In this document: positions 1 to 10,681 of the stretch, piece after piece
How the letters are laid out: the number at the start of each line of letters is the position of its first letter
How positions within the stretch are numbered: the stretch's first letter is position 1
Virus record (IMG/VR): IMGVR_UViG_2671181127_000010
Span: 1 to 10,681 of that record
DNA from: a virus
Lineage: Duplodnaviria; Heunggongvirae; Uroviricota; Caudoviricetes
Length of the DNA: 10,681 nucleotides
Reading direction: 5' to 3' (one strand)
Program-made: the position numbers and the translations under genes
Notes under the pieces: generated by a model
Databases searched by the model: none
What the model saw: the letters and a program-made list of their open reading frames with translations, nothing else
Told to the model about the DNA's origin: nothing

Positions 1-1242
1 ATGGCGAGAAAAACACCCCCATTAACCACAGTGCAGATCAAAGCAGCCAGACCAGCACAAAAGGAGTACACCCTACAGGACGGTGGGGGGCTTTTTCTCC
101 TGGTCAAACCGTCCGGATCAAAACTCTGGAGATTTTCCTACTACCGACCATCGGACAAAAAAAGAATATTACTTAGTTTTGGATCGCTTGATGATGTTTC
201 CCTGGCTGATGCCAGAAAACGCCGTAGCGAGTACAGGGCGTTAATTCTTGCCGGAACTGACCCTCAGGACCACGAGAGGCAAAAACGAGAGGCAGAGGCC
301 AGAAGACAGGGGAATACGTTCGAAAATGTGGCTGCGGCATGGTATCAGGTGAAAATCAGCCAGAATCTTGCACCCAACACGATTAAAGACATCTGGCGAT
401 CGCTGGAGAAATATATATTCCCGTTCATCGGCAACACGCCAATAGATACCCTCACCGCCCGAAGGTTCGTTGAAGTGCTTACCCCCATCAAGGAACGCGG
501 CAACCTGGAAACACTCAAGCGGGTTTTACAGCGCGTTAATGAGGTAATGGATTACGCCGCCAACAGTGGGCTGATTGATGCCAATCCGGCTATGAATGTG
601 CGTAAGGCGTTCCCCTCCCCTGTAAAAAAACATATGCCAACAATCAGGCCCGAGCAGTTGCCGGAACTTATGCAGGCTTTATCCGTATCGGCAACAGAAC
701 GGCAAACCAGGCTACTTATTGAGTGGCAGCTACTGACCGTAACCCGTCCAGTTGAAGCATCGTCGGCACGCTGGGAAGAAATCGACATGGAGGCGCAACG
801 CTGGACCATACCCGCCGGACGCATGAAGATGCGCCGCGACCACGTTATCCCGCTTTGTGACCAGGCTATGGCAGTGCTGGAGGCTATGAAACCAATCAGC
901 CACCACCGCGATTATGTTTTCCCGAGTCTGAAAGACCCACAGCAGCCGATGAACAGCCAGACCGCTAACGCAGCATTACGACGCATGGGGTTCGCTGGCG
1001 TGCTGGTGTCTCATGGATTACGCGCCATATTCAGCACAGCAGCGAACGAGGAAGGATTCGAGCCGGACGTAATAGAGGCGGCACTTGCCCACGTCGACAC
1101 CAACGAAGTTAGACGGGCATACAACCGGAGCAACTACATAGAAAAACGCATCGTGCTGATGCGCTGGTGGGGCGAATTTGTCGAGGCTGCGGCGACGGGC
1201 GTAACCCTCGCCAGTGGTAAAAGGGGTATCCGAGCCGTGTAG
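1..1242 (+). CDS. int: Tyrosine recombinase / integrase, P4-family (413 aa)
   Basis: Full ORF from window position 1. N-terminus LFLLVKPSGSKLWRFSYY resembles the P4-type integrase N-terminal domain; C-terminal catalytic-type motifs HGLRAIFST and a terminal Tyr region (RAYNRSNY). Followed by alpA, the typical satellite arrangement. Confidence 0.9.
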   Translation: MARKTPPLTTVQIKAARPAQKEYTLQDGGGLFLLVKPSGSKLWRFSYYRPSDKKRILLSFGSLDDVSLADARKRRSEYRALILAGTDPQDHERQKREAEARRQGNTFENVAAAWYQVKISQNLAPNTIKDIWRSLEKYIFPFIGNTPIDTLTARRFVEVLTPIKERGNLETLKRVLQRVNEVMDYAANSGLIDANPAMNVRKAFPSPVKKHMPTIRPEQLPELMQALSVSATERQTRLLIEWQLLTVTRPVEASSARWEEIDMEAQRWTIPAGRMKMRRDHVIPLCDQAMAVLEAMKPISHHRDYVFPSLKDPQQPMNSQTANAALRRMGFAGVLVSHGLRAIFSTAANEEGFEPDVIEAALAHVDTNEVRRAYNRSNYIEKRIVLMRWWGEFVEAAATGVTLASGKRGIRAV

Positions 1243-1319
1243 CTGTACAGAAAACCAGTAAAAACTACGAAAACCATGTAAAACCGTCGTATAATTGCAT
1301 CAAATTTAACGACAAGGCC

Positions 1320-1571
1320 GTGAAACATGAAACCGTTAAGATGCAAAAAAATATCAGATGCAATTGCGACGGGCTGCAACTGGCCCTGATGGTTCAGCAT
1401 GAATTTTGGTCAACCTACGATCCGGAGGACAGAACGACGGCCCCATCAAAAAAACAGGTAGTAGATTTTCTGGTATCCCGTGGCGCTTCCAGAAATCTGG
1501 CGGTAAGTATTGATAAGGTCGTACGTCCGGCATCTATGAAGATCGGAGGCAGGCCCAAAAAATGGCGGTAA
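1320..1571 (+). CDS. Hypothetical small protein (83 aa from GTG 1320; in-frame ATG at 1341)
   Basis: ORF between int and alpA, ends 10 bp before a clean intrinsic terminator; weak RBS, start uncertain; no recognisable motif. Confidence 0.3.
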   Translation: MKHETVKMQKNIRCNCDGLQLALMVQHEFWSTYDPEDRTTAPSKKQVVDFLVSRGASRNLAVSIDKVVRPASMKIGGRPKKWR

Positions 1572-1581
1572 CAATCCTGGA

Positions 1582-1606
1582 AGCGGCAGAAATGCCGCTT
1601 TTTTTA
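1582..1606 (+). terminator. Rho-independent terminator (AGCGGCA-gaaa-TGCCGCT plus T-run)
   Basis: Perfect 7-bp stem, 4-nt loop, followed by 8 T residues. Confidence 0.6.
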
Positions 1607-1632
1607 TAATTCCATTTCAAATCATCAATATA

Positions 1633-1720
1633 AAAAACGGTGTATACCGTTTAAAAACGGTGGGAACTGTTTTTACCCATATCCGATGATTTACCGTATT
1701 TGTCACCGGAATACACCGGA
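1633..1720. promoter_or_regulatory. Repeat-containing region upstream of alpA (candidate promoter/operator)
   Basis: Direct repeat AAAAACGGTG at 1633-1642 and 1653-1662 (20-bp phasing); small palindrome ACGGT-gtat-ACCGT at 1637-1650; tandem CACCGGA at 1704-1710 and 1714-1720. Confidence 0.3.
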
Positions 1721-1738
1721 TTCACAAGGTAAATCACG

Positions 1739-1945
1739 ATGGAAGCAATCAGAAAAATTATCTTTCGCCAGGAAGTAAAAAAAATTATCCACATCAAGGC
1801 AGACAGCACGCTGCAAAGCATGATCAACGCCGGAGAATTTCCGCAGGGTTTTCGCGTTGGTTTACGCCGTCGCGGATGGTATGAGGATGATGTGTTGGCC
1901 TGGCAGAAAGAACGCGAACAGGAAGCACGCGGAACGGCTGCTTAA
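1739..1945 (+). CDS. alpA: AlpA-family (prophage CP4-57 regulatory, Vis-like) small DNA-binding regulator, 68 aa
   Basis: Size, position downstream of a P4-family integrase, and motif FRQEV...GEFPQGFRVGLRRRGWYEDDVLAW matching the AlpA pattern (RLPEV...GxFP.P.KLG.R...W...V..W). RBS AAGG 9 nt upstream. Confidence 0.75.
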   Translation: MEAIRKIIFRQEVKKIIHIKADSTLQSMINAGEFPQGFRVGLRRRGWYEDDVLAWQKEREQEARGTAA

Positions 1946-2093
1946 CGGGTATCACAGATATGACAAACACGAAAAAAGCGGCCCCGATATGGAGCCGCCT
2001 TTCTGAACAATTAACCCGCTGCGCCTTATGTGTATATGATCCCAAACATAAGCACGGGGATGATAGCCGCTATCAGGCTGGTGGGCAATGCAA

Positions 2094-2282
2094 TCAGTCT
2101 GGTTCAGTTCGTTGCCATACCTGCAATGAGCGCGTTTCCCTGTACTCTTTAAGGAATTGCTCAAGGGCAAAAGCACATGGCGCGAATCTTTCTGATTCAT
2201 GCTCTATCTTTCTGCGCCGTCTTTTCCGTGCCGGTGATAATGTTTTGGTCAATTCTTTATCGGTCATTGTGTTGTCCTGCAT
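2094..2282 (-). CDS. Hypothetical small basic protein (62 aa; alternative start at 2267)
   Basis: ORF downstream of the RHH gene on the same strand; contains an RRRRK run; weak RBS. Low support. Confidence 0.2.
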   Translation of the reverse strand: MQDNTMTDKELTKTLSPARKRRRRKIEHESERFAPCAFALEQFLKEYRETRSLQVWQRTEPD

Positions 2283-2324
2283 AGCAATGCGCCGTAATAC
2301 CTTACACCACGGCGCTGATGGTGA

Positions 2325-2630
2325 TTACTCTGGTTCTTTGGTCTTGCGGCGCTGGAGTTCTTCACGTGCGACAGTGACGAGCTGCCCGATCTCCTCGGCG
2401 GCTTTGATTCCGAGTTTTTCCACCTGCGCCAGTGCATCGAGCGAAGAAACTAGGGGATTTTCTCCACTTCCTTCTGCCTGGCGCCGGGCGATCTCACCGC
2501 GTACAGCCGTAACTATAAAATTCGCTTTAGTTTCCCCTGGCTGTAGGGATGCCTCAATGCCACTCACTACTTCATGTGGAAATCTGGCATTCAGTTGCTG
2601 TGACTTATTGTTAACAGAACTCCTGGACAT
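2325..2630 (-). CDS. Ribbon-helix-helix (Arc/Mnt-like) DNA-binding protein, 101 aa; candidate master repressor of the island
   Basis: Start ATG at 2630-2628 (minus) preceded by strong RBS GGAGGTG. N-terminus QQLNARFPHEVVSGIEASLQPGETKANFIVTAV fits the Arc/Mnt RHH pattern (hN.R.P.EV...A...G.S.N..I...V). Divergent from the Ash operon across an operator-bearing intergenic region. The long ORF-track version (2325..2810) is an N-terminal over-extension. Confidence 0.65.
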   Translation of the reverse strand: MSRSSVNNKSQQLNARFPHEVVSGIEASLQPGETKANFIVTAVRGEIARRQAEGSGENPLVSSLDALAQVEKLGIKAAEEIGQLVTVAREELQRRKTKEPE

Positions 2631-2660
2631 GTTTGCACCTCCCATTAATAACGGGATGCA

Positions 2661-2727
2661 GTGTAATACAAAAGTGAATACCAAAAAAGACTTGAAATGG
2701 TATTCACCTAAATGTAATGTGAATACC
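2661..2727. promoter_or_regulatory. Operator array in divergent promoter region (9-bp inverted repeats GTGAATACC / GGTATTCAC)
   Basis: GTGAATACC at 2674-2682 and 2719-2727, GGTATTCAC at 2699-2707; TGTAAT immediately 5' of sites at 2662-2667 and 2713-2718; possible -35 TTGAAA at 2692-2697 lying inside the first inverted repeat. Confidence 0.55.
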
Positions 2728-2765
2728 ACAAGTGCTGATACATGCAATTCAGCAATTGAAACGAC

Positions 2766-2800
2766 GAAGCCCCGCACTGTTGGAGCAGTAACGGGGCTTC
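2766..2800 (+). other. Stem-loop in the 5' leader of the Ash operon (GAAGCCCCG ... CGGGGCTTC)
   Basis: Perfect 9-bp GC-rich inverted repeat with 17-nt loop, 28 bp upstream of the 2829 start codon; no T-run, so not a canonical terminator. Confidence 0.3.
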
Positions 2801-2828
2801 TAACCAACAACGTAAACTAGGAGCCGTT

Positions 2829-3386
2829 ATGGTTGCTGTAAATCATATACCACACCTTGTACACACACAAACGGCCTTTGTGTGGCGTTTTCTGGCCCTG
2901 AATATCGGAGAAAAAAACCGCTTGATCGCCACCAGCAAAAATGGCTATGATTCCCGCGCACCTCATAAAACGGGTGTCGGGATTAGCCTCCTGAAAACAA
3001 CTGAAGCGCACAGCACGCGCCCTGCGTGTTTTTTTGTGCCGCATAGTCACACCTTATCAATGGTGGGCTGTACGGGGGCGGAGCAATCCGCGCCGGTTTC
3101 TTCAGTGTCCGGTAAGGCTAACCCTGTACAGTCCGCCACCAGCGAAATTAGCCTTTTGCGTGGCGGTTATCTTAACCACACTGAGGAGGCTGCCAACATG
3201 GCTACTATCCCTACCCTTGTACATTCTCAAACCGCATTTATCTGGCGCTTTATCATCTTTGGCGCGTCAGAATCTCAAATCATCCACGTAACCGCCTGGA
3301 CGGAACGCGAAGCGCGTAGCCGTTGCCCGTCAGGTTGTGTTGCTGTATTCGCCGCCCGTATTCGTCAGGGGTCACATCATGCGTAA
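2829..3386 (+). CDS. Ash-family-like protein with C-terminal Icd-like domain (185 aa)
   Basis: RBS TAGGAG 6 nt upstream of ATG. Contains two copies of the motif VH.QTAF.WRF and a C-terminal TEREAR...VFAARIRQG block, which I recall as the signature of Ash / Icd-like small proteins of P4-type islands (family name from memory, not verified). Confidence 0.55.
   Translation: MVAVNHIPHLVHTQTAFVWRFLALNIGEKNRLIATSKNGYDSRAPHKTGVGISLLKTTEAHSTRPACFFVPHSHTLSMVGCTGAEQSAPVSSVSGKANPVQSATSEISLLRGGYLNHTEEAANMATIPTLVHSQTAFIWRFIIFGASESQIIHVTAWTEREARSRCPSGCVAVFAARIRQGSHHA
3198..3386 (+). CDS. Icd-like small protein, 62 aa: in-frame internal start inside the 2829..3386 ORF
   Basis: Strong RBS GAGGAGG 7 nt upstream of internal ATG 3198; product MATIPTLVHSQTAFIWRF...TEREARSR...VFAARIRQG is a complete Icd-like unit. 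Could be a separately translated nested product. Confidence 0.4.
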   Translation: MATIPTLVHSQTAFIWRFIIFGASESQIIHVTAWTEREARSRCPSGCVAVFAARIRQGSHHA

Positions 3387-3843
3387 AAACCGCTTGCAAA
3401 AAATTATAACGGGGCTGTATGCTTCCCCAGTCGCCCACATGGCGACCGGGTTTAGCAGCCTGAATACTACAGCGGACAGCCGCTTACATTCCGATATGCG
3501 GTTTTTTTGTGTCCGTAAACCTACCCATACCCGCATTATGGCGGGGCGTAACGGGGGAGCCTTTGCGCTCGCTGGTTCCTGTAGTGCCAGTCTGCTAACC
3601 CTGTTACGTCTCGCCACCCCGTTTAGCAGCGTAGTAGCGAGACTCCTTAATTTCACTACAGGAGCCTTTCACATGGCTGTATTCACACGCCCTTATTTTG
3701 TCTGGCGCTTTATGCAGTGCCACCACAGCAGCATTGATATTTACACCGTTACCGCAGCCACTGAACGCGAAGCCCGCGCCCAGTTGCCGCACGCACATCT
3801 GATTTTTGTCGCCCGTATTCGTCAGGGGGTGTGCCATGCCTGA
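3379..3843 (+). CDS. Ash-family-like paralog with C-terminal Icd-like domain (154 aa from ATG 3379)
   Basis: Motifs FFCVRKPTHTRIMAG (paralogous to CFFVPHSHTLSMVG in the upstream gene) and YFVWRF...TEREARAQ...IFVARIRQG. Start 3379 overlaps the upstream stop by 8 nt; the ORF-track start 3337 is probably an over-extension. Confidence 0.55.
   Translation: MRKNRLQKIITGLYASPVAHMATGFSSLNTTADSRLHSDMRFFCVRKPTHTRIMAGRNGGAFALAGSCSASLLTLLRLATPFSSVVARLLNFTTGAFHMAVFTRPYFVWRFMQCHHSSIDIYTVTAATEREARAQLPHAHLIFVARIRQGVCHA
3673..3843 (+). CDS. Icd-like small protein, 56 aa: in-frame internal start inside the 3379..3843 ORF
   Basis: RBS CAGGAG 8 nt upstream of ATG 3673; product MAVFTRPYFVWRF...TEREARAQ...VARIRQG. 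Confidence 0.35.
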   Translation: MAVFTRPYFVWRFMQCHHSSIDIYTVTAATEREARAQLPHAHLIFVARIRQGVCHA

Positions 3844-4156
3844 TATGTCAAATTACCAGTACCTGATTAATCCGCATTTTAAGTGTGATCATGATATTGC
3901 TAAGAAGGTTTATTCCGCTGCTTATGGGGCTACTGACAATATATCAATGGGTATTGCGTCAATTGGTAGCCTGATGTGGTATGCGTCAGAAAATAAGGAA
4001 TATGACGAAAAGGCCATGCGCATTGATATGGGTAATATCGGTTTGTTACTGGCAATGCTTGGGCAGTTTGATATTTCGTTACGGTGCACCATTGAAAATG
4101 CCAAAGATGCATTAAATGCTATAAAGAAAGCGAATACTGATTTAAATCGGGGATAA
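3836..4156 (+). CDS. Hypothetical protein, 106 aa, AT-rich cargo-like gene
   Basis: ATG 3836 with RBS GGGGGTG, overlaps upstream stop (ATGCCTGA). About 35% GC in the first 60 nt versus clearly more GC-rich flanking genes. No recognisable motif. Confidence 0.55.
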   Translation: MPDMSNYQYLINPHFKCDHDIAKKVYSAAYGATDNISMGIASIGSLMWYASENKEYDEKAMRIDMGNIGLLLAMLGQFDISLRCTIENAKDALNAIKKANTDLNRG

Positions 4157-4162
4157 ATAATC

Positions 4163-4462
4163 ATGAGAACATATTTATCTGGCTTGACTGCCAGCGGCCC
4201 CGCTCGGCCTGAAATCCGCCCCGGAGATATTTTCAGAGATAACTACGGTGGCGTTGTTGAGATTAAAGGCGTGGCAGAACGGCGCATTACCTACCGCCGT
4301 GAAGGCTACGAATATGATTGCGTGATGCCTGTTTATCAGTTCCGGCGTGATTTTTCTCTGGTACAGGCAGCGCCCCGCAGTAAACCAACCAGCAGGGAGA
4401 AAGCACGCGCCAATATTCAGGAAATAAGAAAGATGTTGAATGTATTCAGGGGTAAAAAATGA
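4163..4462 (+). CDS. Hypothetical protein, 99 aa, immediately upstream of and coupled to the primase
   Basis: ATG 4163; stop overlaps primase start (ATGA at 4459-4462). Basic C-terminus. Function unknown. Confidence 0.55.
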   Translation: MRTYLSGLTASGPARPEIRPGDIFRDNYGGVVEIKGVAERRITYRREGYEYDCVMPVYQFRRDFSLVQAAPRSKPTSREKARANIQEIRKMLNVFRGKK

Positions 4463-6207
4463 AACTGGCACCGAACGTAAAAAAACAACCACGCGGAATA
4501 AAACACAAAGACACAGAGGTAATTATTTTCGCGGGTAGTGATGCGTGGGCACATGCAAAACAGTGGCAGGAGCAGGACGGCCCCGCATCCGGCGATAATG
4601 TGCCGCCTGTGTGGCTTGGGCCAAATCAGCTTGCCGAACTTGATGCACTGAAAATTGTTCCTGATGGAAAAAAACGCGTAAGGCTGTACCAGGCCGGAGA
4701 ACTGGATTTGGTGGAGACCAAAAAGATTGGTCAGAAGCTGGCGGCGGCAGATATTCAGGACGCAAATTTTTACCCCGAAGGAATGCACGTCCAGAAGTGT
4801 GAAAACTGGCGGCGCTATCTGAATGCTGAGCGTGAAAATATTGCCGCAGGGCTTACCATGCCGGAGCAGAAAAATACGCAACTGGCACAAATGGCAGACA
4901 GTGAGCGCGCGCAGCTGCTTGCCGAGCGCTTTGATGGCGTTTGTGTGCATCCGGAAAGTGAAATCGTTCACGTATGGCGCGGCGGGGTATGGTGTCCGGT
5001 CAGCACAATGGAACTTAGCCGCGAAATGGTGGCGATCTATTCAGAGCACAGGGCCACTTTCAGCAAGCGCGTAATCAATAACGCCGTGGAAGCGTTAAAA
5101 GTTATTGCCGAACCAATGGGCGAGCCGTCCGGCGATTTGTTGCCGTTCGCCAATGGTGCGCTTGACCTGAAAACGGGGGAATTTTCCCCGCACACGCCGG
5201 AGAACTGGATCACCACGCACAACGGCATTGAGTACACGCCACCAGCACCAGGGGAGAATATCTGCGACAACGCGCCAAACTTTCATAAATGGCTTGAGCA
5301 CGCAGCCGGAAAAGACCCGCGCAAGATGATGCGTATATGTGCCGCGCTGTACATGATTATGGCGAACCGGTACGACTGGCAGATGTTTATTGAGGCCACC
5401 GGAGAGGGCGGTAGCGGTAAAAGTACATTCACGCACATAGCCAGCCTTCTGGCAGGGAAACAGAACACGGTAAGCGCTGAAATGACCTCACTTGATGATG
5501 CTGGTGGACGTGCGCAGGTTGTCGGGAGTCGTCTTATCGTCCTGGCTGACCAGCCGAAATATACAGGCGAAGGAACGGGCATCAAGAAAATCACGGGCGG
5601 CGACCCCGTGGAAATAAACCCGAAATATGAGAAGCGTTTTACGGCGGTAATCAGGGCGGTGGTGCTGGCTACCAACAATAACCCGATGATATTCACCGAG
5701 CGGGCCGGAGGTGTGTCACGCCGTCGGGTGATTTTCCGGTTCGACAACATTGTAAGGGAGGACGAAAAAGACAAGGATTTGCCGGAGAAGGTCGCGGCTG
5801 AAATCCCCGTAATTATCCGTCGCTTGCTGGCTAATTTTGCCGACCCTGAAAAGGCACGGGCTTTATTACTGGAACAGCGCGACGGTGATGAAGCTCTGGC
5901 AATAAAGCAACAGACGGATCCGGTTATTGAGTTTTGCCAGTTCCTGAATTTTCTGGAGGAAGCACGCGGCCTGATGATGGGCGGCGGTGGCGATTCAGTG
6001 AAGTACACGACCAGAAACAGCCTTTACCGCGTCTATCTGGCGTTTATGGCATACGCAGGCAGGAGCAAACCGCTAAACGTGGCTGAGTTCAGCAAGGCCA
6101 TGAAGACAGCGGCAAAAGTTTACGGACATGAATATATTACGCGGAGAGTTAAGGGAGTAACGCAGACCAACGCAATTACAACTGATGATTGTGACGCGTT
6201 TTTATAA
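4459..6207 (+). CDS. Replication protein: primase / D5-type SF3 NTPase (P4 alpha C-terminal-like), 582 aa
   Basis: Walker A GEGGSGKST encoded around 5401-5427 in the D5/P4-alpha-type context (phage/plasmid primase P4-family C-terminal NTPase); RBS AGGGG 7 nt upstream; followed directly by an iteron array. Confidence 0.88.
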   Translation: MKLAPNVKKQPRGIKHKDTEVIIFAGSDAWAHAKQWQEQDGPASGDNVPPVWLGPNQLAELDALKIVPDGKKRVRLYQAGELDLVETKKIGQKLAAADIQDANFYPEGMHVQKCENWRRYLNAERENIAAGLTMPEQKNTQLAQMADSERAQLLAERFDGVCVHPESEIVHVWRGGVWCPVSTMELSREMVAIYSEHRATFSKRVINNAVEALKVIAEPMGEPSGDLLPFANGALDLKTGEFSPHTPENWITTHNGIEYTPPAPGENICDNAPNFHKWLEHAAGKDPRKMMRICAALYMIMANRYDWQMFIEATGEGGSGKSTFTHIASLLAGKQNTVSAEMTSLDDAGGRAQVVGSRLIVLADQPKYTGEGTGIKKITGGDPVEINPKYEKRFTAVIRAVVLATNNNPMIFTERAGGVSRRRVIFRFDNIVREDEKDKDLPEKVAAEIPVIIRRLLANFADPEKARALLLEQRDGDEALAIKQQTDPVIEFCQFLNFLEEARGLMMGGGGDSVKYTTRNSLYRVYLAFMAYAGRSKPLNVAEFSKAMKTAAKVYGHEYITRRVKGVTQTNAITTDDCDAFL

Positions 6208-6219
6208 TTTTTTGTAAAA

Positions 6220-6446
6220 GCCCTCTACCCCATCTACCTGAATGAAATAAACGCATATTATTCAACATGATAAGTGGGTAGAGGGCTAGGTAGAAGGCTA
6301 ATAAAACCTCTCTACCTCTTCTACCATGATTAAGATCGTTTGTGAGGGGCGGGTAGAGGATGGGTAGAGGGCCACGAAAGCCCTCTACCCATCTGAAAGC
6401 CGCGCCATTACTGACATGAAAGATGATTAGGTAGAGAGGTAGAGGA
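6220..6446. repeat. Iteron array / putative replication origin (11 copies of GGTAGAGG / CCTCTACC and variants)
   Basis: Octamer copies at 6222, 6231, 6277, 6289, 6309, 6318, 6352, 6363, 6382, 6430, 6438 in both orientations; perfect 14-bp inverted repeat GATGGGTAGAGGGC (6359-6372) / GCCCTCTACCCATC (6380-6393); AT-rich segment 6239-6275 between repeat clusters. Confidence 0.7.
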
Positions 6447-6493
6447 GGTGCACCACAACCTAAAACTTTTTAAACACGAGGGTAAAAATAAAA

Positions 6494-6772
6494 ATGCACA
6501 CATCAGGAAGATTTAACAAATCACTCAAAAAACGCAAAGACAGAACAGCACCAAGATATAAAGCGCTGGAGATGACAGAGCACGCCTTAAAGGTGGCTAT
6601 AAAGGTGATAGACATCACAGCGGGAGAAGGATACTCGAAAGCACATCCCGAACTAATAAGCGCATTCATGACCACGGCGGCGGCAAACTTTGCCACGCTG
6701 ACAGAGCGGGAGATTGCAGAAGCGGAACAGGTAACAACCATCAACGTTAAAACCGGAGAGGTGGAATCATGA
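6494..6772 (+). CDS. Hypothetical protein, 92 aa
   Basis: ORF directly after the iterons; stop overlaps the SSB start (ATGA at 6769-6772); RBS-like GAGGGT about 11 nt upstream. Confidence 0.5.
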   Translation: MHTSGRFNKSLKKRKDRTAPRYKALEMTEHALKVAIKVIDITAGEGYSKAHPELISAFMTTAAANFATLTEREIAEAEQVTTINVKTGEVES

Positions 6773-7179
6773 CAGCACAGATAGCCGCTTACGGGCGGCT
6801 GGTGGACGACCCGCAGGTAAAACAGACCAGCAAGGGTACACCGATGACGCTGGCGCGTATGGCGGTATCTTTGCCATGTAGTCAGGCGCAGGATGGGCAG
6901 GCGACGTTATGGCTATCGGTCATCGCATTTGGTAAGCAGGCCGACTTCCTGGCTAAACATCAAAAAGGCGACGTTGCCAGCGTATCCGGCACGATGCAGG
7001 TCAGCCAGTGGACCGGACAGAACGGGGAAACGCGGCAGGGTTATCAGGTTATTGCAGACAGCGTAATCAGTGCCCGTGCGGCACGTCCTGGCGGGAACAG
7101 ACGCAAAACCACAGGCACACAGGGTAATCAGCCACCAGCGGGAGACGATGACCCCTACGGTGATGATATTCAGTTCTGA
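6769..7179 (+). CDS. ssb: Single-stranded DNA-binding protein (SSB family), 136 aa
   Basis: N-terminal OB-fold pattern IAAYGRLVDDPQVKQTSKGTPMTLARMAVS and LWLSVIAFGKQADFLA...QVSQWTGQNGETRQGYQV parallels E. coli SSB; Gly/Pro/Gln-rich linker; acidic C-terminal tip DDDPYGDDIQF analogous to the SSB DDDIPF tail. RBS GGAGAGG upstream. Confidence 0.8.
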   Translation: MTAQIAAYGRLVDDPQVKQTSKGTPMTLARMAVSLPCSQAQDGQATLWLSVIAFGKQADFLAKHQKGDVASVSGTMQVSQWTGQNGETRQGYQVIADSVISARAARPGGNRRKTTGTQGNQPPAGDDDPYGDDIQF

Positions 7180-7189
7180 GGGGGTGACG

Positions 7190-7462
7190 ATGGTACATGA
7201 CCGCATAGCGGAGGAACTCGAGGCAAAAGGCTTTTACCGGAGGGCATCGGCGCGATGGGGTGAAGTCATGCTGCTGGTGGAGACAGACAAGGAACGGCAT
7301 CAGGTTACGATGCGACGGCTGGAATGTTCCAGGAAGGCACAGAAGCCACCGGAGCCGCCGGATAACTTCGGAGACCTGAGAAAGGCAGTAGATCGCACTT
7401 ATGCTGAAATGGGTATAGATGGTGTAAGCGATGAAATATGGCGTAATTACCCAGACAGCTAA
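7190..7462 (+). CDS. Hypothetical protein, 90 aa
   Basis: ATG 7190 with RBS GGGGGTGA, 11 nt after the SSB stop; the ORF-track start 7070 overlaps the SSB and is an over-extension. Followed by a terminator. Confidence 0.55.
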   Translation: MVHDRIAEELEAKGFYRRASARWGEVMLLVETDKERHQVTMRRLECSRKAQKPPEPPDNFGDLRKAVDRTYAEMGIDGVSDEIWRNYPDS

Positions 7463-7468
7463 TCAACA

Positions 7469-7490
7469 GCCGGAGTAATCCGGCTTTTTT
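7469..7490 (+). terminator. Rho-independent terminator (GCCGGA-gtaa-TCCGGC plus T6)
   Basis: Perfect 6-bp GC stem, tetraloop, T-run. Confidence 0.7.
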
Positions 7491-7496
7491 GTACCC

Positions 7497-7540
7497 AAAA
7501 AAAGCCCGATAAGTACAGGAGGCATCTTATCGGGCTTTTG
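7497..7540. terminator. Second hairpin, potentially bidirectional terminator (A-run, GCCCGATAAG ... CTTATCGGGC, T-run)
   Basis: Perfect 10-bp stem at 7504-7513 / 7526-7535, flanked by A7 upstream and T4 downstream. Confidence 0.5.
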
Positions 7541-7573
7541 CATATGAGGTTTTTTTTGGTGCACTGACACACA

Positions 7574-7666
7574 TGATCGGGATCATCATTTCATAATTTG
7601 CAACACAACTCAACATCATTGCATAAAATGCAATCATGATTATAATCAGATCTGGATGAACATCCA
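7574..7666 (+). promoter_or_regulatory. Sigma70-type promoter with overlapping palindromic operators, upstream of the capsid module
   Basis: TTGCAT (7619-7624), 16-bp spacer, TATAAT (7641-7646). Palindromes: TGATCggGATCA 7574-7585; TTGCAT-aaa-ATGCAA 7619-7633 over the -35; TGATTATAATCA 7637-7648 over the -10; CTGGATG-aa-CATCCAG 7651-7666 at the predicted transcript start. Confidence 0.55.
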
Positions 7667-7702
7667 GTTATGATTTTTTAAGTCAAAGAGGAATTTCTTA
7701 CT

Positions 7703-7909
7703 ATGGCTGAAGAGAAAAAAGGCGGTGTTTCGGTGTACATAAGCCCCGACATCGTGAAGGCGCTCAAGGAACGCCACCAGCAGAACGTAAAAGCAGGCAT
7801 TGCGGCAGGACTTGATCCGCTGGCGATGGTTGAGCCGTCAACAGGCTGGCAGGTACGCGCCTATTTACGCGCGGCGCTGGGTATGAATCAGGTTCACGGG
7901 GGTGAATAA
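7703..7909 (+). CDS. Hypothetical small protein, 68 aa, first gene of the capsid module
   Basis: RBS AAGAGGA 10 nt upstream; stop overlaps the capsid gene start (TAATG). VSVYISPDIVKALKERH could be a beta-strand/helix DNA- or protein-binding element; function unknown. Confidence 0.6.
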   Translation: MAEEKKGGVSVYISPDIVKALKERHQQNVKAGIAAGLDPLAMVEPSTGWQVRAYLRAALGMNQVHGGE

Positions 7910-8964
7910 TGACAGTAAAAGCAATAGCACTTAACACTAACCAGCTTTTCGCGTACCTGAATCGCGAGGATATTGCGGAATTTAAATTCAGTCCGCTGTT
8001 TACCGCGCTGTTTTTCCCGAACGTGGCGACATTCAACACACAGGACATCATGTTAGATAACCTGGATATTGAAGAAGTCACTATGTCGGCGTTTTGTTCG
8101 CCTATGGTTGGTAGCCAGGTTCAGCGCGATAAAGGGTACGAAACCAGCATTATTCGCCCTGGCTACATGAAGCCAAAACACGAAATCGATCCATTAAAAA
8201 CAATAATGCGCATGGCTGGAGAAGATCCGGCACAGCTTAACGACCCTACCTACCGCCGTATGCGCCTGATTACTGGCAACATGCGCCGCCAGATAAACGC
8301 CATTAAAGCGCGCGTGGAATGGCTGGCGGTGAATGCGATAACGACCGGAAAAAACATCATTGAGGGCGAAGGCATAGAGCGCTATGAAATCGACTGGAAG
8401 ATACCGGAAAAAAACATCATAGAGCAGGCCGACGGTAAAAAATGGTCAGAGCAGGACAAAGACATACACGACCCAATCTATGACATTGAGCTATACGCAG
8501 ATCAGGCAGGTTGCCCCGCAAACGTCATGATTATGGGCGTTGATGTATGGCGCATGTTACGCAGCTTTAAAAAATTCCGTGAACTGTACGATCTCTCCCG
8601 TGGTTCAGAATCCGCCGCAGAGCTGGCATGTAAAAACCTGGGAGAAGTGGTGAGCTTTAAAGGCTATCTTGGTGATCTGGCCCTTATCGTCTATTCCGGC
8701 AAATACACTGACAGCGACGGCACAGAAAAATATTTCCTTGCGCCTGATTTGCTGGTCCTGGGCAACACCAACAATAAAGGGCTGGTGGCCTATGGTGCGA
8801 TTATGGAACAGGAAGCGGTAAGAACGGGCGCAACGCAAAACATGTTTTACCCGAAAAACTGGATTGAAGACGGCGATCCGGCGATTGAGTACGTGCAGAC
8901 ACACAGCGCGCCGCAGCCTGTTCCGGCAGATATTCGCAAATTTGTTACCGTCAAAATTGGTTAA
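7909..8964 (+). CDS. Major capsid protein, phage lambda gpE family (351 aa)
   Basis: Multiple blocks match my recollection of lambda gpE: FKFSPLFTALFF vs FKFDPLFLRLFF; PGYMKPKHEIDP vs PGYVKPKHEVNP; EDPAQLNDPTYRRMRLITGNMR vs EDPQNLADPAYRRRRIIMQNMR; WSEQDKDIHDPIYDIELYA vs WSKRDKSTYDPTDDIEAYA; YPKNWIEDGDPAIEY..QTHSAP vs YPKNWVTTGDPAREF..IQSAP. Similar length (351 vs 341 aa). Confidence 0.85.
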   Translation: MTVKAIALNTNQLFAYLNREDIAEFKFSPLFTALFFPNVATFNTQDIMLDNLDIEEVTMSAFCSPMVGSQVQRDKGYETSIIRPGYMKPKHEIDPLKTIMRMAGEDPAQLNDPTYRRMRLITGNMRRQINAIKARVEWLAVNAITTGKNIIEGEGIERYEIDWKIPEKNIIEQADGKKWSEQDKDIHDPIYDIELYADQAGCPANVMIMGVDVWRMLRSFKKFRELYDLSRGSESAAELACKNLGEVVSFKGYLGDLALIVYSGKYTDSDGTEKYFLAPDLLVLGNTNNKGLVAYGAIMEQEAVRTGATQNMFYPKNWIEDGDPAIEYVQTHSAPQPVPADIRKFVTVKIG

Positions 8965-8975
8965 CGGTGGATTCT

Positions 8976-9311
8976 ATGAACACTCCATACATTGAGTTAT
9001 TTGCAGGCAGTCAGCAGGTATCAACGACGCTGGTACATTTTGCCGCTGATGCTGGCGTTATTCAGGAATTTACCCCGCTGATGCTGGCGGACAATGGCGA
9101 GTTTAAGCCGTGGGATGGTCAGGAATCTGGCAAGGCTGTTTATCTGACTTCGTATCCTGTGGACACGTCAAAGCAGAAATCAGCACAGTGTTACAAGACG
9201 GGGATATTCAATATTGCCGCCGTTAACTGGCCTGAGAGCGTCGACACCGATGCGAAAAAATGCGCCGCCTTTGCGGGTTCCGGCGTATCCGTTCAGCCGC
9301 TGGCCCGATAA
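8976..9311 (+). CDS. Head decoration protein, lambda gpD-like (111 aa from ATG 8976; alternative GTG start 8967)
   Basis: TPLMLA, WDG, and C-terminal YKTGIFN...VNWPESVDTDAKKCAAFAGSGVSV parallel lambda gpD ([44 protein letters not shown]). RBS GGTGGA 5 nt upstream of ATG 8976. Confidence 0.8.
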   Translation: MNTPYIELFAGSQQVSTTLVHFAADAGVIQEFTPLMLADNGEFKPWDGQESGKAVYLTSYPVDTSKQKSAQCYKTGIFNIAAVNWPESVDTDAKKCAAFAGSGVSVQPLAR

Positions 9312-9323
9312 GCAGGGGGAACG

Positions 9324-9737
9324 ATGGCAACGAATGAAAGCATCATGGCGCTACCGCTGGCGAGTAAATTTAAAGAAGAAGCGCGGGCAATGGCTGACAG
9401 AGGTTTATCAACCTACGAGGCCGTATATCAACTCAACAAACTGGAAGAGCAGGACAAGCCGCGCGCTGATGCGATTATGGCGCTTCATGAGCATAAAGAC
9501 TATCAGCCGCTGTTACGTGCAATGGCAAACGTGCCATGTATTAGCGTCGATAATGCTCGTGAAATCCTGAACATGACCATAGAGCAGGAGCGCCCAAAGG
9601 TTGCACCAGAGCTTACCGCAGCCTTTGAAAACTTTATGGACATGCACAGCCCGCAAGCCGTATCAGCTGGCATGGCATACGATGGCAGAAACCAGGGCGA
9701 TGACGGCGACATCGATCGCATACTGAAAACCATCTGA
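9324..9737 (+). CDS. Hypothetical protein, 137 aa, last gene of the capsid module
   Basis: RBS GGGGGA 5 nt upstream; acidic C-terminus; followed by a terminator and a cos site. No confident motif. Confidence 0.6.
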   Translation: MATNESIMALPLASKFKEEARAMADRGLSTYEAVYQLNKLEEQDKPRADAIMALHEHKDYQPLLRAMANVPCISVDNAREILNMTIEQERPKVAPELTAAFENFMDMHSPQAVSAGMAYDGRNQGDDGDIDRILKTI

Positions 9738-9743
9738 GACAAG

Positions 9744-9767
9744 GCCGGAGAAATCCGGCTTTTTTTT
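9744..9767 (+). terminator. Rho-independent terminator (GCCGGA-gaaa-TCCGGC plus T8)
   Basis: Perfect 6-bp stem, tetraloop, 8 T residues; near-identical to the hairpin at 7469-7490. Confidence 0.7.
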
Positions 9768-9768
9768 A

Positions 9769-9840
9769 CGGGTCCTTTCCGGCATATGGACCCGTTACGG
9801 GGCGGCGACCTCGCGGTTTTTCGCTATTTATGAGATTTTT
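9769..9840 (+). other. Lambda-type cos site, copy L (cosN core GGGCGGCGACCT at 9800-9811, cosB side to the right)
   Basis: 9800-9838 reads GGGCGGCGACCTCGCGGTTTTTCGCTATTTATGAGATTT, close to the lambda genome left end GGGCGGCGACCTCGCGGGTTTTCGCTATTTATGAAAATTTTCCGG. Preceded by a hairpin ACGGGTCC...GGACCCGT. Confidence 0.75.
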
Positions 9841-10187
9841 TGAGGGGGTGGTTGTTGTTTAATTGTTTGGTATATCTAATTGATAAGTAAGGTAAAAATA
9901 AAATAAATACAACAACCTTACGATGTATTTTGATGTCATTAATGTGAAAAAATTCAATGATATCAAATGGTTTTGTAAAAACACATGGTTGTTGTATCGC
10001 GTATTTGATGGCGTAACAGAAAGTGATTTTTAACTTTACCGCTCTGTAACTACGGATTATTCCATGCTGGCACGGAGAACGGCTACGGCATGACGCCACC
10101 CAGCCTATACAGAACAGTAAAGCCGATAAATTGTTAATCACGCGCAGCAATGCGTGTGATTTTTGCACACTTCCGGTTAACTGGTAC

Positions 10188-10286
10188 GATGTCCGGTTTT
10201 AGTGTCTGTTTTTTGCGCATGTCCGGTTCATGGAAAGCATGTTTTTATATTTTTCATATGGTTAACTTGCAGAGAAACCGGACATG
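10188..10286. repeat. Candidate cosB R-type elements for the R cos site (ATGTCCGGTT repeats)
   Basis: ATGTCCGGTT at 10189-10198 and 10219-10228 (direct), inverted copy AACCGGACATG at 10276-10286, partial copy TCCGGTT at 10172-10178; positioned about 40, 100 and 130 bp from the R cosN, resembling the R3/R2/R1 layout of lambda cosB as I recall it. Confidence 0.4.
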
Positions 10287-10292
10287 GATCCC

Positions 10293-10370
10293 GGAAAATT
10301 TTCATAAATAGTGAAAACGCGCGAGGTCGCCGCCCCGTAACGGGCCATAATTCCAGGAAGGACCCGACGA
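10293..10370 (-). other. Lambda-type cos site, copy R (cosN core at 10324-10335 on the minus strand, cosB side to the left)
   Basis: Reverse complement of 10293-10335 reads GGGCGGCGACCTCGCGCGTTTTCACTATTTATGAAAATTTTCCGG, two mismatches from the lambda left-end sequence over 45 nt. Forms a roughly 70-bp imperfect inverted repeat with copy L. Confidence 0.8.
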
Positions 10371-10399
10371 CACCAGACTATCAGAGCGATGGGGGCACA

Positions 10400-10681
10400 A
10401 TGACAGAAGCCGAACTACTGGGATTAATCCGCCGCGTCGCCGGAATCAGCCAGCAGCATGACGAACAGGCCACACAGCCGGACAGCGTGACCGCTGAAAA
10501 TTATGTGCGTGTTGTAGCGGAAGTGATGCGCCGTGATGGTATAGAACTTAATGGCGTTGATATGCGCAACATACGGAACCGCGTTCTTGAAATGCTGGCC
10601 TACAATCGCCGCGTTGAACTGTATCGGGAGAAAGAAAAAATAACGTACCACTGGAAGAAGCCGGAACGGCTGCGGCGGTAA
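10400..10681 (+). CDS. Hypothetical small basic protein, 93 aa, adjacent to the R cos site
   Basis: ATG 10400 with G-rich RBS; the ORF-track extension from 10202 runs through the cos site and is rejected. Ends at the window edge with TAA. Function unknown. Confidence 0.5.
   Translation: MTEAELLGLIRRVAGISQQHDEQATQPDSVTAENYVRVVAEVMRRDGIELNGVDMRNIRNRVLEMLAYNRRVELYREKEKITYHWKKPERLRR

Follow-up and report, generated by a model that had tools for sequence, protein, structure and literature searches.

Between a small leftward gene and a rightward string of replication genes in this viral DNA lies a set of short repeats, and the locus raises the question of which protein reads these repeats and what its binding would do to the genes on either side. 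A sequence-only reading had proposed that they form an operator array bound by the Arc/Mnt-like protein encoded divergently from the replication operon. We examined this proposal across the whole stretch of DNA analyzed, 10,681 bp in length and referred to below as the window, and across related loci.

Island layout and the divergent regulator

The gene order in the window is int, alpA, a leftward 62-aa ORF, and the leftward regulator gene, followed by the rightward promoter P_R, which leads into icd and onward to the primase, SSB, and capsid genes; the rightward genes also include DUF4222, a PerC-like activator, the major capsid protein, and decoration proteins. The principal genes and the leftward terminator are the following:

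1-1242: tyrosine integrase
1739-1945, plus strand: AlpA-like gene, located 5' of the P_R operon and reading in the same direction
1972-2004, minus strand: intrinsic terminator of the leftward regulator operon, with a 14-bp stem and a T-run
2094-2282, minus strand: 62-aa basic ORF downstream of the regulator; PHROG 21027, function unknown
2325-2630, minus strand: 101-aa YlcI/YnfO-family regulator, with an RHH-like N-terminal domain (residues ~9-55) and a conserved C-terminal long helix (59-97)
4459-6207, plus strand: P4-family primase/helicase, the replication gene of the P_R operon
6769-7179: SSB, 3' of the primase in the P_R operon

Since this layout is that of the capsid-forming enterobacterial PICI type, the label of "replication operon" given earlier to the rightward Icd/primase/SSB string is a fair one. 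The sites occupied by RefSeq relatives, beside roxA or tRNA-Pro, are typical of islands. The 62-aa ORF and the regulator gene are probably co-transcribed, and the terminator hairpin at 1972-2004 is strong on the minus strand only; on the plus strand, it falls just after the alpA stop codon.

The 101-aa ORF runs divergently from the operon (2630 to 2325 on the minus strand), as had been noted, with a Shine-Dalgarno sequence, GGAGG, at 2638-2642, and its homologs begin at the same Met. Residues 9-50 match the NCBIfam YlcI/YnfO model NF041551 at 60.8 bits (cutoff 30), and RefSeq relatives of the regulator are likewise annotated YlcI/YnfO; the two PHROGs that match the family, 6522 and 949, are both labeled "unknown". 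The family is spread across the Enterobacterales. A tblastn search of the regulator against the phage collection returned no homolog, and there is thus no phage-borne context for comparison.

The fold of the regulator is RHH-like. Its N-terminal domain forms a strand-helix-helix unit of ~45 residues, and the alignment displays both elements of the pattern diagnostic of RHH proteins, namely a G-x-(S/T/N) turn between helices A and B and alternating polar residues in the N-terminal strand: the turn is G32-E33-(T/S)34, with E33 invariant, and the strand reads Q12-x-N14-x-R16 ahead of an invariant P18. Profile comparisons gave fainter signals. The Pfam family PSK_trans_fac of the RHH clan was matched below threshold (17.5 bits against 28.3), as it was in 28 of 41 family members, and hhalign against Arc returned an E-value of 0.005 but a probability of 7%, pairing KSQQLNARFPHEVV of the regulator with SKMPQFNLRWPREVL of Arc. 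Against Mnt, the probability was 1.1% over 14 aligned columns, so that homology to Mnt was not recovered, and PDB sequence searches with full-length and N-terminal profiles found no significant match.

Within this otherwise conserved protein, residues 11-17 (QQLNARF), immediately before P18, form the single hypervariable block. The C-terminal half is conserved at the DNA level across the specificity classes described below, and its DNA is present in 654 of 5426 complete E. coli genomes. AF2 models residues 59-97 as one long helix (pLDDT ~92), and a marginal C-terminal match to the helix-hairpin-helix of Hef (E 0.026) was discarded, since AF2 gives a single helix there. The C-terminal helix is the obvious candidate for a contact between dimers at sites two helical turns apart, or with a common partner.

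Three repeats at a putative rightward promoter

The repeats and the promoter elements around them are arranged as follows:

2663-2668, minus strand: TATTAC, -10 of the putative P_L, the leftward promoter of the regulator gene, proposed from relatives; its -35 is weak
2674-2683, plus strand: O1, GTGAATACCA, upstream of the P_R -35 and in the putative P_L spacer; the equivalent in relatives is at intergenic ~45
2692-2720, plus strand: P_R, the putative rightward promoter, with -35 TTGAAA (2692-2697), a 17-bp spacer, and -10 TAATGT (2715-2720), at a conserved position
2698-2707, minus strand: O2, reading TGGTATTCAC on the plus strand; the first 10 bp of the P_R spacer, directly 3' of the -35
2719-2728, plus strand: O3, GTGAATACCA, overlapping the -10 at its 3' end as well as the predicted transcription start

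The 9-mers reported earlier at 2674-2682, 2699-2707, and 2719-2727, spaced by 16 and 11 nt, are correctly placed and spaced, and each extends to 10 bp; the gaps between the 10-bp arms are 14 and 11 nt, and the O2 sequence is the reverse complement of that shared by O1 and O3. The candidate -35 hexamer, TTGAAA, is also where it had been read, although it does not overlap the repeats as had been claimed and instead abuts O2; O1 sits 9-18 bp 5' of it. In the window, O1, O2, and O3 are the only perfect copies of the 10-mer, and the nearest imperfect match, with one mismatch, lies inside the primase gene. Among 5000 dinucleotide-preserving shuffles of 2631-2828, none contained three non-overlapping copies of any 10-mer on either strand, and three contained three copies of any 9-mer. 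The repeats are non-random.

Intergenic regions from 19 related loci were aligned on the regulator start codon. Most of them carry a sigma-70-type promoter, with its TTGACA-like -35 at intergenic ~62 and its TAANNT -10 set apart by 17 bp, and in most, these P_R-type hexamers keep a constant distance from the start codon. P_R itself went unreported by the default promoter scan because its -10 (TAATGT) is weak, and it is defined instead by this positional conservation; its transcription start is predicted at ~2727. A TATA(A/C/T)T-like element also recurs on the minus strand of the relatives at intergenic ~33-38, which would place O1 within the spacer of a back-to-back leftward promoter. From these recurring hexamers, we infer that both P_R and P_L are promoters.

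Repeats in the related loci are likewise found at fixed positions, at intergenic ~45, 68, and 90, with a further position at ~22. Several other classes have sites at all four, with a 22-bp period and the fourth site over the leftward -10/+1. The class of the window has three sites and lacks the one over the leftward -10/+1, which makes autoregulation less certain here. A class-specific site occupies the O2 position in most of the 19 tabulated loci, and in 13 of the 19, the O2 9-mer fits a TG-N5-CA frame.

These positions bear directly on the sign of any regulation. Some RHH proteins are dual regulators, Mnt activating Pmnt and AmrZ some promoters, and the protein of the window could in the same way activate or dually regulate P_R, acting as a component of a switch and not as a quiescence factor; the weak -10 of P_R and the location of O1 upstream of the -35, where activators bind, would both suit such a role. 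Against this, O2 in the spacer and O3 on the -10/+1 occupy the classical positions of steric repression, and the upstream site alone is not the feature that is conserved. We therefore consider activation unlikely.

The same distribution weighs against confining the protein to its own gene, as an antitoxin-type autoregulator that forms a toxin-antitoxin or cargo cassette with the 62-aa ORF and controls the leftward promoter only. No conserved toxin gene follows the regulator: the 62-aa ORF is variable cargo, absent from three related loci (L014, L018, and L020), different in two (L016 and L005), and replaced by three genes in another (L001), and it has no match to a toxin family. The best-conserved sites, moreover, are O2 and O3, and in almost every locus examined the rightward promoter has them on its -35-proximal spacer and its -10/+1, making this arrangement improbable as an account of the array.

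Repeat sequence co-varies with the variable residues of the regulator

A scan of genome contigs yielded seven loci, and further diversity was reached through exact-protein look-ups. Across 14 specificity variants recovered in this way, the sequence of the repeat co-varies with regulator residues 11-17:

QQLNARF, QQINARF/V: repeat GTGAAT(A/C)(C/G)
QQIGARF: repeat GTGAAC
QSLTARI: repeat TGTAAG(A/C)C
QLTTVRV: repeat GTGTTTCA
KQISIRI: repeat TGTGATTCA
QMTTLRV: repeat TGTAT(A/C)TCAC
QVKNVRI, QIKNVRV: repeat TGTG(T/C)ATT
QMKNIRF: repeat GTGTGTAC
QALAARV: repeat TGTGCAACA
QTVAARV (59-aa short form): repeat GTGTTNAACAC

Within a class, the repeats persist as the surrounding DNA changes. The QLTTVRV class has the same repeats in E. 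coli, Xenorhabdus, and Photorhabdus, with different inter-site spacers, and in the QSLTARI class, the repeats are kept between E. coli and Enterobacter soli as the intervening DNA drifts. When the O2 core of each class was counted over all intergenic regions with up to two mismatches, the resulting matrix was block-diagonal by class, apart from some noise due to the permissive cutoff: each core occurs in 3-6 copies in loci of its own class and mostly in 0-2 copies elsewhere.

Mosaic islands separate the regulator from its neighbors. The window shares 100% identity with one E. coli locus (L002) over 1500 to ~2420, a stretch that takes in AlpA (68 of 68 residues), the 62-aa ORF, and that half of the regulator gene which encodes the C terminus; identity is ~50-60% across 2500-2740, which holds the N-terminal domain and the operators, and returns to 71-85% in the leader. 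Despite its identical AlpA, L002 thus has a different N-terminal domain and different repeats. The converse combination occurs in L001 and L005, both of which carry the N-terminal domain and repeats of the window but unrelated AlpA proteins, and L001 in addition has a RepA-type helicase in place of the P4 primase. The repeats therefore segregate with the regulator N-terminal domain and not with AlpA, the integrase, or the replicase, which points to the regulator as their specific binder.

This segregation is also what tells against binding by another island protein. PICI origins contain repeats, and those in the window could in principle be primase iterons, AlpA elements, or integrase/excisionase arm sites. 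No regulator other than AlpA has been described for these islands (PMC6092414), and a Pseudomonas AlpA binds inside a promoter (PMC9371919). Yet L002 shares both AlpA and the integrase end with the window and has entirely different repeats, L001 and L005 share the repeats without sharing AlpA or, in L001, the replicase type, and the repeats are fixed to promoter hexamers and not to an AT-rich origin; we regard a different binder as very improbable. That the repeats arose by chance or are neutral, for example as the functionless remnant of a local duplication, is scarcely credible, since the small size of the region is all that could be said for it, against the absence of any three-copy 10-mer from 5000 shuffles and the presence of equivalent class-specific repeats at equivalent positions in 20 loci from at least seven genera, kept despite diverged spacers.

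Considering the covariation, the co-segregation, and the position of the sites on a conserved promoter together, we hold it very probable that the three repeats are operator subsites of the 101-aa protein on the promoter of the replication operon. The earlier choice of the divergent Arc/Mnt-like protein as binder is supported by this comparative evidence, and conservation of the repeats with the repressor gene in related islands, on which that proposal had been made to depend, holds in the form of class-specific repeats and of the L001, L002, and L005 mosaics. These mosaics indicate further that islands exchange the N-terminal domain jointly with the operator/promoter segment, as a single specificity, or immunity, cassette.

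Leader hairpin and RNA modules downstream of P_R

A second layer of control, in the form of a GC-rich stem-loop at 2766-2800 in the leader of the operon, had also been suggested. The stem-loop is present, and its arms are as follows:

2766-2774 and 2792-2800, plus strand: leader hairpin, GAAGCCCCG pairing with CGGGGCTTC, at ~+40 to +74 of the P_R transcript

Compensatory changes are found in 7 of its 13 pairs, and 85.8% of cells in the alignment are paired, a level that none of 500 shuffles reached and that compares with 30-49% in slid controls. On its 3' side comes a near-invariant C(U/A)(A/G/U)AC(C/A), mostly CUAACC, and since there is no U-run, the hairpin is not an intrinsic terminator. 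Every locus retains it, as do about 995 E. coli genomes, whereas only 57 have the window-type operator segment. A permissive Rfam scan of the leader assigned no family to the hairpin, its weak sar and mir matches being attributable to chance. In its minimum-free-energy fold (z = -3.2), the leader has a further pairing, between 2750-2764 and the start-codon region at 2826-2842.

The hairpin is thus real and covarying, but it is not the only RNA element of the operon. Downstream of it lie an IsrK-like element and two C4/Icd modules, which enlarge the proposed second layer beyond a single hairpin:

2958-3034, plus strand: IsrK-like element (Rfam RF01394, 63.6 bits against a threshold of 50), with a1/b1 boxes for C4 copy 1
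3056-3143, plus strand: C4 antisense RNA copy 1 (Rfam RF01695, 75.4 bits against 45)
3198-3386, plus strand: Icd-like ORF 1 (NF033153), with a Shine-Dalgarno region complementary to the loop of C4 copy 1
3534-3621, plus strand: C4 antisense RNA copy 2 (Rfam RF01695, 72.2 bits against 45), differing from copy 1 in loop specificity
3673-3843, plus strand: Icd-like ORF 2 (NF033153), with a Shine-Dalgarno region complementary to the loop of C4 copy 2

Background to these elements comes from work on the C4 antisense RNA and icd of P1 immI (PMC8546580), on IsrK (PMC4825925), and on FtsZ as the target of Icd (PMC11897509). The IsrK-like element ends in a strong intrinsic terminator, and a c4-a1b1 match in the same region is sub-threshold. 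Whole-length RNAduplex energies for the C4 RNAs and their targets are crude, and exact complementary boxes were used instead. Each C4 RNA has loops that can pair with boxes at two places, 5' of the C4 itself and over the Shine-Dalgarno sequence of the icd that belongs to it: for copy 1, the boxes are TTAGCC and CACTGAGGA or ACTGA(A/G)G, and for copy 2, TTAGCAG and ACTACAGGA or ACTACAG. Judged by these boxes, the region holds two tandem P1-immI-type modules of different specificity. The ORF at 3836-4156, downstream of icd, has no family match, and no Ant, KilA, or Bro domain was detected in the window ORFs tested. C4 matches are absent from most relatives with the same RHH/operator module, which identifies the RNA layer as an add-on outside the operator system.

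A model for repression and its relief

In the mechanism we propose, an RHH dimer would read one 9-10-bp TG-N5-CA site through its ribbon residues 11-17 (QQLNARF), with the invariant Arg16 of each subunit contacting the outer G and the variable residues reading the center of the site. The C-terminal helix would probably join dimers to one another, giving cooperative binding to sites 21-24 bp apart, a distance of two helical turns that would present them on the same face of the DNA. With O2 in the spacer and O3 on the -10/+1 of P_R, occupancy should exclude RNA polymerase, and the resulting repression would silence the early operon, including the Icd-like genes, the C4 RNAs, DUF4222, the P4-type primase, and SSB. 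O1, in the spacer of P_L, may add autoregulation of the repressor gene. Physical binding, repression as the sign of control, cooperativity through the C-terminal helix, and the leftward promoter are what we infer from sequence comparison.

How such repression might be lifted is suggested by the layout of the island. Induction of E. coli PICIs and cf-PICIs needs helper-driven expression of AlpA (PMC6092414; bioRxiv 10.1101/2022.09.08.507074), and the global repressor of related E. coli islands has been stated as not yet identified (PMC6092414). In the window, alpA precedes P_R and reads in the same direction, with the convergent repressor operon and a hairpin between the two. The likeliest route would be transcription from the helper-activated alpA promoter that reads through into the early operon, bypassing a repressed P_R and interfering with expression of the repressor, much as an upstream late promoter bypasses immunity at P_LE in satellite P4. 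Alternatively, relief could come from an anti-repressor or other factor acting on the conserved C-terminal domain. A helper product lifting a master repressor of the island is what had been proposed earlier as the induction switch, a hypothesis that would have to be reconciled with the published role of AlpA.

A wider proposal, which we offer tentatively as one possibility, is that the missing quiescence repressors of enterobacterial satellites of the PICI/cf-PICI type are long-form YlcI/YnfO proteins, along with small RHH proteins, unrelated to them, that occupy the same slot. At least a dozen exchangeable cassettes, each an N-terminal strand with its operators, would then define hetero-immune groups, and the need for AlpA would reflect either bypass by readthrough from P_alpA or a factor that targets the C-terminal domain. 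The cf-PICI prototype EcCIEDL933 offers a parallel for the second kind of protein: the YlcI/YnfO family is absent from it, and the same slot holds an unannotated 43-aa Arc-like ORF, lying under a 744-nt "hypothetical" CDS and adjoining two GTGGTCACCT repeats and a TTGACA hexamer. Regulators of this small, divergent RHH type may accordingly be a general and overlooked feature of such islands.

In the literature searched, no link between PICIs and an RHH regulator was found, and later work on cf-PICIs invokes only AlpA; the family, its modular specificity code, and a possible role as repressor of Gram-negative islands are all absent from that literature. A repressor that covers a promoter is a conventional mechanism, and what is uncharacterized is the family. 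For the repressor that Gram-negative islands of this type are expected to encode, the protein of the window is a concrete candidate, and its apparent recognition code, relating strand residues 12, 14, and 16 to TG-N5-CA sites, would be a readable one. If correct, the proposal would explain the silence of these islands, define immunity groups among co-resident satellites, and supply orthogonal pairs of small repressors and operators.

Comparison with known systems

A counterpart in sequence pattern is YnfO of E. coli K-12, encoded in a lambdoid prophage, which has the same N-x-R-F-P ... G-S-G-N-F-S pattern as the protein of the window; for the YlcI/YnfO family as a whole (NF041551; DUF3950), the likeness is the match of 42 N-terminal residues above the model cutoff. 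K-12 YnfO differs in being shorter, in its context next to nohA/ydfO, and in having no comparable repeat array upstream.

The RNA-bearing half of the locus recalls P1 immI (Op51/C1, c4 RNA, icd, ant), in which a protein-controlled promoter is likewise followed by a C4-type RNA with a/b boxes over the icd RBS (PMC8546580). Unlike P1, the window has an island-encoded RHH protein and not P1 C1 as its promoter-proximal regulator, contains two tandem C4/icd modules, and has no recognized ant gene. With satellite P4, whose immunity depends on CI RNA, it shares a P4-type primase, an AlpA/Vis-like gene, and an upstream co-oriented promoter.

In P22 immI, the RHH repressors Mnt and Arc are also small, a repressor gene is divergent from the operon it controls, and the operator overlaps the target promoter. 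Mnt combines an N-terminal RHH domain with a C-terminal helical oligomerization region, to which the predicted helix 59-97 would correspond; the strand motif of the window protein, xNxRxPxEV, resembles those of Arc and Mnt, and an antisense RNA lies in the same region in both systems (sar in P22, C4 in the window). The differences are that the window protein has no significant sequence homology to Mnt or Arc, that the P22 operators are single compact elements of 17-21 bp whereas the present system has three to four 10-bp subsites ~22 bp apart, and that the operon of the window, in a satellite island and not a phage, carries replication and Icd-like genes and no identified ant. Arrays of short oriented subsites are instead characteristic of the omega repressor of pSM19035/inc18 plasmids, although the omega heptads are contiguous whereas the sites in the window are two helical turns apart, and omega lacks a long C-terminal helix and has a different genetic context.

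By position, the parallels are Stl of SaPIs and Rpr of Gram-positive PICIs, whose genes are likewise divergent from an excision/replication operon and whose specificities show allelic diversity. Stl and Rpr are helix-turn-helix proteins, whereas the protein of the window is RHH-like, and their genes have int on the same side and in the same orientation, whereas int and alpA of the window are on the strand opposite the regulator gene. Derepression by helper proteins has been demonstrated for Stl/Rpr, whereas the published inducer of the Gram-negative islands is AlpA (PMC6092414). The regulator of the window, by sequence a member of the YlcI/YnfO family and not of the Mnt/Arc, omega, or Stl/Rpr groups, is in function closest to P22 Mnt/Arc and omega and by position resembles Stl/Rpr.

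Regulator gene and its reading frame

Comparison of the regulator with its alleles placed a recombination breakpoint in the middle of the gene, at ~2420-2520 of the window. The C-terminal half of the regulator shares 90-100% DNA identity with alleles in which the N-terminal half and the operators are only ~50-60% identical, a contrast which implies exchange between alleles of specificity cassettes comprising the N-terminal half of the regulator together with its operators. The regulator, operators and Icd leader were also recovered in an enterobacterial-type island fragment on a 7.5-kb contig (L007) labelled Martelella alba, an alphaproteobacterium; its occurrence there could reflect contamination or horizontal transfer.

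The regulator frame can be extended to a TTG-initiated ORF of 161 aa (2325-2810, minus strand) that covers the entire promoter/operator region, as does a database entry of 173 aa (protein P0001). Both versions almost certainly represent an over-long gene call.

Leader hairpin and tandem C4/Icd modules

The leader hairpin (2766-2800, within the region 2766-2810) is kept in all 17 loci compared, with compensatory changes at 7 of its 13 pairs, and matched no Rfam family. Downstream of it lies a near-invariant C(U/A)(A/G/U)AC(C/A), mostly CUAACC, followed by a small hairpin that presents the Shine-Dalgarno sequence. The leader hairpin is no terminator.

Two modules resembling the immI region of phage P1 are arranged in tandem at 2958-3843. 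Each runs in the order a1/b1 boxes, terminator, C4 antisense RNA, a2/b2 boxes and Icd-like ORF, with the a2/b2 boxes overlying the Shine-Dalgarno sequence. The boxes read TTAGCC/ACTGA(A/G)G in one module and TTAGCAG/ACTACAG in the other, and each C4 therefore fits its own targets only. The Rfam scan called isrK in the first module only and returned no isrK call for the second, whose elements are as follows.

Elements of the second C4/Icd module
3452 and 3466, boxes
~3478-3508, hairpin with U-run

Overlying the RNA genes of the first module is a 185-codon ORF (2829-3386), which RefSeq annotates in relatives as a pseudogene, 'ash family protein'. It spans the IsrK-like terminator and the first C4 copy and continues into the first real Icd-like ORF. 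Its codons 1 to ~25 correspond to an Icd-like N-terminus (HTQTAFVWRF). This ORF does not look like a protein; it looks like either a scar left by recombination or an artefact of annotating across RNA genes.

Flanking genes

Features downstream of the regulator gene
1972-2004, leftward transcription, strong intrinsic terminator (14-bp stem and T-run), flanked by the stop codon of alpA and the 62-aa ORF
2094-2282, minus strand, 62-aa ORF with a KRRRRK stretch

Read on the plus strand, the 1972-2004 hairpin is without a good U-run, which may allow alpA transcripts to extend past it. The sole match of the 62-aa ORF is PHROG 21027, and since this ORF is missing in relatives or swapped for other small ORFs, its place looks like a variable cargo position.

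Further rightward, at 7223-7462 and 7909-9311, the window encodes a PerC-like 'transcriptional activator', a major capsid protein and a head decoration protein, a gene set that fits a capsid-forming island. In another E. coli PICI, a protein of the PerC family has been reported to repress the LEE (PMC11773190).

Comparison with the prototype cf-PICI

In EcCIEDL933 of E. coli EDL933 (locus L013), the Icd operon is divergent from an unannotated 43-aa Arc-like RHH ORF (~3212-3343, minus strand; MRISPELKEQFDKEAQSDGISLANWLKELGRTELKRRGIEPKG) that is masked by a 744-nt 'hypothetical protein' CDS and matches PHROG 228 'Arc-like repressor' (E = 3e-4). At 3395-3450 of that locus, two copies of GTGGTCACCT flank a TTGACA. 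Given this ORF and these flanking repeats, the prototype cf-PICI, like the window, fills the same slot with a small RHH protein, but with a different one.

Follow-up and report, generated by a model that had tools for sequence, protein, structure and literature searches.

Between positions 2829 and 3843, the window (the whole stretch of 10,681 nucleotides that was analyzed, from IMG/VR record IMGVR_UViG_2671181127_000010) carries two diverged copies of one unit (Table 1). A preliminary description had proposed this duplication, and both BLASTP and column identity bear it out; the elements named in that description all lie where it had placed them. Homology between the units begins at AAACCGCTTG (2915 and 3387) and extends to the stop codons at 3386 and 3843, with a mean column identity of 72%. 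The two long open reading frames (ORFs) align with 35% identity (BLASTP, E=3e-14), and the direct-repeat families in the region have spacings of 360 and 457 to 460 nt. Each unit opens with a promoter-like site and a leader that bears upstream target sites, a hairpin and a U-run. Next come a C4/CI-type RNA (about 88 nt) and downstream target sites, one of which lies over a Shine-Dalgarno (SD) sequence, and a short Icd/Kil-like ORF closes the unit.

The start of ORF1 adjoins a divergent YlcI/YnfO-like gene. At the other end, the stop codon of icd#2 overlaps ATG 3836 (ATGCCTGA) of the next ORF (3836-4156), which is followed by DUF4222 and primase genes. The gene content of the island comprises an integrase, an AlpA-like gene, a D5-type primase, SSB, PerC, a capsid E protein and a head decoration protein. 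The region very probably serves immunity and early control in a phage satellite (PICI-type island).

Table 1. Features of the duplicated region, in window coordinates
Feature	Positions	Strand	Basis
N-terminal fragment (third) of an Icd-like gene	2829-2912	+	SD AGGAG 2819-2823, ATG 2829
Long ORF1, 185 aa	2829-3386	+	Start from the Icd-fragment ATG
Promoter-like site, unit 1: TTGATC-18 nt-TATGAT	2922-2951	+	Consensus scan; putative
Leader, unit 1 (isrK / P4 seqA type)	2958-3037	+	Rfam RF01394 isrK, 63.6 bits (gathering 50)
C4/CI-type antisense RNA gene, C4#1	3056-3143	+	Rfam RF01695, 75.4 bits (gathering 45)
Downstream C4#1 targets: a2 TTAGCCTT (3148-3155), b2 ACACTGAGGAGG (3178-3189)	3148-3189	+	Loop pairing
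Icd/Kil-like ORF, icd#1, 62 aa	3198-3386	+	NCBIfam NF033153, 59.6 bits (cut-off 25)
Long ORF2, 154 aa, eta-like	3379-3843	+	PGAP annotates the 154-aa form in relatives
Promoter-like site, unit 2: TTGCAA-18 nt-TATGCT	3394-3423	+	Weak; same relative position as the unit-1 site; putative
Leader, unit 2	3417-3511	+	Rfam c4-a1b1 RF03163 and isrK, both below gathering
C4/CI-type antisense RNA gene, C4#2	3534-3621	+	Rfam RF01695, 72.2 bits (gathering 45)
Downstream C4#2 targets: a2 TTAGCAG (3623-3629), b2 CACTACAGGAG (3654-3664)	3623-3664	+	Loop pairing
Icd/Kil-like ORF, icd#2, 56 aa	3673-3843	+	NCBIfam NF033153, 55.1 bits (cut-off 25)

Unit 1 is preceded by the Icd fragment, which aligns with the N-terminus of icd#1 (IPHLVHTQTAFVWRF against IPTLVHSQTAFIWRF; BLASTP E=7e-10) and forms a direct repeat with it (2846-2891 and 3206-3251). 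The fragment is fused in frame to the downstream sequence and provides the start of ORF1. In a 94%-identical E. coli locus it is labeled by PGAP as a partial Icd-like pseudogene, and in four relatives (L043, L045, L005 and L053) the 5' end of an intact icd corresponds to window positions 2767-2912. The motif FxWRF...TEREAR...F.ARIRQG, which had been reported three times, is complete in the two full units; its third occurrence (about 2865-2895) is this fragment, without the TEREAR or ARIRQG part. The short stretch 2927-2945 resembles the 3' end of C4#1.

Compared with the promoter consensus, the putative sites of units 1 and 2 match at 9 and 8 of 12 positions, respectively, the latter under the scan threshold; each ends 7 nt 5' of the isrK or isrK-like match. 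Leader 1 contains the upstream targets a1 TTAGCCT (2983-2989) and b1 ACTGAAG (3000-3006), followed by a terminator-like hairpin (3012-3030) with a U-run. In leader 2, which scores 43.0 bits with c4-a1b1 (gathering 46.7, E=3.8e-9) and 36.6 bits with isrK (gathering 50, E=6.9e-6), the corresponding targets are a1 TTAGCAG (3452-3458) and b1 ACTACAG (3466-3472), and folding places a hairpin with a 14-nt loop at about 3478-3503 and a U-run at 3502-3508. A second repeated protein motif, FF.V....HT..M.G, does occur twice as described (CFFVPHSHTLSMVG at nt ~3026-3067 and RFFCVRKPTHTRIMAG at nt ~3499-3546). At the nucleotide level, it corresponds to the conserved TTTTTTTGTG run (3029 and 3502) and the 5' end of the C4 RNA (AUGGUGGGC and AUGGCGGGG); the motif is a translated U-run plus the C4 5' end.

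The internal ribosome-binding sites and start codons of both long ORFs were confirmed in the sequence, with GAGGAGG (3183-3189) and AGGAG (3660-3664) each located 8 nt 5' of the respective ATG (3198 and 3673). These SD sequences are included in the b2 sites of their units. The C-terminal ~45 aa of both long ORFs likewise belong to the Icd-like family, as had been suggested, and the icd#1 product can be aligned with P4 Kil and a P1-like Icd. ORF2 probably starts at ATG 3379 rather than at GTG 3337: ATG 3379 overlaps the icd#1 stop codon (ATGCGTAA), and PGAP starts ORF2 there in relatives. From this start, the frame spans promoter 2, leader 2 and C4#2 and continues into icd#2.

RNA folding, pairing specificity and co-variation

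In the C4 family, RNase P trims the RNA to about 77 nt, and the product represses translation or transcription of its operon. The RF01695 matches of both C4 genes cover the full-length model, and their minimum free energies in the family structure were -47.1 kcal/mol (z=-5.5) for C4#1 and -45.4 kcal/mol (z=-4.5) for C4#2. Both folds consist of a long closing stem around two hairpins, with a single-stranded loop and a junction free to pair. The recognition elements are the loop UUUCUUCAGUGU (3097-3108; b' in P1 nomenclature) and junction AAGGCUAA (3114-3121; a') in C4#1, and the loop UUCCUGUAGUG (3576-3586; b') and junction CUGCUAA (3592-3598; a') in C4#2. GGU/GGC is located at the 5' end of the C4 closing stem, like the P1 RNase P site (PMC5320573), a placement that is only suggestive of RNase P processing.

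Each RNA is complementary, perfectly or nearly so, to both of its own target pairs (a1/b1 and a2/b2). The C4#1 loop forms 12 contiguous pairs with 3178-3189 (-15.0 kcal/mol, versus -5.7 kcal/mol on the unit-2 site), and the C4#2 loop pairs with 3654-3664 at -16.4 kcal/mol. Across loop-to-SD and junction-to-target duplexes, cognate pairs were stronger than cross pairs in 8 of 8 comparisons. With their different recognition sequences, the cassettes would act as two separate locks arranged in series. Their independence may be incomplete, since a duplex of -10.0 kcal/mol remains between the C4#2 loop and the unit-1 SD region. The pairing scan was limited to loop and junction, as a scan with the whole second hairpin was swamped by non-specific pairing of its G+C-rich stem. 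The SD of ATG 2829 was considered as a third C4 target and rejected because its best duplexes (-10.7 and -8.3 kcal/mol) require internal loops. Pattern scans of viral contigs for cognate targets returned 10 and 9 stretches, with none evident in helper phages. Matches to the unit-1 pattern were on contigs of 4 to 18 kb, mostly already in the survey described below. About three unit-2 matches were on such contigs, and the remainder were on environmental metagenome contigs (one of 192 kb) and had odd spacing; by a rough estimate, their number is about that expected by chance for 19 specified bases.

Relatives were surveyed among IMG/VR viral contigs; a query with the 62-aa protein gave only two loci in species-representative genomes. 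All 100 C4 matches in these relatives were followed within 200 nt by an Icd-like domain. The 30 unique modules comprise 17 loop variants, 9 junction variants and 22 loop/junction combinations. Loops and junctions co-vary with their targets: none of 5000 permutations was as good as the observed pairing, for both elements and at both the upstream and downstream sites. Cognate and non-cognate energies were compared without an alignment, which was preferred because a one-base gap placed in the loop by MAFFT put two backbone lineages one column out of register.

These data bear on whether one of the cassettes is a decaying, non-functional duplicate. The promoter-like site and leader of unit 2 do score below those of unit 1, and the region contains recombination relics in the Icd fragment and the C4-like stretch at 2927-2945. 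However, both C4 genes are far above the gathering score, both units retain complementarity to both of their target pairs, and both Icd ORFs exceed the NCBIfam cut-off. Moreover, unit-2-type modules in relatives carry seven different loops, each with a matching target, which requires ongoing selection, and all 10 distinct tandem combinations seen differ in specificity between the two positions. We therefore consider decay of either cassette highly improbable.

Long reading frames across the RNA genes

Of the three reading frames across C4, the one used by the Icd-like ORF is open in 29 of the 30 modules and the others in 9 and 0. In-frame fusion of the Icd N-terminal fragment holds in 13 of 13 unique relatives, at seven different spacings that are all multiples of 3, and the ATGnnTAA overlap together with an open ORF2 frame is retained in 18 of 20 unique relatives. 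In L006, an in-frame stop codon lies 25 codons 5' of the icd ATG, and in L043 the long ORF2 frame is lost. Because the survey covered close relatives (two backbone lineages, together with P4 and P1), this conservation is only partly independent evidence. In 23 unique relatives, variable columns in the Icd part are distributed over the three codon positions as 19/18/33, and those in the isrK-like and C4 parts as 6/6/2 each. The absence of a third-position excess in the latter parts indicates that the N-terminal extension is not evolving as a protein.

The preliminary description had interpreted the units as Ash-Icd fusions. ORF1 does match Pfam PF10554 (Phage_ASH; 44.2 bits, gathering 26) over aa 40-133, or nt 2946-3227, while for ORF2 no Pfam Ash match was found at E<=0.1. 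The matched span in ORF1 takes in the isrK leader and the C4 RNA together with the target sites and the first icd codons. In P4 eta, the same model spans seqA-CI-seqC, and in a P1-like phage it spans the c4 gene. As the model aligns to translated seqA-CI-seqC and c4, the match reflects the RNA genes; PF10554 appears to have been built on translated non-coding RNA, and the Ash half of the long ORFs is not primarily protein.

It is therefore improbable that the region consists of two tandem Ash-Icd fusion genes, each with two functional isoforms, a long protein and a ~60-aa Icd-like peptide from the internal start. Besides the Pfam match of ORF1 and the conserved open frames, this reading can draw on the 154-aa Icd-like protein annotated by PGAP in relatives and on the translation of P4 eta (Forti et al. 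1999, as summarized in PMC10111431). Against it stand the coincidence of the Ash part with RNA genes and their targets, its codon-position pattern and the missing Ash match in ORF2. In addition, PGAP treats ORF1 as two partial pseudogenes in the closest E. coli relative, and the homologous Gifsy-1 orf45 is conserved in nucleotides and variable in protein (PMC4825925). A second protein isoform is thus not indicated, and the claim of two functional isoforms per gene is unsupported. The nested starts themselves have a precedent in P4, where, in the summary of Forti et al. (1999) given in PMC10111431, a short ORF with its own ribosome-binding site, kil (65 aa), lies inside eta.

The lack of coding-type substitutions upstream of the internal ATGs would suit a situation in which only the RNAs and short Icd-like ORFs are functional and the long ORFs, never translated, are open by accident in G+C-rich, structurally constrained RNA. 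In 9 of the 30 modules, C4 is also free of stop codons in a second frame, and the frames of L006 and L043 are broken. We nevertheless regard this as unlikely, as the Icd frame is open far more often than either of the others, the fragment is fused in frame at every spacing seen, and the stop/start overlap is mostly retained. The frames are likewise open in P4 and a P1-like phage, and the genetics of P4 eta, as summarized in PMC10111431, and of Gifsy-1 orf45 (PMC4825925) point the other way. By analogy with P4 eta and Gifsy-1 orf45, if the long form is translated, it is likely the act of translation that matters.

Probable tandem immunity cassettes and related systems

In all likelihood, 2829-3843 holds a tandem pair of antisense-RNA immunity cassettes like those of P4 (seqA-cI-seqC-kil/eta) and P1 (c4-icd). 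This reading is based on the matches to RNA families, on complementary elements that co-vary, on open frames that are conserved and on a layout identical to that of P4. Following P1, P4 and Gifsy-1, the C4-type RNA would be cut out of the leader transcript and would pair with its targets on new transcripts, thereby masking the SD region of the Icd-like ORF; the transcript, left untranslated, would then be terminated, and the downstream replication genes would stay silent. Translation of a long ORF from upstream would carry ribosomes across the RNA gene and its targets, overriding the block, with ATG 2829 (ORF1) and ATG 3379 (ORF2, coupled to the icd#1 stop) as the presumed starting points. The mechanism itself is known. 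The tandem arrangement with two different specificities was not found described in the literature searched.

The P4 immunity region (PLE-seqA-cI RNA-seqC, with kil nested in eta) has the same Rfam order, with isrK/c4-a1b1 followed by C4 (CI RNA) and then the 65-aa Kil, which forms the end of a 214-aa open frame in the same nested layout. A promoter-like TTGCCT-18-TATAGT precedes the isrK/seqA match in P4, and the geometry in unit 1 is the same, with the hexamer pair ending 7 nt 5' of the leader. Also shared are the hairpin and TTTTTTTGTG upstream of the RNA, a loop complementary to the SD of a 56- to 65-aa Icd/Kil-like ORF that ends a long frame, the stop/start overlap RTGCGTAA (at kil/epsilon in P4 and at 3379 here) and primase genes downstream. 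In contrast, P4 has one cassette, whereas the window has two in series plus the Icd N-terminal fragment, and the loop is CCUGUGAA in P4 but CUUCAGUGU and CCUGUAGUG here. Eta is reportedly coupled to an upstream alpA-like gene, while ORF1 starts from the start codon of the Icd fragment. P4-type immunity regions contain a constitutive promoter within the long ORF, upstream of seqA; the putative counterparts here match 9 of 12 and 8 of 12 consensus positions. According to the account in PMC10111431, premature termination in P4 is RNA dependent (at a Rho-dependent site in kil) and is relieved by translation of kil or eta, nonsense mutations in eta lead to termination (summarizing Forti et al. 1999), and Kil is toxic or division inhibiting when expressed. 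C4 and isrK matches have been reported in Gram-negative PICIs (PMC10111431).

The immI region of P1/P7 (c4-icd-ant1/2) contains the same RNA family (75.9 bits in a P1-like phage), with a' and b' pairing with a2 and b2, the latter at the icd ribosome-binding site. The P1-like Icd peptide is 42% identical to icd#1, and in both cases 142 nt separate the C4 start from the ATG. The P1 operon governs an antirepressor, whereas replication genes lie downstream here, and the locus is single copy in P1, with no isrK match at the gathering score in the P1-like phage. The C4 mechanism in P1 has been described (PMC5320573, PMC8198154), and P1 Icd inhibits cell division or is toxic when expressed (as cited in PMC8198154). 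In the Gifsy-1 isrK-orf45 (STnc1160)-anrP region, an isrK leader with a terminator is likewise followed by a C4-like processed RNA inside a translated ORF, and the orf45 stop codon overlaps the next start. However, a downstream antiterminator regulator and antQ are present in Gifsy-1 instead of an Icd-like peptide and primase, and IsrK has been described as an activator in trans. IsrK is a structural homolog of the P4 seqA RNA, and orf45, which lies over the C4-like STnc1160, is translated and coupled to the next gene, with its nucleotides conserved but not its amino acids (PMC4825925).

The two specificities within one element also set the locus apart from phiR73-type elements, which have different specificities in different elements. 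Heteroimmune P4-like elements (retronphage phiR73) were reportedly described by Sabbattini et al. in 1996 as having a common scaffold in which bases of seqB, seqA and seqC set the immunity specificity.

A possible combinatorial lock and significance

We tentatively propose, as one possibility, a combinatorial lock wired through translation. Ribosomes that end icd#1 might re-initiate at ATG 3379 and translate leader 2, C4#2 and its targets. Lock 2 would then no longer act on transcripts that had escaped lock 1, and transcripts initiated at promoter 2 would be subject only to lock 2. Both RNAs would thus be needed to keep the replication genes silent. If this were the case, a resident island would shut out an incoming one only when both specificities matched, the island would export two different repressor RNAs against competitors, and the reassorting loop and junction variants would form an immunity code on which diversifying selection acts among satellites that share a host.

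The tandem cassettes and the many co-varying loop/target pairs suggest a diversified RNA-based immunity code in satellites, which could decide which of them coexist or exclude each other. Labels such as "Ash family protein" and long "Icd-like protein", found in thousands of enterobacterial islands, would largely denote immunity RNAs and their targets. The cassettes also provide a compact natural set of predicted orthogonal antisense-RNA/target pairs for testing. A 1.9-kb query from the locus matched 1699 of 5426 complete E. coli genomes.

Repeat units and RNA genes within the long open reading frames

The region 2829-3843 is best explained as two tandem antisense-RNA immunity cassettes of the P4/P1 type (unit 1 and unit 2) with different specificities. 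Antisense-RNA immunity is itself a known mechanism, and C4 and isrK matches have been noted in such islands (PMC10111431). No description of the tandem arrangement, the start/stop-overlap wiring or the breadth of co-varying specificities was found in the literature searched.

The repeat in 2829-3843 is real. When 2829-3386 and 3387-3843 were aligned, homology extended from AAACCGCTTG (2915 and 3387) to the stop codons with a mean column identity of 72%, and BLASTP between the two long ORF products gave E=3e-14. A repeat search recovered the "F.WRF" coding stretch in three copies (2877, 3237 and 3697) and C-terminal stretches in two. The preliminary description had proposed a 3-fold motif within a duplicated unit; the repeat stands, but the first "occurrence" is an N-terminal fragment only, as the first 29 residues of ORF1 resemble the N terminus of the nested 62-aa ORF (E=7e-10, protein comparison). 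The second proposed motif, "FF.V....HT..M.G", does occur twice but is a translated U-run TTTTTTTGTG (3029, 3502) followed by the 5' strand of the stem that closes C4. The proposed internal starts were borne out, with GAGGAGG 8 nt before ATG 3198 (icd#1) and AGGAG 8 nt before ATG 3673 (icd#2). NCBIfam phage_ICD_like matched the C-terminal ~45 residues of both long ORFs, and the nested ORFs alone scored 59.6 and 55.1 bits (cut-off, 25).

Features of the two cassettes
Feature	Position	Strand	Details
ORF1	2829-3386	+	185 aa, ORF listing
Promoter-like hexamers, unit 1	2922-2951		TTGATC-18-TATGAT; end 7 nt before leader match
isrK, unit 1	2958-3034	+	Rfam RF01394, 63.6 bits, gathering thresholds
C4 antisense RNA #1	3056-3143	+	Rfam RF01695, 75.4 bits, gathering thresholds
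C4#1 loop target	3178-3189		Loop UUUCUUCAGUGU, target ACACUGAGGAGG, SD inside; cognate -15.0 kcal/mol, other unit's site -5.7
ORF2	3337-3843	+	168 aa, ORF listing
Promoter-like hexamers, unit 2	3394-3423		TTGCAA-18-TATGCT; end 7 nt before leader match
c4-a1b1, unit 2	3417-3466		Rfam RF03163, permissive mode, 43 bits, E=4e-9
isrK-like match, unit 2	3430-3508		Rfam permissive mode, 36.6 bits, E=7e-6
C4 antisense RNA #2	3534-3621	+	Rfam RF01695, 72.2 bits, gathering thresholds
C4#2 loop target	3654-3664		Loop UUCCUGUAGUG, target CACUACAGGAG, SD inside; cognate -16.4 kcal/mol, other unit's site -10.0

The C4 and isrK matches at gathering thresholds were all on the + strand, within the upstream halves of ORF1 and ORF2, and both C4 sequences adopted the family structure when folded (z=-5.5 for C4#1 and -4.5 for C4#2). 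Pfam Phage_ASH matched ORF1 only (residues 40-133, nt 2946-3227), a span made up exactly of isrK and C4, the target sites and the nested ORF's first codons. In P4 the same model spans residues 37-161 of the long frame (8330-8704), and in a P1-like phage it covers the region of the c4 gene (1572-1778). The Pfam PF10554 (Phage_ASH) model seems largely to represent non-coding RNA genes translated in a single frame.

Target pairing and comparison with P4, P1 and Gifsy-1

The loop whose pairing falls at the ribosome-binding site is termed b' in P1 nomenclature (PMC5320573). Besides the loops, the C4#1 junction AAGGCUAA matches TTAGCCTT (3148) and the C4#2 junction CUGCUAA with TTAGCAG (3623). Both target types are repeated in the leaders of unit 1 (TTAGCCT, 2983; ACTGAAG, 3000) and unit 2 (TTAGCAG, 3452; ACTACAG, 3466). 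Own-unit pairs were stronger than cross pairs in 8/8 energy comparisons.

On the left-operon strand of the P4 genome, c4-a1b1 and isrK (8705-8615) are followed by C4 (8507-8420, the CI RNA), the same order as in the window. In P4 the frame stays open over 214 codons (8812-8168), the final 65 residues beginning MATTLTPSHPEFVFVF. The sequence before them, TTCACAGGAGG, shows complementarity to the loop of CI, CCUGUGAA, and the layout is that of kil within eta. The P4 hexamers TTGCCT-18-TATAGT likewise stop 7 nt short of the leader match, and RTGCGTAA, the kil stop overlapping the next start, is common to P4 and window position 3379. The distance from C4 to the icd ATG is 142 nt in the P1-like phage, unit 1 and P4; for unit 2 it is 139 nt. 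In a multiple alignment, icd#1 shared 42% identity with the P1-like Icd and 30% with P4 Kil. According to the passage in PMC10111431 summarising Forti et al. 1999, P4 has a constitutive promoter within eta, the terminated transcript yields CI by processing, Kil is translated upon read-through, and translation of full-length Eta from the upstream late promoter blocks termination. For the window, we infer every functional step: RNA processing, termination, override of termination by translation, and a two-lock logic.

Relatives, specificities and frame conservation

The 1.9-kb region had matches in 1,699 of 5,426 complete E. coli genomes (best, 94% identical). PGAP annotates the best match as a partial Icd-like pseudogene, a partial Ash pseudogene, 62-aa and 154-aa Icd-like proteins, DUF4222 and primase, in that order. 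The survey took in 159 IMG/VR loci, each surrounding a relative of one of the short ORFs. In the survey, nhmmer detected 100 C4 copies, all 100 with an Icd-like domain <200 nt downstream. Architectures comprised icd alone (83 loci), icd-C4-icd (29), C4-icd (21), icdN-C4-icd (12; icdN is an Icd N-terminal fragment), icdN-C4-icd-C4-icd, the window's type (10), and C4-icd-C4-icd (8). The 83 icd-only loci (L005, L052-L086 and L119-L165; IMG/VR and Shigella) had no C4 by nhmmer, confirmed for 8 by Rfam at gathering score. Some sit on prophage-sized contigs (30-55 kb), and in some the Icd domain ends a 230-330-aa open frame without a Pfam match.

The 30 unique C4-to-ATG modules formed two lineages with nearly invariant backbones. 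Their 17 loops and 9 junction elements occurred in 22 combinations, and in every case the targets matched. Mean loop-to-downstream energies were -13.4 kcal/mol for cognate versus -6.2 kcal/mol for non-cognate pairs, and permutation tests gave 0/5000 for loop and junction alike, at both upstream and downstream sites. The first and second positions of the tandem carried different elements in 10/10 distinct combinations.

The Icd frame was open across C4 in 29/30 unique modules (other frames, 9/30 and 0/30), icdN shared the open frame of the downstream Icd in 13/13 unique sequences at seven spacings (189-396 nt), and the ATGnnTAA overlap, together with a frame that stays open as far as the second Icd, was present in 18/20 unique intervals; as the relatives are themselves closely related, the counts do not stand for independent events. 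In 23 unique sequences of the ORF2 type, the columns that varied at codon positions 1/2/3 numbered 19/18/33 in the Icd part and 6/6/2 in both the isrK-like and C4 parts. Together, these patterns indicate that the open frame has been preserved but that the extension it encodes shows no constraint at the protein level. This fits P4 and Gifsy-1 orf45; the latter, lying over a C4-like RNA, is both translated and coupled to the gene that follows, its nucleotide sequence being conserved and its protein sequence variable (PMC4825925). Frame exceptions were L006 from Escherichia albertii (1360-1503), with an in-frame stop lying 25 codons before the icd ATG, and L043 (1828-1968), where an interval one base shorter puts the long ORF2 out of frame.

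The ATG of the next ORF (3836-4156; 106 aa, no Pfam match) overlaps the icd#2 stop (ATGCCTGA), with the same geometry as at 3379 (ATGCGTAA) and in P4 kil/epsilon (GTGCGTAA). This shared geometry suggests a translational-coupling chain reaching as far as the primase.

Origin of the Icd fragment and island context

Four relatives (L043, L045, L005 and L053) carry one intact icd, the 5' part of which resembles window 2767-2912 (92-97% identity) and the 3' part window 3215 onward. The unit-1 RNA cassette is therefore flanked by diverged copies of the 5' end of icd in direct orientation, and the modules have a mosaic structure. The unit-1 promoter spacer CGCCACCAGCAAAAATGGC (2927-2945) is 84% identical to CGCCACCAGCGAAATTAGC (3134-3152), which comprises the C4#1 3' end and the a2 downstream target site. 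This likeness may mark the remains of an earlier module junction.

The window encodes an integrase, AlpA-like and divergent YlcI/YnfO-like proteins, DUF4222, a D5_N/DUF5906 primase, SSB, PerC, capsid E and a head decoration protein, which is the layout of a Gram-negative PICI-type satellite (PMC10111431). Within 2671-2731, in the intergenic stretch that separates the divergent YlcI/YnfO-like gene and ORF1, there are two direct copies of GTGAATACCA (2674, 2719) on either side of an inverted one, TGGTATTCAC (2698). These repeats look like a candidate operator set for a regulator; a weak Rfam 'mir-499' match (permissive mode) corresponds to them. A perfect 9-bp inverted repeat (GAAGCCCCG/CGGGGCTTC, 17-nt loop; 2766-2800) lies ~20 nt upstream of the SD for ATG 2829. 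A 286-aa ORF (1960-2820, +) overlaps the YlcI/YnfO-like gene (2325-2810, -); the minus-strand ORF has 161 aa, and the NCBIfam YlcI/YnfO match falls on its residues 69-110. In relatives, PGAP annotates a 59-65-aa YlcI/YnfO protein and a partial + strand pseudogene.

Follow-up and report, generated by a model that had tools for sequence, protein, structure and literature searches.

An iteron array directly downstream of the Pri-Rep gene as the probable replication origin of an EcCICFT073-type phage-inducible chromosomal island

Gene content of the island and layout of the array

The window, by which we mean the whole 10,681-bp stretch of DNA that was analyzed, carries a tyrosine integrase gene (int) at 1-1242, followed by genes for an HTH regulator, Ash, an Icd-like protein, a DUF4222 protein, and Pri-Rep, then by the repeat array, a small ORF, and genes for SSB, PerC, a lambda-E-type capsid protein, and a decoration protein, with all of these genes on the + strand. 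Judged by its sequence, the window is an EcCICFT073-type Gram-negative PICI (phage-inducible chromosomal island) of Escherichia coli. The context that marks a PICI was found, namely int, a regulator, pri-rep, rightward unidirectional genes, a size of about 10 to 12 kb, and an att site of its own, and the window's gene order, including capsid (c1499) and decoration (c1500) homologs, is shared by the EcCICFT073 reference locus (L014; CFT073, NC_004431, 1377000-1390000). The closest E. coli copy matches the window at 98.4% over 5900-6800 and belongs to an island of approximately 10 kb with a corresponding gene order. This copy adjoins tRNA-Pro, between yejM and yejO, whereas EcCICFT073 is integrated between roxA (ycfD) and phoQ.

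Other parts of the island are less constant. Only one E. coli genome covered at least 80% of 1243-4458, indicating that this part of the island is variable. A 286-aa ORF located there (1960-2820, + strand), between the HTH regulator gene and ash, had no Pfam, PHROG, or PADLOC match and may be an accessory gene; PADLOC, applied to the unannotated ORFs of the window, found nothing. One replication module (DUF4222, Pri-Rep, ori, small ORF, SSB) is accompanied by differing packaging modules in the E. coli islands L002, L003, L004, L006, L010, and L011. Among them are the module seen in the window, with a lambda-E-type capsid and a decoration protein; the capsid-forming PICI type, with an HK97 capsid, prohead protease, and portal; a fusion of protease and capsid; and a small terminase. 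Some E. coli strains carry an annotated IS1 in the replication module; it lies inside the Pri-Rep gene of L007 (1521-2287), where the downstream origin array is still intact, and under the match H2 (NZ_AP045179).

The features from the Pri-Rep gene to the SSB gene are as follows, with strand given where one applies.

4459-6207, + strand: gene for the 582-aa Pri-Rep protein; D5_N, SF3 helicase, and C-terminal Pox_D5 follow an N-terminal part of 140 aa that has no Pfam match
5914-6180, + strand: predicted winged-helix origin-binding domain, Pri-Rep codons 486-574, from a phmmer match to PDB 1KA8
6222-6238, - strand: iteron pair 1, GGTAGAGG at 6222-6229 and GGTAGATG at 6231-6238; left border of the AT-rich spacer
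6239-6276: AT-rich spacer, candidate DNA-unwinding element; 38 bp, 74% A+T, between divergent pairs
6277-6296, + strand: iteron pair 2, GGTAGAGG at 6277-6284 and GGTAGAAG at 6289-6296
6309-6325, - strand: iteron pair 3, GGTAGAGA at 6309-6316 and GGTAGAAG at 6318-6325
6352-6370, + strand: iteron pair 4, GGTAGAGG twice, at 6352-6359 and 6363-6370
6359-6393: perfect 14-bp inverted repeat, arms GATGGGTAGAGGGC (6359-6372) and GCCCTCTACCCATC (6380-6393), 7-nt spacer CACGAAA
6382-6389, - strand: single iteron GGTAGAGG, convergent partner of 6363+
6394-6413: conserved 20-bp non-iteron block TGAAAGCCGCGCCATTACTG inside the origin
6430-6445, + strand: iteron pair 5, GGTAGAGA at 6430-6437 and GGTAGAGG at 6438-6445; right border of the array
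6462-6475: invariant block AAAACTTTTTAAAC, a short way ahead of the ribosome-binding site of the downstream gene
6494-7179, + strand: downstream genes, for a 92-aa protein (phrog_1231, unknown function) and then the island's own SSB

The array begins 15 nt past the stop codon (6205-6207) of the 582-aa Pri-Rep gene. A search of the window for GGTAGAGG that allowed up to one mismatch returned 15 matches, a number reached by none of 200 dinucleotide-preserving shuffles (mean, 4.25), and 11 of the 15 lie within 6222-6445, 6 of them exact and 5 with one mismatch. Their starts and strands are 6222-, 6231-, 6277+, 6289+, 6309-, 6318-, 6352+, 6363+, 6382-, 6430+, and 6438+. The octamers stand mostly in close pairs, with 8 to 12 bp from start to start, in both orientations, and the divergent pairs 1 and 2 border the 38-bp spacer. 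Thus, the eleven octamers in approximately 230 bp that had been reported from the sequence, paired in both orientations around an AT-rich segment, are correct in coordinates and counts. Since the longest ORF inside the array is no more than 31 aa, the array is not coding.

The hexamer core shared by the octamers, GGTAGA/TCTACC, has all 11 of its window copies inside 6224-6443, compared to approximately 5 that would be expected over the 10,681 bp by length alone. The remaining 10.4 kb or so contains no copy, where about 5 would again be expected, and the whole EcCICFT073 locus has 11 GGTAGA cores in its array and 1 elsewhere. The scarcity of the core outside the origin in both the window and the EcCICFT073 locus may reflect avoidance of stray initiator sites.

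The least stable 30-mers of the region include the AT-rich spacer (6239-6276), which lies approximately 2.4 standard deviations below the mean stability of the window; 6198-6228 and 6461-6497 are just as unstable. With the spacer only moderately unstable and two flanking stretches equal to it, these values do not pin down the site of melting. The array had no match in the phage collection and a single, partial match (78.6%) in the plasmid collection. An Rfam match to a plant miRNA, obtained in a search at E <= 1, was dismissed as sub-threshold (24 bits, compared to a gathering score of 46.5).

The Pri-Rep protein and comparison with P4 and SaPI origins

Pri-Rep contains the Pfam domains D5_N (residues 151-280), DUF5906 (314-415), and Pox_D5 (485-573) as well as the Walker A motif GEGGSGKS, and it is 89% identical to the Pri-Rep of EcCICFT073. 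For residues 186-437, a match (1.6e-14) was obtained to the helicase region of PDB 7OLA. This chain of 797 residues was deposited under the name "DNA primase," and we take it to be the Pri-Rep of a staphylococcal island. Residues 141-571 align with residues 326-756 of P4 alpha at 40% identity over 432 aligned positions. A phmmer search matched residues 486-574 to chain residues 2-89 of PDB 1KA8, the origin-binding domain of P4 alpha (E = 3e-6), which is described as a winged helix by Yeo et al. (2002), as cited in PMC2777425. On the basis of this match, the C-terminal domain of Pri-Rep is homologous to the origin-binding winged helix of P4 alpha.

The N-terminal part of the protein is different. 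P4 alpha residues 1-325, which contain the primase, have no counterpart in the 582-aa Pri-Rep, and Pri-Rep residues 1-140 (window 4459-4878) gave no alignment with that protein. A primase catalytic domain could not be detected in these 140 residues, which had no Pfam or NCBIfam match even at E = 10 and whose only PHROG matches were phrog_2850 (unknown function) and the start of phrog_864. They are also the most variable part of the protein, with identities of 41 to 100%. A single-sequence AF2 model of the N-terminal 150 aa had an alternating beta/alpha pattern, but its pLDDT of 60 was too poor for a fold search, as was the pLDDT of 47 obtained for the C-terminal 113 aa with a single-sequence AlphaFold model. 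The "primase" label arises from TIGR01613, which was matched at its cut-off over residues 227-493, that is, the helicase region. The original prediction, which placed the array immediately downstream of a primase gene, is borne out in the position, 15 nt past the stop; the naming of the gene is not supported, as no catalytic domain was detectable in residues 1-140.

The comparison with P4 extends from the protein to its binding sites. Like Pri-Rep, P4 alpha combines an SF3 helicase with a C-terminal winged-helix origin-binding domain, and like the window array, the P4 ori and crr consist of octamer iterons in both orientations, often in pairs 9 bp apart, with one cluster (crr) directly downstream of the initiator gene. 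The octamers themselves differ, being TGTTCACC in P4 and of the GGTAGAGG type in the window. Of the 16 repeats annotated as type 1 in the P4 record, the 11 inspected are TGTTCACC or differ from it by a single base, which confirms the P4 type I iteron given in the original prediction; TGTTCACC has zero copies in the window, so that the repeat is a different one, as predicted.

A second difference is that P4 depends on a pair of clusters, ori and crr, separated by 4.5 kb, and the island has one. In the P4 record, crr (4291-4590) lies directly downstream of alpha (alpha end, 4636) and the origin proper is 4.5 kb away. As the initiator of the window is a homolog of alpha and the P4 iteron cluster in the equivalent position is crr, the array could be a cis-acting replication enhancer of the crr kind, with the true origin located elsewhere in the island. 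We consider this very unlikely: there is no second cluster, with GGTAGA absent outside the array in the window and present once outside it in the whole EcCICFT073 locus, and a 2.1-kb pri-ori fragment of EcCICFT073 sustained plasmid replication alone (PMC6092414).

The origins of SaPIs and other Gram-positive PICIs likewise sit immediately 3' of the replication initiation gene (PMC6092414), and, as in the window, the SaPI origins consist of iteron sets around an AT-rich stretch. Their iteron sequences are unrelated to those of the window, the DNA-binding region and the lineage are different, and Gram-negative PICIs, unlike the SaPI lineage, are transcribed in one direction. The window array would work like the P4 and SaPI origins, and the family to which it belongs is that of the EcCICFT073-type PICI origins.

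Conservation of the array and the origin defined in EcCICFT073

The comparison of intergenic regions covered 13 islands of E. coli, one of Shigella, and 80 contigs from IMG/VR. Across related islands, including the functional EcCICFT073, the repeats are present with the same layout. In the window, 12 E. coli relatives with this type of initiator, and EcCICFT073, the shared iteron offsets from the stop codon are 17-, 26-, about 70+, 82+ (or 94-), 104-, 113-, 145+, 156+, 177-, 223+, and 231+. The intergenic DNA has diverged to 63% identity with the window in CFT073 and 57% in L008, with the adjacent coding DNA far more similar, yet invariant positions are concentrated in the hexamer cores, at 52 of 66 columns compared to 43 of the 188 other columns (Fisher p about 1e-15). 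In eight aligned relatives, 9 of the 11 iteron sites retain both position and orientation in every one. The TCTACC cores of pair 1 are invariant in 8/8, pair 3 has one core invariant in 8/8 and the other in 7/8, the cores of pair 4 are conserved in 8/8 and 7/8, the core of iteron 6382- is invariant in 8/8, and every relative retains both members of pair 5. For the second copy of pair 2, the CFT073 group has instead an inverted copy approximately 12 bp further on. The segment concerned, of approximately 23 bp, lies at 6287-6309 in the window (GGTAGAAGGCTAATAAAAC) and is inverted at 7078-7100 of L014 (reverse complement of GGTAGACAGTAAAAAAAGG), so that the fourth iteron flips its orientation and its presence is retained. 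All relatives, including those with other iteron types, have a spacer of similar length and A+T content after the first pair. The conservation of cores and layout within diverged intergenic DNA indicates that selection acts on the 6-bp core and the layout and not on the spacers; by this sequence comparison, the hexamer cores and their arrangement are under purifying selection across the relatives.

Two blocks outside the iterons are also conserved. The TGAAAGCCGCGCCATTACTG block has 18 of its 20 positions invariant in eight relatives whose intergenic DNA is otherwise 57 to 96% identical to that of the window. AAAACTTTTTAAAC was present in 15/15 GGTAGA-type loci checked (the window, L001-L010, L012-L014, and L016) and is replaced by AAAACTTTTTGCAC in the Morganella relative. 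Because it lies just upstream of a ribosome-binding site, AAAACTTTTTAAAC may serve gene expression or may be a part of the origin.

The inverted repeat at 6359-6393 was confirmed as perfect over 14 bp (6359-6372 and 6380-6393), with a 7-nt spacer. It is built from the convergent iterons 6363+ and 6382- together with flanking bases that also match. As single-stranded DNA, it has a strong predicted hairpin (-23.6 kcal/mol; z = -6.4), and this, together with its perfection, could suggest that function resides in the extruded palindrome (cruciform or hairpin), which might act as a signal for a primosome or for nicking, and that the other repeats are incidental. The comparison makes this most improbable. 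The convergent pair is kept in all relatives, but their arms range from 8 to 14 bp, shrinking to 8 to 12 bp with mismatches in some, and are imperfect in CFT073 (GGGGTAGATAGTG / CACTCTACCCC); the spacer varies and its sequence is not conserved. In addition, all of the other iterons are equally conserved, and no Rfam family was matched at threshold. With the pair conserved and the arms and spacer variable, the cruciform is not needed as an explanation and is not conserved as an element of its own; what is conserved is the convergent iteron pair.

Experimental evidence of function comes from the orthologous region of EcCICFT073 (Fillol-Salom et al. 2018, ISME J, PMC6092414). In that study, the EcCICFT073 pri-ori fragment kept a temperature-sensitive plasmid at 44 C, and neither the pri-delta-ori nor the delta-pri-ori fragment did so, demonstrating that the array and pri-rep are both needed for replication of the plasmid (PMC6092414). 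We mapped the supplementary primers of PMC6092414 on L014, which placed the pri-ori insert at 5198-7307 and the pri-delta-ori insert at 5198-7000. The deleted "ori" is accordingly L014 7001-7307, a 307-bp interval that comprises the 288-bp intergenic region and the first 23 nt of the next gene; it corresponds exactly to the intergenic array and contains 11 GGTAGA cores. One of the knockout primers of PMC6092414 includes GGTAGACAGGGTAGACAG, which is the first iteron pair. The counterpart of the deleted interval in the window is 6212-6516, and the window region aligns over its full length with the EcCICFT073 ori (L014 7001-7307) at 63% identity. Both have the array 3' of pri-rep, with 11 GGTAGA cores that agree in offset and orientation, and in both an AT-rich spacer follows pair 1 and the same non-iteron blocks are conserved. 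They differ in iteron positions 7-8, which are mostly GG, AG, or TG in the window and CA or TA in CFT073, in the orientation of the fourth iteron, which is opposite in the two as a result of the inversion of approximately 23 bp, and in the palindrome, which is perfect in the window and imperfect in CFT073.

More distant relatives have other repeats in the same place. A scan of genome contigs returned three loci, two of them usefully divergent: L017 (3268-3610; Serratia aquatilis) and L018 (2854-3140; Morganella morganii), the initiators of which are 52 to 53% identical to that of the window. Their arrays consist of about 10 copies of CTGTTCAC or (A/C)TGTTCAT at the same position, share the layout of a pair, an AT-rich spacer, and further pairs, and have iterons that are almost those of the P4 type-1 octamer. 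The presence of P4-like TGTTCA sites in these distant relatives makes the GGTAGA specificity of the E. coli/Shigella lineage appear derived; the E. coli lineage may have switched its specificity away from that of P4. In L011 (3134-3503; E. coli E110019), a DUF927-type initiator replaces Pri-Rep, and 11 repeats with an AACCCGC core (about ATAACCCGCA) occupy the same intergenic position. The genes upstream and downstream are homologous to those of the window, and the genes for the 92-aa protein and SSB follow the array in all relatives, including this island. The exchange of the repeats along with the upstream protein fits a cognate pair of initiator and origin and not an operator of the downstream operon.

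This exchange bears on the possibility that the repeats are operators through which a transcription regulator, such as PerC, Ash, or the HTH regulator, governs the SSB-PerC-capsid operon. The array is intergenic and directly upstream of that operon, and the invariant AAAACTTTTTAAAC lies beside a ribosome-binding site. A scan of 6100-6600, however, found neither a sigma-70-like promoter nor an intrinsic terminator; in L011, the repeats swap with the upstream initiator and the downstream genes stay homologous; and deletion of the orthologous EcCICFT073 region abolishes replication (PMC6092414). We therefore regard operator activity as very unlikely to be the primary function of the repeats. An additional regulatory role, such as autoregulation or control of read-through, could still accompany their function in replication.

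Taken together, orthology, conservation, covariation with the initiator, and the homology to 1KA8 support the original prediction, in which the array is a satellite origin recognized by the neighboring replication protein with a specificity unlike that of P4. From these comparisons, the array at 6222-6445 is very probably (a probability of roughly 0.9) the single, monopartite replication origin of an EcCICFT073-type PICI. After induction, Pri-Rep would bind the 8-bp iterons, with their GGTAGA core, through its C-terminal winged-helix domain. Because the iterons are paired approximately one helical turn apart in both orientations, Pri-Rep would be concentrated around the spacer at 6239-6276, where its SF3 helicase domain may assemble, melt the duplex, and load itself. 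The excised circle would then be copied by the host polymerase and the island's own SSB. The conserved TGAAAGCCGCGCCATTACTG block is given no part in this scheme. In this scheme, the contacts between domain and bases, the site of melting, the direction of replication, and the mode of priming are all what we infer.

Finer iteron specificity and its implications

The two bases that follow the core change in concert among the GGTAGA-type islands, positions 7-8 of the iteron being GG, AG, or TG in the group of the window and CA or TA in the CFT073 group; the GG and CA forms of the octamer are GGTAGAGG and GGTAGACA, respectively. The association of these positions with residues of the initiator was analyzed in 63 distinct origins from 91 loci. 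Alanine at residue 542 and serine at residue 545 of the origin-binding domain (A542/S545) occurred with G at iteron position 8 in 31 of 32 origins, and N542/G545 occurred with A at this position in 31 of 31, so that residues 542/545 and iteron positions 7-8 were associated in 62 of the 63 distinct origins, an association that could be explained by linkage, as the two lie only 100 to 200 bp apart. The exception is L057 (IMG/VR contig 3300029303_000153), in which window-type residues 542-545 are found with CFT073-type iterons; a second locus has the same origin sequence. L057 is a natural recombinant whose breakpoint falls within the coding sequence for the origin-binding domain, about 100 nt ahead of the stop codon of Pri-Rep, and its last 30 or so Pri-Rep codons and its whole origin are of the CFT073 type.

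We offer only tentatively, and consider rather unlikely, the suggestion that iteron positions 7-8 together with residues 542/545 (Ala/Ser versus Asn/Gly) define two orthogonal replicon specificities within one PICI family. Such islands co-occur, with up to five in an E. coli genome. If the suggestion is true, several islands could replicate side by side in a cell with no competition among them for initiators.

How the origins of Gram-negative PICIs are organized has been in print since 2018, when experiments also showed that EcCICFT073 needs the matching region for replication; the array is therefore an ordinary, already described feature. The present analysis adds the exact limits of the origin in this allele and the finding that constraint falls only on the 6-bp GGTAGA core and the layout of the sites. 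The comparison also yields a natural "specificity series" within one initiator family, made up of GGTAGA-GG, GGTAGA-CA/TA, TGTTCA(C/T), and P4 TGTTCACC. This series could guide work on changes of target among winged-helix origin-binding domains and on the cross-talk of satellites that share a cell.

Follow-up and report, generated by a model that had tools for sequence, protein, structure and literature searches.

A predicted orf92-ssb-pchE operon downstream of the replication origin in an EcCICFT073-type PICI

Results

Gene content of the locus

[quoted passage not shown] An earlier interpretation of this DNA, made without database searches (the sequence-only reading), had placed these genes between the origin and a capsid module, and that placement is confirmed. 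All the named genes of the window are co-oriented on the + strand. The orf92 and ssb reading frames overlap by 4 nt in an ATGA stop/start, the ATG of ssb overlapping the TGA of orf92, and the junction sequence (GGAGAGGTGGAATCATGA) is identical in E. coli CFT073 and Sakai; the conserved overlap agrees with the translational coupling that had been proposed for ssb and the upstream ORF. The start codon of the third gene lies 10 nt past the SSB stop and is preceded by GAGGGGG. The 90-aa ORF is followed, as had also been described, by a double hairpin, and none of 200 shuffled sequences proved as stable as the two-hairpin fold (-35.3 kcal/mol, z = -4.2). With its flanking A-run and T-run, the second hairpin could terminate transcription in both directions.

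Table 1. Features of the window, with positions, strand and basis of assignment
Feature	Position	Strand	Basis and remarks
Integrase	1-1242	+	Pfam; P4-type, at one end of the island
AlpA-like HTH	1739-1945	+	Pfam 17.6 bits, weak, below the 21-bit cutoff
pri, initiator-helicase, 582 aa	4459-6207	+	Pfam D5_N, DUF5906, Pox_D5; TIGR01613
Iteron-type replication origin	6215-6450	both orientations	GGGTAGAGG/CCTCTACCC copies
orf92, 92-aa ORF	6494-6772	+	PHROG 1231; homolog of ECs_1586 (Sakai)
ssb, 136 aa	6769-7179	+	PF00436, TIGR00621
pchE, PerC-family transcriptional regulator, 90 aa	7190-7462	+	PF06069
Intrinsic terminator 1	7468-7491	+	Hairpin 7468-7485, 7-bp GC-rich stem, then TTTTTT
Hairpin 2	7500-7539	+	14-bp stem, 5′ A-run, 3′ T-run
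Lambda cosN 12-mers, exact	9800-9811; 10324-10335	+; -	0.04 expected by chance

Identity and distribution of the element

A 1.5-kb region of the locus has a 98%-identical copy within an island inserted at tRNA-Pro, in the yejM/yejO interval. Its genes are annotated, in order, as integrase, HTH regulator, Ash, Icd-like, DUF4222, DNA primase, a hypothetical protein, SSB, PerC regulator, a second hypothetical protein, major capsid and head decoration; with ~10.5 kb and a specific chromosomal attachment site, the island fits the 10-20 kb size range of Gram-negative PICIs. The AlpA-like protein of the window, a weak Pfam match, has a homolog annotated as an HTH regulator in RefSeq. Upstream lie P4-type immunity RNAs, comprising two C4 RNAs (75.4 and 72.2 bits) and one isrK RNA (63.6 bits), all above their gathering scores, and RNAs of both kinds have previously been recorded in Gram-negative PICIs (Mageeney et al. 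2023).

Sid, Psu and Delta yielded zero Pfam matches among the scanned ORFs, the region being filled by homologs of capsid E and decoration D, and membership in the P4 group was rejected in favor of a PICI. Based on a gene order shared with EcCICFT073 and on high protein identities to it, on the lambda cosN sites and on the absence of Sid, Psu and Delta from the scanned ORFs, sequence comparison firmly indicates a Gram-negative PICI of the EcCICFT073 type, rather than a P4-type satellite, and the identification of its genes is equally firm at this level. The sequence-only reading had considered an island-borne SSB unexpected from P4. That is correct for P4, but P4 is the wrong yardstick for an EcCICFT073-type PICI, in which an SSB gene after the origin is the norm. 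Induction by a helper phage, replication and transfer have been demonstrated for EcCICFT073 only (Fillol-Salom et al. 2018). When the trio was compared, along with five further small ORFs, with the PADLOC models of anti-phage defence, 0 families matched, and a known defence system was rejected as an identity for these genes; a homolog of Rpp was likewise not found in the window.

The locus is widely distributed. Homologs of ssb were found in about a third of the complete E. coli genomes searched (1783 of 5426) and homologs of orf92 in 1617 of them, with annotations reading 'hypothetical protein' and 'single-stranded DNA-binding protein' in succession. All three window proteins are present as exact copies in public databases, and the exact SSB, including its DDIQF terminus, occurs on 87 contigs. 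A survey of PICIs places SSB in the 'Replication' category, colocalized with the primase and the origin (Mageeney et al. 2023).

Origin of replication and transcription of the operon

The Pri protein encoded upstream of the origin is 89% identical to that of CFT073. Its matches in the PDB are to the SF3-helicase part of SaPI5 PriRep5 (7OLA, residues 398-649) and to the origin-binding C-terminal domain of the P4 alpha protein (1KA8); a primase domain was not detectable in Pri, which matches the solved primase-helicases in their helicase and origin-binding parts only. The repeats of the predicted origin fall into four families (D1-D4) and form 15 inverted pairs. The position of this origin, just 3′ of pri, is that of the experimentally tested EcCICFT073 origin, for which a pri-ori fragment suffices to support plasmid replication in E. 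coli (Fillol-Salom et al. 2018). Since pri-ori alone replicates a plasmid, SSB can be at most an enhancer of replication.

Sequence conservation identifies orf92-ssb-pchE as a putative three-gene operon that is conserved after the origin in E. coli PICIs of the EcCICFT073 and Sakai Sp7 type. In O157:H7 strain PA20, RNA-seq and 5′RACE have shown a polycistronic ECs1586-ECs1587-pchE RNA that starts 10 nt upstream of ECs1586 and is weakly expressed when no inducer is present. A promoter fusion that included the 1067 nt preceding pchE showed activity in uninduced cells, which dropped about threefold under the SOS inducer SMX-TM (Andreozzi & Uhlich 2020). This pattern, in which the O157:H7 promoter is active before induction and falls under an SOS inducer, fits a function in the resident state better than one confined to induced replication.

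In the window, the sequence directly 5′ of orf92 is unlike that of Sakai, so the start site mapped in O157:H7 may not transfer to this island. A consensus scan of the + strand upstream of orf92 returned no sigma-70 promoter. A terminator scan of the + strand between positions 3030 and 7468 returned no strong terminator-like site and only two weak ones, at 5117-5131 (within pri) and 6848-6864 (within ssb), neither of which is followed by a clean T-run. Because the stretch from pri to the trio has no strong terminator and no sigma-70 site was found 5′ of orf92, we infer that read-through from the pri operon into the trio is likely to take place on induction, in addition to any transcription from an operon promoter.

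The single-stranded DNA-binding protein

Database search upholds the assignment of the 136-aa product as an SSB homolog, with scores of 62.6 bits against PF00436 (cutoff 26) and 58.1 bits against TIGR00621 (cutoff 53.95) and with matches to 25 SSBs in the PDB. The protein is 98% identical both to the EcCICFT073 SSB (WP_000126698.1, 133/136) and to Sakai ECs_1587. Identity to E. coli SSB over the OB domain is 26%. In E. coli SSB, ssDNA stacks on the aromatic residues W40, W54, F60 and W88; W48, F54 and W81 of the window SSB align with W54, F60 and W88, and equivalents of W40 and H55 are absent. The OB domain is followed by a Gly/Pro/Gln-rich linker of ~30 residues and by the C-terminus DDDPYGDDIQF, the acidic DDIQF tip having been read correctly from the start.

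Comparison across the SSB clade indicates that this tip is a lineage variant of a conserved family sequence. Ends in I-P-F are found in 108 of 113 full-length cluster representatives, the tips of which include DDIPF (72), DNIPF (26), DGIPF (4) and DDISF (5), and IQF is absent among 120 SSB cluster representatives. The window protein retains the acidic residues and the terminal Phe and carries Gln in place of the conserved Pro, departing in this way from DDIPF. The conservation of the tip throughout the family would imply a working partner-binding tail. In E. coli, the ssb-113 mutation (P176S) alters the Pro of the tip and weakens the binding of partner proteins. Because Gln occupies the residue altered in ssb-113, the IQF form may be expected to bind partners more weakly, not more strongly, and the substitution may weaken their recruitment by the window SSB. 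The rest of the ORF is under constraint, as codon comparison with CFT073, Sakai and the nearest relative yields 6-8 synonymous against 3 non-synonymous differences and an unchanged OB domain.

Close relatives of the module were also sought in a collection of 50,697 phage records. Megablast returned zero matches for the module; tblastn searches matched the SSB at no more than 35% identity and in no enterobacterial phage, and they returned no match for orf92. A close phage origin for the module was consequently rejected. The literature searched contained no experimental study of the 92-aa protein or of an SSB from any PICI.

The 92-aa protein

The sequence-only reading had described both proteins flanking SSB as devoid of recognizable motifs, and for the 92-aa protein this description holds in Pfam and NCBIfam, which returned no match. 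The protein belongs to PHROG 1231, a family of unknown function (E = 3.6e-47), and has no match among PDB sequences. It combines a conserved core (GEGYxKAHPELISAFMTTAAANF) with a basic N-terminal tail; in E. coli, residues 28-89 are highly conserved and the tail varies among lineages. Among 1.84 billion representatives searched exhaustively, 51 relatives were identified, which have in common the motif ID..FGEGYAKAHPELIAAFM.TAA. When 37 members of the family were scanned against Pfam, a single match emerged, at chance level. P0297, a protein of 899 aa with 13 matched stretches, was rejected as a relative because it is a repetitive artefact.

An AF2 model computed from the family alignment predicts a helical hairpin with helices at residues 18-43 and 52-80 (pLDDT 80.9, and above 90 at residues 21-70), an earlier model having been poor (pLDDT 67). 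Foldseek comparison of the model to the PDB yielded nothing under E = 3, and the matches in BFVD were uncharacterised phage proteins only.

Clues to the role of the family come from genomic context alone. Homologs from Nitrosomonas and Desulfobulbaceae reside inside int-alpA-X-primase elements. IMG/VR contigs contain 96 loci that encode a relative of orf92, and at 48 of these 96 loci a total of 24 non-redundant proteins of at least 430 aa are encoded within three genes of the homolog. Counted per family, with the possibility that a single protein carries several of the domains, these large neighbors match Toprim_3 and Zn_Ribbon_Prim (5), DUF927 (4), VapE (3), DUF5906 (3), Prim-Pol (2) and DNA_pol_A (2). 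The large genes around orf92 homologs are thus mostly those of primase-helicases and other replication proteins. The gene immediately downstream of distant homologs varies, being a Q antiterminator in 3 of 25 cases and SSB in 1 of 25, and in Neomegalonema a few homologs lie between genes for CoA-transferase subunits, a non-mobile context. From these counts, the family tracks primase-helicase modules and not SSB, and the coupling of orf92 to SSB appears to be specific to enterobacterial PICIs. The candidacy of orf92 as an SSB-specific partner is weakened by the single SSB among the 25 downstream neighbors. Distant relatives, then, are usually not found beside SSB and in some cases lie outside mobile elements, an observation that counts against the accessory replication role favored below.

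The 90-aa protein

The other half of the description, that the 90-aa protein lacks motifs, does not stand. The protein matches PF06069 (PerC) with E = 5.1e-45 and 152.1 bits (cutoff 22.6), the match extending over residues 1-89 of 90 and model positions 1-89 of 90. It is identical at 89 of 90 residues to PchE (ECs_1588) of E. coli O157:H7 Sakai, which is encoded at the same genomic position, and a homolog is annotated as a PerC family regulator in RefSeq. Similarity at this level identifies the gene as pchE, which is predicted to encode a PerC-family regulator. PchE acts negatively on curli and adhesion and positively on flagella (Andreozzi & Uhlich 2020). Regulators of this family are common in Gram-negative PICIs; the PICI homologs fail to activate LEE1, which one of them represses (Pick et al. 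2025).

Discussion

The explanation that we favor, and to which we assign a reasonable probability, is that the locus is a PICI operon, orf92-ssb-pchE, in which the SSB acts as an accessory replication protein. On induction of the island, Pri, as an iteron-binding helicase of the SF3 type, would unwind the origin, and the island SSB would coat the single strands exposed there. The D-x-I-P-F tip carried by most members of the family would then recruit host partners, among them the chi subunit of Pol III, DnaG and PriA, and an SSB of its own would free a fast-replicating element from dependence on the limited host pool. The 92-aa protein would be a helical-hairpin accessory of the replication module, the relatives of which travel with primase-helicase genes, and in E. 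coli islands translational coupling would keep the ratio of orf92 to SSB fixed. PchE would be a host-directed regulator that shares its transcript with orf92 and ssb. The sequence-only reading had offered support of island replication as one possible role of the SSB, and it is still the most plausible one; for this component taken separately we lean only slightly towards the affirmative. The role is inferred rather than observed because pri-ori works without SSB and because the operon is active while the island is resident, and the published data on EcCICFT073 speak against the SSB being essential.

The main rival is a resident-state operon acting in lysogenic conversion, in which the trio is expressed in the quiescent island and is directed mainly at the host, with PchE retuning adhesion and motility and with SSB and orf92 acting on host DNA metabolism or keeping the origin quiet instead of serving induced replication. 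The uninduced activity and roughly threefold repression by SMX-TM of the ECs1586-ECs1587-pchE transcript and promoter fusion, the host targets of PchE and the capacity of pri-ori to replicate without SSB all point in this direction. Against it, many PICIs carry their SSB gene immediately next to the origin and the primase gene, primase-helicase genes accompany the relatives of orf92 in unrelated phages, and a host phenotype for the SSB has not been reported; we judge a mainly host-directed trio rather unlikely. The resident-state and replication readings are compatible and do not exclude one another. A further and tentative proposal, which we hold to be doubtful, is that orf92 represents an unrecognised and widespread family of small helical-hairpin proteins that travel with primase-helicase genes in phages, satellites and integrative elements. 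Its members may be replication accessories, for instance adaptors that link the self-loading helicase to SSB or to host primase, and in E. coli PICIs the family would have become translationally coupled to a dedicated SSB. A second SSB with a variable partner-binding tip, expressed at low levels in the resident state, could in addition alter host DNA metabolism.

Interference with the helper and decay of the window copy are less likely than a host-directed role. The sequence-only reading had suggested that the acidic tail might titrate SSB-interacting proteins of the host or helper. As a decoy of this kind, the tip would soak up SSB-dependent proteins and thereby harm the replication or recombination of the helper. 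The family tip DDIPF does copy that of E. coli SSB, and with its short linker and an OB domain that has diverged to 26% identity the protein might bind DNA and partners independently of each other. Nevertheless, when post-origin genes of EcCICFT073 were expressed singly, only c1503 (Rpp) inhibited lambda, and deletion of c1503 restored lambda plating (Fillol-Salom et al. 2019). These results argue against helper interference by SSB or its neighbors, at least for lambda, and combined with the Gln that replaces the conserved Pro in the window tip and with the absence of any matching PADLOC model they lead us to set the suggestion aside as quite improbable. The same substitution admits another interpretation, under which the SSB is losing function in the window lineage and is retained as a passenger by its position between orf92 and pchE in one transcript. 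The absence of IQF from the 120 cluster representatives would be consistent with such decay, as would the occurrence of ISF (5), DGIPF and DNIPF variants and of a Shigella copy with an ssb-perC deletion; the intact ORF found in exact form on 87 contigs, the mostly synonymous codon differences and the unchanged OB domain all speak for a maintained gene and make decay very improbable. We therefore retain an operon that includes an accessory replication SSB as the best overall explanation.

The trio is already known and annotated as an ordinary component of satellites whose class has been well studied. Since thousands of genomes already carry its annotation and the best-studied Gram-negative PICI contains it, the finding of an SSB adds little in itself. 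What the analysis contributes is a correction of annotation: the last of the three genes encodes PchE, which in EHEC regulates curli, adhesion and flagella and shares its transcript with an SSB of the replication type. The residual interest of the locus lies in what PICI SSBs and the 92-aa family do, and the EcCICFT073 genetic system is suited to the study of both.

Comparison with known systems

The window shares with P4 a P4-type integrase, an alpha-like C-terminal origin-binding domain, C4/isrK-type RNAs, an AlpA-like regulator and the use of helper cos sites. P4 differs in Sid, Psu and Delta, which are unmatched in the scanned ORFs of the window, and the window in its capsid and decoration homologs; none of the P4 records in the phage collection matches the SSB or orf92. 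With the chromosomal and conjugative-plasmid SSBs of E. coli, the window SSB has in common a single OB fold, a Gly/Pro/Gln-rich linker and an acidic I-x-F tip, and it is distinguished by its length (136 aa, versus 178 aa for E. coli SSB) and its penultimate Gln.

The closest studied element is EcCICFT073 (Fillol-Salom et al. 2018, 2019), which has the same order of DUF4222, pri, iteron origin, small ORF, SSB, PerC, 68-aa ORF, capsid, decoration and 137-aa ORF. In addition to the SSB (98%) and Pri (89%), the lambda E-type capsid (95%) and D-type decoration (97%) proteins are highly similar in the two elements, and both elements contain lambda cosN 12-mers, with two cos sites reported in EcCICFT073 and two present in the window. 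Deletion of the capsid or decoration gene leaves transfer of EcCICFT073 unaffected (Fillol-Salom et al. 2018). The integrases differ (24% identity), as do the attachment sites, which are roxA-phoQ for EcCICFT073 and tRNA-Pro/yejM-yejO for the nearest relative of the window. Within the trio, orf92 is 74% identical and has a different N-terminus, PerC differs in its longer C-terminus, and the SSB tip is IQF in the window and IPF in EcCICFT073; EcCICFT073 also encodes Rpp (c1503), for which the window has no homolog. The prophage-like Sp7 of Sakai has the trio in the same order after the primase (ECs_1586, ECs_1587 ssb, ECs_1588 pchE), with PchE identical at 89 of 90 residues, SSB 98% identical and the 4-nt overlap preserved. 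Sp7 belongs to the capsid-forming PICI type and carries HK97-type capsid, protease, portal and terminase genes, whereas the window carries homologs of lambda E and D. The presence of the trio alongside HK97-type genes in Sp7 indicates that the module is common to different types of PICI.

Exchange of the orf-ssb-pchE module

The arrangement of a small ORF, ssb and pchE recurs in Sp7 of O157:H7 Sakai (L094:11104-12045, the Sakai sequence), an element of the capsid-forming PICI type whose genes include an HK97-type capsid, a protease, a portal and a terminase. Since the trio is shared with an element of a different morphogenesis type, we conclude that the module passes by exchange between PICI classes differing in morphogenesis genes and integrases. 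In the Shigella flexneri island copy (L004:6001-6767), a deletion fuses SSB codons 1-25 to PerC codons 54-87, with the 92-aa gene still intact.

The SSB tip varies across the clade, for which the consensus is D-D/N-I-P-F. The window protein ends in DDIQF (7162-7176) and this exact IQF-tipped protein is present on 87 contigs, the Sakai SSB ends in DGIPF, and five cluster representatives carry an ISF tip, the change also present in E. coli ssb-113. Distant homologs of the 92-aa protein occur in Neomegalonema MAGs, flanked by genes that, judged by their translations, appear to encode the A and B subunits of a 3-oxoacid CoA-transferase; tblastn with the window's proteins detected no mobile-element genes near them (L009, L012).

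Coordinates of sequence features in the window and of distant homologs of the 92-aa protein
Feature	Location	Strand	Remark
isrK RNA	window 2958-3034		Rfam match above gathering score
C4 antisense RNA, copy 1	window 3056-3143		Rfam match above gathering score
C4 antisense RNA, copy 2	window 3534-3621		Rfam match above gathering score
Candidate -35, TTGCAT	window 7619-7624		16-nt spacer to -10
Candidate -10, TATAAT	window 7641-7646		perfect
lambda cosN 12-mer, GGGCGGCGACCT	window 9800-9811	+	exact
lambda cosN 12-mer, GGGCGGCGACCT	window 10324-10335	-	exact
92-aa protein homolog	L009:5992-6252		distant; Neomegalonema MAG
92-aa protein homolog	L012:6001-6264		distant; Neomegalonema MAG

Replication and regulatory elements

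No primase catalytic domain was detectable in the 'DNA primase family protein' (4459-6207), for which alignments were confined to two regions of other proteins, the SF3 helicase portion of SaPI5 PriRep5 (residues 398-649 of 7OLA) and, in P4 alpha, the winged-helix domain that binds the ori (1KA8). Judged by their Rfam matches, the isrK and two C4 elements are P4 CI/seqA-type immunity RNAs carried within a PICI, in a region (2958-3621) overlapping an Ash-family ORF (2829-3386).

The -35 and -10 boxes at 7619-7646, missed by a consensus promoter scan, form a candidate promoter from which the capsid operon may be transcribed. The -35 box is overlapped by the inverted repeat TTGCAT-AAA-ATGCAA (7619-7633), and a small hairpin with a T-rich run (7652-7667) lies directly 3'; such an arrangement would be compatible with read-through under regulation. 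The 137-aa ORF 3' of the decoration gene (9324-9737) has its better match in PHROG 1999 and a weaker one at the C-terminus of the head-maturation protease PHROG 53 (positions 494-567 of 583), and may be a Nu3-like scaffold remnant.

Comparison with EcCICFT073

Comparison of 9740-10400 with the corresponding place in CFT073 (L003:16660-17094) showed that the window lacks a counterpart of Rpp, the interference protein. At that place CFT073 has a 144-aa gene, which matches 6HLK, the structure of RppC, at E = 5e-31. Searches of PDB, Pfam and PADLOC with the final ORF of the window (10400-10681, 93 aa) gave no match. The AT-rich stretch of ~500 bp between the two inverted cosN 12-mers holds no convincing gene, and a further copy with one mismatch lies within pri (5595-5606). 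Two cos sites, cos1 and cos2, have likewise been reported for EcCICFT073.

Follow-up and report, generated by a model that had tools for sequence, protein, structure and literature searches.

The 10,681-nt stretch of viral DNA analyzed here (“the window”) is, judging by gene content, a Gram-negative PICI of the EcCICFT073 type, i.e., a satellite of E. coli phages. Pfam assignments give the order integrase, AlpA-like protein, Ash, DUF4222, D5-type primase, SSB and PerC, followed by a 68-aa open reading frame, a lambda gpE-like capsid gene, a gpD-like decoration gene, a gene for a 137-aa protein and a TerS/Rpp-like gene. All hallmarks of EcCICFT073-type islands were found (int, alpA, pri-rep, packaging and capsid genes in one direction, cos, and a length of ~10–15 kb), with a lambda-type cosN (GGGCGGCGACCT) at ~9800–9811. 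The promoter segment (7540–7720) shares 94.5% identity with its counterpart in CFT073's own island, with which the window also shares its gene order. Of 5,426 complete E. coli genomes, about 620–730 carry this intergenic region, among them those of CFT073, Nissle 1917 and O157:H7. The boundaries and genes of the transcription unit are as follows.

7468–7490, plus strand: intrinsic terminator that ends the upstream (PerC) unit, stem AGCCGGAGTAATCCGGCT followed by a T-run
7500–7545, unstranded: second, bidirectional-looking terminator hairpin with a 14-bp perfect stem (100% complementary), flanked by an A-run and a T-run
7703–7909, plus strand: first gene of the operon, encoding the 68-aa protein (PHROG 3255); its stop overlaps the capsid ATG
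7909–8964, plus strand: homologue of the lambda gpE-type major capsid protein (Pfam Phage_cap_E, E = 2.6e-49)
8967–9311, plus strand: homologue of the lambda gpD-type head decoration protein (Pfam HDPD, E = 5.5e-18)
9324–9737, plus strand: 137-aa protein (PHROG 1999), the last gene before a terminator at 9741–9762

Folded together, the two upstream terminators reach -35 kcal/mol (z = -4.5), and the one at 7500–7545 is kept in most relatives. Because two strong terminators lie immediately upstream, the capsid genes appear to form their own transcription unit that starts within this region; its last product, the 137-aa protein, weakly matches the C-terminal part of head maturation protease/scaffold proteins. 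Induction dependent on AlpA has been described for the early region of Gram-negative PICIs (PMC6092414). The literature on these islands covers this induction, Rpp and cos; we found in it no description of the capsid promoter and, in the accessible literature, no account of late-gene (capsid/packaging) timing in Gram-negative PICIs. The elements of the promoter region are listed here.

7574–7585, unstranded: palindrome TGATCggGATCA, containing two GATC sites, not conserved
7588–7604, unstranded: O1, ATTTCATAATTTGCAAC, an imperfect 17-bp dyad centered near -57
7608–7614, unstranded: A-n-TCAAT box between the operators
7618–7634, unstranded: O2, ATTGCATAAAATGCAAT, a perfect 7+3+7 dyad centered near -27, its left half being the -35 element
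7619–7624, plus strand: putative -35 element TTGCAT, 3/6 to TTGACA, TTGC conserved
7641–7646, plus strand: putative -10 element TATAAT, inside the palindrome TGATTATAATCA (7637–7648)
7650–7669, unstranded: candidate LexA (SOS) box ATCTGGATGAACATCCAGTT, core CTG-N10-CAG at 7652–7667, overlapping the predicted start
7674–7693, plus strand: conserved leader, a T-run and then the Shine-Dalgarno sequence AGTCAAAGAGGAAT of the first gene, kept in nearly all variants

Read from its sequence, this region is probably the sigma-70 promoter of the PICI capsid (late) operon. The original prediction of a capsid-module promoter is supported by the two upstream terminators, by the conservation of the -10 and of TTGC, and by the gpE- and gpD-like genes downstream. 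Its description as near-consensus holds for the -10, a perfect TATAAT separated from TTGCAT by 16 bp, but not for the -35, which agrees with TTGACA at half of its positions; a consensus promoter scan did not include the TTGCAT/TATAAT site in its list, and an extended -10 is absent, the TG lying one base too far upstream. Across 40 promoter variants (themselves selected on the -10 motif) five of the six -10 positions are invariant, and roughly 30% of variants carry TAAAAT in place of TATAAT. Counting from the -10, transcription is predicted to start near 7653. Downstream, all variants have a T-run ahead of the Shine-Dalgarno sequence, and the leader at 7674–7693 is substituted in Salmonella (L013) and Pluralibacter (L015). 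A search of Rfam returned nothing credible in the promoter region.

The four palindromes first reported at this promoter lie where they had been placed, bar small coordinate errors. Specifically, TGATCggGATCA occupies 7574–7585, the -35 palindrome reads TTGCAT (7619–7624), aaa, ATGCAA (7628–7633), and the start-site palindrome CTGGATGaaCATCCAG spans 7652–7667, its end having been set one base short; a fifth perfect palindrome, AATCATGATT at 7632–7641, had gone unlisted and bridges two of the others. We counted perfect inverted repeats (arms of at least 5, loops of at most 4) against 5,000 dinucleotide-preserving shuffles. The seven entries, which correspond to five distinct palindromes (two counted at two spacer settings), cover 59 of 94 nt where shuffles cover a mean of 12 nt, with P about 2e-4 for coverage and 5e-3 for count, and at least four such repeats occur in only about 1% of 94-nt segments of the 10.7-kb window.

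Conservation was assessed in 12 E. coli genomes and in contigs that encode 68-aa homologues (among them Salmonella and Pluralibacter, 43 loci from metagenomes and several contigs from IMG/VR), which together gave the 40 unique promoter variants. Four blocks are conserved among them, at 7585–7604, 7608–7614 (the A-n-TCAAT box, whose TCAA is invariant or nearly so), 7618–7634 and 7637–7648. The earlier reading of the palindromes as operators is supported for the dyads over the -35 and the start site, which are conserved, and is not supported for TGATCggGATCA and TGATTATAATCA. In TGATCggGATCA, most columns hold 0.3–1.2 bits of information, only 10 of the 40 unique variants have the C at 7584 needed for a full right arm, and the palindrome is missing from the L004 clade, L009, L013 and L015; it is probably a strain-specific chance occurrence with no function. 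The sequence of TGATTATAATCA is itself conserved, but its symmetry is broken without compensation in the TAAAAT variants and in L006, and we take it to be the -10 hexamer with its flanking bases, not an independent control site. Two of the four listed palindromes are thus very probably conserved control elements to which proteins would bind. Outside the islands, blastn against 50,697 phage records gave no sequence resembling the promoter, and two scans of one-genome-per-species contigs found no relatives.

The first of these control elements belongs to a pair. O1 and O2 form a direct repeat (D1), 30 bp apart, and no other part of the intergenic region is as well conserved; at up to two mismatches, ATTKCATNNNATGMAAT matches only O1 and O2 in the window (0.25 expected). 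Information in O1 is 1.4–1.8 bits per column among the 40 variants, except at the central 7595 and the outermost 7604, and the conserved core of O2 is ATTGC-nn-AAAATGCAAT. The -35 palindrome of the original prediction is the core of O2, although the sister dyad 30 bp upstream had been missed. What is conserved is the 17-bp dyad ATTGC-N7-GCAAT, the inner TTGCAT/ATGCAA symmetry not being kept on the left; the dyad consensus is RTTKCAT-N3-ATGCAAY, and the pooled half-site reads R-T-T-K-C-A-W-W. In Salmonella (L013), O1 is the perfect dyad ATTTCATATTATGAAAT, and in the IMG/VR relative L187 both dyads are near perfect (ATTGCACTTTATGCAAT for O1, and GTTGCATGTTATGCAAT). As changes in other lineages restore or improve symmetry in this way, O1 and O2 appear to be two copies of one operator. 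Nearly every lineage keeps their 30-bp phasing (it is 31 bp in L157 and 32 bp in L187), and operators and phasing alike persist upstream of 68-aa homologues that are 39–47% identical, including those of L188 and L189, which lack the capsid gene. Since the pair is kept where no capsid gene lies downstream, the conserved cassette would comprise the promoter, the two operators and the small gene. These patterns make O1 and O2 plausible conserved operators for a dimeric regulator, as part of a repression model in which our confidence is evenly balanced.

The second control element, at the start site, is a candidate LexA box. The sequence CTGGATGAACATCCAG at 7652–7667 has the CTG-N10-CAG form with an A/T-rich center, and the centers in relatives read ATAAACAT, ATAAATAT and ATGAAAAT. 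We scored it with a LexA position weight matrix (PWM) built from 18 published boxes (reference sites from PMC3009722): the box reaches 16.1 bits in the window and 18–21.6 bits in relatives, compared with 6.6–27.6 bits for the known boxes left out one at a time, and the heterology index (HI) is 6.0–9.2, compared with 0.6–12.6 for the known boxes left out singly. The window's own copy is the weakest variant found (HI 9.2). Scanning the whole window gave two outliers, the better at 16.9 bits and the other being the box, with the third-best site at 8.5 bits; shuffle maxima average 8.4 bits, and 2.5% of shuffles reached 16.9 bits. Chance alone yields so high a score in a few of every hundred shuffled 10-kb windows. 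Among five scanned islands that carry the box, it is the top LexA hit in all but Pluralibacter (L015), where it ranks second behind a site about 4 kb downstream.

In relatives that carry the box, the 20-mer starts 3 nt beyond the -10, with the Pluralibacter box 12 nt further downstream (15 nt after the -10). The flanks AC..GT, which extend the LexA consensus, are conserved, most relatives reading AACTGGAT...ATCCAGTT or GACTGGAT...ATCCAGTT and so fitting the consensus flanks too, and substitutions run toward the consensus (G to A at 7658 in O157; A..T in Salmonella). Of the 27 unique leader variants 18 have the box, which corresponds to about 80% of the sampled loci; it is absent from the sizeable L004-type clade and from L187, L188 and L189. 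As these keep O1/O2, the LexA box would be an accessory input and not a core feature. LexA probably binds the start-site palindrome; we found no literature report of LexA binding to, or SOS-dependent expression of, this promoter.

Taken together, the two elements outline a doubly repressed capsid promoter, with LexA at the start site and a dimeric protein on O1/O2, which we consider about an even proposition. A protein on O2 would exclude RNA polymerase, since O2 contains the -35, and cooperative binding to O1, three helical turns away, would tighten the block; O2 over the -35 with O1 at this distance is the geometry of cooperative repression by a dimer or a dimer of dimers. The LexA box (CTGGAT-N4-ATCCAG, of the ruvA/cho type) covers -2 to +15 and would make the operon SOS-inducible, so that it would fire under the same DNA-damage signal as helper prophage induction. 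In EcCICFT073, induction of alpA was reported to be SOS-independent and helper-dependent (PMC6092414). It follows that SOS does not drive induction of the PICI as a whole; LexA gating of the late operon would constitute a second, separate input. Given the weak -35, the promoter may also depend on an activator. As signals, the host SOS response and the O1/O2-binding protein are more likely than a helper late-gene activator: the earlier suggestion of helper late-gene activation found no support, as the sites are positioned for repression and lambda has no such dyads. The lambda result also counted, together with the blastn search of phage records and an IMG/VR scan, against a helper regulator with the same operators on its own genome. 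The broader idea of a promoter held off until a specific signal survives in altered form, the most probable signal for the start-site palindrome now being SOS acting through LexA; SOS also induces the helper prophage.

As binders of O1/O2, two candidates, the host repressor CytR and the 68-aa product, can each be put forward only tentatively, and another PICI, helper or host factor accounts for the rest. As a small autoregulator resembling ribbon-helix-helix (RHH) proteins, the 68-aa product would occupy each TGCA-containing half-site as a dimer, giving a tetramer per dyad; this is possible, though we do not favor it strongly. Its gene is the only constant companion of the operators and lies directly behind the O1/O2 promoter at every locus examined. 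This linkage is independent both of what lies upstream (PerC present or absent, three primase types) and of what lies downstream (capsid genes, or a tail-spike module in L188). The sequence follows a strand-helix-helix pattern (VSVYISPDIVKALKE...GWQVRAYLRAALG) in which V9, V11, I13 and R52 are invariant and R56 is nearly so, and the AF2 model (pLDDT 72) predicts an N-terminal strand region (beta-hairpin) and two helices. With hhalign, the strand and first helix fall in register with CopG and NikR at P = 0.02–0.06, where three non-RHH controls gave 0.16–0.5. A fold search with the model returned no significant match, the RHH proteins TraM and CdbA being among its weak ones. The family is small (31 clusters at 90% identity, 16 representatives at 50%), and homologue searches recruited no remote annotated relative.

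Alternatively, O1/O2 may be operators of the host nucleoside repressor CytR, which on four same-face half-sites would silence the promoter without CRP and would be released by cytidine or by titration at high PICI copy number; we regard this, too, as a speculative assignment. The pooled half-site matches the CytR octamer GTTGCATT, which occurs exactly in L015 and L188 and at 7 of 8 positions in the right half of O2 in the window, where half-sites overall match at 5–7 of 8. The right half of O1 and the left half of O2 form TGCAAC-N13-ATTGCA, which fits the SELEX optimum AYGTGCAAC-N10-13-GTTRCATT (PMC3454398), and the Pluralibacter pair reads AATGCAAC-N13-GTTGCATT. Moreover, the half-sites are almost unchanged while the 68-aa protein drifts to 39–47% identity, as expected of a conserved host factor, and the identified hosts are all Enterobacteriaceae. 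Against this, natural CytR targets each have at least one CRP site (PMC3454398), whereas within 7540–7660 a reading of the sequence gave no TGTGA-N6-TCACA-like site better than 6/10. The orientation of the half-sites within each dyad is opposite to the canonical TGCAA-N2-3-TTGCA, and head-to-head half-site pairs 1 bp apart are no documented CytR arrangement. Only one octamer in the window, at O1/O2, lies within one mismatch of GTTGCATT, and near-matches are not enriched window-wide (8 found, 14.7 expected). Nucleoside sensing has no obvious biological link to capsid genes, and the resemblance was noticed post hoc, among roughly 30 motifs considered.

Other candidate binders were set aside. PerC was rejected as the O1/O2 regulator, as L004-6, L009, L010, L012 and L017 keep O1/O2 without perC, and AlpA is unlikely on O1/O2, since the region of the alpA promoter shows different repeats (AAAAACGGTG) and lacks the dyad. 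An IMG/VR scan for ATTGCATNNNATGCAAT gave, among the matches listed, only PICI copies and chance hits. Compared by eye, the motifs of sigma-54, IHF, CRP, FNR, ArgR, NsrR and PurR, together with those of lambda CII (TTGC-N6-TTGC) and Fur (12/19), were rejected for wrong spacing or poor match. A cos site is likewise excluded, cosN lying about 2.1 kb downstream, and the doubled attP motif known from helper-embedded PICIs differs in sequence.

Less probable than either binder is that the start-site palindrome acts as RNA, with a 5′ stem-loop and U-run that would attenuate transcription or stabilize the mRNA. A terminator scan does list the start-site hairpin, and in Pluralibacter the hairpin is directly followed by T6 and folds at -10.7 kcal/mol. 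In the window, however, it is weak (-6.4 kcal/mol, z = -1.5), in the L004 clade it is essentially absent (-1.9 kcal/mol), and in L187 none is evident by eye; with the start predicted within the left arm, the RNA would be too short at its 5′ end to form the full stem, and the conserved AC..GT flanks follow the LexA consensus. A variant of this explanation is a Q- or AlpA-type antitermination cassette, read by helper Q or PICI AlpA. In its favor, ATTGCATAAAAT in O2 is identical at 11 of 12 positions to ATTGAATAAAAT in lambda pR′, a stretch that we take to be part of the Q-binding element, and TATGAT at 7669–7674 resembles a -10-like pause element. PICIs encode AlpA, and in P. aeruginosa AlpA is an antiterminator whose binding element lies within the promoter spacer, with a terminator following after about 26 bp (PMC7969949). 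Yet the stretch resembling lambda is shifted by 7 nt from the register of the -10, the pause candidate lacks conservation and the hairpin is weak or absent in several clades; for these reasons the cassette was rejected. The repeats of the alpA promoter region are, moreover, unrelated.

Least probable of all, and by a long way a minor reading, is an AT-rich constitutive promoter whose palindromes have no regulatory role and owe their symmetry to chance and to a TATA core that is self-complementary: two of the four palindromes do fail conservation and the -10 is intrinsically near-palindromic, but palindrome density is far above shuffle expectation, O1/O2 persist in different genera with changes that restore symmetry and at a fixed 30-bp phasing, and the LexA box is of high quality and holds its position across box-carrying relatives, all of which score above the window copy. 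Data from EcCICFT073 were also counted toward this reading, namely that its capsid gene c1499 has no known phenotype and that deletion of c1499 or c1500 did not relieve lambda interference (PMC6092414).

Returning to the doubly repressed promoter, if the LexA box were confirmed it would imply convergent wiring of satellite packaging modules to SOS in Gram-positive and Gram-negative systems. The O1/O2 pair, found in about 600–730 of the complete E. coli genomes, represents a compact, portable and highly conserved control cassette, and naming its regulator would fill a gap in PICI biology and be useful for engineering PICI-based delivery vehicles. Two stronger outcomes are conceivable, though rather unlikely: either the capsid operon is silenced wholly by borrowed host repressors, with LexA and CytR (or a CytR-like protein) on four phased half-sites and the satellite needing no late regulator, or the 68-aa product founds a new family of small DNA-binding late-operon regulators. 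Were borrowed repressors responsible, expression would need SOS induction together with titration of a scarce repressor as the island replicates.

Among known systems, the window very probably carries a repressor-gated late promoter of a phage satellite that is analogous to SaPI operon I. The staphylococcal SaPI packaging operon is LexA-controlled (Ubeda 2007, as cited in PMC6092414). In both, a late/packaging operon of a satellite has its own promoter, gated (here by prediction) by the host SOS repressor; SaPIs are Gram-positive and their genes unrelated, whereas the LexA box here is predicted only, overlaps the start site and does not occur in one of the clades. For the second conserved operator pair we know of no SaPI counterpart. 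The box itself is closest to the SOS boxes of E. coli ruvAB and cho, with the same CTGGAT/ATCCAG arms (identical in the ruvA box, CGCTGGATATCTATCCAGCA; similar in the cho box), the same CTG-N10-CAG spacing, comparable PWM scores and HI, and the same promoter overlap; unlike those, its center is GAAC or AAAC and not purely alternating AT, and it is a predicted binding site on a mobile element. The O1/O2 arrangement recalls the tandem dyad operators of repressors from temperate phages and plasmids, such as lambda OR1/OR2 and the operators of Arc, Mnt and CopG, in that two 17-bp dyads lie on the same helix face with one over the -35, as would suit dimers that bind cooperatively and occlude the promoter, although spacing is 30 bp (three turns) here and 24 bp there, and the sequence is unrelated to the lambda operators. 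CytR operators share the half-site (RTTGCATW here, GTTGCATT there), and the N13 spacing of the inward-facing octamers is within the SELEX-permitted range; in contrast to those operators, the PICI sites have no flanking CRP sites, form two head-to-head dyads from four half-sites and reside on a mobile element.

In the variant of the capsid-operon promoter that the window carries, three GATC (Dam) sites lie around the promoter (7575-7584 and 7650-7653). Two of the three fall within the non-conserved upstream palindrome (7575-7584), while the third (7650-7653) has arisen at the left flank of the candidate LexA box (AGATCT), and it is because of this change that the window's box is the lowest-scoring variant.

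The upstream of the two conserved dyads of this promoter is O1; the other, O2, includes a stretch, ATTGCATAAAAT (7618-7629), that is identical at 11 of 12 positions to ATTGAATAAAAT of phage lambda (L186, ~44560-44571). The lambda stretch sits in the -35/-10 spacer of pR' and is part of the Q-binding element. Relative to the -10, however, the two stretches are offset by 7 nt, and the resemblance is probably a coincidence. In the distant relatives L188 and L189, which keep O1 and O2, many copies of GTGAGGAG/GTGGGGAG repeats occur 5' of the promoter (L188 400-610; L189 40-110), and these are probably replication-origin iterons of those elements.

Mechanical ORF calling gave a 130-aa GTG ORF (7070-7462) that overlaps the SSB gene; the PerC homologue in related islands is ~90 aa by RefSeq annotation, and the equivalent start here is near 7190. 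The last gene of the capsid operon (9324-9737) encodes a 137-aa protein of PHROG 1999, which may be scaffold-like and weakly matches the C-terminal part of PHROG 53 (head-maturation protease/scaffold proteins; E = 1e-10). Between the operon's terminator (9741-9762) and the TerS/Rpp-like gene lies a lambda-type cosN, GGGCGGCGACCT (9799-9812), followed by an AT-rich stretch of ~400 bp that presumably contains a PICI-specific cosB.

As a separate observation, the window holds a duplicated RNA immunity cassette of the P4/P1 type (2958-3621), all of whose matches fall within or close to the Ash-family gene and the ORF that follows it:

2958-3034, isrK match, copy 1 (64 bits)
3056-3143, C4 antisense RNA match, copy 1 (75 bits)
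3417-3466, c4-a1b1 target match (just below threshold)
3430-3508, isrK match, copy 2 (37 bits, below threshold)
3534-3621, C4 antisense RNA match, copy 2 (72 bits)

A second candidate site of LexA-box quality, AGCTGTACAGAAAACCAGTA (1241-1260), overlaps the integrase stop codon and has the best score in the window (16.9 bits; heterology index 7.7). On its 3' side there are AAAACC-type repeats in tandem as well as a TATAAT (1290-1295), and further features follow:

1320-1571, unannotated 83-aa ORF, downstream of these repeats and the TATAAT
1579-1602, strong terminator, at which this ORF ends
1739-1945, alpA-like gene

5' of the alpA-like gene, at 1627-1668, AAAAACGGTG is repeated in both direct and inverted orientation (AAAACGGTGTATACCGTTTAAAAACGGTG); these repeats are unrelated to O1/O2 and represent candidate AlpA autoregulation sites. 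The island of CFT073 likewise has a LexA-type site comparable to that at the integrase end, located between int and alpA (L002 2988; 18.1 bits).

Follow-up and report, generated by a model that had tools for sequence, protein, structure and literature searches.

The 10,681-nucleotide window analyzed here (IMG/VR virus record IMGVR_UViG_2671181127_000010, positions 1 to 10,681) is a complete phage-inducible chromosomal island (PICI) of the EcCICFT073 family, a helper-dependent phage satellite, and it contains a late transcription unit of its own (7584–9762) that encodes a matched set of shell parts. Besides a major capsid protein (MCP) of the lambda gpE type and a decoration protein (Dec), the unit encodes a 137-residue protein that is, judged by its sequence, a cut-down homolog of the lambda-type Nu3/gp6 scaffold without the S49 protease domain. 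The capsid and decoration pair is not new, as it has already been described for the EcCICFT073 family: c1499 (capsid) and c1500 (head decoration) were named in EcCICFT073 by Fillol-Salom et al. 2018 (PMC6092414), and an MCP gene is present in 21 of 29 reference Gram-negative PICIs (PMC10111431). A literature search for a later paper settling the function of the module found none. What is added here is the identity of the mini-scaffold, a possible regulator with its palindrome, the separate clades of the satellite proteins, the selection acting on the genes, their prevalence, and the absence of rpp from this copy. The features of the window are as follows.

6217–6442: iterons (ori), GGGTAGAGG repeats, just downstream of the primase gene
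7468–7539, plus strand: two hairpins at the end of the upstream SSB/PerC unit, terminator-like at 7468–7485
7584–7675, plus strand: candidate control region of the capsid operon
7703–7909, plus strand: satellite-specific 68-aa protein; stop codon and MCP start codon share bases in TAATG
7909–8964, plus strand: MCP of the lambda gpE type (HK97 fold), 351 aa
8976–9311, plus strand: Dec (111 aa), a gpD/SHP-type head decoration or cement protein; translation may instead start further upstream, at the GTG at 8967
9324–9737, plus strand: protease-less mini-scaffold by sequence, 137 aa, a stand-alone 414-bp gene after Dec
9741–9762, plus strand: terminator-like hairpin closing the operon
9769–9840, plus strand: cos1, with a cosQ-like flank, cosN GGGCGGCGACCT at 9800–9811 and the start of cosB
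10295–10366, minus strand: cos2, an inverted cos copy with cosN at 10324–10335 on the minus strand

The satellite-like backbone proposed in the initial annotation is confirmed by the integrase, the P4-type primase, the iterons, and the lambda-type cosN, and it includes a candidate AlpA-like gene. The tyrosine integrase at the left end matches Pfam integrase domains with an E-value of 4e-29. The AlpA-like gene matches Pfam Phage_AlpA at 0.0035 with 17.6 bits, under the 21-bit cut-off, and phrog_66 (excisionase and transcriptional regulator) at 5.5e-7; an HTH gene of the same size is annotated at this position in the Nissle island. The primase contains D5_N, DUF5906, and Pox_D5 domains and matches phrog_864 (primase) at 6e-170. 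The exact lambda cosN occurs twice in the window, in inverted orientation and with cosQ-like flanks, and the names cos1 and cos2 are those given previously (PMC6092414 and PMC6739421). In the nearest genome, which carries a copy with 98.3% identity, the island is flanked by yejM and tRNA-Pro on one side and by yejO on the other, and the tRNA-Pro is situated 219 bp upstream of the integrase. The copy in Nissle 1917 occupies the same tRNA-Pro/yejM site.

The prototype Gram-negative PICI, EcCICFT073 from Escherichia coli CFT073 (Fillol-Salom 2018, 2019), has a capsid module that is 94.6% identical at the DNA level. It shares the layout of int, a probable alpA, an icd-like region, primase, ori iterons, SSB, and PerC, continuing with the 68-aa gene, MCP, Dec, the 137-aa gene, cos1, cos2, and the last gene, and in both elements the lambda-type cos site is present as two inverted copies. 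It is for this relative that excision and replication upon helper induction, along with transfer at high frequency, have been demonstrated (PMC6092414). The window copy differs from EcCICFT073 in having no rpp between cos1 and cos2, where the gene is present in the aligned Nissle and CFT073 copies. No open reading frame in this interval matches Nu1/TerS, a family search with the inter-cos open reading frames gave no match, and an AT-rich non-coding stretch is situated where rpp would be. A variant without rpp like that of the window was found in 46 of 5426 genomes. Not every island of the EcCICFT073-type family encodes Rpp.

The operon of four genes at 7703–9737 stands as the initial annotation described it, with tightly packed open reading frames for the 68-aa protein, MCP, Dec, and the 137-aa protein and intergenic gaps of −1, 11, and 12 nt. 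None of the four proteins has a family in NCBIfam. The upstream hairpins include a 14-nt perfect inverted repeat at 7500–7539. The candidate control region that follows contains two 20-nt direct repeats, CATCATTKCATAAWWTGCAA, at 7584–7603 and 7614–7633, as well as a palindrome, ATTGCATAAAATGCAAT, at 7618–7634, which overlaps a weak −35 hexamer (TTGCAT, 7619–7624). A perfect −10 hexamer (TATAAT) is present at 7641–7646, followed by a second inverted repeat at 7644–7675; the hexamers were picked by eye, and a promoter scan did not call them. The control-region motif has no further occurrence elsewhere in the window, and it is kept even in a lineage that is only ~66% identical in the genes. The exact palindrome is present once in each of 10 loci that contain the 68-aa gene and in none of two island loci that do not.

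The MCP matches Pfam Phage_cap_E (PF03864) with an E-value of 2.6e-49 over profile positions 14–328 of 329. BLASTP alignment with lambda gpE gives 43% identity over 328 residues (E 8e-92), in agreement with the earlier assignment, and the best phage match is 47–48% identical. A near-identical homolog has been solved by crystallography (Protein Data Bank code 3BQW, E 2e-228), and 7VI9 is a further solved homolog. The protein is colinear with gpE, without any insertion or deletion in the body, and the sole difference in length is an N-terminal arm that is ~9 residues longer than in the phage proteins. A contig scan with the MCP returned one irrelevant match. Dec matches Pfam HDPD (PF02924) at 5.5e-18 and is 36% identical to gpD over 76 residues (BLASTP E 2e-13), so that its proposed gpD-like nature is likewise borne out. 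Its closest solved structure is phage 21 SHP (1TD0, 1.7e-13), compared with 4e-9 for gpD, and its N terminus is ~7 residues shorter than that of SHP. The satellite MCPs and the satellite Dec proteins each form a clade of their own, distinct from their phage counterparts, and the branching is similar in the two trees, which are neighbor-joining trees of 15 and 13 sequences with a crude midpoint rooting. This separation with similar branching points to an MCP-Dec pair that was co-inherited and long maintained within satellites.

The 137-aa protein was assigned through phage-21-type proteins and profiles only, and BLAST of the protein against lambda gpC found nothing. Using hhalign, the match to phage scaffolds has a probability of 97% and an E-value of 1e-10, and island residues 45–118 align with residues 111–183 of the 200-residue gp6. 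The C terminus of phrog_53 (head maturation protease) is matched at 1e-10, the C terminus of a phage C/Nu3 protein is 39% identical (E 2e-12), and tblastn against all phage records gives an E-value of 3e-6. A search of 1.8 billion representative proteins yielded nine matches, mostly close relatives or fragments of the same family, the remainder being two scaffolds of the Nu3 type and a homolog of 134 residues with 41% identity. The protein consists of two tandem units of ~44 residues, 33% identical to each other, and the C-terminal tail of the Nu3/gp6 scaffolding domain; the motif F-E-x-F-M-x-x-H-S-P in this tail is common to the island and the phage 21/Gifsy-type scaffolds. Natural variants of 93 residues are missing exactly one unit, so that the island scaffolds have two units (or one) in 137 (or 93) residues, compared with three units in the 200 residues of phage 21 gp6. 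The AlphaFold2 model of the protein (pLDDT 48) is uninformative. In its proposed role, the protein would act as an inner scaffold that binds the MCP and is cleared before packaging. The scaffold is not universal, because a different lineage of islands combines MCP and Dec with an AlpA-like HTH protein in the place of the scaffold homolog.

The 68-aa protein corresponds to phrog_3255, a family of unknown function. Its homologs are confined to islands of Enterobacteriaceae, and there is no homolog among 50,697 phage records. The protein may be a ribbon-helix-helix (RHH) regulator or DNA binder, with the conserved palindrome upstream as an operator-like element. The AlphaFold2 model (pLDDT 74) has a strand-helix-helix topology (strand 10–13, helices 15–34 and 47–58), and three of 11 members of the family give weak Pfam matches to BrnA (0.017) and RHH_1 (0.13). 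Foldseek with this model found nothing significant. The protein has no similarity to gpW, which was considered as a candidate.

All four genes are under purifying selection, with dN/dS values of 0.12 for MCP, 0.11 for Dec, 0.29 for the 137-aa gene, and ~0.3 for the 68-aa gene (range 0.11–0.31), calculated from 28 pairs of eight close variants; a ninth, distant lineage was compared separately. The lengths of the open reading frames are constant across variants although the replication and Rpp modules vary. In 80 further IMG/VR loci, full-length matches were found for the 68-aa protein and MCP at every locus and for Dec at 78, and the 137-aa protein is full length in 68 of the 75 loci that have a match to it. 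The module is present in 597 of 5426 complete E. coli genomes.

Neither the window nor the flanks of the 98.3% identical copy contain a portal, protease, or terminase gene, as the initial annotation had noted for the window. As one reading, it had proposed that the island supplies its own capsid lattice, perhaps of altered size, and borrows the portal, protease, scaffold, terminase, and tail of its helper. Such a lattice may be formed. The borrowing does not hold for the scaffold, for which the island has a Nu3/gp6 homolog, and it stands for the other head and packaging genes, which are absent. Capsid-forming PICIs (cf-PICIs) such as EcCIEDL933 are likewise satellites with an MCP of their own on the same int/alpA/rep backbone, but their full set comprises MCP, protease, portal, connectors, TerS, TerL, and HNH, whereas the head genes of the window are limited to MCP, Dec, and a scaffold fragment. 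With no match to a portal, S49 protease, or terminase in the window or flanks, the element is not a cf-PICI. Nor is it a P4-like satellite: sid, psu, and delta are absent from the list of open reading frames and from the genes that RefSeq annotates in the copy with 98% identity, and the P4-type primase alone is shared.

The head modules of lambda and phage 21 (C/Nu3 or gp5/gp6, D or SHP, and E or gp7) contain homologs of all three island proteins, at identities of only 25–48%. The order in the island is E-D-Nu3-like, the reverse of C/Nu3-D-E in both phages; the inverted order of E and D had been recognized earlier. In the phages, the coding sequence of Nu3/gp6 is nested, in the same frame, within the 3′ end of the S49 protease gene, whereas the island scaffold is a stand-alone gene, and the island has no portal or terminase. 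In Staphylococcus aureus, SaPIbov5 Ccm is a satellite-borne MCP homolog, to which the island MCP is analogous, and the analog of the mini-scaffold is the satellite scaffold CpmB of SaPI1, which has its MCP-binding C-terminal end in common with the helper scaffold. Neither protein has a sequence relationship to the island proteins, and the island also encodes a cement protein for its MCP. With lambda as the helper, no small capsids were observed for EcCICFT073.

Our best guess, which we hold tentatively and at somewhat less than even confidence, is that the module is a shell-building kit used on the portal of the helper phage; both the assembly steps and the benefit to the island are inferred. 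Upon induction of a lambdoid helper, the island proteins, by themselves or together with helper subunits, would assemble a shell on the helper portal. The helper protease would remove the mini-scaffold, and the helper terminase would fill the shell from the island cos sites. The island Dec would then lock the expanded shell, after which helper tails would join. Such a kit would be a partial step toward the capsid-forming PICIs. Lambda gpD attaches only to heads that have expanded and filled with DNA, and the phage can do without it unless the genome is nearly full length. Together with the dN/dS of Dec, this biology argues that the island MCP is built into genuine DNA-filled heads and is not solely a poison. 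Against the proposal, published tests of EcCICFT073 showed that deletion of c1499 or c1500 changed neither the interference with lambda nor transfer by resident prophages, and with lambda no packaged DNA other than phage-sized DNA was seen. The kit would go unneeded in the laboratory, we propose, since helpers of the lambda type provide E/D shells that can stand in for its own.

An alternative, which we consider unlikely, is that with natural helpers other than lambda the MCP and the short scaffold would build small heads for one or two island genomes and so exclude the helper genome, as modeled on SaPIbov5 Ccm combined with SaPI1 CpmB. The scaffold is far shorter than the phage version and has fewer repeat units, the N-terminal arm of the MCP is longer, and the Pasteurella PICI PmCI172, which has an MCP homolog, makes small heads (PMC6092414). 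A copy without Rpp would also need another route to exclusive heads, but Rpp-plus islands conserve the module equally. Moreover, the DNA packaged in the published EcCICFT073 tests with lambda was all phage-sized, four units of ~10.7 kb amount by our own arithmetic to ~43 kb and fit a full lambda-sized head, and the MCP body has no indel relative to gpE. The initial annotation had offered a dominant-negative decoy against helper assembly as a second reading. For lambda and phi80 this is contradicted by the c1499 and c1500 deletions, which left the interference with lambda unrelieved, and by published expression of single post-ori genes, of which only c1503 (rppA) inhibited the two phages. The decoy reading is disfavoured. 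It could be restricted to particular other lambdoid phages, whose heads the MCP, Dec, or scaffold would enter and poison, either protecting the host population or favouring the island. Interference by way of capsid proteins is common among satellites (Dokland review, PMC6893505), and the shared scaffold-tail motif could permit binding to a helper MCP. A poison, however, needs no matched cement protein under strong purifying selection, and we regard even this restricted form as quite unlikely.

The module might instead derive from PICIs embedded in helper genomes and back up the helper capsid supply without any island-specific particle, an idea raised previously (PMC10111431). MCPs of the window type (93–99% identical) are encoded by islands that seem to have integrated into the portal gene of a helper; at three loci a lambda B match begins at residue 273, a few kilobases downstream of the island MCP. 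Related lineages are located inside helper gene E or apparently gene A. However, islands that interrupt a portal or terminase gene bring MCP and Dec with them and no copy of the interrupted gene, the satellite MCPs are only 42–48% identical to phage MCPs and have their own matched Dec, unlike a recent backup, and tRNA-integrated islands keep the module under selection. We regard this reading as very unlikely. A role outside the virion, for example as bait for host immune sensors that detect capsid protein, or a decaying lambdoid prophage remnant would agree with the published deletions without phenotype; we consider these highly improbable. An immune decoy would leave the co-inherited cement and scaffold genes unexplained. 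The ordinary prophage remnant with adjacent head genes, which the initial annotation had named as a case against its reading, is ruled out by the chromosomal flanks, by the open reading frames that are intact (MCP and 68-aa protein at 80 of 80 loci) and under selection (dN/dS 0.1–0.3), and by the separate satellite clade.

A further extension of the shell-building kit is speculative and, in our view, rather unlikely to hold in full. Here, the islands would be "shell-only" capsid-forming satellites, in which MCP, Dec, and the two-repeat mini-scaffold build island-specific and possibly smaller heads on a stolen portal with natural helpers. They would then represent the missing intermediate between classical PICIs and cf-PICIs, and the number of scaffold repeats (one, two, or three) would serve as a dial for size or compatibility.

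Roughly every ninth complete E. coli genome contains the module, among them those of O157:H7, CFT073, and Nissle 1917. Why classical PICIs retain capsid and cement genes is a real and already recognized question, because the genes are under purifying selection, yet the only knockouts published are free of phenotype. The identity of the scaffold fragment and the evolution of MCP and Dec as a unit within satellites make this question more testable, and the kit holds three parts that we expect to suffice for a shell in vitro. If island-specific heads are indeed built, the module would link the classical and the capsid-forming PICIs, and it would be relevant to engineered PICI delivery vehicles.

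The window opens with the start codon of the integrase gene and closes with the stop codon of the final island ORF. E. coli STEC2018-607 carries a copy with 98.3% identity, flanked by yejM/tRNA-Pro on one side and yejO on the other; at the corresponding site, Nissle 1917 has a copy with 91% identity. The capsid block shares 94.6% identity with its counterpart in strain CFT073. By these sequence matches, the window is identified as a phage-inducible chromosomal island (PICI) of the EcCICFT073 family. The backbone comprises an integrase, an AlpA-like gene, a P4-type primase, SSB, and a PerC gene, and with its iterons and cos sites it is that of a satellite, as the initial annotation had proposed. 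No portal, protease or terminase gene was found within the island or adjoining it, also as claimed, and a remnant of an ordinary lambdoid prophage was ruled out by the absence of such adjoining genes. The features discussed here are as follows.

6217–6442, iterons, GGGTAGAGG
7468–7485 and 7500–7539, hairpins 5' of the capsid block
7703–7909, 68-aa protein gene, stop overlapping the start of the next gene (TAATG)
7909–8964, major capsid protein (MCP), 351 aa, Pfam Phage_cap_E (E 2.6e-49)
8976–9311, decoration protein (Dec), 111 aa, Pfam HDPD (E 5.5e-18)
9324–9737, 137-aa protein gene, last of the four-gene block
9741–9762, hairpin 3' of the capsid block
9800–9811, plus strand, lambda-type cos site (cos1)
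10324–10335, minus strand, inverted lambda-type cos site (cos2)

Both cos sites have been published (PMC6092414, PMC6739421). In the interval between them (9812–10323), rpp, which codes for the TerS-like packaging-redirection protein, is replaced by an AT-rich stretch in which no credible ORF or rpp was found; to the right of this stretch the sequence again matches the CFT073 island. Of 5426 complete E. coli genomes, 46 have the rpp-less variant. Just past cos2 lies the last island gene (10400–10681, 93 aa, phrog_1561), with a full-length match in 54 of 80 IMG/VR loci. A PerC-family regulator gene (7190–7462, Pfam E 1.6e-44) directly precedes the capsid operon; only some variants have this gene, with a full-length match in 48 of the 80 loci. 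Rfam places an isrK RNA at 2958–3034 and two C4 antisense RNAs at 3056–3143 and 3534–3621, the latter situated in the Icd-like gene region of a 98% identical copy. The C4 RNAs and Icd-like genes resemble the c4-icd-ant immunity layout of P1/P7.

The MCP and lambda gpE share 43% identity across 328 aa (E 8e-92). Dec shares 36% identity with gpD across 76 aa (E 2e-13) and is nearer to phage 21 SHP (PDB 1TD0). The MCP also matches a 351-aa "putative capsid protein of prophage" with a crystal structure (PDB 3BQW) at E 2e-228. Gaps of 11 nt between MCP and Dec and 12 nt between Dec and the 137-aa gene each contain a Shine-Dalgarno-like sequence. The tight four-gene block with gpE-like and gpD-like genes is thus confirmed, and so is the inverted gene order: lambda and phage-21-type phages have C/Nu3-D-E, whereas the island has E-D-(137 aa). 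The MCP is colinear with gpE except for an N-terminal arm that is about 9 aa longer, and the N terminus of the satellite Dec is about 7 aa shorter than that of SHP. Because the gpD N terminus pairs with the E-loop and N-arm of gpE in the lambda capsid, these paired changes may reflect a private fit between MCP and Dec.

The 137-aa protein matches the C-terminal positions 494–567 of the 583-position PHROG head maturation protease family (E 1e-10); with the C terminus of the 501-aa protease-scaffold protein from a phage-21-like phage it shares 39% identity across 83 aa (E 2e-12). When all 50,697 phage records were searched with tblastn, the scaffold region was matched in one phage, 5' of D and E (E 3e-6). 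Phage 21 is annotated with a scaffolding protein of its own in the matched region, gp6, which corresponds to lambda Nu3. When the profile of the island family was compared with that of seven phage scaffolds, the match reached 97% probability (E 1e-10), aligning residues 111–183 of the 200 in gp6 with residues 45–118 of the island protein. A 129-aa homolog from a divergent island lineage (MCP 62–63% identical) independently matches the same PHROG region. The protein apparently consists of two Nu3 repeat units, each some 44 aa long and sharing 33% identity, closed by a conserved tail, F-E-x-F-M-x-x-H-S-P. Read by eye, phage 21 gp6 has three such units and lambda Nu3 one. No S49 protease domain was found with Pfam, and the AF2 model, helical and of low confidence (pLDDT 48), was treated as uninformative. 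On sequence grounds, we assign the 137-aa protein as a scaffold fragment of the Nu3/gp6 C-terminal type, so that the island would not borrow all of its scaffold from the helper, contrary to the earlier proposal. Natural variants of 93 aa (homologs P0056, P0060, and P0062) lack exactly one 44-aa unit, and repeat number is 1 or 2 among islands and 1 to 3 among phages. In a second island lineage, the gene after MCP and Dec codes for an HTH protein resembling AlpA (Pfam E 7.6e-9; L007 10236–10619, L008 10238–10621) and not for the scaffold homolog, and these two loci have neither the 68-aa gene nor the TTGCA-N5-TGCAA palindrome.

The four ORF lengths are constant across eight close variants that differ in Rpp type and replication module (primase, RepA helicase, DUF927); in a ninth lineage, a distant one, the 68-aa protein and MCP have the same lengths. 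Among the 28 pairs of close variants, dN/dS by the Nei-Gojobori method is 0.12 (MCP), 0.11 (Dec), and about 0.3 for each of the other two proteins. Full-length matches occur in 80 of 80 IMG/VR loci for the 68-aa protein and MCP, and in 78 for Dec; the 137-aa protein is full-length in 68 of 75 loci with a match, several others ending at a contig edge. At least 80% of the block length is found in 597 of the 5426 complete E. coli genomes. No phage MCP was more than 48% identical to the island MCP. In small, midpoint-rooted neighbor-joining trees, which serve as an indication only, the satellite MCPs (54–69% mutually identical) and Dec proteins (50–68%) group separately from the phage proteins, each in a clade of their own, with similar branching in the two trees.

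The 68-aa protein has homologs in enterobacterial islands alone (E. coli, Salmonella, Pluralibacter); none was found in phage records. Weak BrnA-antitoxin or CopG ribbon-helix-helix (RHH) matches in three of 11 family members and an AF2 model with a strand-helix-helix fold (pLDDT 74), for which Foldseek returned nothing, leave an RHH DNA binder as one possibility. The 68-aa gene is preceded by a pair of 20-nt direct repeats and by a perfect palindrome, ATTGCATAAAATGCAAT, which overlaps a weak −35 element and is followed by a perfect TATAAT. The motif is unique in the window and is kept in a lineage with genes only about 66% identical; the exact palindrome is found, once, in 10 loci with the 68-aa gene and in neither of two island loci without it. 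This conservation and co-occurrence suggest a candidate dedicated operator, to which the 68-aa protein may bind.

Capsid and decoration genes in a satellite were already described in 2018, and the MCP gene is present in 21 of 29 reference Gram-negative PICIs (PMC10111431). Literature searches found no later paper explaining the function of the capsid-block genes. Deletion of c1499 or c1500, the capsid and decoration genes of EcCICFT073, did not restore lambda plaques (Fillol-Salom et al. 2018, PMC6092414), and when each gene 3' of ori was expressed singly, only c1503 (rppA) inhibited lambda and phi80 (same group, 2019). These results contradict, for the tested phages, the proposal of a dominant-negative decoy; interference with helpers other than those tried so far is unlikely. 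A poison or decoy is further disfavored because it needs no cement, and the island retains, under strong selection, a cement protein matched to its MCP. The same retention is the strongest argument for a shell-building kit, the best-supported reading, which we favor tentatively, at somewhat under even odds; that the island supplies its own lattice stands as a candidate. In such a kit, MCP and the mini-scaffold, by themselves or together with helper subunits, would assemble on the helper portal. Helper enzymes would act next: the protease would remove the mini-scaffold, and the terminase would package DNA into the shell from the island cos sites. Dec would then cement the expanded shell. Lambda gpD binds expanded heads only and matters only for nearly full-length DNA. 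The main evidence against such a kit is the lack of a deletion phenotype with lambda or with resident prophages, whose transfer of the island was unchanged (PMC6092414); the kit would need to be redundant wherever a lambda-type helper provides E/D shells that are compatible.

DNA packaged with lambda as helper was all phage-sized (PMC6092414), and size redirection with natural helpers is credible at rather long odds. Window-type MCPs also occur in islands apparently inserted in a helper portal gene, as would be expected if the block were a spare-parts legacy of helper-embedded islands, but those islands carry MCP and Dec and not the interrupted gene, which leaves this origin improbable. Three loci, which look like such insertions, contain a lambda portal (gpB) match from residue 273 a few kb 3' of a 93–99% identical MCP (L029 5945–6727; L058 11711–12304; L061 7275–8021). 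In a Salmonella locus (L018), a GpA_ATPase fragment just 5' of the integrase suggests insertion in a terminase gene. A non-virion role, or a remnant, is the least probable explanation and a very unlikely one.

New here are the recognition of the 137-aa gene as a scaffold homolog, a possible regulator with a possible operator, satellite clades distinct from the phage proteins and under purifying selection, and the lack of Rpp in this island. Together they sharpen the acknowledged question of what the capsid genes do for these satellites, rather than open another.

Follow-up and report, generated by a model that had tools for sequence, protein, structure and literature searches.

The packaging signal of phage lambda, cos, has the layout cosQ-cosN-I2-R3-I1-R2-R1, with R repeats of the CGTTTCC type; specificity variants are found in other phages, such as phage 21. 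The function of cos depends on its orientation, and packaging of the lambda type finishes at a second cos that has the same orientation and lies at a capsid-filling distance.

A pair of cos sites, cos1 and cos2, has been described in EcCICFT073, the type island of the Gram-negative PICIs, carried by strain CFT073 (Fillol-Salom et al., 2018, ISME J, PMC6092414; 2019, Mol Cell, PMC6739421). Either site, when placed on a plasmid, led to transfer by lambda or phi80. In the island itself, deletion of cos1 lowered transfer, deletion of cos2 raised it (with lambda and phi80), and deletion of both abolished it (PMC6092414, PMC6739421). The cosB of cos1 is recognized by the RppA-TerS complex, and cos1 is the RppA-dependent site (PMC6092414, PMC6739421). 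The authors called the island cosB sequences "completely divergent" from those of phages and left the purpose of the two cos sites as a question (PMC6092414, PMC6739421). A subsequent treatment (Murialdo and Feiss, 2022, PMC9026076) deals only with the cos1-type site, and our search of the literature for cos-site-mediated inversion, or for a later treatment of cos2, found nothing relevant. Other satellites are also connected with helper cos sequence: the helper-embedded satellite 11capE and its helper have 258 bp in common where cos lies, at 90% identity (bioRxiv 10.1101/2022.07.18.500453), and the cos-type SaPIs include SaPIbov5 and SaPIbov4, the latter with two putative cos sites (cited in PMC6092414).

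Here, we analyzed a stretch of 10,681 nucleotides (the window; positions 1 to 10,681 of IMG/VR record IMGVR_UViG_2671181127_000010). The core observation, a convergent cos pair, is already in the literature; the window is an Rpp-less version in which the two cos sites are phage copies of different specificity. Newly added here are the loss of rpp and of the private cosB, the identities of the two prophage-type cos sites, and an inversion polymorphism of the inner segment.

Two convergent candidate cos sites in the window

The 12-mer GGGCGGCGACCT was found in the window in only two exact copies, one on each strand (Table 1), and the interval between these cosN cores (9812-10323) is exactly 512 bp. 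When up to two mismatches were allowed, the only other site was at 5595-5606 (one mismatch), within the primase gene. A repeat search returned a single inverted repeat with arms of 72 nt each (9769-9840 and 10295-10366), which are 83% complementary and separated by a gap of 454 nt. The GC content of the spacer is 37.9%, compared to 49.8% for the window, and its AT-rich portion is the left 190 to 245 bp (29 to 30% GC).

Both arms were aligned to lambda (NC_001416) in the cosN register. The 12-base core of lambda-type cos (lambda bases 1 to 12) was matched at 12/12 positions in each arm. At positions 13 to 48, the I2-like stretch, the right arm matched lambda at 32 of 36 positions and the left arm at 27 of 36; the right arm tracks lambda up to ...TATTTATGAAAATTTTCCGG, while the left arm parts from it past TTTATGAG. 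From position 49 onward, similarity to lambda was at chance level in both arms (35 to 46 of 152). Upstream of cosN, overall matches to lambda amounted to only 24 to 29 of 45 bases, and this side holds the cosQ-like cores GGGTCCTTTCC (9770-9780) and GGGTCCTTCC (the reverse complement of 10356-10365), both in ungapped register with the lambda cosQ region and thus at the lambda spacing. Because these cores lie on the outer sides, the cosB sides point at each other.

The cosB side of each arm carries its own set of repeats. GGTTGTTGT occurs three times in the window, only in the left arm (0.13 expected), and ATGTCCGGTT occurs three times, only in the right arm (0.03 expected). Counted from cosN, the first copy begins at position 51 in both arms and so falls within the range of lambda R3 (49 to 64), where the R repeats of a lambda-type cosB begin; binding of TerS to these repeats is a prediction. 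No perfect IHF consensus was found in either arm. A site with one mismatch lies at about position 74 of the left arm, close to the position of lambda I1, and no one-mismatch site was found in the right arm.

These features support the view that both arms are genuine lambda-type cos sites, arranged convergently on a phage satellite. They share with lambda cos the cosN core, the spacing of the cosQ-like core, the I2-like stretch, and three repeats; they differ from it in the sequence of the repeats and in that two convergent sites lie 512 bp apart, neither of them followed by terS. An earlier note on this DNA, made from the letters of the window, had described two lambda-type cos sites in inverted, facing orientation around a 512-bp spacer, a roughly 70-bp inverted repeat, cosB sides turned toward each other, and a right copy that resembles lambda further than the left one. 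The exact cores, the repeat search, the outer position of the cosQ-like cores, and the lambda alignment bear out this description in each respect.

Table 1. Coordinates of the packaging module and its flanks in the window
Feature	Position	Strand	Basis
137-aa ORF, conserved gene to the left of the packaging module and last of the capsid-like block	9324..9737	+	ORF list
Intrinsic terminator-like hairpin and T-run, closing the upstream operon directly before the left cos	9741..9762	+	Terminator scan
Left cosQ-like side, island-specific outer half, core GGGTCCTTTCC	9766..9799	+	Alignment to lambda and prophage cos; comparison with L004
Left cosN core GGGCGGCGACCT	9800..9811	+	Exact match
Left inner side: I2-like stretch and cosB3, copy of Z247-type prophage cos	9812..10002	+	196/200 identity
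GGTTGTTGT elements, left arm	9850-9858, 9909-9917, 9987-9995	+, -, +	
Inverted remnant of the rpp 3' end, 15 codons and stop (AGWRHAVAVLRASME*)	10057..10104	-	tblastn with RppA
Direct remnant: last rppA codons (tat aca gaa cag taa) and rppA terminator hairpin (10139-10156)	10106..10164	+	97% identity to CFT073 sequence downstream of rppA; terminator scan
Right inner side: I2-like stretch and cosB2, equivalent to EcCICFT073 cos2, PhiR12-type copy	10181..10323	-	93.9% identity; published cos2 sequence
ATGTCCGGTT elements, right arm	10276-10285, 10219-10228, 10189-10198	-, +, +	
Right cosN core	10324..10335	-	Exact match
Right cosQ-like side, GGGTCCTTCC core	10336..10366	-	Repeat search; lambda alignment
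93-aa ORF, conserved right flank of the module	10400..10681	+	

The spacer gave no Rfam match at E<=1, and no sigma-70-like promoter was found in it. A 114-aa minus-strand ORF (9824-10168) and a 53-aa ORF overlap sequence that in phages is intergenic cos DNA.

The window island and the loss of rpp

Products of the window genes include a tyrosine integrase (1-1242), an Ash-family protein, a D5-type primase (4459-6207), and an SSB, together with homologues of the lambda E major capsid and lambda D decoration proteins; according to the ORF list, these genes all lie on the + strand within 10.7 kb. Matching islands with the same gene order were found in complete E. coli genomes, including the CFT073 island next to phoQ, and the flanks and right arm of the window module are 95 to 97% identical to the corresponding parts of CFT073. 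Of the marks of a Gram-negative PICI (int, an alpA-like regulator, a primase or replication gene, small size, and unidirectional genes), the window has int, the primase gene, the small size, and the unidirectional genes, and homologous islands carry similar annotations. Judged by its genes and these identities, the window is a PICI of the EcCICFT073 family. An alpA-like HTH gene is annotated in relatives of the window island.

The published supplementary sequences and deletion primers identify cos1 of EcCICFT073 with the left arm, ahead of rppA, and cos2 with the right arm, in inverted orientation. In CFT073, the arms enclose a 144-aa gene, rppA, with R21, T22, R25, and K29 as published. The window has the same convergent cosN cores as EcCICFT073 in the same position, between the 137-aa and 93-aa ORFs, and its right arm is that of EcCICFT073 (97% identity over the inner side): window positions 10101-10399 are 97% identical to the cos2 side of CFT073 and match the published cos2 sequence. 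The 137-aa ORF, for which no Pfam match was found, also lies ahead of the cos module in CFT073 and at 80 IMG/VR loci. It is labeled "head-tail connector" in some genomes.

The two islands differ in what lies left of cos2. The arms of EcCICFT073 enclose rppA and its left arm has a private cosB (GGTGACACCACCACC...), whereas the window has neither and its left arm bears a prophage-type cosB. A tblastn search of the whole window with RppA found no rpp gene between the arms; the sole credible match was a 22-residue C-terminal remnant (10104->10039, 72.7% identity), and an Rpp encoded elsewhere in the window was ruled out by the same search. The inverted rpp remnant is contiguous with the rpp 3' flank, as in modules of the L007 type. 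The left arm leaves the CFT073 cos1 sequence after about position 35 and from there matches a prophage cosB.

Each arm resembles the cos of a different prophage group

Over 179 bp, the right arm (window positions 10189-10367) shares 93.9% identity with phages PhiR12_1 to PhiR12_5, in which the homologous stretch sits between Rz and nu1-A-W-B. This homology begins at the cosQ core and stops just past the third ATGTCCGGTT, about 60 bp before nu1. From cosN on, the left arm is identical at 196 of 200 positions (98%) to the cos that directly precedes terS-terL in a lambdoid prophage carried by strain Z247, and it is 92.7% identical to a prophage cos in strain 2014C-3599; here the homology stops about 25 bp before the ribosome-binding site of terS. 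The left-arm cosB was absent from the phage collection and was matched only by prophages of complete E. coli genomes. For both arms, the phage or prophage homologue is a cos immediately upstream of terS-terL, while the window itself lacks terS. Going by these alignments, each arm is a copy of a full cos, from cosN to the third R-like repeat, and the two copies derive from different lambdoid prophage groups.

The TerS proteins of the two groups were compared. Both the PhiR12 and the Z247 proteins belong to Pfam Phage_Nu1. Their C-terminal ∼100 aa are almost the same, and their N-terminal ∼65 aa, the DNA-binding part, are unrelated. The N-terminal domains thus differ along with the repeats, each type of repeat being accompanied by its own binding domain. 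Among 14 distinct sequences of the left-arm cosB type, all 27 of the 27 GGTTGTTGT columns were invariant, compared to 80 of 131 other columns (p=8e-6).

Such constraint on the R columns relative to their surroundings counts against the proposal that one arm works and the other is a relic of shuffling, or a terminase sink or decoy that lowers packaging by nonmatching phages. Three further points weigh against a relic or decoy: cosN is exact in both arms, which also keep a cosQ-like core and all three R-like repeats, placed much as in lambda; phage homology spans exactly the functional cos and nothing beyond; and both EcCICFT073 sites functioned when cloned on plasmids. The proposal does draw on the gain in lambda and phi80 transfer upon deletion of EcCICFT073 cos2, on the rpp scars between the window arms, and on relatives that have a single cos or, in GF4, a degenerate right cosN. 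Weighing these points, we consider it unlikely. The near-identity of the arms to prophage cos sites could mean recent acquisition rather than selection, and since the module contains scars of rpp rearrangement, it could be a decaying derivative; the rpp-less island of GF4 is visibly decaying, with its right cosN degenerate and a neighboring ORF frameshifted.

The satellite 11capE and the cos-type SaPIs resemble the window in lacking terS and rpp and in sharing cos sequence with a helper. They mimic one helper, whereas the window has two different mimics, placed convergently and bounding an invertible segment.

Conservation of the pair and types of packaging module

To place the window among its relatives, the region downstream of the 137-aa ORF was classified in 80 IMG/VR loci, 67 of which were classifiable; the five types of cosB are labeled cosB1 to cosB5 here. 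Two convergent cos sites between the same flanking genes were present in 51 of these 67 loci. The paired modules comprised cosB1-rppA facing cosB2, as in CFT073 (11 loci); cosB1-rppA facing cosB3 (8 loci); cosB3 facing cosB2 without rpp, as in the window (3 loci); the same rpp-less module in inverted form (5 loci); cosB2 with a truncated rpp facing cosB3 (1 locus); and cosB4 with a full-length 180-aa TerS facing cosB5, as in O157:H7 (23 loci). The remaining loci were of the TerS type with one cos only (8 loci), had an interval without a canonical cosN (7 loci), or were RppC-like without a canonical cosN (1 locus).

Islands of the O157:H7 type have the same flanks as the window and mostly two convergent cos sites, and the R3 region of their left arm is homologous to that of the window left arm. 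They differ from the window in encoding, between the arms, a 180-aa Phage_Nu1 TerS of their own, and 8 of the IMG/VR relatives of this type have lost the second cos. Their right-arm cosB is ∼80% similar to a cosB upstream of terS in another prophage. A general pattern is apparent from these comparisons, in which one arm would be paired with the Rpp or TerS of the island and the other arm is phage-cos-like; in the window, both arms are phage copies.

The earlier note had named as contrary evidence relatives with a single copy, the second being traced to an adjacent unrelated element. The first part was found in some relatives, which have one cos or none; the second was not, as the second copy lies inside the packaging module of the island itself. 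An assembly artifact, or the abutment of two adjacent elements, was likewise rejected as a source of the pair, given its presence at over 50 loci and in numerous complete genomes. The arms share no exact match longer than about 25 bp, which is shorter than the k-mers that assemblers usually employ and would make misorientation by an assembler improbable.

Inversion of the DNA between the arms

Eight complete genomes carry a 598-bp counterpart of window positions 9769-10366 (95 to 98% identity) that is reversed with respect to the flanking genes of the island. The reversal was verified in three of them (L004, L092, and L093) and was inferred for the other five from the identical geometry of the matches. 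Between the window and the flipped islands, the outer cosQ halves remain with the flanks and the inner halves are exchanged; therefore, the breakpoints lie within the ∼25-bp core common to both arms (CCGTTACGGGGCGGCGACCTCGCG). The islands of GF4 and strain 135 have identical 512-bp inner segments in opposite orientations, and those of STEC2018-607 and S1-CAM-02-A occupy the same yejO/tRNA-Pro site in opposite orientations. One island (L030) is in the window orientation, yet it carries both SNPs of the main flipped haplotype.

Within IMG/VR, flipping was confined to the rpp-less type, as none of 42 gene-containing modules was flipped. Complete genomes showed otherwise. Queries for flipped modules, built by in silico reversal of the inner segment, matched real genomes over their full length: the CFT073-type module was flipped, with rppA on the opposite strand, in 15 complete genomes, and the O157-type (terS) module was flipped in 5. 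In WP4-S17-ESBL-08, whose island is at the same phoQ site as that of CFT073, the inner 727 bp are the exact reverse complement of those in CFT073, and the 346-bp right flank is identical. Each of three cargo classes was thus represented in both orientations among otherwise near-identical islands, and two of the pairs had accumulated no substitutions after inverting. Overall, a minimum of four independent inversions is required, these two included. Since the arms form inverted repeats around cosN, the DNA between them can invert, and the genomes compared here show that it does so repeatedly in nature.

Recombinase-driven invertible segments bounded by inverted repeats are known from Hin, Gin, Cin, and the shufflons. 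The window module is like these in that a segment between inverted repeats occurs in both orientations; it is unlike them in lacking an invertase gene, in having predicted sites of terminase cleavage as its repeats, and in that flipping the segment in the window would switch neither a promoter nor a gene. Neither the ORF list nor Pfam revealed an invertase ORF in or adjoining 9769-10366, and the one recombinase of the window, the tyrosine integrase, lies at its opposite end. The lack of an invertase gene counts against a role of the pair mainly as an invertible switch, which would change packaging polarity (the island end that leads into a new cell) or alter how an rpp or terS gene inside the segment is expressed. 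The occurrence of both orientations in three cargo classes, with substitution-free pairs in two cases, would suit a switch, but the segment in the window contains no promoter-like site or gene, and orientation is strongly skewed when a gene is inside (about 83 versus 15 and 473 versus 5). Such skewed counts look like occasional recombination and not like a regulated switch, and we regard a switch as very unlikely.

The inversions could come from ordinary or phage-recombinase recombination in the identical core, or from terminase cutting. For the latter, we tentatively propose, at less than even chances, a recombinase-free cassette that is flipped by terminase: the inner fragment, once cut out, would rejoin either way, or the break at one arm would be repaired from the other. 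A cut inner fragment would bear the same 5'-GGGCGGCGACCT overhang at both ends, so that rejoining would be possible in either orientation. If this is true, cohesive-end joining of unlike molecules would explain how phage cosB modules were swapped in exactly at cosN, and also how both arms of one island acquired the cosN variant GGGCGTCGACCT. The inversion polymorphism, previously unreported, offers a clean natural case of rearrangement centered on a predicted terminase cleavage site and bears on the movement of packaging signals between phages and their parasites.

A proposed route of packaging with two helper specificities

For the window island, we consider it probable that the two arms form a dual-specificity cassette that is free of Rpp, with the terminase of the helper itself packaging the island from whichever arm matches its TerS. 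The helper TerS would bind the arm whose R repeats fit its DNA-binding domain and would bring the large terminase subunit to the cosN of that arm. Packaging of the island concatemer would then run from cosN toward cosB, through the spacer and around the island, and would end at the next copy of the same arm, met in the correct cosQ-cosN order. The opposite arm would be met backwards (cosB, cosN, and then cosQ) and would be ignored, with no termination there. Because the opposite arm is in the wrong order, convergent placement would allow two cos sites without packaging being cut short; with a matching arm for each helper, two terminase specificities would be usable without an island protein of its own. 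Either kind of helper is probably able to package the window island, and we infer that terminase cuts and uses both arms and that selection has favored the broader range of helpers. The earlier note had listed four possible roles for the pair, among which the use of two different helper terminases is favored here, because the arms are near-exact copies of the cos sites of two prophage groups whose TerS DNA-binding domains differ.

The published deletions indicate that a second cos can be a cost with a nonmatching helper, since transfer by lambda and phi80 rose when cos2 was removed. If both arms of one unit were cut, the spacer would be excised and two right-type ends would be left; such double cutting may explain the net cost of cos2 with lambda.

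Another role suggested in the earlier note, bidirectional packaging of flanking chromosomal DNA, found no support here. In its fullest form, the convergent sites would drive packaging in situ outward into the chromosome on both sides, in the style of lateral transduction. The geometry is compatible with this, in that packaging from each arm would cross the spacer and leave the island on the far side. Termination at cos, however, needs a second cos of the same orientation at a capsid-filling distance, and we know of none in the flanking chromosome; the islands moreover sit at several different att sites. We therefore regard outward packaging as highly improbable.

The dual-specificity reading provides a testable answer to the question of why there are two cos sites: cos2, the right arm of the window, faithfully reproduces the cos of a phage group that is common in E. 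coli, and this PhiR12-type group was not among the helpers tested in the published work on EcCICFT073. If this is true, exchangeable cosB cassettes, in addition to Rpp or TerS proteins, would determine the helper range of these satellites, and it would be predictable which prophages mobilize which islands, including those of the pathogenic lineages CFT073 and O157:H7.

Finally, the prevalence of the two prophage groups was determined among 5426 complete E. coli genomes. The PhiR12-type cos with terS was present in 1141 of these (21%) and the Z247-type cos with terS in 220 (4%), so that potential helpers are common. A matching prophage was found, among the matches listed, in at least 4 of the 11 hosts of the rpp-less module; the co-resident prophage was of the PhiR12 type in S1-CAM-02-A, NCTC9112, and SCU-172 and of the Z247 type in LH50-c.

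Module junctions in the rpp-less cassette and in a flipped island

In the rpp-less cassette, an inverted rpp 3' remnant abuts a direct rppA 3' end. A flipped CFT073-type module, in which the segment between the cosN cores is inverted relative to the flanking island genes, appears to have been joined here to an L007-type module, another rpp-bearing arrangement; a short match, GGCTG, marks the apparent join or lies close to it. The resemblance to two joined modules suggests that the rpp-less cassette was born of illegitimate recombination between two module types.

Another junction was seen in a flipped CFT073-type island, L097 (NZ_AP022049). Its inner segment and right flank are identical to those of CFT073, whereas its left flank (137-aa ORF plus the left cosQ half) belongs to the O157-island type, with 40 differences from CFT073 over 475 positions. 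This combination places a recombination junction at the left cos arm.

Positions of features in the window and in related islands
Feature	Location	Remarks
cosN copy with one mismatch, GGGCGGCGACCC	window 5595-5606	inside primase gene
Homologues of lambda E (major capsid protein, 351 aa) and D (decoration protein, 114 aa)	window 7909-9311	island-encoded
Inverted rpp 3' remnant/direct rppA 3' end junction	window 10057-10120	
180-aa Phage_Nu1 TerS	L006 11295-11837	O157:H7 strain 2159; also many IMG/VR loci
69-aa ORF	L005 12281-12490 (NZ_CP169399)	also in L077

Variation in cosN

Variant cosN sequences were found in islands L093 (NZ_CP080260), L010 (NZ_CP029741), and L091 (NZ_CP172217), from strains 135, AR_0085, and GF4. 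Both arms of the strain 135 island carry the variant GGGCGTCGACCT, which is also present on the single arm examined in AR_0085 and on the left arm in GF4, where the right cosN is degenerate (GGGCGTGGAACC). An identical change on both arms suggests that sequence has been exchanged between them. The cosN-like site within the primase gene is probably a chance occurrence, since 0.85 sites with up to two mismatches are expected.

Canonical cosN (up to one mismatch) was absent between the 137-aa and 93-aa ORFs flanking the packaging module in seven relatives, in which this interval spans only ∼389 bp, and was likewise absent from a further relative, whose RppC-like gene shares 44% identity with RppA. 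These loci are L052, L054, L055, L081, L082, L084, L086, and L090.

Terminase genes in the module

In O157:H7-type islands of the same family, Rpp is replaced by a full-length TerS with an N terminus similar to that of the Z247-type prophage TerS. The cosB repeats of these islands (TACACCAACC) differ by 1 to 2 bases from the left-arm repeats of the window (TACAACAACC).

The 69-aa ORF of L005 and L077 is a fusion located behind a PhiR12-type cosB. Its first nine codons are those that open the PhiR12-type terS (VATQTEVAR) and the rest corresponds to Rpp from approximately residue 78 onward, the C-terminal half of that protein, with the junction at a 9-bp stretch, TTGCCAGGC, common to the terS and rpp genes. 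The predicted product would be the Rpp dimerization half without the DNA-binding domain.

Two related islands occur in one genome, that of strain JNEC-KY203 (L001; NZ_AP045179). Island 1 lies near clpS, has IS1 inserted after the primase gene, and adjoins Mu-like transposition genes; island 2 is at 1.72 Mb.

Follow-up and report, generated by a model that had tools for sequence, protein, structure and literature searches.

Two convergent cos sites with cosB arrays of two prophage types in an EcCICFT073-type phage satellite of Escherichia coli: a putative packaging cassette for two helper specificities

Among the cos-carrying phage satellites described to date, the one closest to the locus analysed here is EcCICFT073, which carries two cos sites that both support transfer. 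Site cos1 was required for lambda- and phi80-mediated transfer, while deleting cos2 raised lambda-mediated transfer and caused no loss with lambda or phi80 (Fillol-Salom et al. 2018, PMC6092414). It was later demonstrated that RppA, the product of c1503, binds the helper TerS and that, in a cosB-swap assay, RppA-dependent transfer was obtained from the cos1 cosB only (Fillol-Salom et al. 2019, PMC6739421). Fig. S1A of the latter study presented cos1 as the left CFT073 site, with a cosB running into rppA, and cos2 as the right site, with ATGTCCGGTT repeats. Both papers called the island cosB 'completely divergent', reported no R boxes, phage source of cos2 or inversion, and left the reason for the two cos sites as an open question. 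In the lambda-like phages, the canonical order of cosB elements is R3-I1-R2-R1, with R3 at bp 50-65 and R2 in the opposite orientation (Murialdo & Feiss 2022, PMC9026076), and the lambda R-box core is CGTTTCC (Fig. S1A text, PMC6739421). According to the works cited in PMC6092414, the cos-carrying SaPIs, such as SaPIbov5 and SaPIbov4, are packaged by means of the helper cos and not of a TerS of their own, and SaPIbov4 has two putative cos sites; these islands, compared here by citation alone, differ in belonging to Gram-positive hosts, in their unrelated sequence and in their dependence on an HNH/cos terminase.

The window, that is, the whole stretch of 10,681 nucleotides analysed here, is a phage-inducible chromosomal island (PICI), an EcCICFT073-type cos PICI and phage satellite of E. 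coli. The backbone of this type was present in full, from the integrase through the primase, SSB, PerC, E-like, D-like and 137-aa genes to the cos region and the 93-aa gene (Table 1); it was collinear with CFT073 and with the islands of other E. coli genomes, and the right half plus flank of the window was 97% identical to CFT073. The island resembles EcCICFT073 in gene order, in having two convergent cos copies between the 137-aa and 93-aa genes and in its lambda-like cosQ and cosN. In CFT073, the space between the cos copies is occupied by rppA and the Rpp-specific cos1 cosB, and the 144-aa ORF found there was recognized as RppA by its length, by residues R21, T22, R25, W27 and K29, and by the sequence in Fig. 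S1; the window, unlike CFT073, has a prophage-type cosB instead.

The two cosQ-cosN copies of the window are convergent, with cosN GGGCGGCGACCT cores that are exact reverse complements of each other. In both, the 12-nt GGGCGGCGACCT was accompanied by a cosQ-like element about 20-35 bp upstream, as in lambda-like cos sites, and both the cosQ and the cosN strings matched the published ones. The CGGGTCCTT of cosQ was placed at 9769-9777 and 10358-10366, on the outer side of each cosN, and the copies lie in 72-nt inverted arms (9769-9840 and 10295-10366) which are 83% complementary and share an identical 25-bp core (9791-9815 on the left). Since the cores are exact reverse complements and cosQ points outward, the cosB side of both copies faces inward, and the claim of the sequence-only reading that the cosB sides of both cos copies face the spacer was thus borne out by the cosQ/cosN geometry.

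Table 1. Coordinates of the island genes, cos elements, candidate boxes and spacer segments in the window
Feature	Position	Strand	Remark
Integrase	1-1242		Gene order
Primase	4459-6207		Gene order
SSB and PerC genes	between primase and E-like capsid gene		Gene order
Lambda E-like capsid gene	7909-8964		PF03864
D-like decoration gene	8967-9311		PF02924
137-aa gene	9324-9737		Directly before cos region
Left cosQ-like element TTTACGGGTCCTTTCC	9765-9780	+	Identical to cosQ string in Fig. S1A of PMC6739421
Left cosN, cohesive-end sequence GGGCGGCGACCT	9800-9811	+	Inside 25-bp core 9791-9815
cosN-to-cosN cassette	9800-10335	.	Both orientations relative to backbone in other genomes
Left box 1 GGTTGTTGT, R3 equivalent	9850-9858	+	Position 51 from cosN
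IHF-like element in left linker (boxes 1 to 2)	9873-9890	-	TATCAATTAGATA and overlapping TTGATAAGTAA
Left box 2 ACAACAACC, inverted GGTTGTTGT, R2 equivalent	9909-9917	-	Position 110; invariant in prophage alignment
Left box 3 GGTTGTTGT, R1 equivalent	9987-9995	+	Position 188
rpp 3'-end remnant, AGWRHAVAVLRASME then stop, 22 codons	10039-10104	-	73% identity to RppA 123-144 (tblastn)
rppA last ~20 nt and terminator hairpin	10101-10165	+	Collinear with CFT073
Partial box TCCGGTT	10172-10178	+	Position 158, inverted relative to right cos
Right box 3 ATGTCCGGTT	10189-10198	+	Position 138, inverted relative to right cos
Right box 2 CATGTCCGGTT, R2 equivalent	10218-10228	+	Position 108, inverted relative to right cos
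A/T-rich linker, I1 position, 70% A+T	10229-10275	-	Contains TAACCATATG
Right box 1 CATGTCCGGTT, R3 equivalent	10276-10286	-	Position 50-51 from right cosN
Right cosN, AGGTCGCCGCCC on + strand	10324-10335	-	Homolog of published EcCICFT073 cos2
Right cosQ-like element, reverse complement = TGTCGTCGGGTCCTTC	10357-10372	-	Published cosQ comparison
93-aa gene	10400-10681		Directly after cos region
Spacer segment 1	9764-10015		Matches cos-to-terS interval of O111:H8 prophage, 90.6%
Spacer segment 2	10034-10105		Matches reverse complement of rppA 3' end, 84.7%
Spacer segment 3	10101-10380		Matches rppA last ~20 nt, terminator, cos2 and flank (CFT073), 97.1%

Comparison of the spacer with CFT073 and with prophages revealed a composite. 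The cos1-type cosB (CCGTGAAGGTGACACCACCACC...) was absent, the left side matching CFT073 through 9840 and being of prophage type beyond, and the left cos of this island is not the published Rpp-dependent cos1. The third segment, 97.1% identical to the CFT073 cos2 region, identifies the right cos as a cos2 homolog. A tblastn search of the window with RppA and five TerS proteins retrieved only Rpp residues 123-144, so that of Rpp, a mimic of the TerS DNA-binding domain of 144-153 aa, only a 22-residue C-terminal remnant is left; this minus-strand remnant is joined to the rppA end over a 5-bp overlap. Two ORFs of the spacer, one of 114 aa on the minus strand and one of 53 aa on the plus strand, overlap the rpp remnants and were treated as spurious, and neither was annotated in any RefSeq genome carrying the cassette. 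An Rfam scan of 9650-10450 (E<=1) gave no match and hence no known RNA in the spacer, a promoter scan found no sigma-70-like promoter there, and the only terminators were that of the 137-aa gene and the hairpin of the rppA remnant.

Other members of the family carried different contents between their cos copies. For example, in strain 2012C-4221, which presents an intermediate form, a complete PhiR12-type cos is followed by a 69-codon fusion ORF in which the first nine TerS residues are fused to the C-terminal part of Rpp, leaving no DNA-binding domain, and a GGTTGTTGT-type cos lies convergent beyond it. Similarly, the O55/O157-type islands encode a full 180-aa TerS homolog of the Nu1 family between the cos copies, and in their convergent cos the boxes belong to a third family, TCAGATCC, arranged forward, inverted and forward within a cosB whose similarity to the Gifsy-1 and SerU-LTIIb counterparts is only about 72%. 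These forms, together with the window, indicate that the cassette is modular and that the window variant consists of two phage-type cosB and no protein gene.

Counting from cosN as bases 1-12, the left array presented GGTTGTTGT at 51+, 110- and 188+. The sequence-only reading had listed this string at 9850-9858 and 9987-9995, where both copies proved exact, and had missed the inverted copy at 9909-9917; it had also listed ATGGTTTTGT at 9966-9975, which is indeed present, its true coordinates being 9967-9976, and which is not a box because it is only partly conserved in relatives. Three exact GGTTGTTGT matches occurred in the window against 0.13 expected, a number reached in 0/200 shuffles. The core of box 1, GTTGTTGT, was invariant across 40 distinct prophage cosB variants, and box 3 was kept at 188, or at 176 in divergent prophages, so that the left side has a distal R1-like box in the R3 orientation. 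The linker between boxes 1 and 2, with 84% A+T, contains TATCAATTAGATA (9873-9885), with one mismatch to the IHF consensus WATCAANNNNTTR, and TTGATAAGTAA, which was invariant in the prophage alignment save for one variant with a single change. Across the whole window, the IHF consensus at <=1 mismatch was not enriched (6 matches against 10 expected), and its only notable signal was the cluster of three matches in the left cosB, where IHF would be expected to bind. Homology of the left half to the phage cosB extends to about 10015 and stops just short of the ribosome-binding site of the phage terS.

The right array, numbered from the right cosN, consisted of (C)ATGTCCGGTT boxes at 51+, 108- and 138-, plus a partial one at 158-. 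Exact matching confirmed the copies of ATGTCCGGTT already noticed (10189-10198 and 10219-10228 on the plus strand, 10276-10285 on the minus strand) and the partial copy at 10172-10178, and the 11-mer CATGTCCGGTT was found at 10218-10228 and 10276-10286. At <=1 mismatch there were three matches to ATGTCCGGTT against 0.66 expected, a count reached by 8/200 shuffles; all three were exact and lay within 97 bp. Wherever cosN could be located in PhiR12-type prophages (77 loci), box 3 was present at 138-, or at 137- in the case of six loci. The fourth box of the phage, ATGACCGGTT at 146+, was absent from the right cosB of the island, which has 138- and the partial 158- there, and the partial TCCGGTT does not correspond to it; this loss suggests that the right cosB may be a weakened site. 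The A/T tract between the boxes had been proposed as an IHF bend, and the proposal stood in part: the tract is 70% A+T and its TAACCATATG can be aligned with the I1 site annotated in phage 21, but the IHF consensus at <=1 mismatch had no match in the right half, which makes the I1 assignment weak.

The layout of both arrays followed that of known cosB sites. As in lambda, 21, phi80 and Gifsy-1, box 1 at bp ~50-60 is followed by an A/T-rich or IHF-like segment and, as in the lambda-like phages, an inverted second box comes at ~107-110; in the phages, further boxes precede terS. The phage 21 record (M81255) annotates R3, R2 and R1 at 50, 107 (inverted) and 150, with I1 between R3 and R2, and in the island the first box was at position 51 on both sides, within the bp 50-65 of R3, while the second, inverted and beyond the I1 position, was at 110 on the left and 108 on the right. 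The distances of the right copies from cosN had been called lambda-like, which is the case for the R3 and R2 equivalents at 51 and 108. The box sequences, GGTTGTTGT and CATGTCCGGTT, are unlike CGTTTCC of lambda and CATGTCGGnCC of 21: neither set matched the lambda R boxes or their core, as had been suspected, and the right boxes shared only CATGTC..GG with the annotated boxes of phage 21. The packaging specificity of phage 21 was rejected for the right cos, as its boxes differ from TTTCATGTCGGnCCTT and the N-terminus of the corresponding TerS is unlike gp1; the N-terminus of the PhiR12-type TerS showed no similarity to gp1 or to Nu1. Right-type phages have two inverted boxes and one forward box, and the island copy differs in having neither the forward box nor a terS downstream.

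Each half-spacer proved to be a near copy, 90-94% identical from cosN through the whole of cosB, of the cos-to-terS interval in a lambdoid prophage family of E. coli, and the two families were different. The left half (9764-10015) corresponded, with 90.6% identity, to the region immediately upstream of terS-terL-portal in an O111:H8 prophage (strain 7-15 45A, NZ_CP077588), and 10189-10367 was 93.9% identical to the cos-terS interval of phage PhiR12_1 (PhiR12 type, PV340549), the right half matching another prophage group and the sequenced phages PhiR12_1 to PhiR12_5. In prophages of the PhiR12 and O111:H8 types, the cognate terS-terL operon lies downstream of each cosB; the island, unlike these sources, has two cosB face to face and no terminase gene. 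The two TerS types are nearly identical from residue ~95 to the end and unrelated over the first ~60 residues, and the Pfam family Phage_Nu1 covers residues 6-149 of the left type and only 49-150 of the PhiR12 type. Among 160 IMG/VR prophage loci, cosN was found in 148. The 77 of these with a VATQTEVARHL-type TerS had ATGTCCGGTT/CATGTCCGGTT-type boxes at 51+/108-/138-/146+ and no GGTTGTTGT, and the 71 with an M/VAFLLNKSDM-type TerS had GGTTGTTGT at 51+/110-/188+ (or 176+) and no ATGTCCGGTT, so that box type tracked the type of TerS domain in 148/148 loci; since the 160 loci represent a few closely related lineages, the association amounts largely to two or three independent observations.

Both homologous islands and prophages had kept the boxes, with drift in the linkers between them; the condition that the sequence-only reading had set for its refutation, repeats lacking conservation in homologous islands, did not hold. 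In prophages whose TerS was only 71-79% identical, the linkers had diverged and a 10-bp deletion had occurred, and the three left boxes and TTGATAAGTAA were invariant; similarly, right-type linkers varied (ACAGGTCTTCTGTG versus ACATGCTTTCCATG) and the boxes did not. Position and conservation are a stronger argument for the boxes than the chance statistics, and they sustain, on comparative grounds, the proposal of the sequence-only reading that the repeats may be R-type sites of cosB; their layout is canonical, and each array is copied from prophages. As a control, the published Rpp-specific cos1 cosB had no phage match beyond the cosN-proximal ~50 bp. A search with the PhiR12-type TerS in one genome per species returned only IS-disrupted or left-type genes and no divergent set of right boxes. 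The left-type cosB was also present in E. albertii. The two cosB types occurred in 220 and 226 of 5426 complete E. coli genomes (~4% each), copy counts suggested co-resident matching helper prophages, and CFT073 contained no other copy of the cos2-type cosB.

The segment from cosN to cosN is likely to be a satellite packaging cassette in which two phage-mimicking cosB arrays would provide two helper specificities without Rpp, and the suspicion that two specificities might be involved gained comparative support from the two prophage families with different TerS N-terminal domains. Most likely, the boxes are R boxes to which the corresponding TerS would bind through its N-terminal DNA-binding domain. 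Both sites have cosQ and cosN, the elements that the large terminase subunit recognises, in common. The left array corresponds to the cosB of prophages with a TerS beginning MAFLLNKSDM, and the right array to that of PhiR12-type prophages, with a TerS beginning VATQTEVARHL, and also to that of the published EcCICFT073 cos2. By analogy with the lambda/21 model, a TerS dimer would bind box 1 and the inverted box 2 with its N-terminal winged-helix domains, the A/T-rich linker bending between them; the bound TerS would position a TerL of the shared type on cosN, and packaging would then proceed toward the cosB side. As cosQ and cosN are common and the TerL-binding half of TerS is shared, the cassette is expected to offer two alternative entry sites to two helper families. 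While the sequences, their positions and conservation, the phage origin, the association of boxes with TerS domains and the lack of rpp are observed, it is predicted from sequence comparison that TerS binds the arrays, that IHF bends the DNA, that both sites serve packaging and that the helper range is widened.

The loss of both rpp and the cos1 cosB leads to the prediction that packaging proceeds by direct mimicry of the helper and not by Rpp redirection. In the absence of Rpp, the island would neither need nor perform redirection of TerS, and it probably also lacks the Rpp-type interference with the helper. The rise in lambda transfer upon cos2 deletion implies that cos2 is costly with lambda and needs another selective reason; under the two-specificity reading, cos2 would be kept in CFT073-type islands because it serves a helper type outside the lambda and phi80 experiments.

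Segments bounded by short inverted repeats are found in both orientations within populations in the case of the Hin, Gin and Cin switches and of the shufflons. The island cassette is similar in being bounded by inverted repeats and occurring in both orientations, and differs in that it has no invertase gene, exchanges at the cos core and, being gene-less, controls no evident expression switch. In strain S1-CAM-02-A, 9769-10366 matched the window on one strand and the flanking island genes on the other; the in silico reverse complementation of 9800-10335 turned three alignments into a single collinear alignment of 1376 bp (97.9%), and arm-specific bases bracketed the exchange to the 25-bp core. 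Of the complete genomes with the window-type cassette, 3 had it in the native and 8 in the flipped orientation; as for the cos2-type cosB, its neighbour was the flank of the 93-aa gene in 41 genomes and that of the 137-aa gene in 31. Cassettes of the rppA type were flipped in NR329, WP4-S17-ESBL-08 and KGu016, with rppA intact and antisense to the island operon, while 13/13 IMG/VR islands were in the native orientation. Both orientations were seen for each of two cassette types, which requires a minimum of two inversions in the island family. An assembly artefact is unlikely, since the identical stretch of the arms is only 25 bases long and dozens of complete genomes show the two orientations. 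A Hin/Gin-type invertible segment was rejected because the window has no serine invertase, its only recombinase being the tyrosine integrase at the far end. Frequent switching resembling phase variation found no support either: the sampled flipped rppA-type islands look like one lineage, and a native/flipped pair at the tRNA-Pro site was only 96.7-98.5% identical.

The inversion is probably a side effect of the inverted cos copies, with exchange at or near cosN, and two mechanisms could account for it. In the first, the terminase would cut both cosN, releasing a fragment with GGGCGGCGACCT 5' overhangs at both ends which, given the geometry of inverted cosN, should re-anneal either way; in the second, RecA or Red homologous exchange, or gene conversion, would occur between the arms. 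In the NR329 type, the cosQ-cosN spacer found on the 137-aa-gene side is that of the other arm, and the resulting junction, in cosQ and ~30 bp outside cosN, favours the second mechanism for that event, or a later conversion, so that cutting and rejoining by the terminase was discarded as the sole model for all inversions. A reading that couples flipping of the cassette by terminase at cosN with two phage-copied cosB arrays serving two TerS specificities without Rpp is rather doubtful. Cos phages do not perform lateral transduction (PMC12829572), which makes it unlikely that the direction of packaging matters through that route. The orientation of the gene-less window cassette had no functional consequence that could be seen.

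It is unlikely, too, that the cassette is a relic, that is, the scar of a degenerate island-prophage recombinant in which one or both cos are non-functional and the repeats merely persist from a recent capture. The centre of the spacer does look like a scar, with rpp 3'-end remnants in both orientations joined over the 5-bp overlap, from which the island could be a degenerate derivative, and the truncated TerS::Rpp fusion ORF of strain 2012C-4221, without a DNA-binding domain, the fourth phage box lost from the right cosB and the unreduced lambda and phi80 transfer after deletion of the CFT073 cos2 (PMC6092414) point the same way. However, both copies keep an intact cosQ, an intact cosN and every box up to the breakpoint, and the breakpoints fall exactly at the cosB edge or at the terS ribosome-binding site. 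Moreover, copies of the rpp-less cassette with 95-100% identity were present in 11 complete genomes and 2 IMG/VR contigs (13 in all), at no fewer than two chromosomal integration sites and in both orientations, which implies its continued mobility.

An Rpp-TerS heterocomplex acting in trans, formed with an Rpp from another island or with an unrecognised island protein, might instead read the boxes in the manner of the published cos1, and this was judged very unlikely. Although Rpp-TerS redirection is established in the EcCICFT073 island family (PMC6739421) and some genomes carry two islands, the same boxes occupy the same positions upstream of terS in about 150 prophage loci, that is, they form the phage's own cosB, RppA-dependent transfer was confined to the cos1 cosB in the swap assay (PMC6739421), and no Rpp homolog is encoded in the window. 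It is barely credible that the repeats, despite lying upstream of terS in prophages and in A/T-rich DNA with the short inverted repeats typical of such elements, were carried along with cos as operators or promoter elements for transcription in the phage late or terS region and play no part in packaging, since their spacing is fixed to cosN (51, 108-110) and not to the terS start (195 to 229), their layout copies the annotated R3-I1-R2 of phage 21, and in the island they have no downstream gene to regulate and no promoter in the scanned spacer.

The two-cos arrangement, the cos2 sequence and the difference between the island cosB and that of lambda are already known. The R boxes of cos2, their prophage source and TerS domain, the rpp-less variant with two phage-type cosB and the cos-bounded inversion appear to be new within the searchable literature, in which neither an R-box architecture, prophage source or cognate TerS domain for cos2 nor an rpp-less island with two phage-type cosB was found; full-text searches returned nothing relevant on inversion, inverted cos or an explanation for cos2, an absence that is no proof that such work is unpublished.

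The likely two-specificity cassette offers a testable answer to the published question, namely that two cos sites would serve two kinds of helper: the second site faithfully reproduces the cosB found in a prophage family that is common and that encodes a TerS with another DNA-binding domain, and in the island of the window the Rpp module was replaced by a second phage-type cosB. The natural TerS domain swaps, in which the same C-terminal half is combined with different N-terminal domains and boxes, constitute a clean system for the study of packaging specificity. If flipping at cosN were true, cos would be a natural site-specific inversion site, and the inversion polymorphism may record that both cos sites were cut or recombined in vivo. 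If the two-specificity reading holds, the helper range of cos satellites would be set by the cosB modules that they have collected and would be predictable by matching island boxes to the N-terminal domains of prophage TerS proteins, which would be relevant for predicting how virulence and defence cargo is mobilised in E. coli and for the design of synthetic PICI delivery vehicles.

In E. coli lambdoid prophages, the small terminase subunits (TerS) were found to share near-identical C-terminal halves from residue ~95 and to carry unrelated N-terminal regions of ~60 residues, as seen for the terS genes of a MAFLL-type prophage (L004) and of a second prophage locus (L009). Judged by sequence, this N-terminal difference is a natural swap of the DNA-binding domain, which moves together with the matching cosB box family. 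Moreover, an ORF without a DNA-binding domain was found in E. coli 2012C-4221, in which the C-terminal part of Rpp, the CFT073 island protein that binds helper TerS, was fused to residues 1-9 of the PhiR12-type TerS (VATQTEVAR). This fusion looks like an intermediate of recombination between a phage cos-terS module and an island rpp.

In the O55/O157-type islands, a TerS homolog of 180 aa sits between both cos copies, and the convergent cos of the E. coli 95-3192 island (L007) presented a third repeat family, to whose cosB those of Gifsy-1 and SerU-LTIIb were only ~72% similar. In the rppA-type islands with a flipped cosN-to-cosN cassette (L005 from NR329, L189 and L190), a single cosQ-cosN spacer, ttcctggaattatgg, was common to both cos arms, which makes their perfect inverted repeat longer, at about 47 bp; this identity looks like the outcome of gene conversion between the arms. 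The rppA product of these islands was 100% identical to that of CFT073 despite the antisense orientation of the gene relative to the island operon, and therefore rppA is presumably expressed from its own promoter within the cassette.

Concerning the capsid, EcCICFT073 was described as devoid of capsid morphogenesis genes and as using full-sized helper capsids for packaging (Fillol-Salom et al. 2018, PMC6092414), whereas the window island carries lambda E-like and D-like genes.

Coordinates of the features in the window and in retrieved loci of other genomes
Feature	Location	Strand	Remarks
Lambda E-like major capsid protein gene	window 7909-8964		PF03864, E=2.6e-49
D-like head decoration protein gene	window 8967-9311		PF02924
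137-aa protein gene	window 9324-9737		some RefSeq records name it 'phage head-tail connector protein'
terS	L004:6264-6770
terS	L009:2728-3237
TerS::Rpp fusion ORF	L170:3281-3490	minus	69 codons; E. coli 2012C-4221
TerS homolog, Nu1 family	L007:4244-4786		full-length; phoQ-site island
Third repeat family, TCAGATCC	L007:4800-4975		order forward/inverted/forward

The native helper of the CFT073 island is 'phage 4', whose cos sequence was given in ISME J 2018 (Fig. S5). The sequence in the text of that figure was the same as the cosB of phage 21 (L008, M81255), down to the TTTCATGTCGGGCCTT box and the start of gp1, so the packaging specificity of the native helper appears to be that of phage 21.

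Regarding other genomes with the rpp-less island, an IS1 element splits an otherwise identical island in JNEC-KY203, where a Mu-like prophage with genes for a transposase, an AAA ATPase and Gam occupies the expected place of the integrase end (features at L001:1-5127 and L001:10053-10750). The rpp-less, two-cosB island type is present twice in STEC2018-607 (NZ_CP075697.1), at ~804-815 kb (L184) and ~5.12 Mb, and both cosB types also occur there in additional copies (3 and 4 places), which may represent co-resident helper prophages.
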